A stretch of DNA of 64,000 bases, taken from positions 2,256-66,255 of the forward strand of contig JAFUJK010000012.1 of the NCBI GenBank assembly GCA_017468205.1, given 5' to 3'. This DNA comes from Clostridia bacterium. Lineage in GTDB: Bacteria > Bacillota > Clostridia > Christensenellales > UBA1242. A program made the position numbers and the translations under genes. The notes beneath the pieces are model-generated. The model worked only from the letters and a program-made list of their open reading frames with translations. It did not search any database and was not told the DNA's origin. Positions 1-64,000 of this stretch are shown here, piece after piece (the first letter of the stretch is position 1; every line of letters starts with the position of its first letter).

Positions 1-832
1 TTATATTTTGTGGCTAGATGCGGACGATGTTATCCCCATAAATGAGCAAGAAAAAATTTTAACACTGAAAAGTCGTTTAGGGGAGAATTTTTCACCCAAT
101 GTAATTATGTGTCATTACGTGGTGGAAACAGATGAGCAGGAACGCCCTACTTTCTATTATTTTCGCGAACGCATAGTAAAGAATGGCATTGGCTTGACGT
201 GGTCCGAACCTATCCATGAGTGCATAACACCATTTGGACATATTGAGCGATTGGATATTAAAATCTTTCACAAAAAAATTCACCCATCAACTCCAAAAAG
301 AAACCTGAACATATATAGAAAAATGGAACGCGAAAAACTTCCCTTTTCCCCACGAGCGCTTTATTATTATGGACGAGAATTGCATTATAACGGGATATAT
401 AAGAAGTCAATTTCTATTTTAAATAAGTTTTTAAATAGTGATGGTTGGGTCGAAAATAAAATTGATGCGTGTTCAATCCTCGCCCAAAACTACTTGATTT
501 TAAATAATTTTGAAAACGCAAAAAATAGCCTTACCCGTGCGTTTTCTTATGACGCACCACGCAATAAAACTTGTTGCGAATTGGGACAAATTTTTAAAAA
601 ACAAAAAGAATATGAAACTGCAATATTCTGGTTTACAACTGCACTTCACGCACAAAACAGCACTAGTGGTTGGATTGAAGAAAAATATTCAGCCCTTGTT
701 CCCTATATCGAACTTTGCGTCTGCTACTTCTTTCTTGGGAAAAAAGAAAAAGCGAAGCAATATCATTTGCTCGCAAAATCAATCAACCCCACCGAGCCCG
801 CTGTCCTTTACAACAACCAGTTTTTCGAGTGA
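1..832 (+). CDS. glycosyltransferase family 2-like protein with C-terminal TPR-like helical repeats; 5' end outside window
   Basis: The reading frame is open to the window edge, so the TTG at 8 is only the ORF-track start. The first residues contain LDADD (DxD motif of GT-A fold enzymes). The C-terminal half is helical-repeat-like. Confidence 0.6.
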   Translation, partial: YILWLDADDVIPINEQEKILTLKSRLGENFSPNVIMCHYVVETDEQERPTFYYFRERIVKNGIGLTWSEPIHECITPFGHIERLDIKIFHKKIHPSTPKRNLNIYRKMEREKLPFSPRALYYYGRELHYNGIYKKSISILNKFLNSDGWVENKIDACSILAQNYLILNNFENAKNSLTRAFSYDAPRNKTCCELGQIFKKQKEYETAIFWFTTALHAQNSTSGWIEEKYSALVPYIELCVCYFFLGKKEKAKQYHLLAKSINPTEPAVLYNNQFFE

Positions 833-847
833 GTTATTTGCTGTATT

Positions 848-2074
848 TTAATTTTTTTCTGTTATCAATTCAAAAATTTGGTTCTTACTTAATTTAGATA
901 TTTCAAATAGCCCTTTATCACTTAATATGCTTTTATCCAAATTAACTCTTATATCATTTAATTCAAAATTATTAAAAGTCTTGCAATAATTTTTAATTTT
1001 ATTTATATTTTTTAAAACTTTTCTTAACCAATATGAAGTATTTTTTAAAAACCATATACCATTGCCAACATCAATCAAAATTAAATGTGTTTGATTATTT
1101 TGTAAACAATGAATTTCGTTATCTGTTAAGAAAAATCCCCCACTTTTTATATTTTTTATTTCTAAACCTATATCGTAAAATGATACATCAAATAATAATT
1201 TTCTTGAATTCGCAACATCTATGTAATCTTTATTCTCTATGAATTGTTTTTGCTTTAAAAAATCCAAGAAATATTTTTCAGTTTTCCTACCACTATAAAT
1301 TTTTGTAGAAGCAATAGCAGAAGTACCTCCGTATCGATATCTCTTTTCTGTTGACTTAATTTCTTGTATAGGCAAAACGCCCTTGATTTCATTAATATCA
1401 AATAAAACTTTTATTTCATTATCAATTATTTGCTTTGACAATACAATCGCTTTTTCAATTTCTTCATTTTCAACTGTTACTATCTCTTTAAAATTTTTGA
1501 TGTAACTTAATACTTCAGCGACAAATTCCTTGTGTTCGTCTTTATCGGCATACCATTTAGGATTCTGTCCATATGTTGTTACATTGTTTATCTTTTTAGG
1601 TATTTCAAAAAATCTATTTTCTTCTGGAATTAAATAGGCATCAGAAACATTACATTCAAAATAATATCCATGATTATCTACTTGAAAATTTAAATTTTCA
1701 TAAATAGTAGCATTATTATAAAAACCTATAATTTTTGCTGTTCCATTTTTGGGAGTAGAAAAAAAGATTACCAAAGCATTTTTTATAAAACTATTATTTT
1801 CATTTTTATAAATATCACAATTATATCTTTTCGCTATTCTTTTTAAATTTATTTTTTTGTTACGACTTTCAACATAACCATAATATTTCCCTTCCACATT
1901 CCTAAAATTATATTTTTCGCCTGCATCTTTATTTCTTCTTACCCAAGAAAAACCAGTTGTATTATTATTCTCAAAACCATTATATCTAGACATCCAAACA
2001 ATGTTCGCAAAAAAGACTGACTTAACTTCTAATTCTTCTTTTGTTAAACTTTTGAAATTATAAAATTTTTCCAT
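848..2074 (-). CDS. hypothetical protein; C-terminal PD-(D/E)XK / DUF3883-like nuclease-fold candidate
   Basis: 408-aa ORF that is visibly more AT-rich than its neighbours. The C-terminal segment FDVSFYDIGLEIKNIKSGGFFLTDNEIHCL...LILIDV has a D...E-x-K arrangement. The N-terminal half is aromatic-rich with no recognised catalytic motif. Confidence 0.5.
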   Translation of the reverse strand: MEKFYNFKSLTKEELEVKSVFFANIVWMSRYNGFENNNTTGFSWVRRNKDAGEKYNFRNVEGKYYGYVESRNKKINLKRIAKRYNCDIYKNENNSFIKNALVIFFSTPKNGTAKIIGFYNNATIYENLNFQVDNHGYYFECNVSDAYLIPEENRFFEIPKKINNVTTYGQNPKWYADKDEHKEFVAEVLSYIKNFKEIVTVENEEIEKAIVLSKQIIDNEIKVLFDINEIKGVLPIQEIKSTEKRYRYGGTSAIASTKIYSGRKTEKYFLDFLKQKQFIENKDYIDVANSRKLLFDVSFYDIGLEIKNIKSGGFFLTDNEIHCLQNNQTHLILIDVGNGIWFLKNTSYWLRKVLKNINKIKNYCKTFNNFELNDIRVNLDKSILSDKGLFEISKLSKNQIFELITEKN

Positions 2075-2116
2075 TGTAACTCCAAATTATTTAAATCGCT
2101 TTGGTCTCAATTTCAC

Positions 2117-2206
2117 TGGCGGAGGGAGGCGGATTCGAACCGCCGGTGCCGATTAAGGCACACACGCTTTCCAAGCGAGCACATTAAACCACTCTGACAT
2201 CTCTCC
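2117..2206 (-). tRNA. tRNA-Ser (anticodon GGA), class II with long variable arm, CCA encoded
   Basis: The reverse complement reads GGAGAGA...GGTTCGAATCC...TCCCTCCGCCA. The anticodon loop is TTGGAAA (U33, GGA, A37). The variable arm is GTGCC-ttaatc-GGCAC. The acceptor stem has one mismatch. Confidence 0.9.
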
Positions 2207-2373
2207 ATATTTTTAAATTTATTATAAAGCAAACAACAAATTTTGTCAAGCAAAACGCAATATCAATAATAGTTTTAAGCCTAAAAACAATAAAAATATT
2301 TTTATACCTCATTTCCCTTTATCTTTTTAAGAAATTATGTTATATTAATTAAAACTATTAAAAGGATAAAATT

Positions 2374-2817
2374 ATGAAAGAAATCATTTTCAAGAAACTT
2401 GACGAAAAAGCAATTCTTCCTAAATACGCAAAGCCTGGCGATGCTGGAATGGACATAAGTTCTATTGAAGACATCGTTATACCTGCTCGTGGCATTGCAT
2501 TAGTTCACACTGGATTATGTATGCAACTGCCAGAAAGGACCGAAGCGCAAGTGCGCAGTCGCAGTGGGCTTGCTTTAAAGCACGGCATTTTTGTACTCAA
2601 CTCCCCTGGCACAATTGACGAAGGTTACACAGGTGAAATTTGTGTCATTTTAGGTAATCTTAAAGATGAGGACTTCAAAGTTAATTCTGGCGACCGCATT
2701 GCTCAAATGGTTATCGCAGAACTCTGCCCTGTTACGATTTCTGAAACAAAGGGAGAGTTAAAACAAACCGAGCGCGGAAGTGGCGGATTTGGAAGCAGTG
2801 GAATAAAAAGCAATTAA
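2374..2817 (+). CDS. dut: dUTP diphosphatase
   Basis: 147 aa with AILPKYAKPGDAGMDI, RSRSGLALKHGI and GTIDEGYTGEI motifs typical of trimeric dUTPases. The C-terminal ERGSGGFGSSG is motif V. Confidence 0.9.
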   Translation: MKEIIFKKLDEKAILPKYAKPGDAGMDISSIEDIVIPARGIALVHTGLCMQLPERTEAQVRSRSGLALKHGIFVLNSPGTIDEGYTGEICVILGNLKDEDFKVNSGDRIAQMVIAELCPVTISETKGELKQTERGSGGFGSSGIKSN

Positions 2818-2819
2818 AC

Positions 2820-2844
2820 TAACACCCTTTGGGGTGTTTTTTTA
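2820..2844 (+). terminator. intrinsic terminator after dut
   Basis: ACACCC-tttg-GGGTGT stem followed by a T6 run. Confidence 0.7.
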
Positions 2845-2920
2845 TTATATGAAAGCATTTAATTTGACATATTGGCAAAAATATGCTATAATTATTTTTA
2901 ATAAAATATTAGGAGTTTAT

Positions 2921-3625
2921 ATGAATATTTTTATCTATGGTGATTCAAACACAAGCGGACTTATGCCCGCCTCAACAAACTATGTTCAAGGTGCTGACCA
3001 ATTTATGTACCCTGCATATGAATGTTGGTGGAGCGCGTTGGAAAACAAACATAAACTTTATATAAGTGGAGTTTGTGGAAGAAGTATCAATTGCGAGCAT
3101 CCACACAAGCCATTTTGTGTAGCATCTCAAACTATTAATTTTGACATTAGTGGTAATGAAAATGCCGATTTGGTAATTTTGCAACTAGGCAAAAATGATT
3201 GTAAGACTATGTACAATCAAACAGCAGAGCAAATCACTGAACAAATGCACGTTCTAGTTGAAAAAATTCGTGCGGTTACTCCTGCAAAAATTATGCTCAT
3301 ATCCCCTGCAAAATTTGACACAACAAAAAACATAGCGAAAAAATATTACAGCGATGGCGAGCAAAAAAGTGTAGAACTTGACAAGTGTTATCGCCAGCTT
3401 GCAAACGAAATTGATGCATATTTTGTTAGTGGGCTTGACATTCCAGTAGGTATTGATGGAGAGCATTTCACAAAAGAAGGACACAAACAATTAGGGCAAA
3501 AAGTATTGGAAAAAGTTTCTCAAATAGAGAAAAATCCTACCCTCCCTGCTCAAAAAATCAATGAAAAACGCACATTAGACGAAGAAAAAGCGCGCGCTCA
3601 ATCTATTTTTGAGAGAATGAGATAA
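2921..3625 (+). CDS. SGNH/GDSL-family hydrolase
   Basis: ATG at 2921 preceded by AGGAG (2911-2915). The protein begins MNIFIYGDSNT (block I GDS). Later GKNDC and a DGEHFT (DxxH-like) block are present. The ORF-track start at 2834 looks like a spurious extension. Confidence 0.75.
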   Translation: MNIFIYGDSNTSGLMPASTNYVQGADQFMYPAYECWWSALENKHKLYISGVCGRSINCEHPHKPFCVASQTINFDISGNENADLVILQLGKNDCKTMYNQTAEQITEQMHVLVEKIRAVTPAKIMLISPAKFDTTKNIAKKYYSDGEQKSVELDKCYRQLANEIDAYFVSGLDIPVGIDGEHFTKEGHKQLGQKVLEKVSQIEKNPTLPAQKINEKRTLDEEKARAQSIFERMR

Positions 3626-3733
3626 AAAGTTACCCCATTATTTGGGGGCTTTTAATTTAAAATTGACATAAAAAAACATTTTCGCATTGATTTATCATTT
3701 TAAATATGCTATTATATAAATAGAGAGGTAAAT

Positions 3734-5413
3734 ATGGAAATATTATTTGATTATGTGGCAAAACTTGTTGCCAACAACAGCCAACTAAATTTTGACGAAA
3801 TACACACAAATCTCGAGATACCAAACGCGAATATTGGTGGAGATGTTGCTCTTCCCTGCTTTAAATTTGCAAAAGCGCTTCGTCTTGCTCCTGTTGCAAT
3901 AGCTGAACAAATTGCATCAAGCATTAAAGACGAAAATCTTGAAAAGGTTGAAAACGTAAACGGCTTTTTGAACTTCACTTTTAAGCCTGATTTTTTGGCA
4001 TACACACTCCTTGACAACGCACTTTTGGAACAAAACGAAATTTCCGAGCATAACGGAATGAAGAACAAGACAATTTTAATAGAGCATACTAGCATTAACC
4101 CAAACGCTAGCCCACACATTGGGCGTGCGCGCAATGCGTTAATTGCTGATAGTTTAGTTCGTGTATTCAAATTTTTGGGTTGGAAAACAGACATTCACTA
4201 TTTTGTGAACGATGTCGGCAAACAAATTGCAATGCTAGTTTATGCGACAAAAGATAAAAAAGACATAAATTTCAATGATTTGTTGCAAATTTATATTGAT
4301 GTGAACGAACAAGCAAAGATAAATCCTGAAATTGAAAATGCTGTTTTTGAATATCTTAATAAGTTTGAAAGTGGTGATGAACAAGTTATTGCAGAATTTG
4401 AGCGCATAGTAAACACTTGCATCAAGGGACAGACAGCAATTTTTGACGAACTTGGCATTAAGTGGGATTCTTTTGACTACGAATCTCGTTATATTCACCA
4501 ACATTTGACTGAAAAAGTGCTTGACGAACTCAAAAAATCGCCAAAACTCTTTGAGGATAAAGACGGAAGATATGTACTCGATCAACACGGGGAAAACATA
4601 GGCATTGAAGAACCTATGTTAGTGCTGACACGTAATGACAAAACCAGCCTATATCCCCTACGTGATATCTGTTATAGTATGGATAAAGCAAAAGCGGGCA
4701 CAGACCGAAACTTGTTAGTTCTTGGCGAGGACCAAAAAGTCTACTTCCAGCAAATCAGCGCTGCGATGCGTCTATTGGGAGCCGAGCCTGCCGAAGTTGT
4801 TCACTATTCATTTGTGCTTTTACCTGATGGAAAAATGAGTACTCGCAGAGGAACTGTTGTTCTTCTTGAAGATTTTATGCGTGAAGCAACAGCAAAGGCT
4901 GATGAAGCTATCAGCGAACGCCGTGGAGATAGTGACATTGAAAAAGCCAAAAAAGTCGGTTACGGCGCATTAAAATACTCAATTTTGAAGTGCAGTCCAG
5001 AGAAAAATGTTTTGTTCGATTGGGCTAATGCTCTAAACTTTAATGGTGATAGCAGTGTATTCGCGCAATATAACTACGCACGTATCCAATCAATTTTGCA
5101 AAAAGCAGATATGGATTATAACAATGCAAAACACTCCCTCTTAACTCGCGAAACAGAAATCGCACTAATCAAAGAAGTTTCTCGTTTTGAAAGCGTTGTC
5201 CTATCAGTTTATCGCAACCTTAACCCAAGCATTTTGGCAAACTATATCTTTAATTTAACATCAAAATTTAGTCAATTCTATGCTGCTGAAAGTATTTTAA
5301 ATATTGAAGATGCCGAACTCAAAAAAGCGCGACTTAGTCTTATTTCAAAAGTTGCAACAGCCCTTAAAAACGGATTATACTTGCTTGGAATTGACATTGT
5401 TGAATCATTATAA
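3734..5413 (+). CDS. argS: arginine--tRNA ligase
   Basis: 559 aa. HTSINPNASPHIGRARN is a class I HIGH-type motif in the ArgRS context. MSTRRG is a KMSKS-equivalent. The C-terminal anticodon-binding region is ArgRS-like. Confidence 0.9.
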   Translation: MEILFDYVAKLVANNSQLNFDEIHTNLEIPNANIGGDVALPCFKFAKALRLAPVAIAEQIASSIKDENLEKVENVNGFLNFTFKPDFLAYTLLDNALLEQNEISEHNGMKNKTILIEHTSINPNASPHIGRARNALIADSLVRVFKFLGWKTDIHYFVNDVGKQIAMLVYATKDKKDINFNDLLQIYIDVNEQAKINPEIENAVFEYLNKFESGDEQVIAEFERIVNTCIKGQTAIFDELGIKWDSFDYESRYIHQHLTEKVLDELKKSPKLFEDKDGRYVLDQHGENIGIEEPMLVLTRNDKTSLYPLRDICYSMDKAKAGTDRNLLVLGEDQKVYFQQISAAMRLLGAEPAEVVHYSFVLLPDGKMSTRRGTVVLLEDFMREATAKADEAISERRGDSDIEKAKKVGYGALKYSILKCSPEKNVLFDWANALNFNGDSSVFAQYNYARIQSILQKADMDYNNAKHSLLTRETEIALIKEVSRFESVVLSVYRNLNPSILANYIFNLTSKFSQFYAAESILNIEDAELKKARLSLISKVATALKNGLYLLGIDIVESL

Positions 5414-5477
5414 AAATTAAATTTATTTACTCTTCTATCTCAATTAGATAAAATAAAATGAGGAGTTATTTGGATAA

Positions 5478-7442
5478 ATGGAATTAAATATCGACAAAAG
5501 AAAGTTACAAATCAGCAAGCAGTATGGTTTGAATTTGAGTTTTTGGGATTTTGTATTTTGGCAAAACAACCCAATACAGATAAATGTCAAAACACTAGCT
5601 GACAATACTTTTGCAAATATAGCCAATATGGACTTGACTACCTTATATTCATACGCAAAAAATCCACAATATTTTGAGATTAACAGCAACAATAACCCCG
5701 ATATAGACCGCTATTTTAATGGCGAAATTGAAGGGCTACGCGCACACGGTGAAGAGTCAACGGCTGATTTTATATTAACTAAGCAAGACCAACACAAGCA
5801 GGTTTTAGCAGAGAATTTCAGTACTAAACAATACGAAGAATATAAGCATTTGGTAAATTTTCTAGCCAGCTCTAATTACCCGAAATCTTTTCAATGGCTA
5901 CTGCTTAACGAAACTCTAAATTATACATACAGAATGGATTTCAGCCAGAGCGAACCAAAACTATTAGTGAATGCCCGCATACCTCATCAAACAATACTAG
6001 GTATGATGAACCTTCCTAAACCTGTGATAGACTACATTTATAAAAACGGTCCGAATTATACCAGCTTTAAGAAACTCTACACCAATGCACAGATAGAATA
6101 TCAACATTTGATTAGCCAAGAAAGTAGAATTTCTTTTGATAATGTGAATACATTTGGTAAAGGACAGTGGATAAAATTTAATGGAAAACAAACTGACGCA
6201 CAAAACTTTGAAACAAATGTAGCCAAACTAAAATCTATGGTTGCAACTACCCCGTGGTGTACCGCCACTTTGGCTAGCACTCACCTAGAACAGGGCGACT
6301 TTTATGTGTTTGTAGACAATGAAAACAACCCTCACATTGCCGTAAAAATGAATGGCTCTGCTATTGATGAAGTACGCGGTATACAAAATGGTCGAGCACA
6401 AGAAATAGAGCCAGAATATAGAGATGTGGCAATCAGTTTCTTGAAGAATAACCAAGAAATTGAAAACGGCAAATACTGGCTAAAAAAGGAAGAGTCTTAT
6501 TCAAATCTAACAAAATATATTAAAGATATTGATGATGGCGTATTTGATGCAAAAAATGTAGGCAAACTTAGTGAAGCTTTAATTTTTACACAAAATGATA
6601 TCTTCATTGACGATAACACGATAGTAGATGATATAAGGGCACGTTTACCTCAAATTAAACCCCAAATAGCAAAATATTATGGATATAGACCAGATGAAGT
6701 GCACATTGGTGATGTAACGCAGTATGAGCCTATTACGCACAACATAAAACTCATTGTTGGAAATGTGTATAGAGAGAAGACAAATTCATATATAGACAAT
6801 ACAAAAGATGACAATTATGACCCACTAGTATCTCTATGCAATGTCGAAAAAGTGATAGGAAATCTTCGTGTTAATTATCACAAAAACGCATGCAACATTA
6901 CTCAATTCGAACATTTAAAAGAAGTAATGGGAAATTTCGAATGTAAAACTGACAACACATTTACTTCTCTAAATAGTCTGGGCACATTACAAACTATAGG
7001 TGGTTCTTGTTTTTTGGGCGGATTTTGTGGTGTAAAGGATTTGGGGAACTTACAACACATAGGTAGAAGTATTTTTTTCAATTTTAGCAACATTACGAAT
7101 TTAGGACAATTAACAACAATCGAAGGTATAGCCTCTTTCTCTTATAGCATGCTAACCGATTTGGGCAATTTGAAAACAATAGGTCATGGAGATTTTATAA
7201 GAAGTAGAATTACAGATTTAGGAAATTTAGAGAAAGCAGATTCTATCGAGGTGAACAACAATAGTCTGATTAATTTGCGTAATGCTAAAATATCTAAAAT
7301 TTGTTTAAAAAAATGTTCTGCAAATACTGAATTGCAAGAAATACTAACTCAACAAGAATACGAAGAGTATTATAATAACATTATGTCAGAAAAAGCGGCA
7401 ACAATCTCACCCACAAAAACACAAGAACAAGAAAAAGCATAA
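5478..7442 (+). CDS. hypothetical protein with PcfJ-like central segment and C-terminal BspA-type leucine-rich repeats
   Basis: 654 aa with no signal peptide or TM. Residues about 255-320 read PWCTATLASTHLEQGDFYVFVDNENNPHIAVKMNGSAIDEVRGIQNG. Repeats LGTLQTIGG / LGNLQHIGR / LGQLTTIEG / LGNLKTIGH / LGNLEKADS recur at about 22-residue spacing. Confidence 0.55.
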   Translation: MELNIDKRKLQISKQYGLNLSFWDFVFWQNNPIQINVKTLADNTFANIANMDLTTLYSYAKNPQYFEINSNNNPDIDRYFNGEIEGLRAHGEESTADFILTKQDQHKQVLAENFSTKQYEEYKHLVNFLASSNYPKSFQWLLLNETLNYTYRMDFSQSEPKLLVNARIPHQTILGMMNLPKPVIDYIYKNGPNYTSFKKLYTNAQIEYQHLISQESRISFDNVNTFGKGQWIKFNGKQTDAQNFETNVAKLKSMVATTPWCTATLASTHLEQGDFYVFVDNENNPHIAVKMNGSAIDEVRGIQNGRAQEIEPEYRDVAISFLKNNQEIENGKYWLKKEESYSNLTKYIKDIDDGVFDAKNVGKLSEALIFTQNDIFIDDNTIVDDIRARLPQIKPQIAKYYGYRPDEVHIGDVTQYEPITHNIKLIVGNVYREKTNSYIDNTKDDNYDPLVSLCNVEKVIGNLRVNYHKNACNITQFEHLKEVMGNFECKTDNTFTSLNSLGTLQTIGGSCFLGGFCGVKDLGNLQHIGRSIFFNFSNITNLGQLTTIEGIASFSYSMLTDLGNLKTIGHGDFIRSRITDLGNLEKADSIEVNNNSLINLRNAKISKICLKKCSANTELQEILTQQEYEEYYNNIMSEKAATISPTKTQEQEKA

Positions 7443-7514
7443 AATAAAAAGAGGATATAATGATACTCCTCCACCCTATAAGTTGAGAAAAAATTTTATT
7501 TAAATAATTTGTTT

Positions 7515-7546
7515 ATGAGTTAGGTTTTGTACTTAACTCATTTTTA
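7515..7546 (+). terminator. intrinsic terminator after the LRR protein gene
   Basis: ATGAGTTA / TAACTCAT 8-bp stem followed by TTTTT. Confidence 0.6.
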
Positions 7547-7566
7547 ATTTAGTTCCCTTTTTTGCC

Positions 7567-7600
7567 ATAAAAAATGAACCTCCTAAATTTTAGGAGGTTC
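7567..7600 (-). terminator. intrinsic terminator after ndk
   Basis: GAACCTCCTA-aattt-TAGGAGGTTC perfect 10-bp stem (7576-7600), followed on the minus strand by a T-rich run. Confidence 0.75.
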
Positions 7601-7639
7601 GTTTCACAATTTGTAGTTTTTTATTTTAACTTATAAAAA

Positions 7640-8044
7640 TTAGTTGAAAAAACGTTTAATTTCTGCCTCGGCCGTCTCTGGTGCATCACTTCCGTGAATG
7701 AGGTTTTCGCGGTCATTGCAAGAATAATCTCCACGAATTGTACCAGCAGGAGCATCAAGATATTTTGTTGGCCCCATAAAGTTACGCATACCCTTAATAA
7801 CGCTTTCGCCTTCAAGAATCATACCAACAACAGGTCCACTCATCATATATTCTTGAACTTCTGGAAAGAATGGGCGATCAACGATGTGAGCATAGTGTTC
7901 ACGAAGTTGAGCTTCAGTAAGATTAAACATTTTCATATCAACAATTTTGAAACCTTTTTTCTCAATTCTTCCAATAATTTCACCTACCAAACCACGACGA
8001 ACAGCATCTGGTTTAAGCATAATATAAGTTCTTTCTGTTTCCAT
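7640..8044 (-). CDS. ndk: nucleoside-diphosphate kinase
   Basis: 134 aa. ERTYIMLKPDAV, NLIHGSD (active-site His) and overall NDK colinearity. Confidence 0.93.
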   Translation of the reverse strand: METERTYIMLKPDAVRRGLVGEIIGRIEKKGFKIVDMKMFNLTEAQLREHYAHIVDRPFFPEVQEYMMSGPVVGMILEGESVIKGMRNFMGPTKYLDAPAGTIRGDYSCNDRENLIHGSDAPETAEAEIKRFFN

Positions 8045-8165
8045 TTTTGTCTTTTCTCCTTAAAAAATCATTATAGATATAACTTATCATATTATGATGA
8101 AAAAATCAAGTATTAAAGCCTAAAAAAGTAAAATAGCGCGCAAATCACGCACTATTTCATTAGTA

Positions 8166-9215
8166 TTAAGCAAGAGCAGCTTGGAAATCAGCGATTGCAT
8201 CTTGTCTTGCTTCTTTTTCTGTTTCAGACAATTCTTTGAATGCGTTTACGTGAGTATTGTAAGCCTCAACTGTTGCATCGTAAGCAGTCTTTGCGGCGGT
8301 TTTAAGTTCATTTAAGATTGCTTTACTTTGTTCTTGAATTTGCTTTACAAATTCTTTAAATTGCTTTTCAAGTTCTGCTTTTTTCGTGTTGTAAGTTTTT
8401 ACTGTTTCATCATATGCTTGTTTAGCAATGTTATAAGCCTGTTGTAATTGTTGTTTTACTGTAGCAGGTGTTCCAGCTGGCAAGTTGTCAATATCATCTT
8501 GTGCACTATCAAGAAGTTCCTTTGCAGAAACCATTGCAGAGTCAGCAACTTGCAAAATAGTGTTGTAAAGAGTGTTGAATTTGGTGGTTAAGTCAGCACG
8601 CTTTTCAAAAGCTACTTGCTTCAATTCGTTAGACTTTGTCTTTGCGTATTCAAGCATTTCAGCGTTTGTCATATTAGCATATTCTTTTGCGCTAACGCCC
8701 AACTCACTGATAGCATCATCAATATTTTCGTTAACTGATGTTACAGCTCCAGCAAAAATACCGTTTTCGCTAAAATAGTTGTTTACGGCAGCCTTTGCAT
8801 TTTGAGCAAGTTTTGCATAAGCCTCTGCATCGTCAGCAGAAATACTGATTACAACAGTTGTAGACTTACCCGCTGCTGGTGTTGATGTTGTACTGTTGTT
8901 CATCTTGTCCATTTCCGCAGAAGTTTGAGCAAACTTTTCAGCAGCAACAGTAGCACTTAATCCCATAAATGAAACATTAGCAAGTAATTCTTCACCGTCA
9001 GCATTTAGAGCAACCTCGCCCACAACCTTGTTATTATTGTCTAGTACAAGTTGAACCCCAGGATTTGCTTCAAGTTGCATAACAGCCTTTGCCTCACTCT
9101 TGCCCGTAAAAACGATTACAAGAACGATTGCAACAACTAATACAGCAACGGCAACACCTAGCAAAATATACTTGGTTTTAGGGTTAGATTGCTTCGCTTT
9201 TTGATTTTCAGCCAT
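8166..9215 (-). CDS. membrane-anchored alanine-rich coiled-coil protein (hypothetical)
   Basis: 349 aa. One N-terminal TM (YILLGVAVAVLVVAIVLVIVF), then long Ala/Lys/Glu-rich helical segments. SD-like sequence upstream. Confidence 0.55.
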   Translation of the reverse strand: MAENQKAKQSNPKTKYILLGVAVAVLVVAIVLVIVFTGKSEAKAVMQLEANPGVQLVLDNNNKVVGEVALNADGEELLANVSFMGLSATVAAEKFAQTSAEMDKMNNSTTSTPAAGKSTTVVISISADDAEAYAKLAQNAKAAVNNYFSENGIFAGAVTSVNENIDDAISELGVSAKEYANMTNAEMLEYAKTKSNELKQVAFEKRADLTTKFNTLYNTILQVADSAMVSAKELLDSAQDDIDNLPAGTPATVKQQLQQAYNIAKQAYDETVKTYNTKKAELEKQFKEFVKQIQEQSKAILNELKTAAKTAYDATVEAYNTHVNAFKELSETEKEARQDAIADFQAALA

Positions 9216-9301
9216 TTTTTCCTCCTTATTTAGATTTCGGTATATTTTACCAAATATTAATATTCAAGTCAAAAGATTTTTAGCACATTTTTAAAAAAAC
9301 T

Positions 9302-9862
9302 TTATACAATTTGAACATACTTTTTGCGTTTTATTAAGTATTTTATGAGTGAAAAAGCTATAAAAATCATAACTACAAATTGCGCCGAAGCATTAAACCA
9401 AAGCCCCATTAATAATAGATATACAAAGATTAACATCGCATTTACTAAAAACGCCCATTTAAGATATACAATACGTTGAAAACCAAGCGCCATACTTATA
9501 ATGACCGAGGCTATCAACGGTAAACCACTTATCCACCCCGCCCAAGATAGAGCCGTACAAATTGCAACAATTACGCTAAATATAATTCCAATCATCAAGT
9601 TTATGTTGGGTGTGTTGAATCTCTTACTTTTTTCAATCAAATAATAAACGATTAACCTTAAAAATTCAACGCTAGCAATAATTGCACCACTTAATGCAGA
9701 AGCAGTAACCGTTATAACGAAAAAGTAACTAGATATATAAAATATAGAAGATATAATTTGAATTGCCATCAATTTGGTTTTTGATTGCATCTGCATACTT
9801 ATGCAAAATACCATAGTAGATAAGCCAATACAAACCGCCGAAACAATTTCATTCCAAATCAT
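9302..9862 (-). CDS. integral membrane protein (possibly YgjV-like)
   Basis: 186 aa, with about 6 hydrophobic segments throughout. The family assignment is only a resemblance. Confidence 0.45.
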   Translation of the reverse strand: MIWNEIVSAVCIGLSTMVFCISMQMQSKTKLMAIQIISSIFYISSYFFVITVTASALSGAIIASVEFLRLIVYYLIEKSKRFNTPNINLMIGIIFSVIVAICTALSWAGWISGLPLIASVIISMALGFQRIVYLKWAFLVNAMLIFVYLLLMGLWFNASAQFVVMIFIAFSLIKYLIKRKKYVQIV

Positions 9863-10071
9863 TTTTACCTCCCACTATTCTAATTTTATTTTACCATAAA
9901 TTCTAATTATTTTAATATAATACTAAAACATTACATACAAAATTTGCGCCTACGTTTTTCTTCTTCCTTTATACATTTTAATATAGTCATAAATAAGATA
10001 CACAGCAATAAAAAAGTTATTTTAAAAAATAATTTTATAAGTTTCCCAAACATATTCCTATCTCACTTACA

Positions 10072-10359
10072 TTATTTATTTCTGATTTTTTTGTCTAGGT
10101 TTTTCTTGTAAAGAACGATTTTGCGTCCGATTACTTGTACCACATCAGCACGACAACGTTCTGCCATTTCATTTGCAATAGTTTTTGCATCTACTTCACA
10201 ACTTTCGAGAACAGTAATTTTTATCAATTCGCGAGCGTAAAGTGCTTGGTCTGCTGTATTAATCACATTTAGACTCAATCCGTCCTTACCCACCTGCATA
10301 ACAGGCTCAATTGACTGTGCTGTTTTTCTTAATTCCGCACGTTGTTTTGGTGTTATCAT
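10072..10359 (-). CDS. yhbY: YhbY/CRS1-family ribosome-assembly RNA-binding protein
   Basis: 95 aa. LTPKQRAELRKTAQSIEPVMQVGKDGL...ELIKI matches the YhbY pattern and sits immediately downstream of obg. Confidence 0.85.
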   Translation of the reverse strand: MITPKQRAELRKTAQSIEPVMQVGKDGLSLNVINTADQALYARELIKITVLESCEVDAKTIANEMAERCRADVVQVIGRKIVLYKKNLDKKIRNK

Positions 10360-10371
10360 AACATTTCCTCC

Positions 10372-12283
<1,912 letters not shown>

Positions 12284-12450
12284 ATAAACACTCCTAATTT
12301 ATTATATCATAAACTGACAAAATTTTCAATAATTTTTAAAAAGTTATTTATGAATATTTATGATTTTATTTTATATTTATAATAATAAAAAAATATCAAC
12401 AATTTTTCAACTATTGATATTTTTTATATACAAATTAACATATTTTTATA

Positions 12451-12484
12451 GTACTATGCATAGGTATTATGCATTGCATAGTAC
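12451..12484. repeat. 34-nt palindromic element, copy 1 (GTACTATGCA-N14-TGCATAGTAC)
   Basis: Perfect 10-bp arms. The loop core is the reverse complement of the loop core of the copy at 38693-38727. It lies 24 nt downstream of the sigF stop. Confidence 0.7.
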
Positions 12485-12507
12485 CTTAAAAATTATTAAA
12501 TTTCTTA

Positions 12508-13230
12508 TTAATCACTAAATTTTTTACGCATTTGTTGTATCACTTTATTTTCTATTCTACTCACTTGCACTTGGCTCACTCCCAACTCTTTTGCGATTTC
12601 GCTTTGAGTTTTATCGCGATAATAACGCATAATTATAATTTTTCTATCACGAGGAGAAAGTGATGCAATTAACGATTTTAAAATAAAATGGTCTAGTTTT
12701 GTATCCTCATCTTCAGGGTCCGCAATTCGCTCTTGAAGTGTAACACTTCCCTCTTCCGTTTGGTCAATAGGAGCCGATAAACTCATTGGATACTTATTGC
12801 TATCCATGGCAAAAACAACTTCCTGAGGTTCCATTCCAAACTTATTTGCAATATCTTCAATATTAGGAGTTGGTTCTTGTGGTGGAATTGACGCAAGATA
12901 TCTATTAATCTCTATCGCCTGAGATTTTATAGCACGGCTTACTTTAATATAACCATCATCACGCAAAAAACGCTTAACTTCACCCGCTATCATAGGAACT
13001 GCGTATGTGCTAAATTTAACATTATAAGAGCAATCAAAATTGTTGATTGCTTTTACAAAACCCACACATCCTAATTGAAATAAATCATCATAATCTACAC
13101 CTTTGTTTCGATAACGTCTAATCACACTTTTTACAAGCGGATAATTTTGATTTATGAGCATATTTTTGGCTTCATTATCGCCCGCTTGCGCCAATTCTAT
13201 CAGCCTAAGTGTTTGCTCATAATCAATCAT
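12508..13230 (-). CDS. sigF: RNA polymerase sporulation sigma factor SigF
   Basis: ATG at 13230 preceded by GGAGGTG. Sigma-70 regions 2-4 are recognisable (DLFQLGCVGFVKAINNFD, TQSEIAKELGVSQVQVSRIE). It is third in a spoIIAA-spoIIAB-sigF arrangement. Confidence 0.88.
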   Translation of the reverse strand: MIDYEQTLRLIELAQAGDNEAKNMLINQNYPLVKSVIRRYRNKGVDYDDLFQLGCVGFVKAINNFDCSYNVKFSTYAVPMIAGEVKRFLRDDGYIKVSRAIKSQAIEINRYLASIPPQEPTPNIEDIANKFGMEPQEVVFAMDSNKYPMSLSAPIDQTEEGSVTLQERIADPEDEDTKLDHFILKSLIASLSPRDRKIIIMRYYRDKTQSEIAKELGVSQVQVSRIENKVIQQMRKKFSD

Positions 13231-13684
13231 TTTCACCTCCAAGCGCTACACACTTTTTATGAGTAAGTGTTTTTCTCATTTCTACAACCACACCTCTATC
13301 TCCATTTTTACGCAAAACAACACTATTCATAAAACTCTCCATAACAGTAAACCCCATTCCTGCACGCTCCTCATCAGGCTTAGTGGTAAAAAAGGGTTCT
13401 CGTGCTTTTTCAAAATCCGAGATGCCAACGCCCGCATCAGAAATTTTAATGTCTACATCTCGGGCACTTGTTAATCCAACCCAAATTGAAATTTTTCCAG
13501 TCTTTTTAGGATAAGCGTGAACAACACAATTAGTAACAGCTTCGCTTACCGCCGTTTTAATGTCAGTTATTTCATCTAATGTCGGATTAAGTTGAACACA
13601 AAAAGCCGCAACAGCACTACGCGCAAAACCTTCATTAATAGAATGAGAATCAAATTCCAAAGTCATTTCATTTATATAATTCAT
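13223..13684 (-). CDS. spoIIAB: anti-sigma F factor (serine kinase) SpoIIAB
   Basis: 153 aa. HATPase_c-type N box (EAVTNCVVHAY) and G boxes (DAGVGI, GMGF). The position between the STAS gene and sigF fits. Confidence 0.88.
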   Translation of the reverse strand: MNYINEMTLEFDSHSINEGFARSAVAAFCVQLNPTLDEITDIKTAVSEAVTNCVVHAYPKKTGKISIWVGLTSARDVDIKISDAGVGISDFEKAREPFFTTKPDEERAGMGFTVMESFMNSVVLRKNGDRGVVVEMRKTLTHKKCVALGGEND

Positions 13685-13694
13685 TACAAACCTC

Positions 13695-14003
13695 CTAGTT
13701 TATTTTAGGCATTACATCATATAATGCAGTCATTCTAAATATTTTATCCGCCTGAACACTTGGATTTGAAATAAAAATAGGAATATTTTTCTGTTTCATT
13801 TTTTTGTACCTACCTATCAAAACACCAATTCCCGTACTGTCCATAAATTCCAATTTTGATAAATCTATTATTACTTGTTTAAAATCAGCACTTTCAAGTT
13901 GATTATCCATTGCCATACGCGCATAATGAGCCGTATGTTCATCTAATTCACCCGCAACTTGAAGATATAAAGTTTCTTGATATATTTTAGCATTTACTTG
14001 CAT
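13695..14003 (-). CDS. spoIIAA: anti-sigma F factor antagonist SpoIIAA (STAS domain)
   Basis: 102 aa. STAS pattern with the phosphorylatable Ser context FMDSTGIGVLIG. Confidence 0.85.
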   Translation of the reverse strand: MQVNAKIYQETLYLQVAGELDEHTAHYARMAMDNQLESADFKQVIIDLSKLEFMDSTGIGVLIGRYKKMKQKNIPIFISNPSVQADKIFRMTALYDVMPKIN

Positions 14004-14097
14004 ATATTCCTCCTTGCACTAAGTTTACAATATTTTTTAATGCAAAAAATAGAAAAAATAGCGCAAAAAGCACTATTTTTGTTATTTTTTATCTAAA

Positions 14098-15228
14098 CTA
14101 GAACTCAAAAGCGTTTTTAGCATCAACCAACCCCATACCACAATCATTAGGCGGAAAATTTAATCTACGCGCACTATACATTATAATAGATTTTATTTGA
14201 TTAGGTGTTAGATAAGGATTTTGTTCCAAAAGTAATGCGACAACTCCCGCCACAAAAGGCGCACTAACACTTGAGCCCGTCATCTGGGTAAGCATTTTTT
14301 TGTTATTAGATAACGACGTAATATTAACCCCCGGCGCTATTAAATCTGGTTTTACTATATCAAAAATGGGTCCACGGGAACTAAAATCAGCAATTTTTAT
14401 TTCATTTCCAGTCGTGTCAGCACAACCAACAGTAATAATTTTTGAGCAACTCCCTGGAGACTTCACCGTTTCCGCCTTTGGCCCGTCGTTTCCTACTGCA
14501 CTTACGACAACAACACCAGCATCCCACAGACTCCCCGCACCAATACTTAATGGGTCATTACGAGCCAAAGGAGTACTTCCAAAACTCATACAAACAACTT
14601 GAATATTATATCTCTTTCTATTTTCAAAAATCCATTGCATTGCATCGAGAACTTTAAAAGCCTGAGTTTGTCCGTCATTGTTCAACGCTTTTAATACAAA
14701 AAGTCTACAATTTGGAGCAACTCCACAAAATTTACCTGCACTACTTAAACCACTTCCCGCAAGCACTCCCGCAACAAATGTTCCGTGCCCATTATCATCA
14801 TACATTTCTTTCTTTTCATTTATCAAGTCAACAAATTTCACAACTCTATTATGTCCGATAAGAAAATCTAAATGCGGATAGCACCCCGTATCAATTACAG
14901 CGACACCAACACCAGTTCCCAAAATACCACGCTGATGCAAAGCGTCAACATTAATTTTTTTTCGCGCATCAAACATCAACGCATTCGCAGTGGCGACAGA
15001 AGAAATATAATCAACCCAAGTTACCCGAGCCAAATCATAGATATTCGTCGTATTACTTTTTATTGCAAAAGCTCGAATAAAGGGATACTCACCTATTATT
15101 TCAACATTATGCTCACGCAACTTCTTTTTCGATTCGCTGAAATTATTAACATAAATAATGCAATTCTGCATCTGCTTACTCGCAATATGTACCGAAAGCA
15201 AGCTAGGGTCAATTTTAAAAAAATACAT
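14098..15228 (-). CDS. subtilisin-like serine protease (peptidase S8) with N-terminal I9-like propeptide, no signal peptide
   Basis: Asp VAVIDTG, His HGTFVAG, Asn GNDGP and Ser GSSVSAPFVAG in the canonical order. The N-terminal ~80 aa resemble an inhibitor propeptide. No hydrophobic leader. Confidence 0.85.
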   Translation of the reverse strand: MYFFKIDPSLLSVHIASKQMQNCIIYVNNFSESKKKLREHNVEIIGEYPFIRAFAIKSNTTNIYDLARVTWVDYISSVATANALMFDARKKINVDALHQRGILGTGVGVAVIDTGCYPHLDFLIGHNRVVKFVDLINEKKEMYDDNGHGTFVAGVLAGSGLSSAGKFCGVAPNCRLFVLKALNNDGQTQAFKVLDAMQWIFENRKRYNIQVVCMSFGSTPLARNDPLSIGAGSLWDAGVVVVSAVGNDGPKAETVKSPGSCSKIITVGCADTTGNEIKIADFSSRGPIFDIVKPDLIAPGVNITSLSNNKKMLTQMTGSSVSAPFVAGVVALLLEQNPYLTPNQIKSIIMYSARRLNFPPNDCGMGLVDAKNAFEF

Positions 15229-15229
15229 T

Positions 15230-15529
15230 TTAATCCAAAAACTTTAATAAATTATACATTTTTCCACGCTGTTCGTCATCTAAAAGTGGCGCAACTTGTT
15301 CCGCTACAAGTTTTATTTGTTCTGCATCAAATGTTCCGTCTTTTTTCTTTTCAGCGACAAGTTTTAACATTTCACTCATCAATTCAGCTTCACTCATTTC
15401 GCCATACTTTGAAACAAATTCTTCAACTAAATCACCATATTGATTTTGTACTTGCTCAAACTCTTCACTATTAGTTATTTCCTCAAAATTCTCATTTGGA
15501 TTTGAAGCATTAAAATTTTTTATACTCAT
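15230..15529 (-). CDS. small acidic hypothetical protein, translationally coupled to the S8 protease gene
   Basis: 99 aa, Glu/Asp-rich and helical. Its stop codon is separated from the protease ATG by 1 nt. Confidence 0.5.
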   Translation of the reverse strand: MSIKNFNASNPNENFEEITNSEEFEQVQNQYGDLVEEFVSKYGEMSEAELMSEMLKLVAEKKKDGTFDAEQIKLVAEQVAPLLDDEQRGKMYNLLKFLD

Positions 15530-15594
15530 TTTCTACCACCTTTTAATTTCACTAATTCTATATATGCACGCATATATTAAAGTGGTGAAAAATT

Positions 15595-15966
15595 ATGGAT
15601 ATTTTAAAATTAATTAGCAATTTGGGAAGTTCAAATATTGAAGGATTGCTTAATCTAGTTTCTACATTTTTTAATAAAAATCAAACACAAAATACGCAAT
15701 CAAACACTACTCAAAAATCACAAACTTTTGACGCAAATAATCCCTATTGGTCATTACCTACATACACACAAAATAGTATTATGCAATCACAAAACGATAT
15801 GCATAGTACTCAAAAAAACGATAAAAACATTGATTTTTTAGAGATTTTTAAATTAATTGCGCCACTTTTATCAAAAAAAGATAATACTAAAAACCAAACT
15901 GAAAATACATTTACTACAAAAAACACTCGTCCGTCAGAGATATTAAAACTCACAAAAACAAAATAA
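15595..15966 (+). CDS. Gln/Asn/Thr-rich low-complexity hypothetical protein
   Basis: 123 aa with GGTGA upstream of the ATG. The composition is biased, so the coding status is uncertain. Confidence 0.4.
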   Translation: MDILKLISNLGSSNIEGLLNLVSTFFNKNQTQNTQSNTTQKSQTFDANNPYWSLPTYTQNSIMQSQNDMHSTQKNDKNIDFLEIFKLIAPLLSKKDNTKNQTENTFTTKNTRPSEILKLTKTK

Positions 15967-15981
15967 AAAAAGAGGCCGCCC

Positions 15982-16368
15982 TCAAATTTTTTGCAAACGC
16001 GTCATCTTATTGGTTCTGCGCTTACGTTTTTGCTCCAACCTCTTCAACACTAAAATGATTTGCAAAGTAACAGCATCTTCAAACTTACGAATATCAAGTC
16101 CCAAAGTTTTCTTAATCTTTTCCAGTCTATAAATTAAAGTATTTCGATGAATTATTGCGTCCTTACTTGTCTTAATAATGTTCAAATTATTCTTGAAAAA
16201 TAATTCAACGGTCGCTATCAATTCTTCGTCTTTTAAAAATTTTTTTACATTATCATCTTTCAAAATATTCCCTATGCTACCAAGGCTCTGCTCATCAAAA
16301 TTAGCAAGCAAAGCCCCTAACATAGATGAATTTATTGCAACTTTATCTGTATAGTTATTTGTCATCAT
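15982..16368 (-). CDS. PucR-C-type helix-turn-helix protein
   Basis: The C-terminal IHRNTLIYRLEKIKKTLGLDI is the PucR/CdaR-type HTH pattern. Start taken at the ATG at 16368 (GGGGA upstream). It overlaps the upstream ABC ATPase stop by 14 nt. Confidence 0.6.
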   Translation of the reverse strand: MMTNNYTDKVAINSSMLGALLANFDEQSLGSIGNILKDDNVKKFLKDEELIATVELFFKNNLNIIKTSKDAIIHRNTLIYRLEKIKKTLGLDIRKFEDAVTLQIILVLKRLEQKRKRRTNKMTRLQKI

Positions 16369-17035
16369 GCTTCCCCACAAAACTTCCTGATTGAAGTCTC
16401 AAAGTTCTGTTAGTAAAGCCAGCGCATTCCTTTTCATCTCTAGTTGCCATAATAATAATTTTGTCTTTTGGAGCACTCTCAAAAAGTTTTGTCAAGGCCT
16501 TTCTTATACGCGTTTGCGTGTCAGCATCATATTCGCTTAATACATCATCACAAAGAACTATCTCGACAGGTCGTAATGCCATACGCGCAATTTGTACAAG
16601 TCTACGGTCACTGCTACACAGTTTTTTCATTTTTTCTTTTTTTATTGCTTCAATGCCAAATTCGGAAAGGATATTGTTAATACGTTCTTCGCGTTCTGCT
16701 TTTGCTACTTTATGCACTTTAAGAGCCCACATCAAATTCTTGTACACACTTTTACGCTCAAAGAAAACTGCCTTTGTGGATAGATAGCCCAAACTTACAT
16801 CACGTGCAAAGTTAATCTTATTTATTGGTGTTCCTTTTATATAACATTCGCCACTTTTAGGCTTTTCAAGTCCTGCAATAACTCGCAAGAGTGCCGTTTT
16901 TCCGCTTCCAGTATCACCTACAACTGCAACCCTATCCCCTTTATCAAGCGATAGATTGATATCAAACAACGCAAAGTAATCTTTGTTGTAAGCCAACTTA
17001 ACATCTTTCAATTCTATAATATTTGTTTCAGACAT
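16355..17035 (-). CDS. stand-alone ABC-type ATPase with degenerate catalytic motifs
   Basis: Walker A GDTGSGKT is intact. The signature is LCSSDRR instead of LSGGQ. Walker B is IVLCDD, with Asp in place of the catalytic Glu. The H-loop is ATRD. There is no permease partner nearby. Confidence 0.7.
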   Translation of the reverse strand: MSETNIIELKDVKLAYNKDYFALFDINLSLDKGDRVAVVGDTGSGKTALLRVIAGLEKPKSGECYIKGTPINKINFARDVSLGYLSTKAVFFERKSVYKNLMWALKVHKVAKAEREERINNILSEFGIEAIKKEKMKKLCSSDRRLVQIARMALRPVEIVLCDDVLSEYDADTQTRIRKALTKLFESAPKDKIIIMATRDEKECAGFTNRTLRLQSGSFVGKHDDK

Positions 17036-17192
17036 AAGAAAATCTCCTTTGTTCTATTGTACACTTTTTTAAAAAATTTTTCAACTAAAATGCTTGAAAA
17101 CTTTTTAAATATTTTTATACAAAAAACACTAGTCAAAACAAATATTTTTTGGTATAATAGGTTGTATTACAAATTTATTGGAGAAATGTAAA

Positions 17193-18392
17193 ATGGATTT
17201 ATTTGAAAAATGTTATAACTACGATATAGTTAGAAACGCAAAAGCGGCAGGCATCTACCCTTATTATCACTATCTTGAATCAGGTCAAGACACAGTTGTT
17301 AACATGCAGGGACACCGCGTAATTATGATTGGTTCTAACAACTATCTAGGATTAACAAGCCACCCAGAAGTTATTGAGGCTGGTGTTGAGGCGTTTAAAA
17401 AGTACGGTTCTGGTTGTTCAGGCTCTCGCCTACTTAATGGTACACTTGATATGCACATTCAACTTGAAAAAGAATTGGCTGAATTTTTGCACAAAGAGGA
17501 CGTAACCACTTTTAGTACAGGTTTTATGAGTAATCTCGGAATTATTTCTGCACTTTGCGGACGTAATGATGTAATTATTTGCGACAAAGAAAACCACGCA
17601 AGTATCTATGACGGTTGCCGTTTGAGTTATGCCAAAATGTATCGTTATGAACACAGCGATATGGCTGACCTTGAACGTCAACTTCAACAAATTCCTGACG
17701 ACAAAGGCAAGTTGATTGTAACTGACGGTGTGTTCTCAATGGGAGGCGACCTTTGTAAACTTCCTGAAATTGTTGCGCTTGCAAAGAAATATGGTGCTCG
17801 CGTAATGATTGACGATGCTCACGGTCTTGGTGTATTTGGTGAGCACGGTCGAGGAACTGCTGAACACTTTGGGCTTGAAGACGAAGTAGACATTATTATG
17901 GGTACTTTCTCAAAGAGTCTTGCTAGTCTTGGCGGATTTATGGCAGCGAAAAAAGAGGTTGTTGAGTATGTTAGACACTGCTCTCGCCCATTGATTTTTG
18001 CTGCAAGCATTACACCTGCAAGCACCGCAAGCGCTCTTACTGCTTTGCGTATTTTAAAAAGAGAACCAGAGCGCGTTAAAAACCTTGCTGACATTACAGA
18101 ATATATGCGCAATGCATTGAAGCAACGCAATATACCAATTCGCGATAGTGTTGCACCTATTATTCCAATCGAAACTTACGACGACGTTCGCACATTTACA
18201 GCCTGCAAGATTTTGTTTGATAAGGGTGTTTACGTAAACCCTGTTATCAGTCCAGCAGTTGCACCTGGTGATGCGATTATTAGAACAAGTTACACCGCTA
18301 CACACACACGCGAACTTATGGACGAGGCCGCAGACATTATTAAAGATGTATTTGAAAACGACCTTCCACCATACGTAAAAGAAGCAAAATAA
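17193..18392 (+). CDS. alpha-oxoamine synthase family PLP enzyme, serine palmitoyltransferase-like
   Basis: ATG at 17193 after GGAGA. Motifs are GSNNYLGL, GSGCSGSRLLNGT, HASIYDGC, DDAHG and GTFSKS (PLP Lys). The overall pattern is closer to what I recall for bacterial SPT than for KBL or BioF. Confidence 0.75.
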   Translation: MDLFEKCYNYDIVRNAKAAGIYPYYHYLESGQDTVVNMQGHRVIMIGSNNYLGLTSHPEVIEAGVEAFKKYGSGCSGSRLLNGTLDMHIQLEKELAEFLHKEDVTTFSTGFMSNLGIISALCGRNDVIICDKENHASIYDGCRLSYAKMYRYEHSDMADLERQLQQIPDDKGKLIVTDGVFSMGGDLCKLPEIVALAKKYGARVMIDDAHGLGVFGEHGRGTAEHFGLEDEVDIIMGTFSKSLASLGGFMAAKKEVVEYVRHCSRPLIFAASITPASTASALTALRILKREPERVKNLADITEYMRNALKQRNIPIRDSVAPIIPIETYDDVRTFTACKILFDKGVYVNPVISPAVAPGDAIIRTSYTATHTRELMDEAADIIKDVFENDLPPYVKEAK

Positions 18393-18394
18393 AG

Positions 18395-18418
18395 AAAAAG
18401 CCCAAACGGGCTTTTTTA
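18395..18418. terminator. bidirectional intrinsic terminator between convergent genes
   Basis: AGCCC-aaac-GGGCT stem flanked by an A-run and a T-run. Confidence 0.65.
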
Positions 18419-19183
18419 TTATAAATATTTGATAATAGCGATTAAAGTAGCCTTGTCGTCCACGTTTAAATTCGTATTTTGCAAATCAAGTTGCGCTTTG
18501 TTTAAGATTTCTTCACGATTTGCTTGTGTCATTGATTGATATTTTTCTTTTAGATTTCTCAAATCTTGATTTAATTTAGACTTATCTTTTGCAACGTGGT
18601 ATTCTTGCATTGCTCTTTTATAATCATACTTTACAGATTCATAAGATATGTATTCGTTTGTTGCTTGATAAGCGATTTCAACATTTTCTCTACTTTCATT
18701 TTGAGGGGTAACGGCAGTTGTGTTTTGCTTTTGTTCCTCTTTTTTCATTTTAAGTTTATAACCAATCCAGCAACCAATAGCACCAATAACAATCAAAAAT
18801 CCAGTAATAGCAGTATCTTGTACAAATGCGCTACTTACTACTGGTTCCTCTCCAATCATAGCAAACAACAACGACAACGCTTCGCCGAATGATAATGTAG
18901 GTTCAATGCTAATTAGTGAAATAGATACTGTAATAATCAATGCAATTTCTGAAAACAAAAACGCAAAGAAGATTACCCATAACACTGACCAAAACGGCAT
19001 TTTGTTATAAAATTTTAGAAAAATGCTATACGACAATGCCGCACTTAAAAAGCCAACGGCATATGTTATATAACCAACTGAATAAACCAATCCAAAAAGA
19101 ACAGCACCACCCAAACAACATAACGCACTAAACAGCATTGCTTTCCACAAACACGATTTTTTAGTTTCAACCATAATTTTCAT
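18419..19183 (-). CDS. hypothetical polytopic membrane protein with cytoplasmic C-terminal helical tail
   Basis: About 5 TM segments, then a charged tail. The start is uncertain (ATG at 19183 or 19174, while the ORF-track start at 19210 is TTG). Confidence 0.5.
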   Translation of the reverse strand: MKIMVETKKSCLWKAMLFSALCCLGGAVLFGLVYSVGYITYAVGFLSAALSYSIFLKFYNKMPFWSVLWVIFFAFLFSEIALIITVSISLISIEPTLSFGEALSLLFAMIGEEPVVSSAFVQDTAITGFLIVIGAIGCWIGYKLKMKKEEQKQNTTAVTPQNESRENVEIAYQATNEYISYESVKYDYKRAMQEYHVAKDKSKLNQDLRNLKEKYQSMTQANREEILNKAQLDLQNTNLNVDDKATLIAIIKYL

Positions 19184-19344
19184 ATCCTTTTCTTTTGTGT
19201 AACATACCAAGATTAATTATATATCAAAGTAATATTTTGTCAATATTTTTTGCATATTTTCTTAAGAATTTAATAAAAATTCTATTTTTATGCAATATAA
19301 AAATAACAAGAACCTCATAAAAAATTGAGGTTCTTTTTTATTGT

Positions 19345-19884
19345 TTATTCATAATCAGGGTCGATTACACCATAGTCGCCTTCTGCGCGCTTATAAATTA
19401 CGTTAACTCTGCCATTGTCTGGGTTGAGGAAAACATAGAAAGCGTGGTCAGAATTTTCCAATTCCATAATCGCCTCATTAACAGTAAGCGGATAGATGTT
19501 GAAGTTCTTTGTCTTGCTAACTTTGCATTCCTCTGGTTTGATTTCGTAATCAAAATCGTCGTTAAACATAAGTTCTCTAATATCTGCATTCTTGCGCAAT
19601 TTATCTTTTAATTTGCTTGAATACTTAACGATTTGACGCTCAACTTTTGGAAGCGCGAGGTCGATGTTCTGATACATATTATCAGAAACAACTTCACTAC
19701 GGAACAACAAACCTTTATCCTTGATTGTAAGTTCAAGTTTGCAAGTGTCCTTAATGCGAGAACACATAACTTTAACAGATGCAGAGTCCTCGAAATAGCG
19801 GTCAAGTTTTGCTACCTTTTCACGAATAATGTTTTCCAACTTCTCGCTAACGGTGTAATTTTTAGACATAATTTGAATTTGCAT
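19345..19884 (-). CDS. hpf: ribosome hibernation-promoting factor (long HPF)
   Basis: 179 aa. N-terminal MQIQIMSKNYTVSEKLENIIREKVAKLDRYF (S30AE/YfiA fold) plus the C-terminal dimerisation domain (FYVFLNPDNGRVNVIYKR). Confidence 0.9.
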   Translation of the reverse strand: MQIQIMSKNYTVSEKLENIIREKVAKLDRYFEDSASVKVMCSRIKDTCKLELTIKDKGLLFRSEVVSDNMYQNIDLALPKVERQIVKYSSKLKDKLRKNADIRELMFNDDFDYEIKPEECKVSKTKNFNIYPLTVNEAIMELENSDHAFYVFLNPDNGRVNVIYKRAEGDYGVIDPDYE

Positions 19885-20016
19885 AGATTATTACCCCCTT
19901 TTTGCAGTTATAGTATATCACAAAACTCTACTTTTAGGCAACCAAATTAAAGGCAATATTTTGTTTTATATTAAGTTATTTGCAAGAAAAAAAAGAGGCA
20001 TAAACCTCTCAATTTT

Positions 20017-20589
20017 TTAAAATAGATACATAGCAGCAGTTACAACGTACCCCGCAAGAACAATTAAGCCTGTAAAGAAACCTATCCACGAAATCGTACG
20101 CTTGTGCGATTTAACGATAGCAAAAATTCCCACAATAGCCGATATTAGCGAACAAATAAGCCCACCGCCTAGACCCAACGTTGGCGCAAGAATTGTAAGT
20201 AAAAGCCACCCCATAACACTACTGCCAGAGTCCCCGCTGGGCTGAGTAATTATCATTGCAATCATCAAAATCAAAGTACAAACAACAGCAATTCCTGCAA
20301 AAATTAGCGAAGTAGTCCCATAACGCGTACGCTGTTTTGGATTATTGTATGCTTTTACATTTTTCATATAAGCATTATAACTGCTAGATTGTGGATTGTT
20401 ATTATTTAGCATAAATAGTGTTGATTCAGGTTCTTTAGGAGGATCGTAAATTTGATTTTCTTCTGCATTTTCAATTTTATCTAATTGCTTTGAAAATTCT
20501 TCCTGATTTTTCGTCTGTTCTTGCATTTTTGCAAGATTATCAAGCGCATTCTTTGCGGTTAATTCGCCAGATGAATTATTTTCACTCAT
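20017..20589 (-). CDS. hypothetical membrane protein
   Basis: 190 aa. Polar N-terminal half, then 3-4 Gly-rich TM segments. Confidence 0.5.
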   Translation of the reverse strand: MSENNSSGELTAKNALDNLAKMQEQTKNQEEFSKQLDKIENAEENQIYDPPKEPESTLFMLNNNNPQSSSYNAYMKNVKAYNNPKQRTRYGTTSLIFAGIAVVCTLILMIAMIITQPSGDSGSSVMGWLLLTILAPTLGLGGGLICSLISAIVGIFAIVKSHKRTISWIGFFTGLIVLAGYVVTAAMYLF

Positions 20590-20700
20590 ATTGCCTCCTT
20601 AAAATTATATTGCTAGTTTATCATATCTATTAAATGTATGCAAGCAAAAAATCAAGCATTTTGAAAATATATTAAATTCTACAAAAAATCTTAAAATTTG

Positions 20701-20727
20701 CAAAAAGAAAAGGGACTAATTCCCTTC
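20701..20727 (-). terminator. intrinsic terminator after lipoprotein gene
   Basis: The minus strand reads AAGGGA-attag-TCCCTT followed by TTCTTTTT. Confidence 0.6.
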
Positions 20728-20798
20728 CTAAGTGATGGCATAACTACGCGATATTAAGAAGTGATTTTGTCCTTTTCTAAATTGATAATTAGTTGTCA

Positions 20799-21395
20799 TT
20801 AAGCAGCCGCTGGAGCGTCAGCCAATGTGTAGTTCTCTGGGTCGATTACGAACTTGTAAGTACGTTCGTTTTCTTCTGTACCGTCAAAACTAATTGACAA
20901 TGTCAAAGTTCTAATAGAGTTATCAACACCTTGGTAGAAGAAGTAAGTAGTGTTCTTTGTTGTGTCGTTTCCAGAACCAAAGCCACCGTGCTTAACTTTC
21001 TCGTTTGCAGTACCTTTGTCAATAATACAGTAGAAACCAGTTTGTTCTTCTGCATCCCATGATACTCTTTCAAGAGTGTCAGATGTAAATCTAATCAAAG
21101 CGAAGTGTTTACGGCCATTGTCATCTGCATCAACATATCCCAATGCACGAGCTGTTTCAATATCGTACTCAACTGTACCTTTCAAAGTGTAAACAGCTTC
21201 AAAACCCTCCTCGCTTGATTTTTCCCATGTTGTAGCGGCTACATTGTATTGTTCGCCTTCAATGTTACCACCAAAGTTGATGGTGTACAAACTCTTTGAG
21301 CCACAAGCAGCAAAACTAAGCGCACAGAATGCAATCAACAAAACAGCACACATAGTCATTGCAAATGTCTTTGCTCTACTAGCAGTTTTTTCCAT
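20799..21395 (-). CDS. putative lipoprotein
   Basis: 198 aa. Signal peptide ending in the lipobox LSFAAC-GS. Confidence 0.7.
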   Translation of the reverse strand: MEKTASRAKTFAMTMCAVLLIAFCALSFAACGSKSLYTINFGGNIEGEQYNVAATTWEKSSEEGFEAVYTLKGTVEYDIETARALGYVDADDNGRKHFALIRFTSDTLERVSWDAEEQTGFYCIIDKGTANEKVKHGGFGSGNDTTKNTTYFFYQGVDNSIRTLTLSISFDGTEENERTYKFVIDPENYTLADAPAAA

Positions 21396-21717
21396 TTGTT
21401 TTTCTCCTTATAAATTTTTTATTGTAACCTTTTAGGTCGTTCACATTATATAATAAAACAAATAAAAATAGCAAGCATTTTTATTAAATTTTTATAAAAA
21501 TTCAGATAATGCATATTATTTCACATAAATTTCACAAAACTACCCCATTTCTTACTAAAAAATCGTTATTTTTGCATAATGTTACAACATTCCTTTCTTT
21601 ATTTATTAGTAAAAATTACTAATAATCGTATGATATTGACTTATATTTACATTTTTTTACAAAATTATGCTCAAATTTTGAGATTTTTAACACAAACGAT
21701 AAAAAATAACTTAAAAT

Positions 21718-21978
21718 ATGTGTATGTTAAATGAAACTTTAAAGAGATTAAGACATTCCGAGAGTTTAACGCAAAAAGAACTTGCTGAAAAATTGTCAAC
21801 ATCTAGACAAAACATATCCCACCTTGAAAGTGGATATATTGAACCTAGCATTGAGATGCTGCGTAAGTACTGCACCTACTTTGGGGTATCAGCGGACGAA
21901 CTTCTTGAAATGGACGCATTGCGTAGAGAATACGAACTTGGAATACGAGTGTTGGGACGCCCAATTAAGAAAAAGTAG
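21718..21978 (+). CDS. XRE-family helix-turn-helix transcriptional regulator
   Basis: 86 aa. LTQKELAEKLSTSRQNISHLESG is the classic Cro/C1 HTH. Confidence 0.75.
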   Translation: MCMLNETLKRLRHSESLTQKELAEKLSTSRQNISHLESGYIEPSIEMLRKYCTYFGVSADELLEMDALRREYELGIRVLGRPIKKK

Positions 21979-22040
21979 AACCAAATGATTAATGGGCTCT
22001 TTTTTTCACGCGCTGAAATTAAAAAATATAAATTAAAATA

Positions 22041-22070
22041 GAAAAACAAGGATTGTAATCCTTGTCTTTT
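22041..22070. terminator. bidirectional terminator between XRE gene and rplA
   Basis: ACAAGGA-ttgtaa-TCCTTGT 7-bp stem flanked by A- and T-runs. Confidence 0.65.
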
Positions 22071-22072
22071 CA

Positions 22073-22756
22073 TTAAGCTTGCACTTTAATGCCAGGTCCC
22101 ATAGTAACAGCCATTGTTACACTACGAAGGTAAGTACCCTTACTTGCAGCAGGCTTAGCACGAACGATAGCGTCCATAAGTGCTTGGTAGTTTTCCATAA
22201 GTTTTTCAGCGCCAAAGCTTACTTTACCAATAGGACAGTGAATGATGTTGCTCTTGTCCAAACGGTACTCAACTTTACCAGCGCGAACATCGTTAATCGC
22301 CTTAGTGATGTCTTGTGTAACTGTACCGCTCTTAACGTTTGGCATCAAACCTTTAGGTCCAAGCACGCGAGCGACTCTACCTACAGCACCGAACATATCA
22401 GGTGTAGTAATACAAACATCGAAGTCAAGCCAACCTTGACCAGAAATTTTAGCGATAATTTCTTCAGCGCCTACATAGTCAGCACCAGCAGCAGTAGCTT
22501 CATCAGCCTTGTCGCCTTTTGCAATAACTAAGATGCGAACTTTCTTACCTGTACCAGCAGGCAATACAACAGTACCACGAACTTGTTGGTCTGCCTGGTG
22601 CCCGTCAACACCTAACTTACTGTGGAGTTCAACGGTTTCGTCAAATTTTGCGGTTGCGGTTTTAATAGCCAAGTCAATAGCCTCGGCAGGGTTGTACATT
22701 TTAGCTGAATCAACTAATGCAGCAGCAGCTTCATATTTCTTACTCATTTTAGCCAT
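22073..22756 (-). CDS. rplA: 50S ribosomal protein L1
   Basis: 227 aa. [16 protein letters not shown]..., colinear with L1 and following rplK. Confidence 0.93.
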
Positions 22757-22770
22757 AACATATCCCCCTC

Positions 22771-23205
22771 TTACTCGTCGTCAACAACGGTAATACCCAT
22801 ACTACGAGCACTACCTGCAATCATTGACATTGCAGCTTCAATAGAAGCAGCATTCAAGTCCTTCATTTTTGTTTCCGCAATTTCACGAATTTGTTTCTTT
22901 GTGATTTTACCAACGTTCATTTTTGGAGTTTTTGCACTACCCTTTTCAACGCCGATAGCTTTCTTAATCAATACTGCAGCAGGTGGAGTTTTGTAAGTAA
23001 TGTCAAAACTACGGTCTGCATAAATTTTAATGATTACTGGTATAATCAATCCAACTTGGTTTGAGGTTGCATCGTTGAATTGCTTAATAAAAGCACCGAT
23101 GTTTACACCGTGGGGACCAAGCGCACCACCGAGTTGCTGACCCGCTGTCGCCTTACCAGCTGGCAACTGAGCCTTAACAACTGCAACAGGTTTTCTTTCT
23201 GCCAT
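22771..23205 (-). CDS. rplK: 50S ribosomal protein L11
   Basis: Start moved to the ATG at 23205 (GGAGGAATAATT upstream). [36 protein letters not shown] is the canonical L11 N-terminus. Confidence 0.93.
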
Positions 23206-23297
23206 AATTATTCCTCCATTGTGGTTCATTCGACCGACAAATGCAAAATATTTTTGTCGTTCTCCCACTTTTTGGTCTTGGCTAGACCTAAACAAAT

Positions 23298-23386
23298 GTG
23301 CCTAGCGCGCGTACGCGAAAATTTGCGTACGGCAAGCGGACGCTTGCTACCGCCAGCCCCATTTGGGGCGCGGGCGCGCTAGGCAC
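23298..23386. other. GC-rich 89-nt four-way-junction element A (13-bp closing stem plus three hairpins)
   Basis: GTGCCTAGCGCGC (23298-23310) pairs with GCGCGCTAGGCAC (23374-23386). The internal hairpins are GTACGC/GCGTAC (23311-23330), GCAAGC/GCTTGC (23332-23347) and GCCCC/GGGGC (23356-23369). All pairs are Watson-Crick. Confidence 0.6.
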
Positions 23387-23408
23387 CGCCGTAAAAGCTT
23401 TGTGTAGT

Positions 23409-23939
23409 TTAAAGTTTTGTAACTTGCGAATAAGGCAATTCTAATGGTGTCTCTCTACCGAACATATTTACAATTACACTACAACGCTGATTTTCAGCAT
23501 CAACTTTTGTAACCTTGCAAACAGTATTAACGAGAGCACCGCTTAAAATTCGAACTTCGTCGCCAACCTCAAGAGTAAAGTCAACAATAACTTTCTCAAG
23601 ATGCATTTTGCGAATTTCCTCGTCTGTCAAAGGAAGTGGGCGACCTTTAGGACCAACAAACCCAGTAATACCACGAGTGTGTGTAATTGTATGCCAAATG
23701 TCATCACCATATATCATTTTAATAAATATGTAGCAAGGCATTGACTTACGGGTAACAATCTTGCGTTTGCCGTTGTTTTCCTCAATGACGTCCTCAGTAG
23801 GGATAACAATCTCAAAAATACGATTGTGCAAATTACCATTCTCAACAACTTGTTCAAGGTTTTGTTTAGCAACAGCCTCATAACCTGAAAAAGTGTGAAG
23901 GACATACCATTTAGGTTCTGTACTCATAAAATTGGACAT
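23409..23939 (-). CDS. nusG: transcription termination/antitermination factor NusG
   Basis: 176 aa. KWYVLHTFSGYE (NGN domain) and a C-terminal KOW (GDEVRILSGAL...). Confidence 0.92.
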   Translation of the reverse strand: MSNFMSTEPKWYVLHTFSGYEAVAKQNLEQVVENGNLHNRIFEIVIPTEDVIEENNGKRKIVTRKSMPCYIFIKMIYGDDIWHTITHTRGITGFVGPKGRPLPLTDEEIRKMHLEKVIVDFTLEVGDEVRILSGALVNTVCKVTKVDAENQRCSVIVNMFGRETPLELPYSQVTKL

Positions 23940-23951
23940 AATTCCCCCTCC

Positions 23952-24494
23952 CTAGACAATAGGATTTCCTTGGAATAAGTTGTAAAGCATTGACAATAAG
24001 AAGTCAAAAGCAAACAACACTACGCTAAAGAAGATAACGACAGCCAAAACGACACCAGTCTTTTTAACAACATCCTTGAAACTTGGCCAACTTACCTTTT
24101 TAAGTTCGCTAACTGTTTCTTTAATGCGTTTACCAGCGCCTTTCTTTTCCTTGACAGGTTTTTTCTTTACGTCTTTCTTTTTCTTGTCGACAGTTTCGAC
24201 CTTTTTCTCTTCGGTCTTAACTACCTCTTCGTTTTCTACCTCTTTCGCTTCAACGCCATCTTCTGGCGCAATAACCTCATCAGCAGTAACACTTTGAGCT
24301 TGTTGCTCTTCGGCTTCCTGAGCAAGTTTAGCCTCTAACTTTGCTTGTTCACGAGCTTCTGCTTCTTCCTGCTTTCTTTTTTCAGCCTCGGCATTTTCTT
24401 TTTCAATCATTTTGTTTTGATTGATAAGTGCCTTGATATTTTTAGCATTTGAAGTATTTCCACTGCTCTTTTTTGACTTGGATTTTTTAGCCAT
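23952..24494 (-). CDS. secE: preprotein translocase subunit SecE with ~120-aa Lys/Glu/Ala-rich N-terminal extension
   Basis: The C-terminal ~55 aa (VSELKKVSWPSFKDVVKKTGVVLAVVIFFSVVLFAFDFLL) match SecE. The position between rpmG and nusG fits. Confidence 0.8.
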   Translation of the reverse strand: MAKKSKSKKSSGNTSNAKNIKALINQNKMIEKENAEAEKRKQEEAEAREQAKLEAKLAQEAEEQQAQSVTADEVIAPEDGVEAKEVENEEVVKTEEKKVETVDKKKKDVKKKPVKEKKGAGKRIKETVSELKKVSWPSFKDVVKKTGVVLAVVIFFSVVLFAFDFLLSMLYNLFQGNPIV

Positions 24495-24520
24495 ATTGCC
24501 TCCTAATTCGCAACTAATAA

Positions 24521-24670
24521 TTATTTACTTTCTTTGTGCACAGTGTGCTTTTTGCAGAATGGGCAGTACATACTAATTTCCATACGGTCTGGGTCATTCT
24601 TTTTGTTCTTTTCAGAAGTGTGAGTGTATCTCTTGCATTCTGTACAAGCTAATTTAATGTTTACGCGCAT
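24521..24670 (-). CDS. rpmG: 50S ribosomal protein L33 (not in the ORF track, 49 aa)
   Basis: Hand translation gives [49 protein letters not shown]. It has the CxxC...CxxC zinc ribbon, GAGGT upstream, and precedes secE. Confidence 0.88.
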
Positions 24671-24770
24671 TTTAGTACCTCATTTAATAAAAAATTACAC
24701 TACTTTACGGCAGTGTGTAAAGTAGTATAACATAAGATATCAAAAAAATCAAGAGAAAAATCTAAAATTT

Positions 24771-25760
24771 TTATGCAAATTTGGGCATTTCTTTATCTTT
24801 TTCGTTAATATTAGGCAAGGTAAGAGTAACATTTGTTCCGATTTTTTGAATTTTTGTTGCCTTTTCCTTACAATATAATCCAAAAGGACATAGTCCTATG
24901 ATTTCAAGTTCAGCAAGAACAATATCACGCTCCGAGACATTTTTGCCATATCCAGACTTCACATCGTCAAAATGCTCAAAGCCCTTAATTTCCCCATACT
25001 GCGAACCATAATCATCACCCTTCATATTGCAAGTCATACAATAATACATTGCATCGCGGTCTATCATTCTTAATTCAATTTTATCCGTTTTTATATAACC
25101 ATCTAGACTTTCGCATATATCTTTAAAAAGGGCTTTCTTTTGCTCTTTATCCAAATCAAGTTCGGCGACAGACGAATGAATGAATTGAGTTATTTTCTCC
25201 TTATCCTTCGTCATATCTTTTCCGTCTAGCAAAACTCGCCAAAATCCAGCATATCGAGAAGAAAAATCAAGAGCAACAGCTGGGTAAGGCGTGAAATATA
25301 GATATTTCCCTTTATCTTTGCTATAAGCAAAAGCCTTCACAATACTATTCTCTGGTTGTGTTTCCATTAAATGGTTAAATTTATATGGGAAATCAATATA
25401 CGAGCGATTACTCACTTTTTGAGCATTAAACATAAGACCATAGCGAAAAAAATTGCGTGAAAATTGTGAGTAAATACTTCGAGGTGCTGGATTAAAATCC
25501 CTTTCTTCAATTTGTCTAGCCAAAGTCTTGTAAATGCATTGAGCAGTAACTTTGGCATATTCCAAAGGACAAGTCGCGCCCTCTATCGCCTCGTAATAAT
25601 CAGCCATTGGAAATTCCCTAGTTGCTATCACATAATTTAAAAAACAAGACACGTATGAATTATACAAATTCCCTGCGCTTCTTGCTTTTGCCTGAAAAGC
25701 CTCTTTTTCCAAAAAACTTTTGAGCGATTTTAATAAAAATTGATTATCGTGTAAAGCCAT
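24771..25760 (-). CDS. hypothetical protein (orphan operon, gene 2)
   Basis: 329 aa with AAAGGA upstream and no motif I recognise. C-terminal Cys pairs are CMTC ... CPFGLYC. Confidence 0.55.
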   Translation of the reverse strand: MALHDNQFLLKSLKSFLEKEAFQAKARSAGNLYNSYVSCFLNYVIATREFPMADYYEAIEGATCPLEYAKVTAQCIYKTLARQIEERDFNPAPRSIYSQFSRNFFRYGLMFNAQKVSNRSYIDFPYKFNHLMETQPENSIVKAFAYSKDKGKYLYFTPYPAVALDFSSRYAGFWRVLLDGKDMTKDKEKITQFIHSSVAELDLDKEQKKALFKDICESLDGYIKTDKIELRMIDRDAMYYCMTCNMKGDDYGSQYGEIKGFEHFDDVKSGYGKNVSERDIVLAELEIIGLCPFGLYCKEKATKIQKIGTNVTLTLPNINEKDKEMPKFA

Positions 25761-25781
25761 AATACTATCCTTTTAATCTAC

Positions 25782-26267
25782 CTATTTGTGGAATTGAGTC
25801 TTACTTAACACACGCAAGCCAATACCTGTCGCAATAAGAGCGGTTGCACCAAGAACCAAAGGAGCATCTATAAAACCACCCATTGCATTATACACCTCTC
25901 CCCCAATTTGAGAAACTGCATAGTCGTAACCATAATTTGAAATTATTTCGCTGTTTCTCGATAACAATTCTTGTTCCATCTCATTAAAGTCGCGCTTATA
26001 ATCAAAGATTTGATATAAAGCATACGGAACTGAACCTACCATTGTCGCCTTACCCGCAAAATCAACTTTTTCACGATTATTTTCAATAAAAGTCTTCACT
26101 TTCTGCGCTACAACTGCTCTATCAATCTTTTTACTAAAATTAAAACGCTTGGAAATCTTTGTTGTTTTTTTGGTAGAGCCAATGGTTAATTTCCCAATTT
26201 TAATTACACCTTTATTAGCAATCAATTTTTTTGCATATTTGAACGCTTTGTAGTAAGTAAAAATCAT
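25782..26267 (-). CDS. hypothetical tail-anchored membrane protein (orphan operon, gene 1)
   Basis: Start taken at the ATG at 26267, downstream of a consensus promoter; the TTG at 26324 is itself the -35 hexamer. There is a single C-terminal TM (APLVLGATALIATGIGLRVL). Confidence 0.5.
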   Translation of the reverse strand: MIFTYYKAFKYAKKLIANKGVIKIGKLTIGSTKKTTKISKRFNFSKKIDRAVVAQKVKTFIENNREKVDFAGKATMVGSVPYALYQIFDYKRDFNEMEQELLSRNSEIISNYGYDYAVSQIGGEVYNAMGGFIDAPLVLGATALIATGIGLRVLSKTQFHK

Positions 26268-26295
26268 AGTTTCACCATCCCTATATTCAGCATAA

Positions 26296-26324
26296 ATTAT
26301 ATCAAAAACGCGCGATTTTGTCAA
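26296..26324 (-). promoter_or_regulatory. consensus sigma-A-type promoter (TTGACA-17 nt-TATAAT)
   Basis: The minus strand reads TTGACA (26324-26319), aaatcgcgcgtttttga (17 nt), then TATAAT (26301-26296). Confidence 0.6.
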
Positions 26325-26423
26325 TATGTACTCTAAAAATATTTCGACACAACATATCTAAAAATAATTGCCTTGTATCGGTTTATATGATATAATTCAA
26401 TATAATAAATTTAAGGTGCAAGA

Positions 26424-26909
26424 ATGGCAAAAAGAGATTTTTTATGCAATATAATTTTTAATGTACTTTCACGCGGACTGTGTGTTTTAAACAAAAAAGA
26501 TAGCATCATTAGGCAAGAATTTAATGCATTACCCGACAACTACACAATATCACTTGGGATATTACCTGTTGGGGATTACATATACCTTTTAAAGCGAGAT
26601 GGAAAACTTTTTATCAGCAAAGATTTTTCTGACAAAGTTGATTTAGCCATTACATTTAAAAACGCAAAAAACACCAGAAAAGTTATGCTTGCTAGGTCAA
26701 GCGTAGCGGAAAGTTTTTGTAGGCACGACCTGCTCGTAAGTGGAGATATTGCCGAAGCAATGGTACTAGTCCGCGTCATCAATCGTGCGGAGAAATATCT
26801 ATTCCCTCACTTTATGACCAAGCGCTTTCTACCAAAAATTAAAAAAGAATATTCTTCAATTTTTCTATACTTTCGCATTCTATTTGGACGTTTTAAGTAT
26901 AAAGACTAG
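26424..26909 (+). CDS. hypothetical protein, possible SCP2-like lipid-binding domain
   Basis: 161 aa. DLAITFKNAKNTRKVMLARSSVAESFCRHDLLVSGDIAEAMVLVRVIN resembles the C-terminal part of SCP2 domains. This is a weak call. Confidence 0.35.
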   Translation: MAKRDFLCNIIFNVLSRGLCVLNKKDSIIRQEFNALPDNYTISLGILPVGDYIYLLKRDGKLFISKDFSDKVDLAITFKNAKNTRKVMLARSSVAESFCRHDLLVSGDIAEAMVLVRVINRAEKYLFPHFMTKRFLPKIKKEYSSIFLYFRILFGRFKYKD

Positions 26910-26991
26910 GACGAGCCTCCGCTCTATTTGGAGAGCGGAGCGGAGGGTGCTTCGCACCCGCCTGCGCAAGGCTCGCCTTGCGCGCTCGTCC
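26909..26991. other. GC-rich 83-nt four-way-junction element B (8-bp closing stem plus three hairpins)
   Basis: GGACGAGC (26909-26916) pairs with GCTCGTCC (26984-26991). The hairpins are CTCCGCTCT/AGAGCGGAG (26917-26940), GGGTGC/GCACCC (26945-26959) and GCGCAAGG/CCTTGCGC (26964-26983). All pairs are Watson-Crick. Confidence 0.6.
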
Positions 26992-27026
26992 GCGTGCGTA
27001 AAATCTATAAATCAATCGAGGTAACT

Positions 27027-28202
27027 ATGTCATATTTTGAATTTATCAATTCCGTTAAAATTTGCGCTGGTGAAAATGCGCTTGATAATATTGTTTATGA
27101 GCTTTCATTTCTCAAATGCTCACGTCCGCTAATATTAAGTGATAGTGGCGTATTCAATGCAGGGGTTTTGGATAAAGTTATTGACATTCTAAAAAAGAGT
27201 GATATTCCAACCGATGCCGTTTTTACTGATATACCGGCGGATTCTAGTGTTTTAATTATCAACTACATTGCGAAAATATATTCCGACAAATCTTGCGATG
27301 GAATTATTGCGTGTGGTGGCGGTTCTGTTATTGATACAGCCAAGGGAGTGCGTTTAGTTTTGGCGCAACAAGGAGAAGATATTTTAGCGCTCAAAGGCAA
27401 TGAAATTATCAAAAAAGGCACTCATATTCCCTTTATTGTACTTCCAACAACGTGCGGAACAGGAAGCGAATGCACCGCAGTTGCTGTTATAAAAAACCAC
27501 GAAACAGGCATAAAAATGGAGTATATTTCTAGCGAATTGCTACCTGATACTGCAATAATTGACGTAAGACTTACGGAAACGCTTCCTAAAAAATTAATTG
27601 CAAGTAGCGCGCTTGATGCTCTTGTACATTCAATCGAGGCGTTTTCTAGTGCACAAAAAAATCCAATAAGCGATGTTTATGCGACAACGGCAATTAAAAT
27701 GATTGTTGAAAATTTGCCAATAACACTTAAAAATCCAACAAAAGAAACACGTACAAATTTAGCACTAGCATCTACACTAGCAGGCATAGCATTTAGCAAC
27801 GCAATGGTTGGATTAGTCCACGCAATTGGGCACGCTTGTGGTGGTGAATGCGGAATTCCTCACGGCAACGCGATGGCAATATTGCTACCTGAATGTATGA
27901 AATATAATTTGGATAGTTGCAAGAATGATTATAGCGAATTACTCCTTTATCTTGCTGGGGCTGAAAGTTATGCAAATACTCCCCGCGAAATGAGAGCAAT
28001 AAAAGCGATTGAATTTATCGAAAACTTTGAAAATGAAATTAAAGAACTTTGCAGTCTTGGCTTAAAGTTAAGCGATTATGGAGTTACAAGTGAACAATTC
28101 CCTGCCATTGCTCAAAAAGCAATAAACGATGGCGCAATAATTGTAAATCGAAAAAATGCAGGGGTTGAAGAAATCATTGAAATACTGAAAAAATGCCTCT
28201 AA
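27027..28202 (+). CDS. iron-containing (group III) alcohol dehydrogenase
   Basis: ATG at 27027 after GAGG. GGGSVIDTAKG and the metal-binding His motifs HAIGHACGGECGIPHG are present. The ORF-track N-terminal extension is just a translation of element B. Confidence 0.85.
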   Translation: MSYFEFINSVKICAGENALDNIVYELSFLKCSRPLILSDSGVFNAGVLDKVIDILKKSDIPTDAVFTDIPADSSVLIINYIAKIYSDKSCDGIIACGGGSVIDTAKGVRLVLAQQGEDILALKGNEIIKKGTHIPFIVLPTTCGTGSECTAVAVIKNHETGIKMEYISSELLPDTAIIDVRLTETLPKKLIASSALDALVHSIEAFSSAQKNPISDVYATTAIKMIVENLPITLKNPTKETRTNLALASTLAGIAFSNAMVGLVHAIGHACGGECGIPHGNAMAILLPECMKYNLDSCKNDYSELLLYLAGAESYANTPREMRAIKAIEFIENFENEIKELCSLGLKLSDYGVTSEQFPAIAQKAINDGAIIVNRKNAGVEEIIEILKKCL

Positions 28203-28204
28203 TA

Positions 28205-28240
28205 AAGAAAAAGAACATACTTTCTTGTATGTCCTTTTTT
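28205..28240. terminator. bidirectional terminator between convergent ADH and ABC exporter genes
   Basis: GAACATAC / GTATGTCC stem (one mismatch) with a flanking A-rich run and a T6 run. Confidence 0.55.
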
Positions 28241-28242
28241 CG

Positions 28243-30093
28243 TTAAATCGCCTCTACATCGCTCTTGTATAAATCACGATATACTGGGCACGATTTGAGC
28301 AATTTACTATGACTACCCTCTGCCACGATTTTGTGGTTTTCGAGCACCATAATTTTATCACAATCCTGAACAGTGCTTAATCTATGTGCAACAATCAAAA
28401 TAGTGCAGTCGCCTTTTAAGTTATTAATCGCTTGCTTTACTTTTTCTTGACTTTCGTTATCAAGTGCACTTGTCGCATCATCAAGAAGGAGGATTTTGCT
28501 TCCCCTTAAGAACGCACGAGCGATTGCAAGGCGTTGTTTTTGGCCTCCACTTAAAACCACACCGCCCTCGCCGACTTTGGTTTCATAGCCTTCTGGTCTT
28601 GAAATAATAAAGTCGTGAATTTGCGCTTTTCTGCACGCTTCTTCGATTTCTTCTTGCGTTGCATTTGGGTTGACATAAAGCAAGTTTTCGCGAATACTTA
28701 CGTTAAAAATGTATGGACTTTGAGGCACAATGCTAACAGAATTACGCAAACTATCACAGGTTAGGCGTCTTGTATCAACATCATCAATTAAAATATCACC
28801 GCTTGACACGTCATAAAGTCTTGGCAAAAGGTTTAAAATTGTACTCTTTCCTTCACCAGATTTTCCGACCAAGCCTACACATTCCCCCGCCTTAATAGTC
28901 AAATTCAAGTTTTCAAAAATTGTTGTTTCGCCGTAGTTGAAATTAACATTTTTAAATTCAATCTTGCCTTTTACATTATCAAGCACGCGGTCGCCAAAAA
29001 TTTCTTTTGGATACTCTTTGTTGTCCATAATTTCGTACATACGTTTTGCACGAAAATCCATTTTGAAAAGGATATCCTTAATGTCAGCCAAATAAGTAAA
29101 TGCGTGATAAGCCGTCCATTCAAAACTAAATATTGAAAGCAAATTACCAACAGTCATTATATCTTGCGTAATTAAGAAAATTGATAGCGCATAAGCCCCA
29201 AATGCTAAGACGTCTAGCACAATACCAGGAATACCCTCATAAGCATTGCTAGCAACCGCTTGATTATTGTTTGAATTATTTATATTTCCTAATAATTTTT
29301 TAAATCTCGCAAGGAAATTATTGTTCAAATTCAAACTTTTAACATCGCGAATTCCCTTGATAAGTTCATTACTTACACTTTGATAGTTGTCCGAAACTTT
29401 TGCACCTCTTTTCTGTGCCGGAATATGAAATTTCTTTGAAATAAAAACTGACAGCAAATAGATAGCAACACCCGCGAGCGTCATGTACAATCCAATCCAA
29501 ATACTGAATGTAAAGAATATTGAAAGACGTCCAAATCCAATGACAACACCCTTTACTTTTTCCAATAATATACTAATACTATCATTAAAAACTTCTGGGT
29601 CAACACTAACACGATTTAAAATCTCACCAGAGCCAACACTATCAAACTTGGAAACTTTCACATTTATGATGTTATTTGCAAGGTCTGAACGCATTTTTGT
29701 TGTTACTCTATTCAAAATTTTAGCCAATAAAATATTTAGTGAATAGTAAGATAAGTCAGCAAAACACATCATACCCACCAATATACCAAGTTGCAAAAGC
29801 GCGTGTTGCCATTCTTGCAACATAAGCGTGTCTATTGCATAACTCAAAACCAATGGCATAGCGACATTGACAGCAATTAACAATGCCCAAATCAATAGAA
29901 CAAAGATAAGTTTCAAGCCCTCGCCCTTAAAATAGTGCTTGAATTTGAAAAGATATTTAATCTTCCCTTTTTTATTGTCTTTATCTACTATTTCACTAGG
30001 ATAAATTCCATATTTCTCAAAGTGCTTTTCATCTTTGAGTTTTCTCTTTTGCTCTTTTCGTGCAAGGCGATTACTACTCATTTTTTCTTTCAT
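28243..30093 (-). CDS. ABC exporter, fused permease/ATPase (MsbA/BmrA-type half transporter)
   Basis: 616 aa. Six TM region, then Walker A GKSGEGKST, signature LSGGQKQR, Walker B LLLDDATSALD and an H-loop AHRL. There is a Lys-rich N-terminal extension. Confidence 0.85.
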   Translation of the reverse strand: MKEKMSSNRLARKEQKRKLKDEKHFEKYGIYPSEIVDKDNKKGKIKYLFKFKHYFKGEGLKLIFVLLIWALLIAVNVAMPLVLSYAIDTLMLQEWQHALLQLGILVGMMCFADLSYYSLNILLAKILNRVTTKMRSDLANNIINVKVSKFDSVGSGEILNRVSVDPEVFNDSISILLEKVKGVVIGFGRLSIFFTFSIWIGLYMTLAGVAIYLLSVFISKKFHIPAQKRGAKVSDNYQSVSNELIKGIRDVKSLNLNNNFLARFKKLLGNINNSNNNQAVASNAYEGIPGIVLDVLAFGAYALSIFLITQDIMTVGNLLSIFSFEWTAYHAFTYLADIKDILFKMDFRAKRMYEIMDNKEYPKEIFGDRVLDNVKGKIEFKNVNFNYGETTIFENLNLTIKAGECVGLVGKSGEGKSTILNLLPRLYDVSSGDILIDDVDTRRLTCDSLRNSVSIVPQSPYIFNVSIRENLLYVNPNATQEEIEEACRKAQIHDFIISRPEGYETKVGEGGVVLSGGQKQRLAIARAFLRGSKILLLDDATSALDNESQEKVKQAINNLKGDCTILIVAHRLSTVQDCDKIMVLENHKIVAEGSHSKLLKSCPVYRDLYKSDVEAI

Positions 30094-30142
30094 AATATCA
30101 CCTTGTTTAATTAATTTTTTTGCTTACTCATTTTGAGTAAAA

Positions 30143-30172
30143 TTAAGAGTTCGACACCTCAAACATAATCAT
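30143..30172 (-). CDS. candidate 9-codon leader ORF (MIMFEVSNS) upstream of the ABC exporter
   Basis: AAAGGAGGAG lies 7 nt upstream of the ATG and is the strongest SD seen in this window. The stop abuts the hairpin TTACTCA-aaa-TGAGTAA. Confidence 0.3.
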   Translation of the reverse strand: MIMFEVSNS

Positions 30173-30313
30173 TTTTTAACTCCTCCTTTTACGTTTATTC
30201 TTTGTTAGAATAACATTTTTTACACAAAATGTCAATAGCAAAATGAATATTTATGCAGAAAATTCTTTAAAAATTAAAAAACTATACCAAGTAAAGGCAT
30301 AGTTTTTATATTT

Positions 30314-31240
30314 TTACATTTTTCCCGCACTACAAAGTACATTTGTCATTTTATCAATTACAAACTCACGCATAGCGTCCTTGCAGGCTTGAAGGTACTT
30401 TCTAGGGTCGAATACAGTTGGATTCTCAACCAAAAATTTACGGATTGTTGCAGTAAACACCATACGCAAATCTGTATCGCAATTAACTTTACTTATACCA
30501 TTTGCACACGCTTCTGCAATCAATTTTTCAGGAACGCCCCTTGCTCCACTAACATCACCACCGAACTGATTAATCGTCTCAACTAAATATTGAGGCACAG
30601 AACTGGCTCCATGTAACACGAGCGGAAGATTTGGCATCAAATCATTAATATTGCGCAAAATATCCAATTCTAATTTAGGTTCACCACTAAATTTATATGC
30701 ACCGTGGCTAGTACCAATCGCAATTGCTAGGCTATCCACCCCAGTTTTATTTACAAAATCAACAGCCTGCTCTGGGTCTGTATAGCGGTGGATATCGCTT
30801 GAAACGTCATCTTCTACACCAGCTAGTACGCCCAACTCACCTTCAACCACAACTCCTTTTTTGTGAGCATAGTCAACAACTTTTTTTGTAAGCGCGACAT
30901 TGTCATCATATGGCAAACTACTTCCGTCAATCATAACAGAATTAAATCCTAAATCAATTACGCTTCTCACTATTTCAAAATCTTTGCCGTGGTCGAGGTG
31001 TAAAGCAACAGGCGCATCGGTCATTTCAAGGACACCATTTACAATATGCTTGATATAATGAGGTTCGGCATATTTAAGCCCTCCCTCACTCAATGCTAAT
31101 ATTACAGGCGAGCGCGCCTCGGTTGCACCATCAACAATTGCACGCATAATTTCAATACTGCTAAAATTAAAAGCTCCCACTGCATACTTTTCACGTTTCG
31201 CTTTTAACAACATTTCATATTCATTATAAAGTCTTTTCAT
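30314..31240 (-). CDS. fba: class II fructose-bisphosphate aldolase (or tagatose-bisphosphate aldolase family)
   Basis: 308 aa. YAVGAFNFSSIE, LHLDHG and the GTSHGAYKF motifs of class II aldolases. Confidence 0.85.
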   Translation of the reverse strand: MKRLYNEYEMLLKAKREKYAVGAFNFSSIEIMRAIVDGATEARSPVILALSEGGLKYAEPHYIKHIVNGVLEMTDAPVALHLDHGKDFEIVRSVIDLGFNSVMIDGSSLPYDDNVALTKKVVDYAHKKGVVVEGELGVLAGVEDDVSSDIHRYTDPEQAVDFVNKTGVDSLAIAIGTSHGAYKFSGEPKLELDILRNINDLMPNLPLVLHGASSVPQYLVETINQFGGDVSGARGVPEKLIAEACANGISKVNCDTDLRMVFTATIRKFLVENPTVFDPRKYLQACKDAMREFVIDKMTNVLCSAGKM

Positions 31241-31405
31241 TTTATGCTCCTTGTTTGTTTTGTTAGTTATATTTTAGTAAATATTTGTAAAAATAGCAAA
31301 TAAAATGCAAATATTGCTCAAATTCATTTGGAAATTTTTAAATAAAATATTATAATATGTATAAACTATCTATGCATTAGTTTAAAAAATTAGAGAGGTA
31401 AAAGA

Positions 31406-32716
31406 ATGATATCACTCGTGGTAACTGCGGACACGCCTAATTACGACCCCGCAGAACGCGACATCGCATTTAGCGAATTGCTCGCGCAATTTAAACAGCC
31501 ATTCGAGATTGTATATGTAGCAAATTCAGATTATGGTTATCTTGACACTCTTCGCGAAATTGCCAAGTCTTCTGATAATCGTCGATTGATTGTAACTACA
31601 CCATCGACCAACATCAACACGCAAATCTACACTGCCCTTGACCACACGAACAGCGGTGATGTGCTTCTTGCGACAATGGACACGAATCTTGAACTTATTC
31701 AATCTGTTATCAAGAAACATCTTGATGGGGCTGACCTTGTATTTGTAAAGCGTCAAGAAAACTGGTTTAAATCAATGTTTGTTGCTCTTGGACACGGAAC
31801 CTACCAAATGGGGTTAAAACTTTTGGGACGTGGACGCGATATGTGCTGTGAGCCTCGCGTTGTATTCCTTAACAATCGTTCTGTTAACACAATAATTTTA
31901 AATCCTGCTTTAAGCAAAGCACTTCGTCTTGTTAATCCAGACACGGAGCGTACTGCTCGTGTAGTTACGACTAAAAAGATTTATGACAATCCAACCGAAG
32001 CACAAAAAAGTTGTAACAACTCCTTCTTTGCCCTTGGCTTGGTTTCAATTTTCTATATAATCGCCCTACTTGTTATGGCAGTTGTGTTCCCAATTTGTAA
32101 CTCTGGTGTATATACTACTTGGATACTCATCTCACTCGTAGCTTGGATTATCTTGGGTGTCATCGGTGCTGTTATTGCAGCAAAATTCATATACAACTCA
32201 CGACTTGGATTGCCTGTTGCCATAAATCTGGCGGGCGAACCAATAATCAACATTGTTGAAACAGTTGTTGACCAAATCGACGAAAAAGTTGGCGAGGAAA
32301 ACAAAGAGGAAGTAAAATCAGAAAAGAAATCAAAGAAAAAAGCAAACAAAGAAGAAAAATCAATCGAACAACCAGCAGAACAAGTTGAAGAAGAAACAAA
32401 AGAAGAAAATATCGAAGAAAAAACAGAACTAGAACCTGCTGAAAATATTGAACAAGACAAAACAAAATCAGAACAACCAAAAACAGAAGAAAAAGAACCA
32501 GCAAAGAAAACTGCAACAAAGAAAACAACAGCAAAAAAATCTACAACAACCAAAAAAGCGACGACTACAAAAAAAGCAACTACTTCAACAGCAAAGAAAA
32601 CTACCAGCAAATCAACCGCTACAAAAAAGACAAGTACAACAAGCAAAACTGGCGCGAAAAAGCCAGAAATCTCAAAAATCAAAAGCACTAAAGGTGCAAA
32701 AACTAAAAAAGATTAA
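31406..32716 (+). CDS. membrane protein with N-terminal GT-A-like domain and Glu/Lys then Lys/Thr-rich low-complexity tail
   Basis: 436 aa. The N-terminal ~200 aa are glycosyltransferase-2-like by pattern only. There are two TM segments. The tail has KKxTT-type repeats (TTKKATTTKKATTSTAKKTTSK). Confidence 0.5.
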   Translation: MISLVVTADTPNYDPAERDIAFSELLAQFKQPFEIVYVANSDYGYLDTLREIAKSSDNRRLIVTTPSTNINTQIYTALDHTNSGDVLLATMDTNLELIQSVIKKHLDGADLVFVKRQENWFKSMFVALGHGTYQMGLKLLGRGRDMCCEPRVVFLNNRSVNTIILNPALSKALRLVNPDTERTARVVTTKKIYDNPTEAQKSCNNSFFALGLVSIFYIIALLVMAVVFPICNSGVYTTWILISLVAWIILGVIGAVIAAKFIYNSRLGLPVAINLAGEPIINIVETVVDQIDEKVGEENKEEVKSEKKSKKKANKEEKSIEQPAEQVEEETKEENIEEKTELEPAENIEQDKTKSEQPKTEEKEPAKKTATKKTTAKKSTTTKKATTTKKATTSTAKKTTSKSTATKKTSTTSKTGAKKPEISKIKSTKGAKTKKD

Positions 32717-32720
32717 CTAG

Positions 32721-33743
<1,023 letters not shown>

Positions 33744-33752
33744 GGAGAAAAA

Positions 33753-34226
33753 ATGCGCTGTCCAGTATGTGGCGCTCGAATGAAAAAAGATGTCAATTTG
33801 TGTGTTAAATGTGGCACAAAATTGGAAGACATAAAGAAAGCCAGCCACCAAGCGGTTAGCAAAGCGCGCGCTGAATTCGAGCCAGAAAAAGTTGTTTTGT
33901 CGTCCTATTTCCCTTCCGACCTAAACTATGTCAAGACACTTCTACTTTGCATTTTTCTAGGTACATTTGGGGCACACTATTTTTATGTCAAACGCCCTAT
34001 CCCCGGTATAATATGCGCCGTTGGCTGGTCCATTTTCCTCCTATTTTATATAATATGTTCGTTTATTTTTGGACCAAGTGAAACTTTTACATTTAGTTCA
34101 TACAATTTACAAGTAATTCAATTTTTCGTATCAATTATTGGCGCGCTAGTGTTCCTTTATTGGATTGTGGACATAATACGAATTGCTACAAAGCGTTTTA
34201 AAGTTCCCGTAGTTATAAATGATTAA
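33753..34226 (+). CDS. zinc-ribbon plus TM2-domain membrane protein
   Basis: N-terminal CPVCG...CVKCG zinc ribbon. LLLCIFLGTFGAHYFYV is the TM2 signature. Confidence 0.7.
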   Translation: MRCPVCGARMKKDVNLCVKCGTKLEDIKKASHQAVSKARAEFEPEKVVLSSYFPSDLNYVKTLLLCIFLGTFGAHYFYVKRPIPGIICAVGWSIFLLFYIICSFIFGPSETFTFSSYNLQVIQFFVSIIGALVFLYWIVDIIRIATKRFKVPVVIND

Positions 34227-34277
34227 AGAAGGCTATTTGCTTTCTTTTTTCTTTAATTTATTGACTTTTTGCAATAA

Positions 34278-35399
<1,122 letters not shown>

Positions 35400-35430
35400 A
35401 AGGACAGCAAATCGCTGTCTTTTTGTATAT

Positions 35431-35958
35431 TTATGCACTTTTTTGAACGTTATCATTTTCACTTTCAAAAGTATATGCGATTTCTTTTTGCTTTGCTTTA
35501 ATCTCCGCAACGCGCTTGCTAGCGCTGTCAAAATCATCGCACACATCAACCAGTCTATAATCCTCTCCAACTTCTGCTAGCAACTTTTTATCAAACGCCA
35601 AGTCCATCACTTTTTGGCGCATCAAACATTCATCAACTTTCAATTTATTGAATTTATCATAATCAAAAGCGAAACCCTTTGATACTTTTCCGACATCTAA
35701 CACTATAAAAACTTGCTTATCACACTCACACAAATCACAACTTAATATCTGTCTTCGAGTCAGCAACGCAGTGGTATATGCTGAATTTAAGTGCATTAAG
35801 TAATATGCACGCGCAGAACAAACGTAAAAATCTTTATTATGATACATCTTTAAAACATACCATTTTCCCGCTTGTTCTCTATTATATTTATTCTTTTTTT
35901 CTTGCTCAATCGTGTTTTTAATTATACAAAAAATATTGTCTTTATTCATAAGGTTCAC
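35431..35958 (-). CDS. hypothetical protein
   Basis: 175 aa with no recognisable motif. The codon usage is similar to its neighbours. Confidence 0.45.
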   Translation of the reverse strand: MNLMNKDNIFCIIKNTIEQEKKNKYNREQAGKWYVLKMYHNKDFYVCSARAYYLMHLNSAYTTALLTRRQILSCDLCECDKQVFIVLDVGKVSKGFAFDYDKFNKLKVDECLMRQKVMDLAFDKKLLAEVGEDYRLVDVCDDFDSASKRVAEIKAKQKEIAYTFESENDNVQKSA

Positions 35959-36054
35959 CTCTTTAAACTATGTTATTATTATAACACATATTGCAAATTT
36001 GGCAAGCATTTAACATCAATTAAAAAGATAAAAAGAGCATTTAAAGCTCTTTTT

Positions 36055-37383
36055 CTACATTAATAAATTTCCATCATCTGTTTCAATTACTTTCAAAATA
36101 TTAAACTGCAAACCAGTTTTTGCGTCAATATAAATATAATAAGTTGAACCTTCACTAACACACATAAATTCATAGGTCAAAGTTTCGCCTACATAGTCAT
36201 TAGGAACAATTGCCATTTTACACGTACGAACATCCATATCAGTGGTTAAAGATTTTCTCGCTTCCACTTCATTAATTGTAGGGCTTAAATTATTACGTTC
36301 TACGTGGTTATATGCCCAACTGCGAGCCTCCCATCCAACAACCTCACCGCTATCTTGCGACACTTTCACCTTTATCATATCGGGATAAACTATCACATCA
36401 TTCTGTACAAAAGTTAAATTAATATAAACAAAACCATTACTTGCAGTACTCCAAACAGCCTTCATATCCTCAAAACCAAGGTTTTTTGCGAATGTTTCAG
36501 CAATTGTTCGACATTCATCTTCTGTTTTCTGCGCATCTCCTACCTCATATCCCCCATTAAACTGTAACAAAATTCCATCACGTTTAGTTACTTGAGCATA
36601 AGCAGTCTGCTCCCCCTTTTCTAACTCAAAGTTAAAAGTGGCAAATTCTCCATCAGTTTCTCCATTGGCTTTAACCGAAAAGTCCGCAAACCATTCACGC
36701 ACTCTATTAAGTGCTTCCTCTGCATTAATTTCATTTTCAGAAAGCCCTTTAATCTCCTTATCATTTAACGAATCACTAAATGGACCGTCATAAATCAAGG
36801 TCGGATACTCATTAATTTCGTTATTCAATCCACTAAATTGATTGTTGAAATCACTTGTATCCATATTAGGATTTTTAACATTATCCACAATAGAATAATC
36901 TGTTGAAGCCAGAATTGTCAATCTATTTAACTCATATTTAACATTTTGGCTTGAAGTATGCAGTGATGCTATTTGGTCCATATCATCGAGCGAAATTTTC
37001 TCACCAGCAGCCAAATTTTGTTGCAAAATTAAGCAAAAACCGCTTAATTGATTTATAAAAGTTATCGTATCATTCACCGCATTATGCTCAATCGGCAAAG
37101 TCGCGATGTTATCCTGCGCTGCATTCGCCTGCGCAACAACATTTGACAAATATTTTTCTTGAACTTTTGGGACAGTTGATACTTTTAATTTACTCAAATT
37201 AGACTCGATATTATTGATATTATCAGTTAATTCATATAAATTTCGTTGATAGACATATTCCAATTGATTTTTATATTGCCCCATCGCATTAGAAGTCATT
37301 CCCCAATTAATACCTGTAAACGTAATTGCGCCAACAGCAAGCACAGTCCCCAAAACAATCGCTACAATAGTAACTTTTTTCAT
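36055..37383 (-). CDS. ypeB: germination protein YpeB
   Basis: 442 aa. N-terminal TM, then the YpeB-type helical region (YKNQLEYVYQRNLYELTDNINNIE) and C-terminal PepSY-like repeats. It lies directly downstream of sleB. Confidence 0.8.
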   Translation of the reverse strand: MKKVTIVAIVLGTVLAVGAITFTGINWGMTSNAMGQYKNQLEYVYQRNLYELTDNINNIESNLSKLKVSTVPKVQEKYLSNVVAQANAAQDNIATLPIEHNAVNDTITFINQLSGFCLILQQNLAAGEKISLDDMDQIASLHTSSQNVKYELNRLTILASTDYSIVDNVKNPNMDTSDFNNQFSGLNNEINEYPTLIYDGPFSDSLNDKEIKGLSENEINAEEALNRVREWFADFSVKANGETDGEFATFNFELEKGEQTAYAQVTKRDGILLQFNGGYEVGDAQKTEDECRTIAETFAKNLGFEDMKAVWSTASNGFVYINLTFVQNDVIVYPDMIKVKVSQDSGEVVGWEARSWAYNHVERNNLSPTINEVEARKSLTTDMDVRTCKMAIVPNDYVGETLTYEFMCVSEGSTYYIYIDAKTGLQFNILKVIETDDGNLLM

Positions 37384-37394
37384 TTTCCCACCTC

Positions 37395-38069
37395 CTAAAC
37401 TGCAAAATTATGCTTTCCTATTGTTGTTACAATTTTTCTAGACCATATCCAACTGCTTGTTGCTGTATTTGGATTGTAATAGTAAATCGCCCCATAAGTC
37501 GGGTCCCAACCATTCAACGCATCGCGCGCAGCATTATATGCCGATTGATTAGGCTCAAGATTTATTTGACCATCATTAACGCAGGTAAAAGCCCACGGCT
37601 GATAAATTACACCATAAATTGTATTAGGAAATTTACTGCTTTCAACCCTATTTAAAATTACAGCACCAATAGCAACCTGCCCTGTATAAGGTTCACCACG
37701 TGCTTCTGCGTGAATACATTTTGCAAGCAAATACAAATCGTTATTACTTTGACTACTCAAACTCATTCCCAATGCTGCGGCGGTTTTGCTACCAACAATA
37801 CCATCAGCAACAAGTCCATTATTTTTTTGGAACCATACTACCGCACTTCGAGTTTTTGCGCCATAAATTCCATCAACCGAACCTTTATAATATCCCCAAT
37901 TTTTAAGTTTAGTTTGTACTGTTTTAATCTGATTTGTTGTAAGCCCCGTTTCTACAACCTGCTCAACCGAGTAAGTAAACGGATTAAAAATACCAACAAC
38001 CCCCACACCCACAATCGCCATTAAACACAAACCTAACCCCAATGCTTTAAACAATTTCTTCTTTTTCAT
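37395..38069 (-). CDS. sleB: spore cortex-lytic enzyme SleB
   Basis: ATG at 38069 after GGAGG. It has a signal/TM segment, a PG-binding domain (LKNWGYYKGSVDGIYGAKTRSAV) and a hydrolase_2 domain (HAEARGEPYTGQVAIGAVILNRV). Confidence 0.85.
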   Translation of the reverse strand: MKKKKLFKALGLGLCLMAIVGVGVVGIFNPFTYSVEQVVETGLTTNQIKTVQTKLKNWGYYKGSVDGIYGAKTRSAVVWFQKNNGLVADGIVGSKTAAALGMSLSSQSNNDLYLLAKCIHAEARGEPYTGQVAIGAVILNRVESSKFPNTIYGVIYQPWAFTCVNDGQINLEPNQSAYNAARDALNGWDPTYGAIYYYNPNTATSSWIWSRKIVTTIGKHNFAV

Positions 38070-38070
38070 C

Positions 38071-38616
38071 TTATCCTCCAAAGAATGATTTTATAATTTC
38101 TAACAATTTAGAGCGATACGTAACAGAACTTGAACCATCATCAGCGGTATTTACAAAACATAATGGCGGATAAACAACACACCACCAATTATCACCTTCC
38201 GCACTTCCCAATTCAACAATTAAACTATCGTATTCCCCGCTTTCAAGAACAATATCATCATATGCCCGTGTAGGAAATAGTTCACTACGTAAAACTGCAT
38301 TTGCGCCATAATTATATCCAGCACGCTCCAATATTAAACCTGCTACATCGCTAATTTTTTGTAAATTTTCATTAATTAATAGCATTGCGTTTTCTTTTGT
38401 GTTTGCATTTGCTAAAATTGGTGTCAAATATGACACAATAGCATCTTTTACTTGATATTTCACATTTTGGTCATCAATCGAATTACTATTAGCTCTAATA
38501 TGTATTCTTAAAAAACTTTCCGCACTCAACTCACTACTTTGAGCACTATTCAATCCAACTATACCGCCTAACAATACCAAAGCAAAAGCCACTATAATTC
38601 CTAATTTTTTAATCAT
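38071..38616 (-). CDS. spoIIR: stage II sporulation protein R
   Basis: ATG at 38616 after GAGGTGA. LRIHIRANSNS...DNWWCVVYPPLCF is the SpoIIR signature. Confidence 0.85.
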   Translation of the reverse strand: MIKKLGIIVAFALVLLGGIVGLNSAQSSELSAESFLRIHIRANSNSIDDQNVKYQVKDAIVSYLTPILANANTKENAMLLINENLQKISDVAGLILERAGYNYGANAVLRSELFPTRAYDDIVLESGEYDSLIVELGSAEGDNWWCVVYPPLCFVNTADDGSSSVTYRSKLLEIIKSFFGG

Positions 38617-38692
38617 AATATCACCTCGCTTGTAACTATTGACCAAAGACATCTATATTAAACATATTTTTATATTTTATAATAAAAAATAA

Positions 38693-38727
38693 GTACTATG
38701 CATTGCATAATACCTATTGCATAGTAC
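38693..38727. repeat. 35-nt palindromic element, copy 2 (GTACTATGCA-N15-TGCATAGTAC)
   Basis: It has the same 10-bp arms as 12451-12484. The loop core TGCATAATACCTA equals the reverse complement of the copy 1 loop core. It lies 26 nt downstream of the stop at 38753. Confidence 0.7.
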
Positions 38728-38752
38728 TTAAAAATGTCGATTTTTGTCGTTT

Positions 38753-40285
38753 TTATACGCTTTTTTCTCTATAAACTATCAATCTTTGCGGGGTTGTAAT
38801 CGGGAAAGACAAATCTGGATTTTGCTGAATAATCAATTCTCCGGGTATTGCAAGCGACTTTGAAACATCCCATAAATCTTTAGCCTCAGGGATTATATAT
38901 AACCCCATCGCACTATTATTAACTGGTCGCTTTTCACCTAAATGTACGTTTTGCAATATCGCATCATTATCATTTTGCAAAACAATACTTTCTATCGCCA
39001 ATTCTGCTAAAATATCAATTTCTTTTGATTTCTTATTGCGCGCTTCAATATCCTTTGGAACTATATTAATCTTTACAAAATTTTCAGGTACTAATTCATC
39101 TTTTTTAAGCGATAGACTAAAAGGCACTTCCGCTAAAATAGATTGAGTAGTTGCCTCCTCATCATCTAAAGTATAAAAAACATAACAACCTAGCACACCC
39201 GTAGCATTTATTACTTTATCTCCTACATCAACCGACTTTGTAATTACATTACCAGAACATACAGCCAAAATCCTATCAATTCGAGGCGAGTCTTCACCTA
39301 AAACAATACTTCCATCTATTTTTTCAAAATTTAATTCTGTTTTTCTCATATTCTGTGATGTAAAAGAAGAATATTCATTATTTAATAAATATTTAGGACA
39401 AAAAGCATCTACAACAGCTTCAATACTTTTATTTTGACGCACAAATATATTAGTTTTGACTAAATTTTTAAGCAAAATTGTGCCTTTTGCACTATTTAAT
39501 TCTCCTTGTAGCTCATATGTGGTCGCGCTCGTTTGCATTGTAGCCGTTACAACATCGCTTGATGTTATATTATTTGCTAGCAATTCGTGCGTAAATGATT
39601 GATTATAACGTTGATTTTTTAGTTTTGGCTGTTCATCACTAGTTAAGTAAACTAAATTTGTATACATTTCTCCATACAAAGACACCACATCATTGCCTGA
39701 TTCTATTTTAGAAAGCACTGCAACACTTTCAACACATAGCACTTTGCTTACAGATTGAGGCATATCCAACTCAATATCTAAATCAAATTCCTGAGCCGTT
39801 CCCGCCACTATATCCGTATAAAATATACTATCCCTTTTTTGTTGCGCAACGGATAATTCGGATACATATTTCACTTTTTCACAAGCTAAAAATATTGGTT
39901 TTACTAAAATATTAGTAGTAAAAGTAACAGCGTGCTCTGAAGCTTGCACACTATTTACACCTAAACTATGCGCAGTAGCAAAAACTTCGCTTTCAGGTAA
40001 AATCTCCGCATTCATATTGTGAATTGTAAAATTATTAGCCCCCTCCAAGCAAGAATATCCGCCGTCTACATTTTCAACAATAATTTTCACGCCCAATTTT
40101 CCATCTATTTGTACACTTCCCGTACTAGGAATAATCTGCTCAACACTTGGAGTTGCCGATACAGAAACAACACGAGAAATTGCACCTTCCCCGCTTTGCA
40201 AAGTCATAACAACAGGAATTGAATCTTCTGCCAATGCCTTTGTGTATTTAATTTCCAATTCGGCATTTTTTGGTTCAAAAGCCAT
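38753..40285 (-). CDS. DUF3794/SPOCS-like repeat protein (possible spore-coat morphogenesis factor)
   Basis: 510 aa. It has beta-rich repeated modules ending in G-x-hydrophobic-x3-hydrophobic-x-Y (e.g. LYGEMYTNLVYL, GVLGCYVFYT), lies adjacent to veg and has no LysM. This is a pattern-level call. Confidence 0.4.
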   Translation of the reverse strand: MAFEPKNAELEIKYTKALAEDSIPVVMTLQSGEGAISRVVSVSATPSVEQIIPSTGSVQIDGKLGVKIIVENVDGGYSCLEGANNFTIHNMNAEILPESEVFATAHSLGVNSVQASEHAVTFTTNILVKPIFLACEKVKYVSELSVAQQKRDSIFYTDIVAGTAQEFDLDIELDMPQSVSKVLCVESVAVLSKIESGNDVVSLYGEMYTNLVYLTSDEQPKLKNQRYNQSFTHELLANNITSSDVVTATMQTSATTYELQGELNSAKGTILLKNLVKTNIFVRQNKSIEAVVDAFCPKYLLNNEYSSFTSQNMRKTELNFEKIDGSIVLGEDSPRIDRILAVCSGNVITKSVDVGDKVINATGVLGCYVFYTLDDEEATTQSILAEVPFSLSLKKDELVPENFVKINIVPKDIEARNKKSKEIDILAELAIESIVLQNDNDAILQNVHLGEKRPVNNSAMGLYIIPEAKDLWDVSKSLAIPGELIIQQNPDLSFPITTPQRLIVYREKSV

Positions 40286-40348
40286 TTTGCCCTCCCTAAA
40301 ATTTATTAATACTAATTTATTTTAGGAAAAGCAAAAATATAACCAAAA

Positions 40349-40591
40349 TCATTCTTTAACTTCGATTTTTACATCACCACACAACACATCACTATAACTA
40401 TAACTGATTTTATCATTCTTTGTTGCATCTTTTAATCGTACAACAAATACACTGGCATAAATATCTTCAAGAACACCTTCATAATGAGTTATCTTTTTTC
40501 TCCCCTTATTTACTTCCATTTCAACATACTTGCCTTTAAGTTTTAAAATCTCATCCTTAACTTTGTTCAAATCCATTATTGGTTTACGCAT
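40349..40591 (-). CDS. veg: Veg protein
   Basis: 80 aa. KGRKKITHYEGVLEDIYASVFVVRL matches the Veg core. GAGAGG lies upstream of the ATG at 40591. Confidence 0.8.
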   Translation of the reverse strand: MRKPIMDLNKVKDEILKLKGKYVEMEVNKGRKKITHYEGVLEDIYASVFVVRLKDATKNDKISYSYSDVLCGDVKIEVKE

Positions 40592-40750
40592 AACTACCTC
40601 TCACGATAAGGTTGTGCAAATTGCATAATTTTTAGTCAAAAACGCTAAATTATGCTATTTTTCGCGTTTTTTTGCGTAAAATTAAAGAAAAAACCAGTTT
40701 TTACTGGATTTTTCTGATTCATATATATATTTTTTTTGAAAAATTATAAA

Positions 40751-42730
40751 TTAGATAATTGAGTCAATTATTGTTTTTGTTTTCTTGATAAGTGCATCCA
40801 TTGTGCGCACAATATTAGGCAAAGTTAGCCCAAATTTATTGAAAATATCAGTTGGTTTTCCGCTCGCTCCAAAGCCATCTACTCCCAACACAACGCCGTC
40901 ATCGCCTGCCACTCGATACCATCCAGCGGTTGCGCCAGCCTCAATAACTAGGCGACATTTCATTTTACTTGGAAGCACTTTTTCAATATATTTCTTATCT
41001 TGCTTGAAAAAAAGTTCACGCTCTGGCATACTTACAACTCGAATTGAAAGTCCGTCATTTTCCATAATTTCCTTTGCTTTTATAGCAAGTTCGACCTCAC
41101 TACCGCTTGCAATAATGATGCCGTGCAATTCCTTTTTATTACTCTCTTGGCTTATCACATAACCGCCCAATAGAGCCAAATTTTTATCACTACCCTTAAT
41201 CAAAGGGAGTTTTTGACGAGAAAGAACAAGAGCTGTTGGCTTATTACTTTCAAGTGCTAATTTATAGCCTGCGATAGTTTCGGTTGCATCACAAGGACGA
41301 AAAACATTCAAGTTTGGAATAAGCCTTAATGCCTCAATTTGTTCGACAGGTTGATGCGTAGCACCGTCCTCACCAACTGCAATGCTGTCGTGAGTAAATA
41401 TAAAAAGTTCGCGCAAAGACATTAAAGAAGCCATACGAATTGAATATTTCATATAATCCGAAAACACTAAAAACGTAGAAGCGAATGGTAAAAATTCACC
41501 ATGCAGGGCTATTCCATTTGAAATAGCACCCATTGCGTGCTCTCGGACACCATAGGCAATATTTCGACCATTTGGGGTGTTTTCAGTAAAATAATCGCTA
41601 TTTTTAATAAATGCCAGCGTACTTTTTGATAAATCTGCACTACCACCTACCAGCGCAGGCAGGTTTCCCGCAACAGTTTGTAAAGCATAATGACTTGCTT
41701 CTCGGGTTGAAACAGCCTCTTTAAATTTAAGTCCATCAAGCTTTGAAACTGTTTTTTTAGTGTCGGGATTGAGCGCGCGAGACAAACTTGGATATTTTAC
41801 AGCATAACGCGAACGTAATTTTTTCCACTCATTATATTTTACTAATTTACTAGCACAAAGTTCAGCGCAATACTCATAAACCTCTTTATCCACATTAAAT
41901 GGTTCAGATTTTAGACCCAAATTTTTTATTGTTTCATTCATTGAAACTATATCAAATGGGTTGCCGTGACATTTGTTAGTGTTGGCAAAAGGACTTGAAA
42001 AACCTAAAATAGTATGACAAATTATGATATTAGGCTTATCCGAGTTTTTTGCATCGTTGATACAATTCAAGATTTCGTCAACATTATTACCATCTTTCAC
42101 TTCCAAAACATTCCATCCACAAGCCTCAAAACGCTCCCGGGCATTTTCAACTGAAGTAATATTTATCTCGCCATCAAGTGAAATTCTATTACTATCATAA
42201 AGCACAATCAACTTATTAAGCCTATTTTTTGACGCAAAAGAAGCACTTTCGTAAGAAATGCCTTCCATCAAATCGCCATCACCAACTATTGCGTAGGTAT
42301 AATGGTCGTAAATTTTATATTTAGGTTTATTATATTTTTGAAGCATTTTTTCAGCCATCGCCAACCCAACGGCATTGGCAAGTCCCTGTCCAAGTGCACC
42401 GGTTGAAACGTCTACACCTGCTGTTGAGATTTCAGGGTGTCCCGGAGTTTTGCTACCAAAACAACGGAAATTTTGCAAATCTTCCATACTCAAAAAGCCG
42501 AATAAATGCATTGCCGAATATAACAAAGCACTTCCGTGCCCAGCAGAAAGAACTATCCTATCACGATTTGCCCATTGAGTGTCGCTTGCAACAAAATTTG
42601 CGCTTGCAAAAACAGCATACATCAAAGGCGCACCGCCTAAAACAATTCCTGTATGCCCAGAATTTGCCGTAACCACTTGATTTAACCCCAATGCGCGCAT
42701 AGTGTTGATTACTTTTTGCTTAATTTCCAT
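40751..42730 (-). CDS. tkt: transketolase
   Basis: 659 aa. SGHTG, the GDGDLMEG ThDP motif and Pyr and C-terminal domains on a single polypeptide. Confidence 0.93.
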   Translation of the reverse strand: MEIKQKVINTMRALGLNQVVTANSGHTGIVLGGAPLMYAVFASANFVASDTQWANRDRIVLSAGHGSALLYSAMHLFGFLSMEDLQNFRCFGSKTPGHPEISTAGVDVSTGALGQGLANAVGLAMAEKMLQKYNKPKYKIYDHYTYAIVGDGDLMEGISYESASFASKNRLNKLIVLYDSNRISLDGEINITSVENARERFEACGWNVLEVKDGNNVDEILNCINDAKNSDKPNIIICHTILGFSSPFANTNKCHGNPFDIVSMNETIKNLGLKSEPFNVDKEVYEYCAELCASKLVKYNEWKKLRSRYAVKYPSLSRALNPDTKKTVSKLDGLKFKEAVSTREASHYALQTVAGNLPALVGGSADLSKSTLAFIKNSDYFTENTPNGRNIAYGVREHAMGAISNGIALHGEFLPFASTFLVFSDYMKYSIRMASLMSLRELFIFTHDSIAVGEDGATHQPVEQIEALRLIPNLNVFRPCDATETIAGYKLALESNKPTALVLSRQKLPLIKGSDKNLALLGGYVISQESNKKELHGIIIASGSEVELAIKAKEIMENDGLSIRVVSMPERELFFKQDKKYIEKVLPSKMKCRLVIEAGATAGWYRVAGDDGVVLGVDGFGASGKPTDIFNKFGLTLPNIVRTMDALIKKTKTIIDSII

Positions 42731-42771
42731 AAAATACCCCCAATTTTAATAAAAAAAGCGCTCAGGCTTAC

Positions 42772-43317
42772 TCAAGCAACTTGCTTGCGTTTATGCTCTC
42801 GCGCCATTTTTTTGAAAAATTTATTAATCGCTTTCATAAGTTTTTTTACTGCTTTTTGCTCCTTAAAAGCACTGCAATTAAGGACAATATCACTTTTTTC
42901 AACGTAAAATTTGTCGCGCTCGGTAAAAGCAATATTGTTCAATTCTTGGTCAACATAATCGCCCGAATATTTACAACGTTGTTCAAAAAACTTTGGCGAA
43001 ATCTGCAAATAGACTACGTAACTAGTATTTACAATTTTTTCAAAATTATCATTAGAAAACATAGTCGTTGGATTCATACAAATAATTGTATTTTCAAACG
43101 ACGTAACGTTCCCTACAACTTTATTCTCGCATTTATTTATATACTTTTCGCCGTCAGACTTGCCCAAGGTATCAACAACGTGCTCCGCGTCCCCCAATTC
43201 AAACTGCACCATATCATCAACATTTACGTAGAACATTTCAAGTTTTTCAGCCATAATTTTAGAAACATTTTTAGCGTAATTTTCTAAAAGACATATAAAG
43301 GCAATATTTGTTTTCAT
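42772..43317 (-). CDS. shikimate-kinase-like protein with degenerate P-loop
   Basis: 181 aa, colinear with the AroK fold pattern. The Walker A position reads IAFICLLENYAKNV instead of GxxGxGKS/T. Confidence 0.45.
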   Translation of the reverse strand: MKTNIAFICLLENYAKNVSKIMAEKLEMFYVNVDDMVQFELGDAEHVVDTLGKSDGEKYINKCENKVVGNVTSFENTIICMNPTTMFSNDNFEKIVNTSYVVYLQISPKFFEQRCKYSGDYVDQELNNIAFTERDKFYVEKSDIVLNCSAFKEQKAVKKLMKAINKFFKKMAREHKRKQVA

Positions 43318-43399
43318 AAGGACATCTCCAAATCATTGTACCTTACTATACCAAAAAATAAATTTTTTTGCAAATAAATTGTGTACTTTACATAAAATT

Positions 43400-44065
43400 T
43401 TAACGCAAATTTGCATTATTTATATATTTTTTCGCTATTTCTACATATTTTTGGAGTATTTCAATACTTAATGGTTCAGGCGCATCAGGCAAAAAATGAG
43501 GCTTTAAATAAGGTTGAAGAATATACCTTTTTGCTCCCGCAATTCCCTTTGCCATTTCTTCAATATCGAATTCAGTTAAGTCTGGCGTAACTGTAGTGCG
43601 AAATTCATATTCAATTTTGCTATCCAATAAAATTCGTTTACTTTCCTCAACTTTCTCCCTTGCGACACTAACACCTGCCATATCATCTAATTTTTCAATC
43701 GAAGTTTTGACGTCCATTGCAACATAATCGACCAAATTGTTAGTAATAAGATATTCCAGCATTTTAGGATTTGTGCCATTTGTGTCTAACTTCACATCGA
43801 AGCCCATTTCTTTAATTTTGCGAATAAATTGGGGCAAATCTTCGTGAATTGTTGGTTCACCGCCACATACAACAACTCCATCAATCCAACCTTTCCTAGC
43901 CTCTAAAAAGGAGAAAAATTCGAGGCTTAGGTCAGTTGAATTTTCAAGCAACTGCGCATTTTGGCAATACCAACAACGCCAATTACAACCAAAAGTAAAA
44001 GCGACACAAGCAATGTGTCGTGGAAAATCTATAAGTGAATTTTTAATATATTTTACGATTTTCAT
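43400..44065 (-). CDS. nrdG: anaerobic ribonucleoside-triphosphate reductase activating protein (radical SAM)
   Basis: 221 aa. CNWRCWYC (CxxxCxxC). It lies immediately downstream of nrdD. Confidence 0.88.
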   Translation of the reverse strand: MKIVKYIKNSLIDFPRHIACVAFTFGCNWRCWYCQNAQLLENSTDLSLEFFSFLEARKGWIDGVVVCGGEPTIHEDLPQFIRKIKEMGFDVKLDTNGTNPKMLEYLITNNLVDYVAMDVKTSIEKLDDMAGVSVAREKVEESKRILLDSKIEYEFRTTVTPDLTEFDIEEMAKGIAGAKRYILQPYLKPHFLPDAPEPLSIEILQKYVEIAKKYINNANLR

Positions 44066-44083
44066 TCTTTTACTCTCTTTATT

Positions 44084-46237
44084 TTATGCGGCAGCGCCAC
44101 TTAAACCATTTTTTTCGCGTTGAAGTTGCTCCAACTCATCTTGTGATAAAAGTTGTTCTGGCTTAATTTCGAATTTTTTACGTTCCATATACTCACGTTG
44201 TTTAGACTTATTGAAATCTTTGACGCAACGGAAGTACCCCACAACACGCGACCAAACTTCTGCCTCCTTACCGCAATGAGGACAAGTAAAGTGCTCGCCA
44301 GCAAGATAGCCGTGTTCTGGACATACACTAAATGTTGGAGTGATGCTGATATAAGGCATTTCATTATTTTCAAACACTTTGCGAATTAGACTCTTACAAG
44401 TTTCGCGGTCTGTAATTCTCTCGCCTAGGTAAAGGTGCAAAACTGTTCCGCCCGTATACATTGATTGAAGTTTATCTTGCAAACGAACAACCTCAAAAAT
44501 ATCGTCAGTATAACCAACTGGGATTTGGGTAGAGTTTGTGTAGTATGGTTCGTCTCCACCTGCAGTAATTATATCCGGATAACGAGCCTTGTCAAGACGA
44601 GCAAGACGAGCAGAAACACCTTCTGCTGGGGTTGCTTCGAGGTTATATTGGTTTCCAGTTTCCTCTTGGAATTTTACCATTTTTTCGCGCAACATTGTCA
44701 TAACTTCGATTGCAAAAGCCTGTCCTTCGTCAGTAGTAATATCTTTACCAAAAAGGTTCAAGAGCGCTTCATTCATACCATTTACACCAATTGTTGCAAA
44801 GTGGTTTGCCCAATATTGCCCACTGCGCTCCTTGACTGGACGCAAGTAGAAAGCTGAATATGGATAAAGTCCATTATCAGTTTGTTTTTCAATCATCTTT
44901 CTCTTGATTTCAAGGCTAGTTTTTGCGATTTCAGCCAATTTCTCTACACGTTCCAAGAATTCCTCTTTTGTCTTTGAAAGATAACCAATTCGTGGCAAAT
45001 TGATGGTAACCACACCTATCGAACCAGTCAATGGATTAGACCCGAACAATCCTCCACCGCGCTTACGCAACTCACTCAAATCAAGGCGTAGACGACAGCA
45101 CATTGAAAGCGCATCTTCTGGACTTAATGTAGAATTAATGTAGTTGGCAAAATAAGGAATACCATATTTACAGGTCATATCCATAATAGCATTTACAACA
45201 GGACTATCCCAATCAAGTTCTTTTGTTATGTTAATTGTTGGAATTGGGAAAGTAAAAATTCTTCCATTCGCATCACCTTGCATCATAACTTCGCAAAGTG
45301 CAAGGTTGAACATATCCATCTCTTTTTGAAACTCGCCATAAGTGCGGTCTTGTGGGACACCACCGATGATAACAGGTCTATCCTTTAACAAAGAGTGAAC
45401 CTTAATATCAAGTGTGATATTACTAAACGGACATTGGAAACCAACGCGAGTCGCAACGTTCATATTAAATACCCAACCTTGCAAAATTTGCTTAACTTCC
45501 TCATAACTAAGGTTGTCATAAGCAATAAAAGGTGCGCAATATGTATCGAAACTACTCCAAGCCTGTGCGCCAGCACTCTCGCCTTGAAGAGTAAAAGTTG
45601 CATTTGTAATTTGCCCCAAGAAACTACGCAAGTGCTTTGGTGGAGTTGAAGAAATTTTCCCCGGCACACCCGTAAAACCAAGTGTTAAAATCTGCGCCAA
45701 ATCCCAACCAACACAATAACTTCCAAAGAAGCCCAAGTCGTGCAAGTGAATATCTCCGCTTAAATGCGCTTCGCGCACATCAACTGGATATACTTCATTT
45801 AACCAGTAATTTTTTGTAAACTCCTCGCGAACAAAGTTGTTAAGCCCTGCAACCGAACGTTGCATATTTGCGTTTTCCTTTGTTGACCAGTCTGTATCAT
45901 CAATATACTTGTCAAAAAGGTCAATAGTAGCGCCAACAAGTGCATTCTTCTCCCTCGCAGTCTTGCGCTTCTCTCTATATAAAATATATGCCTTTGCGGT
46001 CTGGCTGTGGCGATTGTCGATTAATACATATTCAACTGCATCTTGAATTTGTTCAACCGTTGGCACGCGGTCGCCCACGCGCACTTTGAGCAACTCCACA
46101 ACCTTTTGCGCCAATGATTTTGCTGTTTCGTAGTTGCTTCCATTACAAGCAACGGCAGCTTTATATATTGCATCTGCAATCTTATCTATATTAAACTCTT
46201 GATATGTTCCATCTCTTTTCAAAACTTTGTCTATCAT
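44084..46237 (-). CDS. nrdD: anaerobic ribonucleoside-triphosphate reductase
   Basis: 717 aa. N-terminal ATP-cone, a C-terminal Zn site (CPEHG...CPHCG) and the glycyl-radical segment RVVGY. Confidence 0.93.
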   Translation of the reverse strand: MIDKVLKRDGTYQEFNIDKIADAIYKAAVACNGSNYETAKSLAQKVVELLKVRVGDRVPTVEQIQDAVEYVLIDNRHSQTAKAYILYREKRKTAREKNALVGATIDLFDKYIDDTDWSTKENANMQRSVAGLNNFVREEFTKNYWLNEVYPVDVREAHLSGDIHLHDLGFFGSYCVGWDLAQILTLGFTGVPGKISSTPPKHLRSFLGQITNATFTLQGESAGAQAWSSFDTYCAPFIAYDNLSYEEVKQILQGWVFNMNVATRVGFQCPFSNITLDIKVHSLLKDRPVIIGGVPQDRTYGEFQKEMDMFNLALCEVMMQGDANGRIFTFPIPTINITKELDWDSPVVNAIMDMTCKYGIPYFANYINSTLSPEDALSMCCRLRLDLSELRKRGGGLFGSNPLTGSIGVVTINLPRIGYLSKTKEEFLERVEKLAEIAKTSLEIKRKMIEKQTDNGLYPYSAFYLRPVKERSGQYWANHFATIGVNGMNEALLNLFGKDITTDEGQAFAIEVMTMLREKMVKFQEETGNQYNLEATPAEGVSARLARLDKARYPDIITAGGDEPYYTNSTQIPVGYTDDIFEVVRLQDKLQSMYTGGTVLHLYLGERITDRETCKSLIRKVFENNEMPYISITPTFSVCPEHGYLAGEHFTCPHCGKEAEVWSRVVGYFRCVKDFNKSKQREYMERKKFEIKPEQLLSQDELEQLQREKNGLSGAAA

Positions 46238-46280
46238 ATGTACCTGCTCCTTATTTTTGATATACTCCCATTATACCCAA

Positions 46281-46296
46281 ACACTATATATTGTGT
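46281..46296. promoter_or_regulatory. NrdR box 1 (ACACTATATATTGTGT)
   Basis: 16-bp palindrome matching the published NrdR-box consensus acaCwAtATaTwGtgt, upstream of nrdD. Confidence 0.7.
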
Positions 46297-46313
46297 CAAC
46301 TGATTTATTAAGC

Positions 46314-46329
46314 ATACTATATATTGTGT
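46314..46329. promoter_or_regulatory. NrdR box 2 (ATACTATATATTGTGT)
   Basis: Second near-identical box, 33 bp centre-to-centre from box 1. Tandem boxes are typical. Confidence 0.7.
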
Positions 46330-46533
46330 TATTTTTGTACTTTTTGCACAAATTGATGATTTTTTTGCGATGGAATAAAAATTACTTTTTTTAATAAAAT
46401 TCTACATTTTGCGCATAGTTTCAATGTAAAAATGCATTTTAAAAAGTATAAATATAAAGAAAAACTGTATCGAAATAACTCGTTGCAGTTTTCCACATTT
46501 TTTATTTTTAGGTGGATTTAAAAATAAATTTTA

Positions 46534-48039
46534 TCATTTTTTGGATTTTTTGATAGATTTGATGACACTTGGAACGATTATAAGCAGAACTACCCCCGCC
46601 ATTATAATTATGCCAACAACAATGTGCCACCATTTTGTTTCGCTTATCTCGACTTCCCCGTCCTTTGAGATGCCTACAACATAAGGAGTTATGCTTGTGC
46701 CAGTGTTAGCACTTGCTGTATCTCCTTCAATAGAGATTTCGCCTTCATAATTAAAGCCGATTACGATATTTCCGTTCATATATGTTCCAAAAATACAATT
46801 TCTAGGAACACCTGAATCTAAAAAGCGTTGTACAGCATTTGGGTGTGGGTGTCCATATTCATTGTTAAGACCACAAGAACAAATCACTACTTCTGGGTCA
46901 AGTGCAGCAAGGAACTCAGCACTACTACTTGTACCACTTCCGTGGTGTCCTGCATCCATAATATCTACATTTGGAAGACTTGAACCGTAAGTTGCCAAAA
47001 TATCTTCTTCAAGTTTTTCCTCTGTGTCACCAGTAAAGCAAATTTTTGTGTTCTTATATTCCAACACAATTAAACAAGAATAGTCATTCCAGTCTTTGTA
47101 CAAAGCTGTTTTACTTACAGGAGCATACCAAGTAAATTTGTAAGCGGTGTCGCCTGAACCGCCTTGAATTGTGGTGTTTGGCTCAGAAAATCTTACTTCC
47201 CCGCCCAAAGCTTCAGCCTCTTCATACATTGCTGATAACGCATTATACATTGAACTTGTGCTCTTTACATTGAAACCATCATGTCCTTTTGACTTGTCTT
47301 TGTAGTCATCTTCTGTTACGTACAAAGCACCCACATTACTAGCGAGCTTAATTTCATCTTGTTCAAATGCTTGTTGAGCTTGTTGCTTTGCTGTCAAAGT
47401 TGCGCCGTCTTCCAATTCACTTTCGTCAAAAGCATAGAAAGTGTAAGGGCGGAACATTGTCATAACGTCAATGTCGTTGTCACTAATTATAGCATCCATA
47501 TAAGCCAAGTGGTCATAGTCTGGGTGAGTTAGAACAAGATAATCCAACTTACCACTATCCCCATTACCGCTTATTAATTTTGTTTTGATATAAGATAAAA
47601 TGTTATTTTCAATTTCATCAGATTTTGTTTTCATTGAACTACCAGCGTCAATGAGCATATTTTTGCCGTCTGGCAAATTAATTAAAATACAATCACCCTG
47701 CGCTACATCCATATACGTAATAGATAGTTCGCTATCATTAAATGCATCAGGCGCACCAACAATTATGCCATCACGCTCGATTGAAACGTTGATTTTACTT
47801 TCAAAGTAATCTGCGAATGGAAGAGTGCAAAGCGCAACAATTGTTATTAACGCAAAAATTGCAAACAGCCATTTATACGAACGTGCATTTTTAAATGCCG
47901 TTTTCATTTGATTTACATCACTTTTGCTTAATTCTTTGTTTCCGCTAGTTACCTTCGAAATCGTCTTTTCCGCTTTGTTCAGGCTGTTCTGCGCTTGCTT
48001 CGCTTTCCTTCTCGCCTCGTTGTACTTGTCCCAAGACAT
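46534..48039 (-). CDS. membrane-anchored metallo-beta-lactamase-fold protein (ComEC C-terminal-domain-like)
   Basis: Start taken at the ATG at 48039 (AGGAGGAG upstream). N- and C-terminal TM segments. VAQGDCILINLPDGKNMLIDAG and LVLTHPDYDH are MBL motifs. Confidence 0.7.
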   Translation of the reverse strand: MSWDKYNEARRKAKQAQNSLNKAEKTISKVTSGNKELSKSDVNQMKTAFKNARSYKWLFAIFALITIVALCTLPFADYFESKINVSIERDGIIVGAPDAFNDSELSITYMDVAQGDCILINLPDGKNMLIDAGSSMKTKSDEIENNILSYIKTKLISGNGDSGKLDYLVLTHPDYDHLAYMDAIISDNDIDVMTMFRPYTFYAFDESELEDGATLTAKQQAQQAFEQDEIKLASNVGALYVTEDDYKDKSKGHDGFNVKSTSSMYNALSAMYEEAEALGGEVRFSEPNTTIQGGSGDTAYKFTWYAPVSKTALYKDWNDYSCLIVLEYKNTKICFTGDTEEKLEEDILATYGSSLPNVDIMDAGHHGSGTSSSAEFLAALDPEVVICSCGLNNEYGHPHPNAVQRFLDSGVPRNCIFGTYMNGNIVIGFNYEGEISIEGDTASANTGTSITPYVVGISKDGEVEISETKWWHIVVGIIIMAGVVLLIIVPSVIKSIKKSKK

Positions 48040-48997
48040 TTTTCTCCTCCTCATTTTTTATTGTTTTTTTGACCTTAGCAATCTGCTTTGCCTTTCTCTG
48101 CATTTGCTTCAAACGGCGTGCAGTTTCCTTAATATTCTCGTCAGGAACGCGCATTCCAAGGACTTTGAGAATATTAGGCATTTCTTGCTTTGTAACCTCG
48201 TAGCCGATGCGTATCATATCGTCAATGCCGTCAAGTTTGGTCTGGTCATACTGCGACAGGTCAATTTTAAGCACATAATCCGAATGCACATAACCTTTGA
48301 CCGAGTTTGCTTTCATAAGTATACGCAATGCCGCCTTCATAACTTCTAGATATTTCGTGCTATCCGTGCCATAACCACGCGTTGGGTTAATGTCAACAGC
48401 AAGCACAATATCAGCCCCCATTTCGCGTACTACGTCCGCTGGGATATTGTTCATAATACCACCGTCAAAAAAGCGATATTCGCCATATTCAACTGGATTG
48501 AACACTCCTGGAACAGCACACGAACCAGCAATCGCAGTTGGTAAATCCCCGCTGTCAACGTGAACCTCTTTTGCTGTAATAATATCAACAGCAACCGCTG
48601 TAAATGGAATTTTCAAGTCTTGAAAACTGCGTCCTTCAAGAGCCTCGCGAACAACCGCAATAAGTTTGTCGGTCTTGCTAGGAACAAAGTTAATCTTGCT
48701 TGTGCGAATGTCCTTAACCTTCAATGACTTCGCAATTTTTTCCATTTCCTCAGGCAGAAGTCCCGCACTATAAGCCGCGCCCATAAGCGAGCCAACAGAT
48801 GTCCCCGATATGAAGTCAAATTTCAACCCTGCCTCGTTAAAAGCCTTGATAACACCGATGTACGCAATGCCACGAGTACCGCCACCACTAAACGCAAGCC
48901 CCAGTTTAAGCGGATGCAAAACTTGATTTGTATCCTGCTCGATTTTACGAGTGGTGGGCTTTTTAAAAAGATTTTTCATCCAACCAGAAACACTCAT
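47945..48997 (-). CDS. patatin-like phospholipase
   Basis: 350 aa. The oxyanion GGGTRG, the GTSVG nucleophile elbow (GxSxG) and the DGG catalytic Asp. The tail is Lys/Glu-rich. Confidence 0.85.
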   Translation of the reverse strand: MSVSGWMKNLFKKPTTRKIEQDTNQVLHPLKLGLAFSGGGTRGIAYIGVIKAFNEAGLKFDFISGTSVGSLMGAAYSAGLLPEEMEKIAKSLKVKDIRTSKINFVPSKTDKLIAVVREALEGRSFQDLKIPFTAVAVDIITAKEVHVDSGDLPTAIAGSCAVPGVFNPVEYGEYRFFDGGIMNNIPADVVREMGADIVLAVDINPTRGYGTDSTKYLEVMKAALRILMKANSVKGYVHSDYVLKIDLSQYDQTKLDGIDDMIRIGYEVTKQEMPNILKVLGMRVPDENIKETARRLKQMQRKAKQIAKVKKTIKNEEEKNVLGQVQRGEKESEASAEQPEQSGKDDFEGN

Positions 48998-49090
48998 AAA
49001 CGTACCTCACAAAAATCTTTTATATATTCTAGCAAAAATTAAACAAAATCGCAAACATTATACGCAAATTTTTTTAAAAATATTAACAAC

Positions 49091-49124
49091 AAAAAACACT
49101 TTGGTTTTATGCCAAAGTGTCTTT
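49091..49124 (-). terminator. intrinsic terminator after lipoprotein gene (repeat copy T1)
   Basis: ACACTTTGG / CCAAAGTGT 9-bp stem with a T6 run on the minus strand. It is near-identical to 50128-50160. Confidence 0.7.
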
Positions 49125-49147
49125 ACAATTCACACTAAAAAAATTTT

Positions 49148-49966
49148 TTAATTAAAACTGTCCATAGTAATGTCCCAAGCGGCTTGGAAACTTGCGGCAA
49201 AGTTATTTGCAGCATCTTCAACTTGAACGAAATCGTCGCCATAGAAGTCAATCAAATCAGCCTTCAATGCAACGTGCCTTGCGCTGGTGTATTCATCGCC
49301 CTCTACATTAACAGCGCGCAAGCCATTTGTTGCGTCATAAGTTAGGAAGTAAGAAGTAAAGTTTACGTCTGTCAAACTATCAGCAGTTTGGCTGGCACAG
49401 ATTGCAACGCAATATTCATAAGAGTTCATTTTTTCATTCTTGAAATCATAGTCAACTTCAAATGCAATATAGTTAACACTATATGTGTTGTATGTAGTTT
49501 CTTCACTCATAACAACACTTTCACCTTTAAGCACGCCATTTTCGTACTTTAATGTCATTTGAATACCAAAATCAGCTGTAGAGCTTCCATTTGAAATAGT
49601 AGCATTACCTTTAATCATTTCACCAGACTCGTAAATTTCAATAGAGTTTAATGAAATTAAACTATTCAAAGTTGCAAGCATCATAGTGTTACCAGTCGCC
49701 ATACCAACACCTGTACTGTCTACTTCGTCCCAAGGCAAAAGTTCGCTTTCTTCTGCATCAACAAGTCCGCCAAGCAACGGAGTAGATACCGCAGGGGTTG
49801 AATATTGCGCTTCAATGGTTGTTTTAACAGCTGTAAGTGCTTCAATATACTCCTCTTTTGTGAGTTTGTTAGAGCCACAACCAACAAAAGAAAGTGCAAC
49901 AATAAGCGTCATAAAAACTGATGCTACAACCGTAAAAATGCTCTTTGATTGTCTTGTATTTTCCAT
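49148..49966 (-). CDS. putative lipoprotein
   Basis: 272 aa. Signal peptide with the lipobox LSFVGC-GS. AAGGAG lies upstream. Confidence 0.7.
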   Translation of the reverse strand: MENTRQSKSIFTVVASVFMTLIVALSFVGCGSNKLTKEEYIEALTAVKTTIEAQYSTPAVSTPLLGGLVDAEESELLPWDEVDSTGVGMATGNTMMLATLNSLISLNSIEIYESGEMIKGNATISNGSSTADFGIQMTLKYENGVLKGESVVMSEETTYNTYSVNYIAFEVDYDFKNEKMNSYEYCVAICASQTADSLTDVNFTSYFLTYDATNGLRAVNVEGDEYTSARHVALKADLIDFYGDDFVQVEDAANNFAASFQAAWDITMDSFN

Positions 49967-50014
49967 TGTTTTTCTCCTTTTTTTAAACTCGAGAAAACAA
50001 GTTTCTCTATGCTA

Positions 50015-50046
50015 ATTATAGCACCCCCCCCCCCTCCAAATGTCAA
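50015..50046 (-). promoter_or_regulatory. promoter with G11 homopolymer in a 20-nt spacer (TTGACA-N20-TGcTATAAT)
   Basis: The minus strand has TTGACA (50046-50041), the spacer tttgga-G11-tgc (50040-50021) and TATAAT (50020-50015), with TG at -15/-14. On the plus strand the run is C x11 at 50024-50034. Confidence 0.6.
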
Positions 50047-50127
50047 GCGATTTGGGGTGTTTTTTTGAAATTTTTTAGTCAATTTTTGAGCATTCAAAAC
50101 TCGATTTCTAGTACATTTTTCCACAAT

Positions 50128-50160
50128 AAAAAACACCTTGGTTTTTGCCAAAGTGTCTTT
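50128..50160 (-). terminator. intrinsic terminator after the 407-aa gene (repeat copy T2)
   Basis: ACACCTTGG / CCAAAGTGT stem (one mismatch) plus a T-run on the minus strand. Confidence 0.7.
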
Positions 50161-50167
50161 TTAAAAA

Positions 50168-51391
50168 CTATTTGTTTTCGTCTTCGTTAAGTTTAGCAAT
50201 CGCAGCTTGAACTTCTGCAATGTCGTCTTTAAGATTGCGGTTTTGTTCAACCAAAATTTCGTTAGTCTTTTGAAGAATTGGGAAGCGGTCTTTGTTTTGT
50301 TCCATAACCTCTTCACAGTGTTGAACGCTCAATCTCAATCCGTCAAGAAGGTCAAGGTCTTCGCTGAGTTTCTTCGCCTTTTCCTCGTCGATGTCAACAT
50401 AGTTGTTTACACCGTAAAGCAAAACTTTCTTACGAGCGATAATAGCCTCTTTACGACGAAGTTTTTCTTGGTCGCGTTCGAGGTTGCGTTTTACGCGTGC
50501 AAGAGGGTTGTACTCTTTGCGGTTACCGCGCAAGTCGCGCTCGTTGATTTTAAGACGGGCTTGAAGTTTTTCAAGACGTTCTTGCAACATATCCAATGGG
50601 AAGTATTCATATACGTTCGCAATTGGTTTTTGTTGCTCAACAACTTCTTCTACTTCCTCAACCTTTGCAACTGGAAGAACGTTCTTAATAACAGGTTCAG
50701 CAGGAGTTGCTGGTTCATCATCGGTTGTAGTATCGTCCTCAACAGGGGCAACAACTTCTGGTTCTGGAGTAGCAACTTCTTCCTTAACTTCTGTTGGAGT
50801 GCCAGTTGCTTCTTCAACGATTTCGTCAAAGTTGAAGTCGTCAAAATCGTTAGTAATTTGCTCGGCTGCGTTGTAAGTTGTAACAGATTCAGAGTTAATT
50901 TCGTTGATGAGGTCATCAAAATTGATGTCGTCCTCTTCGTCCTTCTCTTGTTCTTGTTTAACTGGCTCATCATCAGAGAATAATGAGTCAAAGTCGTCGA
51001 AGTCGTCAAATTCTTGCTTGCGACGTTCAATCATTTCATTGCGCTCTGTTGCAAAGCCTTTTTCCTCAAACATTGGTTGGTCATCTTCCATACCACGTTG
51101 ACCAGCAAGCAATGCTTGTTGCTCACGCTCAGCCTCTGCTTCGTCCCAAGTTTGGCGAACTGGTTGTGCGTTTTCTGTGTTCTCCAAAACTTGAGGACGG
51201 TCATAATCCTGTGAATTGTCAACGATTTTTACTTCGTCCTTCTCCGCACTTTTACCACGGAAGAAAATTGAACCTTTCTTGTTTGTAATGGAAAGTACCA
51301 AATCAACCAACAAAATAATGATAAAGGCAACTGCTGCAATTAGCGCAATAATTGTAAATACATTTAAAATTGCTTCTGCTATTGGTTCCAT
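50168..51391 (-). CDS. hypothetical membrane-anchored protein with acidic low-complexity centre and C-terminal coiled coil
   Basis: 407 aa. N-terminal TM, then an Asp/Glu-rich region (DDFDDFDSLFSDDE...) and a heptad-like C-terminus. Confidence 0.5.
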   Translation of the reverse strand: MEPIAEAILNVFTIIALIAAVAFIIILLVDLVLSITNKKGSIFFRGKSAEKDEVKIVDNSQDYDRPQVLENTENAQPVRQTWDEAEAEREQQALLAGQRGMEDDQPMFEEKGFATERNEMIERRKQEFDDFDDFDSLFSDDEPVKQEQEKDEEDDINFDDLINEINSESVTTYNAAEQITNDFDDFNFDEIVEEATGTPTEVKEEVATPEPEVVAPVEDDTTTDDEPATPAEPVIKNVLPVAKVEEVEEVVEQQKPIANVYEYFPLDMLQERLEKLQARLKINERDLRGNRKEYNPLARVKRNLERDQEKLRRKEAIIARKKVLLYGVNNYVDIDEEKAKKLSEDLDLLDGLRLSVQHCEEVMEQNKDRFPILQKTNEILVEQNRNLKDDIAEVQAAIAKLNEDENK

Positions 51392-51464
51392 TTTTCATTT
51401 GCTCCTTGTTTTTGAAATTTTAATATCTATGACTAGATTTAGAATGAATGGCACGAAGCCATAC

Positions 51465-51867
51465 TGGTGGAAGCGATGGGAATCGAACCCATGTCCAAGC
51501 AGTATTCAAATCCACCCTCTACACGTTTAGTTTAATTGTAGAATTTAACCCAATTAAGAACAACAAACAAATCTCAATCAGGCGATTTTGTCTAAATTAA
51601 CCCCAAGCCGACAAACTATTCTTGGGAGAGGTATGTCGGGGTTCAAGCCCGCCAAAATTCCCGCCATACCAAAGGAATTTAGGCGAACTGTCCTAAATCG
51701 TAGGACGATTAAGCGTAAGCAACTGCACCGAAGTTGGTAGCAGGCATTACGTTAACGTTGTTTGCTTTAGATTCAGCATTTAAATTTAATTTCCGTTTTT
51801 AACGCAGGCGAGCCTGCGACGTGCAAAGTAGAAAGAATATCCACCTGTCGAAACCAGTACGCTCCCC
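51465..51867 (-). ncRNA. ssrA: tmRNA (SsrA)
   Basis: 5' GGGGAGCGTACTGGTTTCGACAGGTGG and 3' GGGTTCGATTCCCATCGCTTCCACCA on the minus strand. It lies directly downstream of smpB. The candidate tag ORF is GCT GAA ... GCT TAC GCT TAA. Confidence 0.9.
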
Positions 51868-51880
51868 TAACCTAGGGAAG

Positions 51881-52327
51881 TTACCTAGCCATTTTAATTT
51901 CTCGTTGAACTTCGCGTTGCAAATCGCGCTTCTTTATAGTATCGCGCTTATCGTGCAATTTCTTACCTTTACAAATGGCGAGTTCAACCTTGACGAGCGA
52001 GTGCTCGAAATACAACTTCAAAGGCACAACCGTCAGTCCTTTCTGTGCTATCGCCTCGCTTAGGCGTGCAATCTCGGACTTGTGAAGAAGTAATTTTCGA
52101 GAACGACGTTCATCGGGAACAAAGTTCTGGGCGTATGGATACGTCTTGATATACATATTGATGATAAACGCTTCGCCGTCGCGCACAGTAATATATGTAT
52201 CATTGATGCTTGCGTGTCCCGACCGTATGGATTTTACTTCGGCTCCGACAAGGCTAAGCCCAGCGGAAAACTTTTCAAGCACAAAATACTCAAAGTGAGC
52301 GCGCTTATTGGTGGCAATTACCTTCAT
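51881..52327 (-). CDS. smpB: SsrA-binding protein SmpB
   Basis: 148 aa. NKRAHFEYFVLEKFSAGLSLVGAEVKSIR is the canonical SmpB N-terminus. Confidence 0.93.
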   Translation of the reverse strand: MKVIATNKRAHFEYFVLEKFSAGLSLVGAEVKSIRSGHASINDTYITVRDGEAFIINMYIKTYPYAQNFVPDERRSRKLLLHKSEIARLSEAIAQKGLTVVPLKLYFEHSLVKVELAICKGKKLHDKRDTIKKRDLQREVQREIKMAR

Positions 52328-52420
52328 TCCTCCCTCCTATTATACCACAAATTTAAAATTTTTCAATACCTTTTGCAAAAAAATCTTATATTTTTACAAA
52401 CACAAAAAAGGCTAAAAAAA

Positions 52421-54538
52421 TTAGTCTTCTAATATTTTAAAGTTAATTTGTCTACGGCGCAAATTAACACTTTCGACTTGAATTCTAACTTTTTGACCTA
52501 ATTGATAGTCGTGTTTTGAACCTGCGAGTTTATATAATTTTTCGATAAAAACGTAATTATCTGTTGGCAAATTCTCCAAAGGACACATACCTTCTACGGT
52601 ATTTGGCAACGCAACAAACACACCAAAATTAGTTGCACCAGTTACAGTACCTTCGTATATTTCGCCTATATGATTTTGCATATAATCTGCCTTTTTAAGG
52701 TCGTCAACCTGACGTTCTGCTGACTCGGCAAGTTTCTCACGTTCACTTGTCAAATCGCTTGCTTCTTCGACAAATTCACGATAATATTCAAGTGCTTTTT
52801 TATCCTTATTTCTGAGGTAGAATTTCTTTATAATTCTATGGATAAGCAAGTCAGGATAGCGTCGAATTGGTGAAGTAAAATGACAATAGTTTACAGCGGC
52901 AATACCAAAGTGTCCCAAGTTTTTTGGTGCATATCTTGCCTTTTGGAGGCTACGTAGCATAACCGAGTTTATAAGCATTTCATAAGGTTGACCCTCAACA
53001 GTTTTAAGCAAGCGTTGCAAGTCTTTTGGGGTAACCTTATCAGGATTGTTCGCGACTTTTAAACCAAATTGGCTGGCAAACTGGAAGAAATCGAACATTT
53101 TTTGCCCATCTGGCTGTTCGTGGACACGGAAAAGGAAAGGCAGTTTCTCCTTATGACAAGCAAGCGCGACAGTTTCGTTTGCTTCAAGCATAAACGACTC
53201 AATCATCATATGCGCTTCGTTGCGCTCAAACAATTTAACTTCAAGAACGTGTCCAGCACTATCCATTTCAAACTTGCATTCAGGCAAATCAAATTCGAGC
53301 GCACCACGACGTTTGCGTTTTGCGGACAAAATGCGGTGCAATTTCTGCATTGCTTTAAAATCTTTGACCATATCGCTATATTTTGCGCATACTTGTGGGT
53401 CGTCATTGAAGATAGCAAAGACATCGTCATAGGTCATTTTTTCACGAGATTTGATAAAGCCTTCACAAATTTCGTAGTCATAGACCTCACCCTGCTCGTC
53501 AATTTCCATTATAACGGAGAGAGTTAAGCGTGTAACTTTTGGGTTAAGTGAACAAATACCATTTGAAAGTTCGCGTGGAAGCATTGGGTATACCAAATCA
53601 GGGAAATACACACTAGTACCACGTTTATAAGCCTCGTTGTCAAGCGGAGAATTTTGTTTTACATATTCGCTAACATCAGCGATATGAACCGAGAGTGTAA
53701 AGTGTCCATCAGGGTGTTCAACAATGCCTACTGCGTCATCAATATCACGAGTGTCAGCGCTGTCAATTGTAACGATATTATCCCCAGTGAAATCACGTCT
53801 GCCACGAGTTGCTTCAACTGGCACAGATTGTGGTAATTTTCTCGCTTCAGCCAGAACATCAGGCTCAAACTCTTCGTAAAGATTATTTTCACGAATAATT
53901 GCAAGCATTTCGATTTTAGGGTCGCCATTAAGCCCGAGAACTTCGGTAAGCACACCCTGCGGGTTCTTGTCGCCAGCGACATATTTTGTAATACGACAAA
54001 CAACCTTGTCCCCCGCTTTCACCTTAAATTTGCCATGATTGCGAATAACAATATCTTTAAAGTAACGAGTATCGTCAGGTTTTACAAAGGCAAGATTAGG
54101 GTTAACAATATCAAGCGTGCCGACAATATTTTTCTCGCTACGTTCAACAACTTTGACTACTTGTCCCTCGCTTCTATCGCCATTTTTGCGCACTTTTACA
54201 AGCACTACGTCGTTGTGCAAAGCGGTTTTTAGCGATACAGGAGGGATAAACACATCGGGAGTTTCGCCACCATCGGTAAATTTACAAAAAGCAAAGCCAC
54301 GAGCATTTCCAATCAACACACCTTTTCTCAATCCAAGCGCTTCTGGGGTCGCCAACTTGTCGTGTCCTTCAATAACCAAATCGCCCATTTCAATTAATTT
54401 GCCGATAAGAGCATAGGAATTGGTATATTCAAGTCCAAGGCCTTCGCTCAAATTGCGCGCAAGTTCAGTGCGCGTGCGAAAATAGAGCTGATGCTCCTTA
54501 ATAAAATCTAGTGCGTTAATGAATAAATCTTCTTGCAT
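52421..54538 (-). CDS. rnr: ribonuclease R
   Basis: Start moved to the ATG at 54538. It has cold-shock/OB domains, the RNB domain (DSADTRDIDDAV) and a C-terminal S1 domain (GEIYEGTVTGATNFGVFVAL). Confidence 0.92.
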   Translation of the reverse strand: MQEDLFINALDFIKEHQLYFRTRTELARNLSEGLGLEYTNSYALIGKLIEMGDLVIEGHDKLATPEALGLRKGVLIGNARGFAFCKFTDGGETPDVFIPPVSLKTALHNDVVLVKVRKNGDRSEGQVVKVVERSEKNIVGTLDIVNPNLAFVKPDDTRYFKDIVIRNHGKFKVKAGDKVVCRITKYVAGDKNPQGVLTEVLGLNGDPKIEMLAIIRENNLYEEFEPDVLAEARKLPQSVPVEATRGRRDFTGDNIVTIDSADTRDIDDAVGIVEHPDGHFTLSVHIADVSEYVKQNSPLDNEAYKRGTSVYFPDLVYPMLPRELSNGICSLNPKVTRLTLSVIMEIDEQGEVYDYEICEGFIKSREKMTYDDVFAIFNDDPQVCAKYSDMVKDFKAMQKLHRILSAKRKRRGALEFDLPECKFEMDSAGHVLEVKLFERNEAHMMIESFMLEANETVALACHKEKLPFLFRVHEQPDGQKMFDFFQFASQFGLKVANNPDKVTPKDLQRLLKTVEGQPYEMLINSVMLRSLQKARYAPKNLGHFGIAAVNYCHFTSPIRRYPDLLIHRIIKKFYLRNKDKKALEYYREFVEEASDLTSEREKLAESAERQVDDLKKADYMQNHIGEIYEGTVTGATNFGVFVALPNTVEGMCPLENLPTDNYVFIEKLYKLAGSKHDYQLGQKVRIQVESVNLRRRQINFKILED

Positions 54539-54675
54539 AATTTTTCCTTTTTTATTAGTTGACGTGGCAATCTCGCCTTTACCCCATGTCAGAAATTCTT
54601 TTGACGAGATTTTCGAGTTATTTATACGTAAAACAAACAAAAATTAAAGAGAGGAACTACCTCTCTTGTGAATGT

Positions 54676-54984
54676 TTACGCAATAATAAGCGACAAAACA
54701 AAATACAATACGGTAGCGATAGCGACAGAAATTGCCAACCACATTGTTGCCTTTTTCATACGACCTTCGCGGGTTTCGCCCTTATTGTGCGAGTAATAAG
54801 TGTCGGTATTACTGCCAGTGATGCCGTTGATGCCACCCTGACTATTGCTAGGCTGAACAAGCACTAAAATAGTGATTGCTATTGCAGCGAGTGCGATGTA
54901 GCCCAACAAAATGTACTTAATGATTGGGAACGAAACAGACACCCATTCTGGCAAACCAGCACCAAGTAGAGATATAAAGTTCAT
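54676..54984 (-). CDS. secG: preprotein translocase subunit SecG
   Basis: Two TM segments flank a Gly-rich loop (QPSNSQGGINGITGS). The secG-rnr-smpB-ssrA order is conserved in Firmicutes. Confidence 0.75.
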   Translation of the reverse strand: MNFISLLGAGLPEWVSVSFPIIKYILLGYIALAAIAITILVLVQPSNSQGGINGITGSNTDTYYSHNKGETREGRMKKATMWLAISVAIATVLYFVLSLIIA

Positions 54985-55066
54985 TATGTCCTCCAAATTA
55001 GAAATTCAATGTAGAATTAATTATATCATATTCAAGAGATTTTTACAAGTCAATTTAAGTAAATTT

Positions 55067-55831
55067 TTAATAATATCTACTTTCAATCTTATTTTGACTA
55101 TTTACGAACACTTCAATTGTGCCCTTTCCATAGTCTTCGGTTGAAAGAAGTTCAAAAGTTTTTATTGCCATACGCATTTTGCTTTCGGAATTTTGTGTTG
55201 GGTTGTCCAAAATAATTGTAACACCAAAATGAGTAGAAATCGTGAGTTTTGCGTTCGTATATTCAATGTTTGTTGCTAAGGCGCGAAAATTGGTTACACT
55301 TTGTCCAAGTGCGACAAAAGCATTGTACAAGTCAATAAAAACATGAGGATATTCACTTGAAATATCGTCTCCCTTTTTAAAACTGCCTTCTAAATCCTTT
55401 ATTTTTAGCACAACAGGGTTTACATTTGTGCTTGAATATGTTGAAACGACGTCCAAAACTCGCAGATATTCGTCAGTGATAGCATAAGTTCCATTAGGCA
55501 AAGCAACCGCGTAGACATCTTGTCTTTCAATAACGTGAATATTAAGGCTATTTGGAAAAACCACTTCTAAATCAACGACTCTTAAACGCGGATATTTCTT
55601 TTCCAAATTGCGTTTTGCGAAGTCTTTGTCGAGCATAAAGACACTTTTGCGCTCAACACCAGATGACGAAAGCACTGCGGAATTGGTTAAACTTGCAAGT
55701 GAACTTGTCGGTGTATTATACCAAATAATACGAGCAGAGCCGACTGCAAAAATAGTACTTGAAAGCACAATTATCAGAGTTATAACCGCCAGCACACCAA
55801 CCGCTACGGCAATTTTGGCATTTTTCTTCAC
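55067..55831 (-). CDS. divIB: cell division protein FtsQ/DivIB
   Basis: 254 aa. An N-terminal TM, then a POTRA-like segment (RVVDLEVVFPNSLNIHVIERQ). It lies downstream of murA. Confidence 0.7.
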   Translation of the reverse strand: MKKNAKIAVAVGVLAVITLIIVLSSTIFAVGSARIIWYNTPTSSLASLTNSAVLSSSGVERKSVFMLDKDFAKRNLEKKYPRLRVVDLEVVFPNSLNIHVIERQDVYAVALPNGTYAITDEYLRVLDVVSTYSSTNVNPVVLKIKDLEGSFKKGDDISSEYPHVFIDLYNAFVALGQSVTNFRALATNIEYTNAKLTISTHFGVTIILDNPTQNSESKMRMAIKTFELLSTEDYGKGTIEVFVNSQNKIESRYY

Positions 55832-55840
55832 GATTCCCTC

Positions 55841-57094
55841 CTACTCTTCGCGACGAATTTTAGCCCCCAACTCGTTTAGTTTTTTGTCAAGATTGACATA
55901 TCCACGTTCGATGTGCGAAATGTCATTTACTGTTGTATATCCTTTTGCGCACAAACCCGCCAGCACCAAACTAGCACCACCGCGCAAGTCTTTTGCAAAA
56001 ACCTCTGCCCCGCTAAGGCTAGGAACGCCCTCGACAACAGCAGTATTATCGCGTGCGCGTACGCGCGCGCCCATCTTTATTAGTTCAGGCACAAATTTGA
56101 AGCGGGACTCGAAAATATTTTCTTGAACGACACAGCACCCCTGACTTATAGTTTGCATAGTCAAAATTTGCGCTTGAAGGTCTGTTGGGAACGCAGGATA
56201 TACATTTGTTTCAACAAAACCAACACTTTTGAGAGTTTTGGGACTCTTCAAATAGATTTTATCACCTTTTGCCCTCAAAACGCAACCAGAATTACGCAAT
56301 TTGTCAATTAAACTTGTAAAAAATTGCGTATTGCACCCGCTAACCTCAATTTTTCCGCCAGTAATTGCAGTTGCGATTAGATAAGTTCCTGCAATAATAC
56401 GGTCGCCGATTGGAGTATATTCCGTTCCGTGTAGTTTTTTTACAGGTTCAATTTCAATGCGCGAAGTACCTGCTCCATAAATTCTAGCACCCATTTTATT
56501 TAAAAAATTACACATATCCACGATTTCGGGTTCGCGCGCACAATTAACTATTTCAACCCGTTCTTTTCCCATAACTGCGGTTAAAATAAGGTTTTCAGTT
56601 GCCCCAACCGAAGCAAAATCTAATGAAATTATGCCTCCGTGCAAGTTTGTCGCATCGCAATTAATCACCCCGTGACATTCTGTTATCTCTACCCCCATAT
56701 CACGAAGCCCTTTTAGGTGAAGGTCGATTGGGCGCAACCCAATATCACACCCACCAGGATAAGCCACACGAGCGCGTTTAAACCGTCCCAATAATGCGCC
56801 TAGCGTAAAAATTGACGAACGTAATAATTTCGCCACATCAACAGGTACAAAACGCGGAGTTGCGCTCGCACCATCAATAACAAGAGTGTCATCTTGGCGT
56901 TTAACTTTCATTCCCAAACGTTCCAAAATATCGCACATATTCACAACATCGCTAAAAAGCGGGGCTTTATTAAGAATTATTTGTTCTTCGCAAAGTATAG
57001 TTGCCGCTAAAATAGGGAGAAAAGCGTTTTTGGCACTTTCGACACAAATTGTACCATCAAGGCTATTTCCCCCGTCAATTATGTATTTACTCAT
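55841..57094 (-). CDS. murA: UDP-N-acetylglucosamine 1-carboxyvinyltransferase
   Basis: 417 aa. SAKNAFLPILAATIL, the active-site loop PGGCDIG (Cys) and overall colinearity. Confidence 0.93.
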   Translation of the reverse strand: MSKYIIDGGNSLDGTICVESAKNAFLPILAATILCEEQIILNKAPLFSDVVNMCDILERLGMKVKRQDDTLVIDGASATPRFVPVDVAKLLRSSIFTLGALLGRFKRARVAYPGGCDIGLRPIDLHLKGLRDMGVEITECHGVINCDATNLHGGIISLDFASVGATENLILTAVMGKERVEIVNCAREPEIVDMCNFLNKMGARIYGAGTSRIEIEPVKKLHGTEYTPIGDRIIAGTYLIATAITGGKIEVSGCNTQFFTSLIDKLRNSGCVLRAKGDKIYLKSPKTLKSVGFVETNVYPAFPTDLQAQILTMQTISQGCCVVQENIFESRFKFVPELIKMGARVRARDNTAVVEGVPSLSGAEVFAKDLRGGASLVLAGLCAKGYTTVNDISHIERGYVNLDKKLNELGAKIRREE

Positions 57095-57130
57095 ATACTA
57101 TAATATGGCAATTAGTGTTAATTTTGTGCA

Positions 57131-57222
57131 AATAAAAAACCCACGGCGAACCGTGGGAAAATACAAAAGGAATTCTTAAAGCGAGAGTACAAAGGGAAAT
57201 CTCTCGCCCTTTGTCTTTCGTA
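57131..57222 (-). ncRNA. candidate ~90-nt leader RNA or sRNA upstream of murA: interleaved stems plus intrinsic terminator
   Basis: On the minus strand ACAAAGGG..CGAGAG..CCCTTTGT..CTCTCG are interleaved (plus-strand 57182-57214). Then comes CCCACGG-ttcg-CCGTGGG plus T6 (57134-57157). It ends 37 nt before the murA ATG. Confidence 0.35.
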
Positions 57223-57229
57223 CGTTGTC

Positions 57230-57258
57230 ATTATAACATATAATTCAACAAAAATCAA
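57230..57258 (-). promoter_or_regulatory. candidate promoter TTGATT-17 nt-TATAAT driving the murA leader
   Basis: The minus strand has TTGATT (57258-57253), a 17-nt spacer and TATAAT (57235-57230). Confidence 0.45.
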
Positions 57259-57330
57259 ATGATTTTTACTATTTTTTTAAAAAATTTTTATTAGAACCTT
57301 TCACTCTCTTGCAATGACAACTTTCTATTA

Positions 57331-57356
57331 AAAAAGAAAGCATTAAAACTTTCTTT
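57331..57356 (-). terminator. intrinsic terminator after the NYN-domain gene
   Basis: AAAGAAAG / CTTTCTTT 8-bp stem followed by T residues on the minus strand. Confidence 0.5.
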
Positions 57357-57366
57357 CCTTAAAACA

Positions 57367-58011
57367 TTATTTCAAAATTGAGAGCAAGTCCTCGATGCTG
57401 TTGTACAAGTCTTCTTCTTCCTCGTCGATATCATCGCCTTTTGAAGCCAAGATTTCCTCAATTTCGCTAATCAATTCTTCGCGTTGTTTGTTTGCATCGT
57501 CATCAATCATAACTGCAGTAGAGCGTTCGCTAATACTGCGCAAACGGTCAGTAAGTTCCTTTTTAGACAACTTGCTTGGTCTAGCATAATGCACATTAAG
57601 AGCAATTTTGCTGTCATACATATGGTCATTGCCGTCAGTGCTTTCAGTTGCAACAGTCAAAAGTTCCTTACCATTTGCACGCAAGAATGCGAGCAATGGC
57701 ACAAGGTCGCCGTCCCCTGCTACAATAGCATAGGTATCAATAAAAGGCTTTGTGTGCAACATATTTACAGCATCAATAATAATTCTAGTATCAAGTTGCG
57801 ATTTTGCACGCTTTTTATAGCGCATAGTTGGAGTGCTGTCGAAGCCATATTTTTCTATAACCTCGTCAAACTTGATGTGTTTGCGCTCATTAAAGCCATA
57901 AACCTTACAATAAGCGAGTTTGCCTGTTCTGCTAACTTGGGAAATAATGTCCTTAAACACTGGTAGGCTTACCTTTGCGTTGTCAACATCGATTAAAAGT
58001 GCGATTTGCAT
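57367..58011 (-). CDS. NYN-domain (LabA-like) protein with acidic C-terminal tail
   Basis: 214 aa. IALLIDVDN ... IVAGDGDLVPLL is the NYN/PIN-like acidic residue pattern. Confidence 0.75.
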   Translation of the reverse strand: MQIALLIDVDNAKVSLPVFKDIISQVSRTGKLAYCKVYGFNERKHIKFDEVIEKYGFDSTPTMRYKKRAKSQLDTRIIIDAVNMLHTKPFIDTYAIVAGDGDLVPLLAFLRANGKELLTVATESTDGNDHMYDSKIALNVHYARPSKLSKKELTDRLRSISERSTAVMIDDDANKQREELISEIEEILASKGDDIDEEEEDLYNSIEDLLSILK

Positions 58012-58027
58012 AAAAATTCCTCCTAAA

Positions 58028-58873
58028 TCATCTTAAAGTGATGTGTTTTCGTTTGTAGTAAAAGAGATACTGCTGGCAATATCCGCTATCCATTCCAAAT
58101 AGATTGACAAAAAAGTCAGCGATTTGTTCTCGGTTGGTCGCCTTTCCGCTAAACTCTTCTCGATAGACCTTATAAATCCACGTATCAACCGGGAAAACAT
58201 CAAACCTATTCATTCCAAACAGCAAAATGCAGTCAGCAACCTTTGGCCCCACACCTTTAAGAGTAAGTAATTCGCGACGCGCTTGTTTTGTATCCATTTT
58301 TTGGACGCGCTCTAAAAAATCGGTTTCGTTCAAAATTTTGATAGTATCAACCAAGTATCCCGAACGATAACCACAACCAAATTCTTGAAAGTCCTCAATC
58401 GTCGCATTACTTAAATCTTTGAGTGTTGGGAACGAGTAGCCCCACGGCATTTTTTTGCCAAACTTCTCGGCTATTTTGTTTACACTATTTCTAATACGCG
58501 GAATGTTGTTGTTCGCAGAAACGATAAAATTAATAATAACCTCATCGAGTGGCTGACGAAGCAAGCGCACACCGCGACTATACTTTAATGCCGAGCGTAA
58601 TATCTCGTGCTCATTTAGCCTAGACAATATAATATCATAATTTGTGTCAAAATCAAAATATTTTACGAAAAAATTTGGATTTGTGGTTGAAATTATATAG
58701 TTTTTTGGGGTTATCTCTTCAATTTCTGCGCGATTCCCCCCTGAAATAACCCACCAAGTGCCTTTTTCTGTCTGACCAAACCTAAAAACCTGCCCACTAG
58801 CCAACGCACCTTCTGGTGTAAAAGTATCAGCATCGTAAAGCATAATTTTATTATTTTCTATTTCGTATCTCAT
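58028..58873 (-). CDS. 8-oxoguanine DNA glycosylase / HhH-GPD family DNA glycosylase
   Basis: 281 aa. HhH-GPD LKGVGPKVADCILLFG with the downstream Asp (PVDTW). The N-terminal domain is OGG-like. Confidence 0.8.
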   Translation of the reverse strand: MRYEIENNKIMLYDADTFTPEGALASGQVFRFGQTEKGTWWVISGGNRAEIEEITPKNYIISTTNPNFFVKYFDFDTNYDIILSRLNEHEILRSALKYSRGVRLLRQPLDEVIINFIVSANNNIPRIRNSVNKIAEKFGKKMPWGYSFPTLKDLSNATIEDFQEFGCGYRSGYLVDTIKILNETDFLERVQKMDTKQARRELLTLKGVGPKVADCILLFGMNRFDVFPVDTWIYKVYREEFSGKATNREQIADFFVNLFGMDSGYCQQYLFYYKRKHITLR

Positions 58874-58920
58874 TATTCGTCCTTAAATATAATTAATATT
58901 AGCATTATATCATAAATTGA

Positions 58921-58960
58921 GCAAAAAAACAAAGAAAATCGTAAAAAAATTTACGATTTC
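58921..58960 (-). terminator. intrinsic terminator after the 290-aa hypothetical gene
   Basis: The minus strand has a GAAATCGTAA / TTACGATTTTC stem with one bulged base, followed by TTTGTTTTTTT. Confidence 0.6.
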
Positions 58961-59002
58961 CCTTTATAAATATTTTTTTGATAATGGGCATAAAGTTAGG
59001 TA

Positions 59003-59875
59003 TTATCTAATGCGGTCGGTTACGTTTTCAATAGAAGCATCTTCGTGTACAAATTCGTAATGTTCTGAATTTTGCACATCTTTTGCATCGTAACGCGCAA
59101 TAAACTCCGCACCACTTATTTCACCATAAAGTTCCTTGTTTTTTCTGAATGAAGCAATTTTTTCAAAAATTTTTGAAGTCCCCATATTTTCCGTTTGAAT
59201 ATATTTAACACCAAACAAATCAAACAAATAAGAACAAGCATCTTCTGGTGTTTTAATATCGACATCTATTGCAGGACATTCTTTTAAATCAGGATTAATT
59301 GTTGAAGGACTTGCCTGATAAATTGTTGAATAGTCCCTTTTATTATAGTGAGTAATTTCAAGCAACGGACAAGCACCGTCTTGGCAACCACCAACAATAG
59401 CATTCGCACGCATTCCAAAATACTCACGATTTTTTGACCTTACAACATCTAGTCTATATATAATTGGCAAATCTTTATCTACAAGCCAAGGTGCTAAGAG
59501 ATAAAATCTATTTCCTGTTAAATCTTCACCAGAATCTGATACAAAACTATACTCGTGAGTCTTAATCAAAACTTTAGGTGTTTTGAGCATTTCGTCCAAC
59601 ATATCTTGCGTAAAGAAAAACTTTAAACTTTTATCTGTATTATAATAAGGCAAATTTGCCTCGGAATAATCCAAAGAAGTGCTAAATCTTGGGTCTGAAA
59701 TATCGTAAGCACGTTCCCAATATTTTTTAGTTTCGCGGTCAGTCAATCTGTCCTTAATTAAAGAAACATATGAATATTGAGTCGATTTCATTTTTACAGG
59801 TTGCTTATCCAAAATATCTTTCTTTACATTATCAATGTTATATCTAAATTTGCCTCTATTTCTATAATTTACCAT
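59003..59875 (-). CDS. hypothetical protein
   Basis: Start moved to the ATG at 59875 (AAAGGGGAG upstream), giving 290 aa. The ORF-track extension would overlap rpmA. No recognised motif. Confidence 0.5.
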   Translation of the reverse strand: MVNYRNRGKFRYNIDNVKKDILDKQPVKMKSTQYSYVSLIKDRLTDRETKKYWERAYDISDPRFSTSLDYSEANLPYYNTDKSLKFFFTQDMLDEMLKTPKVLIKTHEYSFVSDSGEDLTGNRFYLLAPWLVDKDLPIIYRLDVVRSKNREYFGMRANAIVGGCQDGACPLLEITHYNKRDYSTIYQASPSTINPDLKECPAIDVDIKTPEDACSYLFDLFGVKYIQTENMGTSKIFEKIASFRKNKELYGEISGAEFIARYDAKDVQNSEHYEFVHEDASIENVTDRIR

Positions 59876-59924
59876 AAACTCCCCTTTCTCATAAAAAAGG
59901 AGCGAATTTTCGCCCCCTCTATAA

Positions 59925-60200
59925 TTATTCAGCAATAACTGAAACAACTTTCTTGTTTTGCTTGGTACGACCAAATTTAACTACGCCTGCTGATGTAGCA
60001 AAAAGAGTGTAGTCCTTACCGCAACCAACATTCACACCAGCGTGCACTTGTGTGCCACGTTGACGTACAATAATTTCGCCAGCCTTTACAAAAGTACCAT
60101 CTGAACGCTTAACACCAAGACGCTTTGACTCACTGTCGCGACCGTTCTTACTGCTACCTTGTCCTTTCTTGTGGGCGAATAGTTGAATATTAATAAACAT
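59925..60200 (-). CDS. rpmA: 50S ribosomal protein L27 with cleavable N-terminal extension
   Basis: ATG at 60200 after [28 protein letters not shown] carries the Firmicute pro-sequence, which Prp cleaves between Phe and Ala. Confidence 0.92.
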
Positions 60201-60528
60201 CACTAACCTCCAATTCAATAAAATCGCTGTACTCGCTGTGCAAGTCGGCAATTCCACACAACATTGTCGCAAAAATAACTTGCACGTCGTGTGCTTGCTC
60301 CGCACTCAATCCATCGGGTACAATAATTTCAAGTGATGGTTTCTCCTCATCTCTAATAATTTGCACATTCGCACAAGCGACTGTCAGCATTCCGAGCGCA
60401 CCAGTTTGGACAATGCTTGAAATCGCACTGCAAACTATATCTTCGCCCTCAACACCATACCCCGTGTGCCCTTCGCAAATTATGCGAGTGTAGTTCTCAC
60501 CATTCTTGAAAACTTTAATACTTGTCAT
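60190..60528 (-). CDS. prp: ribosomal-processing cysteine protease Prp
   Basis: ATG at 60528 after GGAGG. EGHTGYG...DIVCSAISS carries the His/Cys dyad. It lies between rplU and rpmA. Confidence 0.85.
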
Positions 60529-60550
60529 ATTGACCTCCAAATTTTAAGGT

Positions 60551-60859
60551 CTATTTCTTAATAGCGTCGATTTTAATCTTGCTATAAGGTTGACGGTGTC
60601 CTTGTGCGCGGTGGTGTCCGTTCATCTTCTTGTAAATAGCAAGTTGAACTTTCTTACCCTTACCGTGTTCAAGAACAGTAGCAGAAACGCTTGCGCCAGC
60701 AACAATAGGAGCACCAAAAGTGCTACCCTTCTCGTCACCAAGCATCAAAGGTTCAAATGTAACCTTAGCGTTTACTTCGGCATCAAGGCGCTCAACAGTA
60801 ATCACATCGCCCTCTTGGACTTTGTACTGTTTGCCACCTGTTTTGATAATAGCGTACAT
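60551..60859 (-). CDS. rplU: 50S ribosomal protein L21
   Basis: 102 aa. MYAIIKTGGKQYKVQEGD is the canonical L21 start. Confidence 0.93.
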   Translation of the reverse strand: MYAIIKTGGKQYKVQEGDVITVERLDAEVNAKVTFEPLMLGDEKGSTFGAPIVAGASVSATVLEHGKGKKVQLAIYKKMNGHHRAQGHRQPYSKIKIDAIKK

Positions 60860-60941
60860 AAATTACCCTCCTCAATCCAATCTCGCTGGAAAAACCTAGG
60901 CGGGAGTTGCCTCCACTTTAAGCCCGCTCCATGCGGATACG
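60860..60941 (-). promoter_or_regulatory. candidate L21-leader-type attenuator upstream of rplU
   Basis: The minus-strand leader contains a GCGGG...GGAG-gcaa-CTCC-CGC hairpin followed by TAGGTTTTT. An L21 leader RNA is known upstream of rplU in Firmicutes. I could not check identity to that family. Confidence 0.4.
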
Positions 60942-60947
60942 AAGAGC

Positions 60948-60976
60948 ATTATATCATATATAAATATAAAAGTCAA
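60948..60976 (-). promoter_or_regulatory. candidate promoter TTGACT-17 nt-TATAAT for the rplU operon
   Basis: The minus strand has TTGACT (60976-60971), a 17-nt spacer and TATAAT (60953-60948). Confidence 0.5.
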
Positions 60977-61115
60977 GGGGTTTTTGGGCAAAAGTTAGGG
61001 CAGTAAAATATAAGAAAATGATGTAAGGATTTGATTTTGAAATAATAATGTGATATAATTTTTTTGTTATAATAAGAAATTTTACACAAAAGTTTAATTA
61101 TTGAAGGAAAATTTT

Positions 61116-62414
61116 ATGTATAAAATAATAGAAGTTAACAATAAAAAATTATTAAAAAAATTCGTAAACTATCCACTCAAACTTTATAAAGATTGCCCAT
61201 ATTTTGTGCCAGCCCTTTATTCAGACGAAATGAACGCACTAGACCCAAAAACCAGTGTACACCAAGGCGAAGATGCAACTGTTCAATGCTTTCTATGCGT
61301 TGATGAGAACGAGAAAATTGTTGGACGCGCTTGCGGAATTATCAGCCACCTTTACAACAAGAAAAATAATGACAATCGTATGCGCATAAGCCGTTTTGAC
61401 TTAATAAACGATATTGAAGTTGCGAAGACTTTGCTTAGTGCTGTTGAAGATTGGGGGCGCAAACACGGAGTTAAAACAATACACGGTCCTTTGGGATTTA
61501 ACGACCTTGAACGCGAAGGCTTGCTAATCGAAGGATTTGACGAAATGTGCACGTTTGAATCGCAATACAACTACCCATATTACAAAGAACTTTTGGAGCA
61601 ATTGGGATATGTCAAAGAAGTTGATTGGATAGAAATGCAAGTGCCAATCCCAAGTCAACCTGACGAGAGAAATGCTCGACTTGCCGAGGCAGTTAGCAAA
61701 CGCCTCAAAGTAAAAGAAGCGCAATATAAAAACTTAAACGACTTGTTGAAAAAATATTACGAACCTATAATGAGCCTTATTGACGAAACTTACGGCATAC
61801 TTTATGGTACTGTTCCAATTACAAAACGCGTACGTGATAGCCTACTTGGTCAGTTTAAACTTGTTCTTAACAAGGATTTAATCAGTATTCTTGTTGATGA
61901 GGAAGATAATGTAGTTGGTTTTGGACTTATCTTCCCTGCGATTAACAAAGGAGTACACAAAGCGAAAGGACGCTTGTTCCCATTCGGTTGGATTCCTGTT
62001 TTACGTTCGCTTCACCAATTTGAAACTGTTGACTTTGCATTGATTGGAGTTAAACCTGAATATCAGGACAAAGGCATAACGTCCATTATTTTCAGCAATC
62101 TTATCACGCGTATGGCAAAACTTGGCGTAAAAATAGCCGAAAGCAACTTACAACTTGAAGAAAACTATAAAATTCAAAAGTTGTTTGATGTATACAAACC
62201 TAAAATTGTACGCAGACGTAGATGTTACGTTAAAAGCCTTAACGGCGAAGAAATCCATTTTGCAAAATGCGTAAACAGAAAACCAAAAGAGCCAAAAAGC
62301 GAATTAATCGAACCAAAGCAAGTTGAACTGAAAGAACCAATTAAAAAAGAAATGAAAAAACCTGTTGAAAAAGAAATTGCTGAAAGTGAAAAAATAACAG
62401 AAACAAATGAATAG
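61116..62414 (+). CDS. uncharacterised GNAT-like acyltransferase family protein with Lys/Glu-rich tail
   Basis: ATG at 61116. The N-terminus (LKKFVNYPLKLYKDCPYFVPALYSDEMNALDPKT...VGRACGI) follows a pattern I associate with a conserved family annotated as GNAT N-acetyltransferases. Confidence 0.5.
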   Translation: MYKIIEVNNKKLLKKFVNYPLKLYKDCPYFVPALYSDEMNALDPKTSVHQGEDATVQCFLCVDENEKIVGRACGIISHLYNKKNNDNRMRISRFDLINDIEVAKTLLSAVEDWGRKHGVKTIHGPLGFNDLEREGLLIEGFDEMCTFESQYNYPYYKELLEQLGYVKEVDWIEMQVPIPSQPDERNARLAEAVSKRLKVKEAQYKNLNDLLKKYYEPIMSLIDETYGILYGTVPITKRVRDSLLGQFKLVLNKDLISILVDEEDNVVGFGLIFPAINKGVHKAKGRLFPFGWIPVLRSLHQFETVDFALIGVKPEYQDKGITSIIFSNLITRMAKLGVKIAESNLQLEENYKIQKLFDVYKPKIVRRRRCYVKSLNGEEIHFAKCVNRKPKEPKSELIEPKQVELKEPIKKEMKKPVEKEIAESEKITETNE

Positions 62415-62444
62415 AAAAAAATCACGGATATTCCGTGATTTTTG

Positions 62445-62675
62445 TTATAGTAAAATCGTAAATACAACAGCGACAGCGAAGCACACAATCGCCAGTATGA
62501 AAAATCCCCATTTCATTGGCTTTTCTTGGTGATTTTTCCCTTTGTTAATTGACAACGCGAGGAAAAAGAATGAAAACAGCACAAGCCCAAGCATAATAAC
62601 CCCGCGAAGGGTGTCGTCCATTGTACGAATTGAATTAATCAGCGAACTAAAAAAATCGCCCATCATACTAATCAT
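62445..62675 (-). CDS. small hypothetical membrane protein
   Basis: ATG at 62675 after AGGAG. Two hydrophobic segments. It overlaps the gpmI stop by 8 nt. Confidence 0.45.
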   Translation of the reverse strand: MISMMGDFFSSLINSIRTMDDTLRGVIMLGLVLFSFFFLALSINKGKNHQEKPMKWGFFILAIVCFAVAVVFTILL

Positions 62676-64000
62676 AAGTTTTTTCTCCTGCAATTATACT
62701 CTTCCCAGTCATTTCGGCTGGCTGATAGAGTTTTAATAATTGTAGCACAGTTGGGGCGAAGCAGTCAAGAGCAAATTTCCCTTTTGCTAATTTTATTGTA
62801 TTATCTGTTACAATAAAAGGCACCGGATTAAGGGTATGAGTAGTACTACACCCGTTTTCTACTCTCATATCTTCAATATTTCCGTGGTCAGCAGTAACAA
62901 CACAAGTGTAACCTGCTTTCATTGCTGTGAGAACTGTCTGTTCAAGAGCTTTATCTAGCGCTTCAAGTGCTTCAACGCAAGCATCAAAGTTACCTGTATG
63001 CCCAATCATATCGCCATTGCTGAAGTTAATCAAAACAAAATCGTACACTTTTTTCCCTATTTCTTCACAAGCAATATTTGCAATTTCTGGCGCACGCATC
63101 ACAGGGAAATCAGCAAAATTATCTACAAACTTACTTTCAACTAGCATACGTTTTTCGCCCTTATAAGGCTTTTCAACTCCACCATTGAAATAGTAAGTTA
63201 CGTGGGCATACTTTGTTGTTTCGGCAATTTTCAACTGCTTGCAACCTAGTTTTGCAAGACGTTCGGAAAGTGTATTTTGAGGCACAACTGAATCAAACAT
63301 ACAAGGCAAATTTTGTTGGCGTTCATCGTAAAGGCACATTGAGGTTGCCCTAATTTTAGGCAACGAGCCACGACTAAAACATACAAAATTTTTTGTAGCA
63401 AAAGCAGAAGCGAGTTGACGCATACGGTCTGGGCGGAAGTTAAAGAAAATTATTTCATCACCCTTATTCATACCTTCGTAATTACCTATAACAAATGGAG
63501 GAATAAACTCATCGCTAACGTTTCGAGCATAAGATTTGCTAAAAGCACCGTGAATACTGCTAACACGCGTACCCGTTCCATAAGCAATCAAGTCAAAAGC
63601 GACCTTTGTCCTATTCCAACGTTCTTCCCTATCCATCGCATAAAATCTACCAACAATGGTTGCAATACGACCAACACCGAGTTTTCCGAGTTCCATTTCA
63701 ACTTCTTGTACAAAGTGCTGACCGCTGTCGGGTTTTGTGTCCCTGCCATCAGTAAAACAATGCACGCAGATATCTTTAACGCCGACTTTGACAGCCACGC
63801 GCAAAATCGCCTTTAAATGTTCAATGCTTGAATGCACACCACCAGTAGACACAAGTCCCGCAAGGTGAAGAGTTGAACCCGCCATAATCACGCGCTCAAA
63901 AACCTCGTCCATTACAGTATTGCGCTCAAAAGAGCCATCTTTGATTGCATTGTTAATACGCATATAATCCTGATACACAACGCGTCCTGCACCAAGGTTG
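62668..64000 (-). CDS. gpmI: 2,3-bisphosphoglycerate-independent phosphoglycerate mutase; N-terminus outside window
   Basis: The ORF is open to the window edge. The DGRD, TADHGN and FSNGDMIGHTG motifs of iPGM are present. Confidence 0.9.
   Translation of the reverse strand, partial: NLGAGRVVYQDYMRINNAIKDGSFERNTVMDEVFERVIMAGSTLHLAGLVSTGGVHSSIEHLKAILRVAVKVGVKDICVHCFTDGRDTKPDSGQHFVQEVEMELGKLGVGRIATIVGRFYAMDREERWNRTKVAFDLIAYGTGTRVSSIHGAFSKSYARNVSDEFIPPFVIGNYEGMNKGDEIIFFNFRPDRMRQLASAFATKNFVCFSRGSLPKIRATSMCLYDERQQNLPCMFDSVVPQNTLSERLAKLGCKQLKIAETTKYAHVTYYFNGGVEKPYKGEKRMLVESKFVDNFADFPVMRAPEIANIACEEIGKKVYDFVLINFSNGDMIGHTGNFDACVEALEALDKALEQTVLTAMKAGYTCVVTADHGNIEDMRVENGCSTTHTLNPVPFIVTDNTIKLAKGKFALDCFAPTVLQLLKLYQPAEMTGKSIIAGEKTYD

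Follow-up and report, generated by a model that had tools for sequence, protein, structure and literature searches.

A poly-G tract within the promoter spacer of a lipoprotein gene in a Clostridia bacterium: a candidate slipped-strand switch and its relatives in public genomes and metagenomes

A run of eleven G residues lies between the -35 and -10 hexamers of the promoter of a predicted lipoprotein gene in a 64,000-nucleotide stretch of DNA from a Clostridia bacterium. The question raised by this locus is whether the length of the tract regulates the gene, or whether the tract has another role or none. The whole stretch that was analysed is termed the window, and positions given are those of the window unless stated otherwise.

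The minus strand at positions 50046–50015 reads TTGACA-tttgga-GGGGGGGGGGG-TGc-TATAAT, where GGGGGGGGGGG is an uninterrupted G11. The -35 hexamer TTGACA (50041–50046) is perfect and is preceded by CGC at 50049–50047. The 20 nt spacer tttggaGGGGGGGGGGGtgc, i.e. tttgga-G11-tgc, is at positions 50021–50040 and includes the presumed slippage tract at 50024–50034, which is a C11 on the plus strand. The -10 is of the extended type, TGcTATAAT, with the TG at 50023–50022 and a perfect TATAAT at 50020–50015. No alternative -35 is present at 16–18 bp from this -10. The earlier note on this DNA had described the same minus-strand sequence, perfect hexamers, extended TG -10 and 20-nt spacer, and direct reading agrees in full. 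The lipoprotein ATG and Shine-Dalgarno sequence that it described are also present (AAAGGAG at 49974–49980 on the minus strand, with GGAG at 49977–49974, 7 nt before the ATG), however the ATG at 49966 is 48 nt downstream of the -10 and not about 40 nt as the note had it.

The window has a G+C content of 36.5%, and apart from the G11 the longest G or C run in the 64 kb scanned is 6 nt. The base counts of the window give an expectation of about 0.002 runs of 11 G or C per 64 kb. The tract, which had been called striking from inspection, is more than a chance occurrence. The pattern TTGACA-N15–21-TATAAT is found at seven sites in the window, where shuffled sequences give 0.21. The six other perfect promoters have spacers of 16, 16, 17, 17, 17 and 18 nt, thus consensus sigma-A promoters are real and canonical in this host and the G11 promoter, at 20 nt, is the outlier.

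An intrinsic terminator of the upstream 407-aa gene (minus strand, 50123–50160; repeat families D3 and D4) insulates the lipoprotein promoter from that gene. A second intrinsic terminator, that of the lipoprotein gene itself (minus strand, 49086–49124), is about 92%–95% identical to the first, and the two near-identical terminators bound a cassette of promoter, gene and terminator. Two further candidates near the tract were rejected. A 75-aa open reading frame that crosses the tract (minus strand, 49924–50151) starts within the terminator, overlaps the start of the lipoprotein gene and is unsupported. On the plus strand a terminator-like hairpin with a T-run overlaps the -35 at 50034–50057, and its dyad is CCCCAAAT-N8-ATTTGGAG. 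It is taken as chance because its folding is no better than that of shuffled sequence (z = -1.5).

The gene downstream of the promoter (minus strand, 49148–49966) encodes a predicted 272 amino acid lipoprotein with a signal peptide and an FVGC lipobox (F-V-G-C30, the cysteine being Cys30), and surface exposure is suggested by the signal peptide together with the lipobox. The protein shows no match in Pfam, and a fold search in the PDB with an AlphaFold model of moderate quality (pLDDT 69.6) gave no match (best E = 0.08). It is encoded by a single-copy gene that has no paralogue in the 64 kb window. A second open reading frame with a lipobox (...SFAAC) is found at 20799–21395 on the minus strand; it encodes 198 aa and has no family match.

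The locus contains genes for RNase R, SmpB, tmRNA, the 407-aa protein, the lipoprotein, a patatin-like lipase, an MBL-fold protein and NrdD. The tmRNA gene (minus strand, 51465–51866), with the tag AESKANNVNVMPATNFGAVAYA, is directly downstream of smpB (51881–52327) and the RNase R gene (52421–54640). The closest relatives, which were found via the patatin protein (78%–85% identity) and carry the NCBI label "Clostridia bacterium", keep this gene order. The slot between the ~410-aa gene and the patatin gene is however empty in L006–L015 and holds a GT8 glycosyltransferase gene in L005 and L016. The closest syntenic relatives display neither a lipoprotein gene nor a G/C run of 7 or longer, so that a comparison of orthologous tracts is not possible there. 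As the slot is empty or otherwise filled in relatives, the promoter-lipoprotein-terminator unit is an accessory cassette and the slot is variable. The minus strand carries genes for sporulation and germination at 12508–13684 and 36055–37383, i.e. spoIIAB (above the equivalog cut-off), a SigF/SigG-family sigma factor gene and a YpeB-like gene. The "spore-forming Firmicute" of the earlier note is plausible on these genes, and the host of the window plausibly belongs to an endospore-former lineage.

The earlier note had proposed a comparison of tract length among strains, and the length does differ. The G11 tract with intact flanks is also found in three other assemblies, ENA ERZ28018778 (L001), Logan SRR12529335 (L002) and ENA ERZ28653727 (L003), which are 99.9%–100% identical to the window and come from different samples and assemblers. 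Contigs of several samples encode the exact lipoprotein. A G12 tract is found in a contig from another study, Logan SRR14289618 (L017), which is 99.1% identical to the window, with 18 mismatches and 3 indels over 2.3 kb. This contig encodes P0122, the second member of the 90% cluster of the lipoprotein. Its promoter has the same hexamers and the same non-G spacer bases as that of the window, and the G11 and G12 tracts thus give spacers of 20 and 21 bp respectively. Taken alone the difference is weak evidence, as this 200-bp intergenic region has two other small indels besides it. Among the five sequences of this locus (four G11 and one G12) there is no allele near a 17-bp spacer. A scan of JGI metagenomes for the exact promoter flanks with a variable gap gave 0 matches. 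A further Logan contig (L004) ends 3 nt from the tract; this end is counted as uninformative because a branch in tract length would be expected to break the contig at another point.

The lipoprotein has few relatives. Neither a k-mer-indexed search of 5.8 billion proteins nor a genome-contig search found any beyond its own cluster, and a full HMMER scan of 1.84 billion representatives found five remote homologues at 24%–32% identity, four of which have a lipobox. A profile search with the family alignment gave no further members. Two of the five homologues have G-tract promoters. The promoter of P0154 (32% identity) is AAAACGC-TTGACA-aaggt-G12-TATAAT with a spacer of 17, and that of P0158 (28% identity, found in two assemblies) is AAAACGC-TTGACA-aaaggc-G9-tTGa-TATAAT with a spacer of 19. 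P0155 has an ordinary promoter, TTGACT-17-TAACAT, with a 17-nt spacer; P0156 is close behind another gene and has no promoter of its own, and the contig encoding P0157 begins 29 nt before the ATG. Among the window gene and the four homologues whose upstream region can be resolved, three of five therefore share a CGC-TTGACA/poly-G/TATAAT promoter, although the proteins are barely alignable. The spacers of the family G-tract promoters are 17, 19, 20 and 21. The design with the tract in the spacer is conserved, at the level of sequence, among remote homologues of the lipoprotein.

The promoter type extends well beyond this family. A scan of GTDB species genomes with the pattern CGCTTGACA-N2–10-G8-N0–8-TATAAT found at least 119 stretches, as against a naive expectation of about 1–2 for 23 fixed bases. 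A metagenome scan with a pattern that omits CGC and has G9 or more found at least 120 stretches, and many of the listed metagenome matches are human-gut contigs of 55%–62% G+C. Over public genomes and metagenomes together, analogous promoters thus number more than 240. Since CGC is present in only 1 of the 122 listed metagenome matches, the CGC-restricted count underestimates the class. The modal run length among the listed GTDB matches is G9 (58/123), and G8, though allowed by the pattern, accounts for 16/123. The earlier note had suggested a search for other poly-G/C tracts near surface-protein genes; such tracts are found in the two remote homologues and in these public promoters, but not elsewhere in the window.

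By the author's tally of NCBI titles among the listed GTDB matches, about 66 are "Clostridia bacterium" MAGs from the gut of rabbit, deer, goat, mouse and human, and 15 are labelled Christensenellaceae, Christensenella or Christensenellales. There are four Lachnospiraceae, three Streptococcus, two Gallimonas and two Pumilibacter isolates, and the remainder have other, scattered labels. Six are Treponema or Spirochaetaceae MAGs (L111, L113, L117, L130, L131 and L137), in agreement with the poly-G promoters that experiments have established in Treponema pallidum. Several genomes have 3–4 of the listed GTDB matches each. Cultured carriers are Pumilibacter intestinalis CLA-AA-M10 (L085), P. muris CLA-AA-M08 (L143), Streptococcus orisratti DSM 15617 (L074) and S. 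sciuri SQ9-PEA (L106). In viral contigs (L266–L277) the G pattern gave 9 matches and the C pattern 3.

The genes downstream of these promoters are enriched in lipoproteins. In the listed GTDB set a lipobox is present in 48 of 101 downstream open reading frames, compared with 42 of the 865 other open reading frames in these loci (odds ratio 17.7, p = 3e-28), and 72 of the 101 have a hydrophobic N-terminus. The listed metagenome set shows 37/106 versus 54/746. Pfam matches of downstream proteins include a collagen-repeat/Flg_new lipoprotein, a BspA LRR protein with a camelysin-type N-terminus, an N-methyl pilin, a subtilase and ABC transporters. The HMM of the window lipoprotein family detects only P0158 among 207 downstream proteins, thus the promoter type is not tied to one protein family and serves many unrelated exported proteins. 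Four paralogous lipoprotein genes in Lapin-032__bin86 (L044, L059, L122 and L126) each have a G-tract promoter of their own. Two adjacent lipoprotein genes in L026 (2319–3195) have their own promoters with G11 and G12, and a tandem lipoprotein pair in L070 (4625–6878) has its own with G10 and G9.

Tract length is labile across the class. When listed matches were clustered by 300 nt of flank, length differed in 12 of 17 homologous promoter clusters. It differed in 10 of 25 listed pairs whose 300-nt flanks are at least 99% identical, and three of the differing pairs, with flanks that are 100% identical, are G9 versus G10. A contig end is found within 150 nt in 12 of the 123 listed matches, versus 2.1 expected (p = 2e-6). 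These are L035, L049, L050, L051, L055, L063, L087, L111, L116, L118, L128 and L133; L055 and L118, from the same MAG, represent the same promoter at two contig ends. An excess of contig breaks is the expected product of length heterogeneity, or of poor read-through, at the tract.

The spacer lengths of the class do not follow the ordinary rule. Ordinary perfect promoters of the GTDB loci have spacers of 16 (4), 17 (31), 18 (6) and 22 (1), i.e. 31 of 42 are at 17 bp. The G-tract promoters of the same listed loci have spacers of 15 (22), 16 (24), 17 (8), 18 (19), 19 (26) and 20 (13), which places 8 of 121 at 17 bp (p = 6e-17). In the listed metagenome set the peaks are at 18 (38) and 19 (32), with 9 of 122 at 17 bp, and in the TGn subclass, which includes the window promoter, 17 bp is found in 0 of 32. 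One possible reading of the depletion is that the majority state is nearly always off-optimum, as in a default-OFF contingency design. Another is that a G9–12 tract alters the geometry of the spacer, in which case the working optimum would not be 17 bp. The depletion also raises a mechanistic question, namely how RNA polymerase recognises a promoter whose spacer contains a rigid G-tract.

These comparisons, i.e. strain polymorphism, remote homologues and class enrichment, support the reading as a phase-variable promoter that was first made from the letters of the window. The probable explanation of the locus, proposed with some confidence, is a slipped-strand contingency promoter: the hexamers would be spaced according to tract length, and the lipoprotein expressed accordingly. 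The promoter would be of the housekeeping (sigma-A) type, with a hypermutable poly-G tract built into the -35/-10 spacer. Slipped-strand mispairing at replication would add or remove G residues, and each gain or loss would change both the distance and the rotational phase between two otherwise perfect hexamers. The altered geometry would in turn change the strength of transcription of the monocistronic lipoprotein gene. The outcome might be ON/OFF or, as some activity may persist through the TGn extended -10, graded. For the two alleles sampled, G11 (20 bp) and G12 (21 bp), weak activity is predicted. We infer that slippage in populations is frequent and reversible and that transcription depends on tract length. 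On the suggestion of the earlier note that loss of 3 G would give an optimal promoter, G8 (17 bp) would be the ON state, but no allele near 17 bp was sampled at this locus and the class as a whole avoids that length.

Several observations count against a switch. Both alleles are 3–4 slips past the canonical 17 bp, and the G11 is common to the four near-identical assemblies. Since three steps are needed, the switch would be slow. The extended -10 could free the promoter largely from its -35. The depletion at 17 bp also weighs here, as it means either that majority states are off-optimum or that a simple 17-bp rule does not apply.

A wider proposal can be made for the class, i.e. a "poly-G phasome" that spans many loci and the whole lineage. 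In uncultured gut Clostridia, sigma-A promoters with G-tracts, in their hundreds, may stochastically vary surface lipoproteins, pilins and adhesin-like proteins, in the role that invertible promoters have in Bacteroides. They would do so under a non-canonical rule in which 17 bp is avoided and the loci are either default-OFF or have an optimum of 18–19 bp. The carriers in this proposal would be Christensenellaceae-like MAGs, Pumilibacter and human-gut taxa of 55%–62% G+C. The proposal is tentative and we place it slightly below an even chance.

The alternative that survives best is that the homopolymer is accidental or decaying. The tract would be mutation-prone without being an evolved switch, and a once-good promoter would have fallen out of register, leaving an accessory gene silenced and drifting. 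The alleles of 20 and 21 bp are indeed far from the optimum with no ON-like allele found, the cassette is strain-specific, its gene being missing in the closest relatives, and there are further indels in the same intergenic region. The codon differences also point this way. Between the lipoprotein genes of the window (49148–49966) and L017 (341–1159) 4 are non-synonymous and 2 are synonymous, while the adjacent patatin gene of the same two strains has 0 non-synonymous and 6 synonymous differences. A 4:2 ratio however fits a variable surface antigen and relaxed constraint equally well. The open reading frame is intact in both strains, the hexamers are still perfect, and the tract-in-spacer design is kept in homologues of low identity. 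Decay also fails to predict the more than 240 other promoters with their modal G9, lipoprotein enrichment and fixed strand orientation. It is regarded as unlikely, although it is the most serious competitor of the slipped-strand reading.

Less probable again is that the G-run is itself a promoter element, which would provide G at -14/-13 for a contact of the extended -10 type, or a special spacer geometry. Such a promoter would be strong and insensitive to length, and the length differences would be tolerated noise. The strand orientation is consistent with this: across L025–L263 every tract embedded in a promoter has G, and never C, on the non-template strand, i.e. that of the promoter. G/C runs of 8 or longer besides the seed matches are few, 25 in the 1.6 Mb fetched, and 8 of these are within promoters with 10–12/12 matches, with G on the promoter strand, whereas the C orientation is represented by 0. 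In the listed GTDB set G occupies -14 in 89 of 121 promoters and the tract abuts the -10 in 45 of 121. The spacers cluster at 15–16 and 18–19 rather than 17, which suggests a non-canonical geometry, and copies of the same locus from different human-gut samples alternate between 18 and 19 and remain within these lengths. On the other hand, the spacers of the class span 13–26, and orthologous copies among the listed matches differ by up to 4–6 nt, which is hard to square with length-insensitive use of a conserved and perfect -35. Length also controls output in the poly-G spacer systems studied by experiment, i.e. porA of N. meningitidis (van der Ende et al. 1995, cited in PMC5084427) and tp0126 and tpr of T. 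pallidum (PMC7864442). An element of this kind is thought a rather improbable account of the tract.

A promoter dependent on a MerR-type activator, in which a DNA-twisting regulator realigns a spacer of 19–20 bp and the G-run is incidental, appears very improbable. Targets of MerR-family regulators characteristically have consensus hexamers 20 bp apart, as has the window promoter. The spacer tttgga-G11-tgc is however without dyad symmetry, no MerR-family gene is adjacent (the neighbours encode the 407-aa protein and the patatin-like lipase), and the homologous spacers are not fixed at one length. An artefact of sequencing or assembly, i.e. poly-G from two-colour chemistry or a mis-called homopolymer length, can be set aside as scarcely credible: homopolymer lengths are error-prone, the L004 contig stops beside the tract and contig breaks near such tracts are commoner than expected, but the G11 is repeated in three assemblies from independent samples and assemblers with unique sequence on both sides, the architecture is also present in isolate genomes (e.g. 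Pumilibacter and Streptococcus orisratti DSM 15617), and an artefact would give long runs at read ends and not 9–12 nt exactly between hexamers. An invertible promoter was likewise rejected, as the sole candidate repeat, I7, is weak (16-nt arms, 81% complementary) and there is no recombinase among the neighbouring genes.

To our knowledge, work on phase variation in gut commensals has been dominated by invertible promoters (Bacteroides, C. difficile), and simple-repeat contingency loci are known mainly from small-genome pathogens. If the G-tract promoters do switch, many of the gut Clostridia, most of them uncultured, would continuously diversify its lipoprotein and adhesin surface by replication slippage. 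This would have a bearing on escape from IgA and phage and on strain persistence. It would also matter for the way in which metagenome assemblies are read, since such sites interrupt contigs. The existence of the two cultured Pumilibacter carriers (P. intestinalis CLA-AA-M10 and P. muris CLA-AA-M08) makes the switch idea directly testable.

Comparable promoters are known in other bacteria. The opc gene of Neisseria meningitidis, which encodes a surface protein, has a poly-C tract in its promoter. In porA of the same species a poly-G tract lies between the -35 and -10, and according to the account of this work in PMC5084427 its length sets the spacing and the expression (van der Ende et al. 1995, J Bacteriol 177:2475). 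The likeness to the window is that of a homopolymeric G/C tract between the -35 and -10 of a surface-protein gene. The differences are that porA and opc belong to a Gram-negative pathogen and have tract lengths that straddle the 17-bp optimum, whereas the window promoter is from an uncultured Clostridium of spore-former type and has spacers of 20–21 bp.

In Treponema pallidum, promoter poly-G tracts precede the surface or outer-membrane protein genes tp0126 and tprE/G/J/L (PMC7864442, citing Giacani 2007, 2015). Their length varies within and among isolates and modulates transcription, and the tp0126 tract lies between the -35 and -10. T. pallidum is however a spirochaete whose genome, at 53% G+C, contains many poly-G tracts, whereas the window has one tract in 36.5% G+C, upstream of a lipoprotein gene of Gram-positive type.

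The vlp genes of Mycoplasma hyorhinis, a member of a Firmicutes-derived lineage, encode surface lipoproteins that are switched by a poly-A tract in the -35/-10 spacer. The lipoprotein paralogues with G-tract promoters of their own in L026, L070 and Lapin-032__bin86 resemble this arrangement. The vlp system differs in its poly-A tracts, clustered multigene family and repetitive coding regions, whereas the window gene is single-copy; a Vlp-type family of clustered paralogues with conserved 5′ regions is absent, the public data giving the gene's own cluster and the five remote homologues.

The promoter-proximal T-tract of Helicobacter pylori sabA changes promoter geometry and gives a multiphasic, graded output; it adjoins the -35 on the upstream side and acts via alignment of an UP-like element (PMC4081817). 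The sabA tract is thus outside the spacer, whereas that of the window is inside, and a graded output like that of sabA is plausible for the window promoter because of its extended -10. G-tract slippage also controls a surface structure in a gut commensal, the pili of Bifidobacterium breve, where the tracts are intragenic (PMC9187656), and G9–G11 tracts are typical of the contingency loci of Campylobacter jejuni (PMC8437040). In B. breve and C. jejuni the intragenic tracts act by translational frameshift, whereas that of the window is proposed to act by promoter spacing.

In the literature searched, whose coverage is incomplete, promoters with poly-G tracts are not described for Clostridia or Christensenellales, which is weak evidence that a large class of G-tract promoters in gut Clostridia is apparently undescribed. 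Computational analysis of the window locus finds an uninterrupted homopolymer of at least 8 nt, a tract placed between the -35 and -10, strain polymorphism with conserved flanks and a predicted surface product, as in systems of the porA, tp0126 and vlp type. As tract length differs between strains and the design recurs at well over a hundred surface-protein genes of related gut bacteria, the window promoter is most likely a mutational on/off or dimmer switch of the kind known from pathogens.
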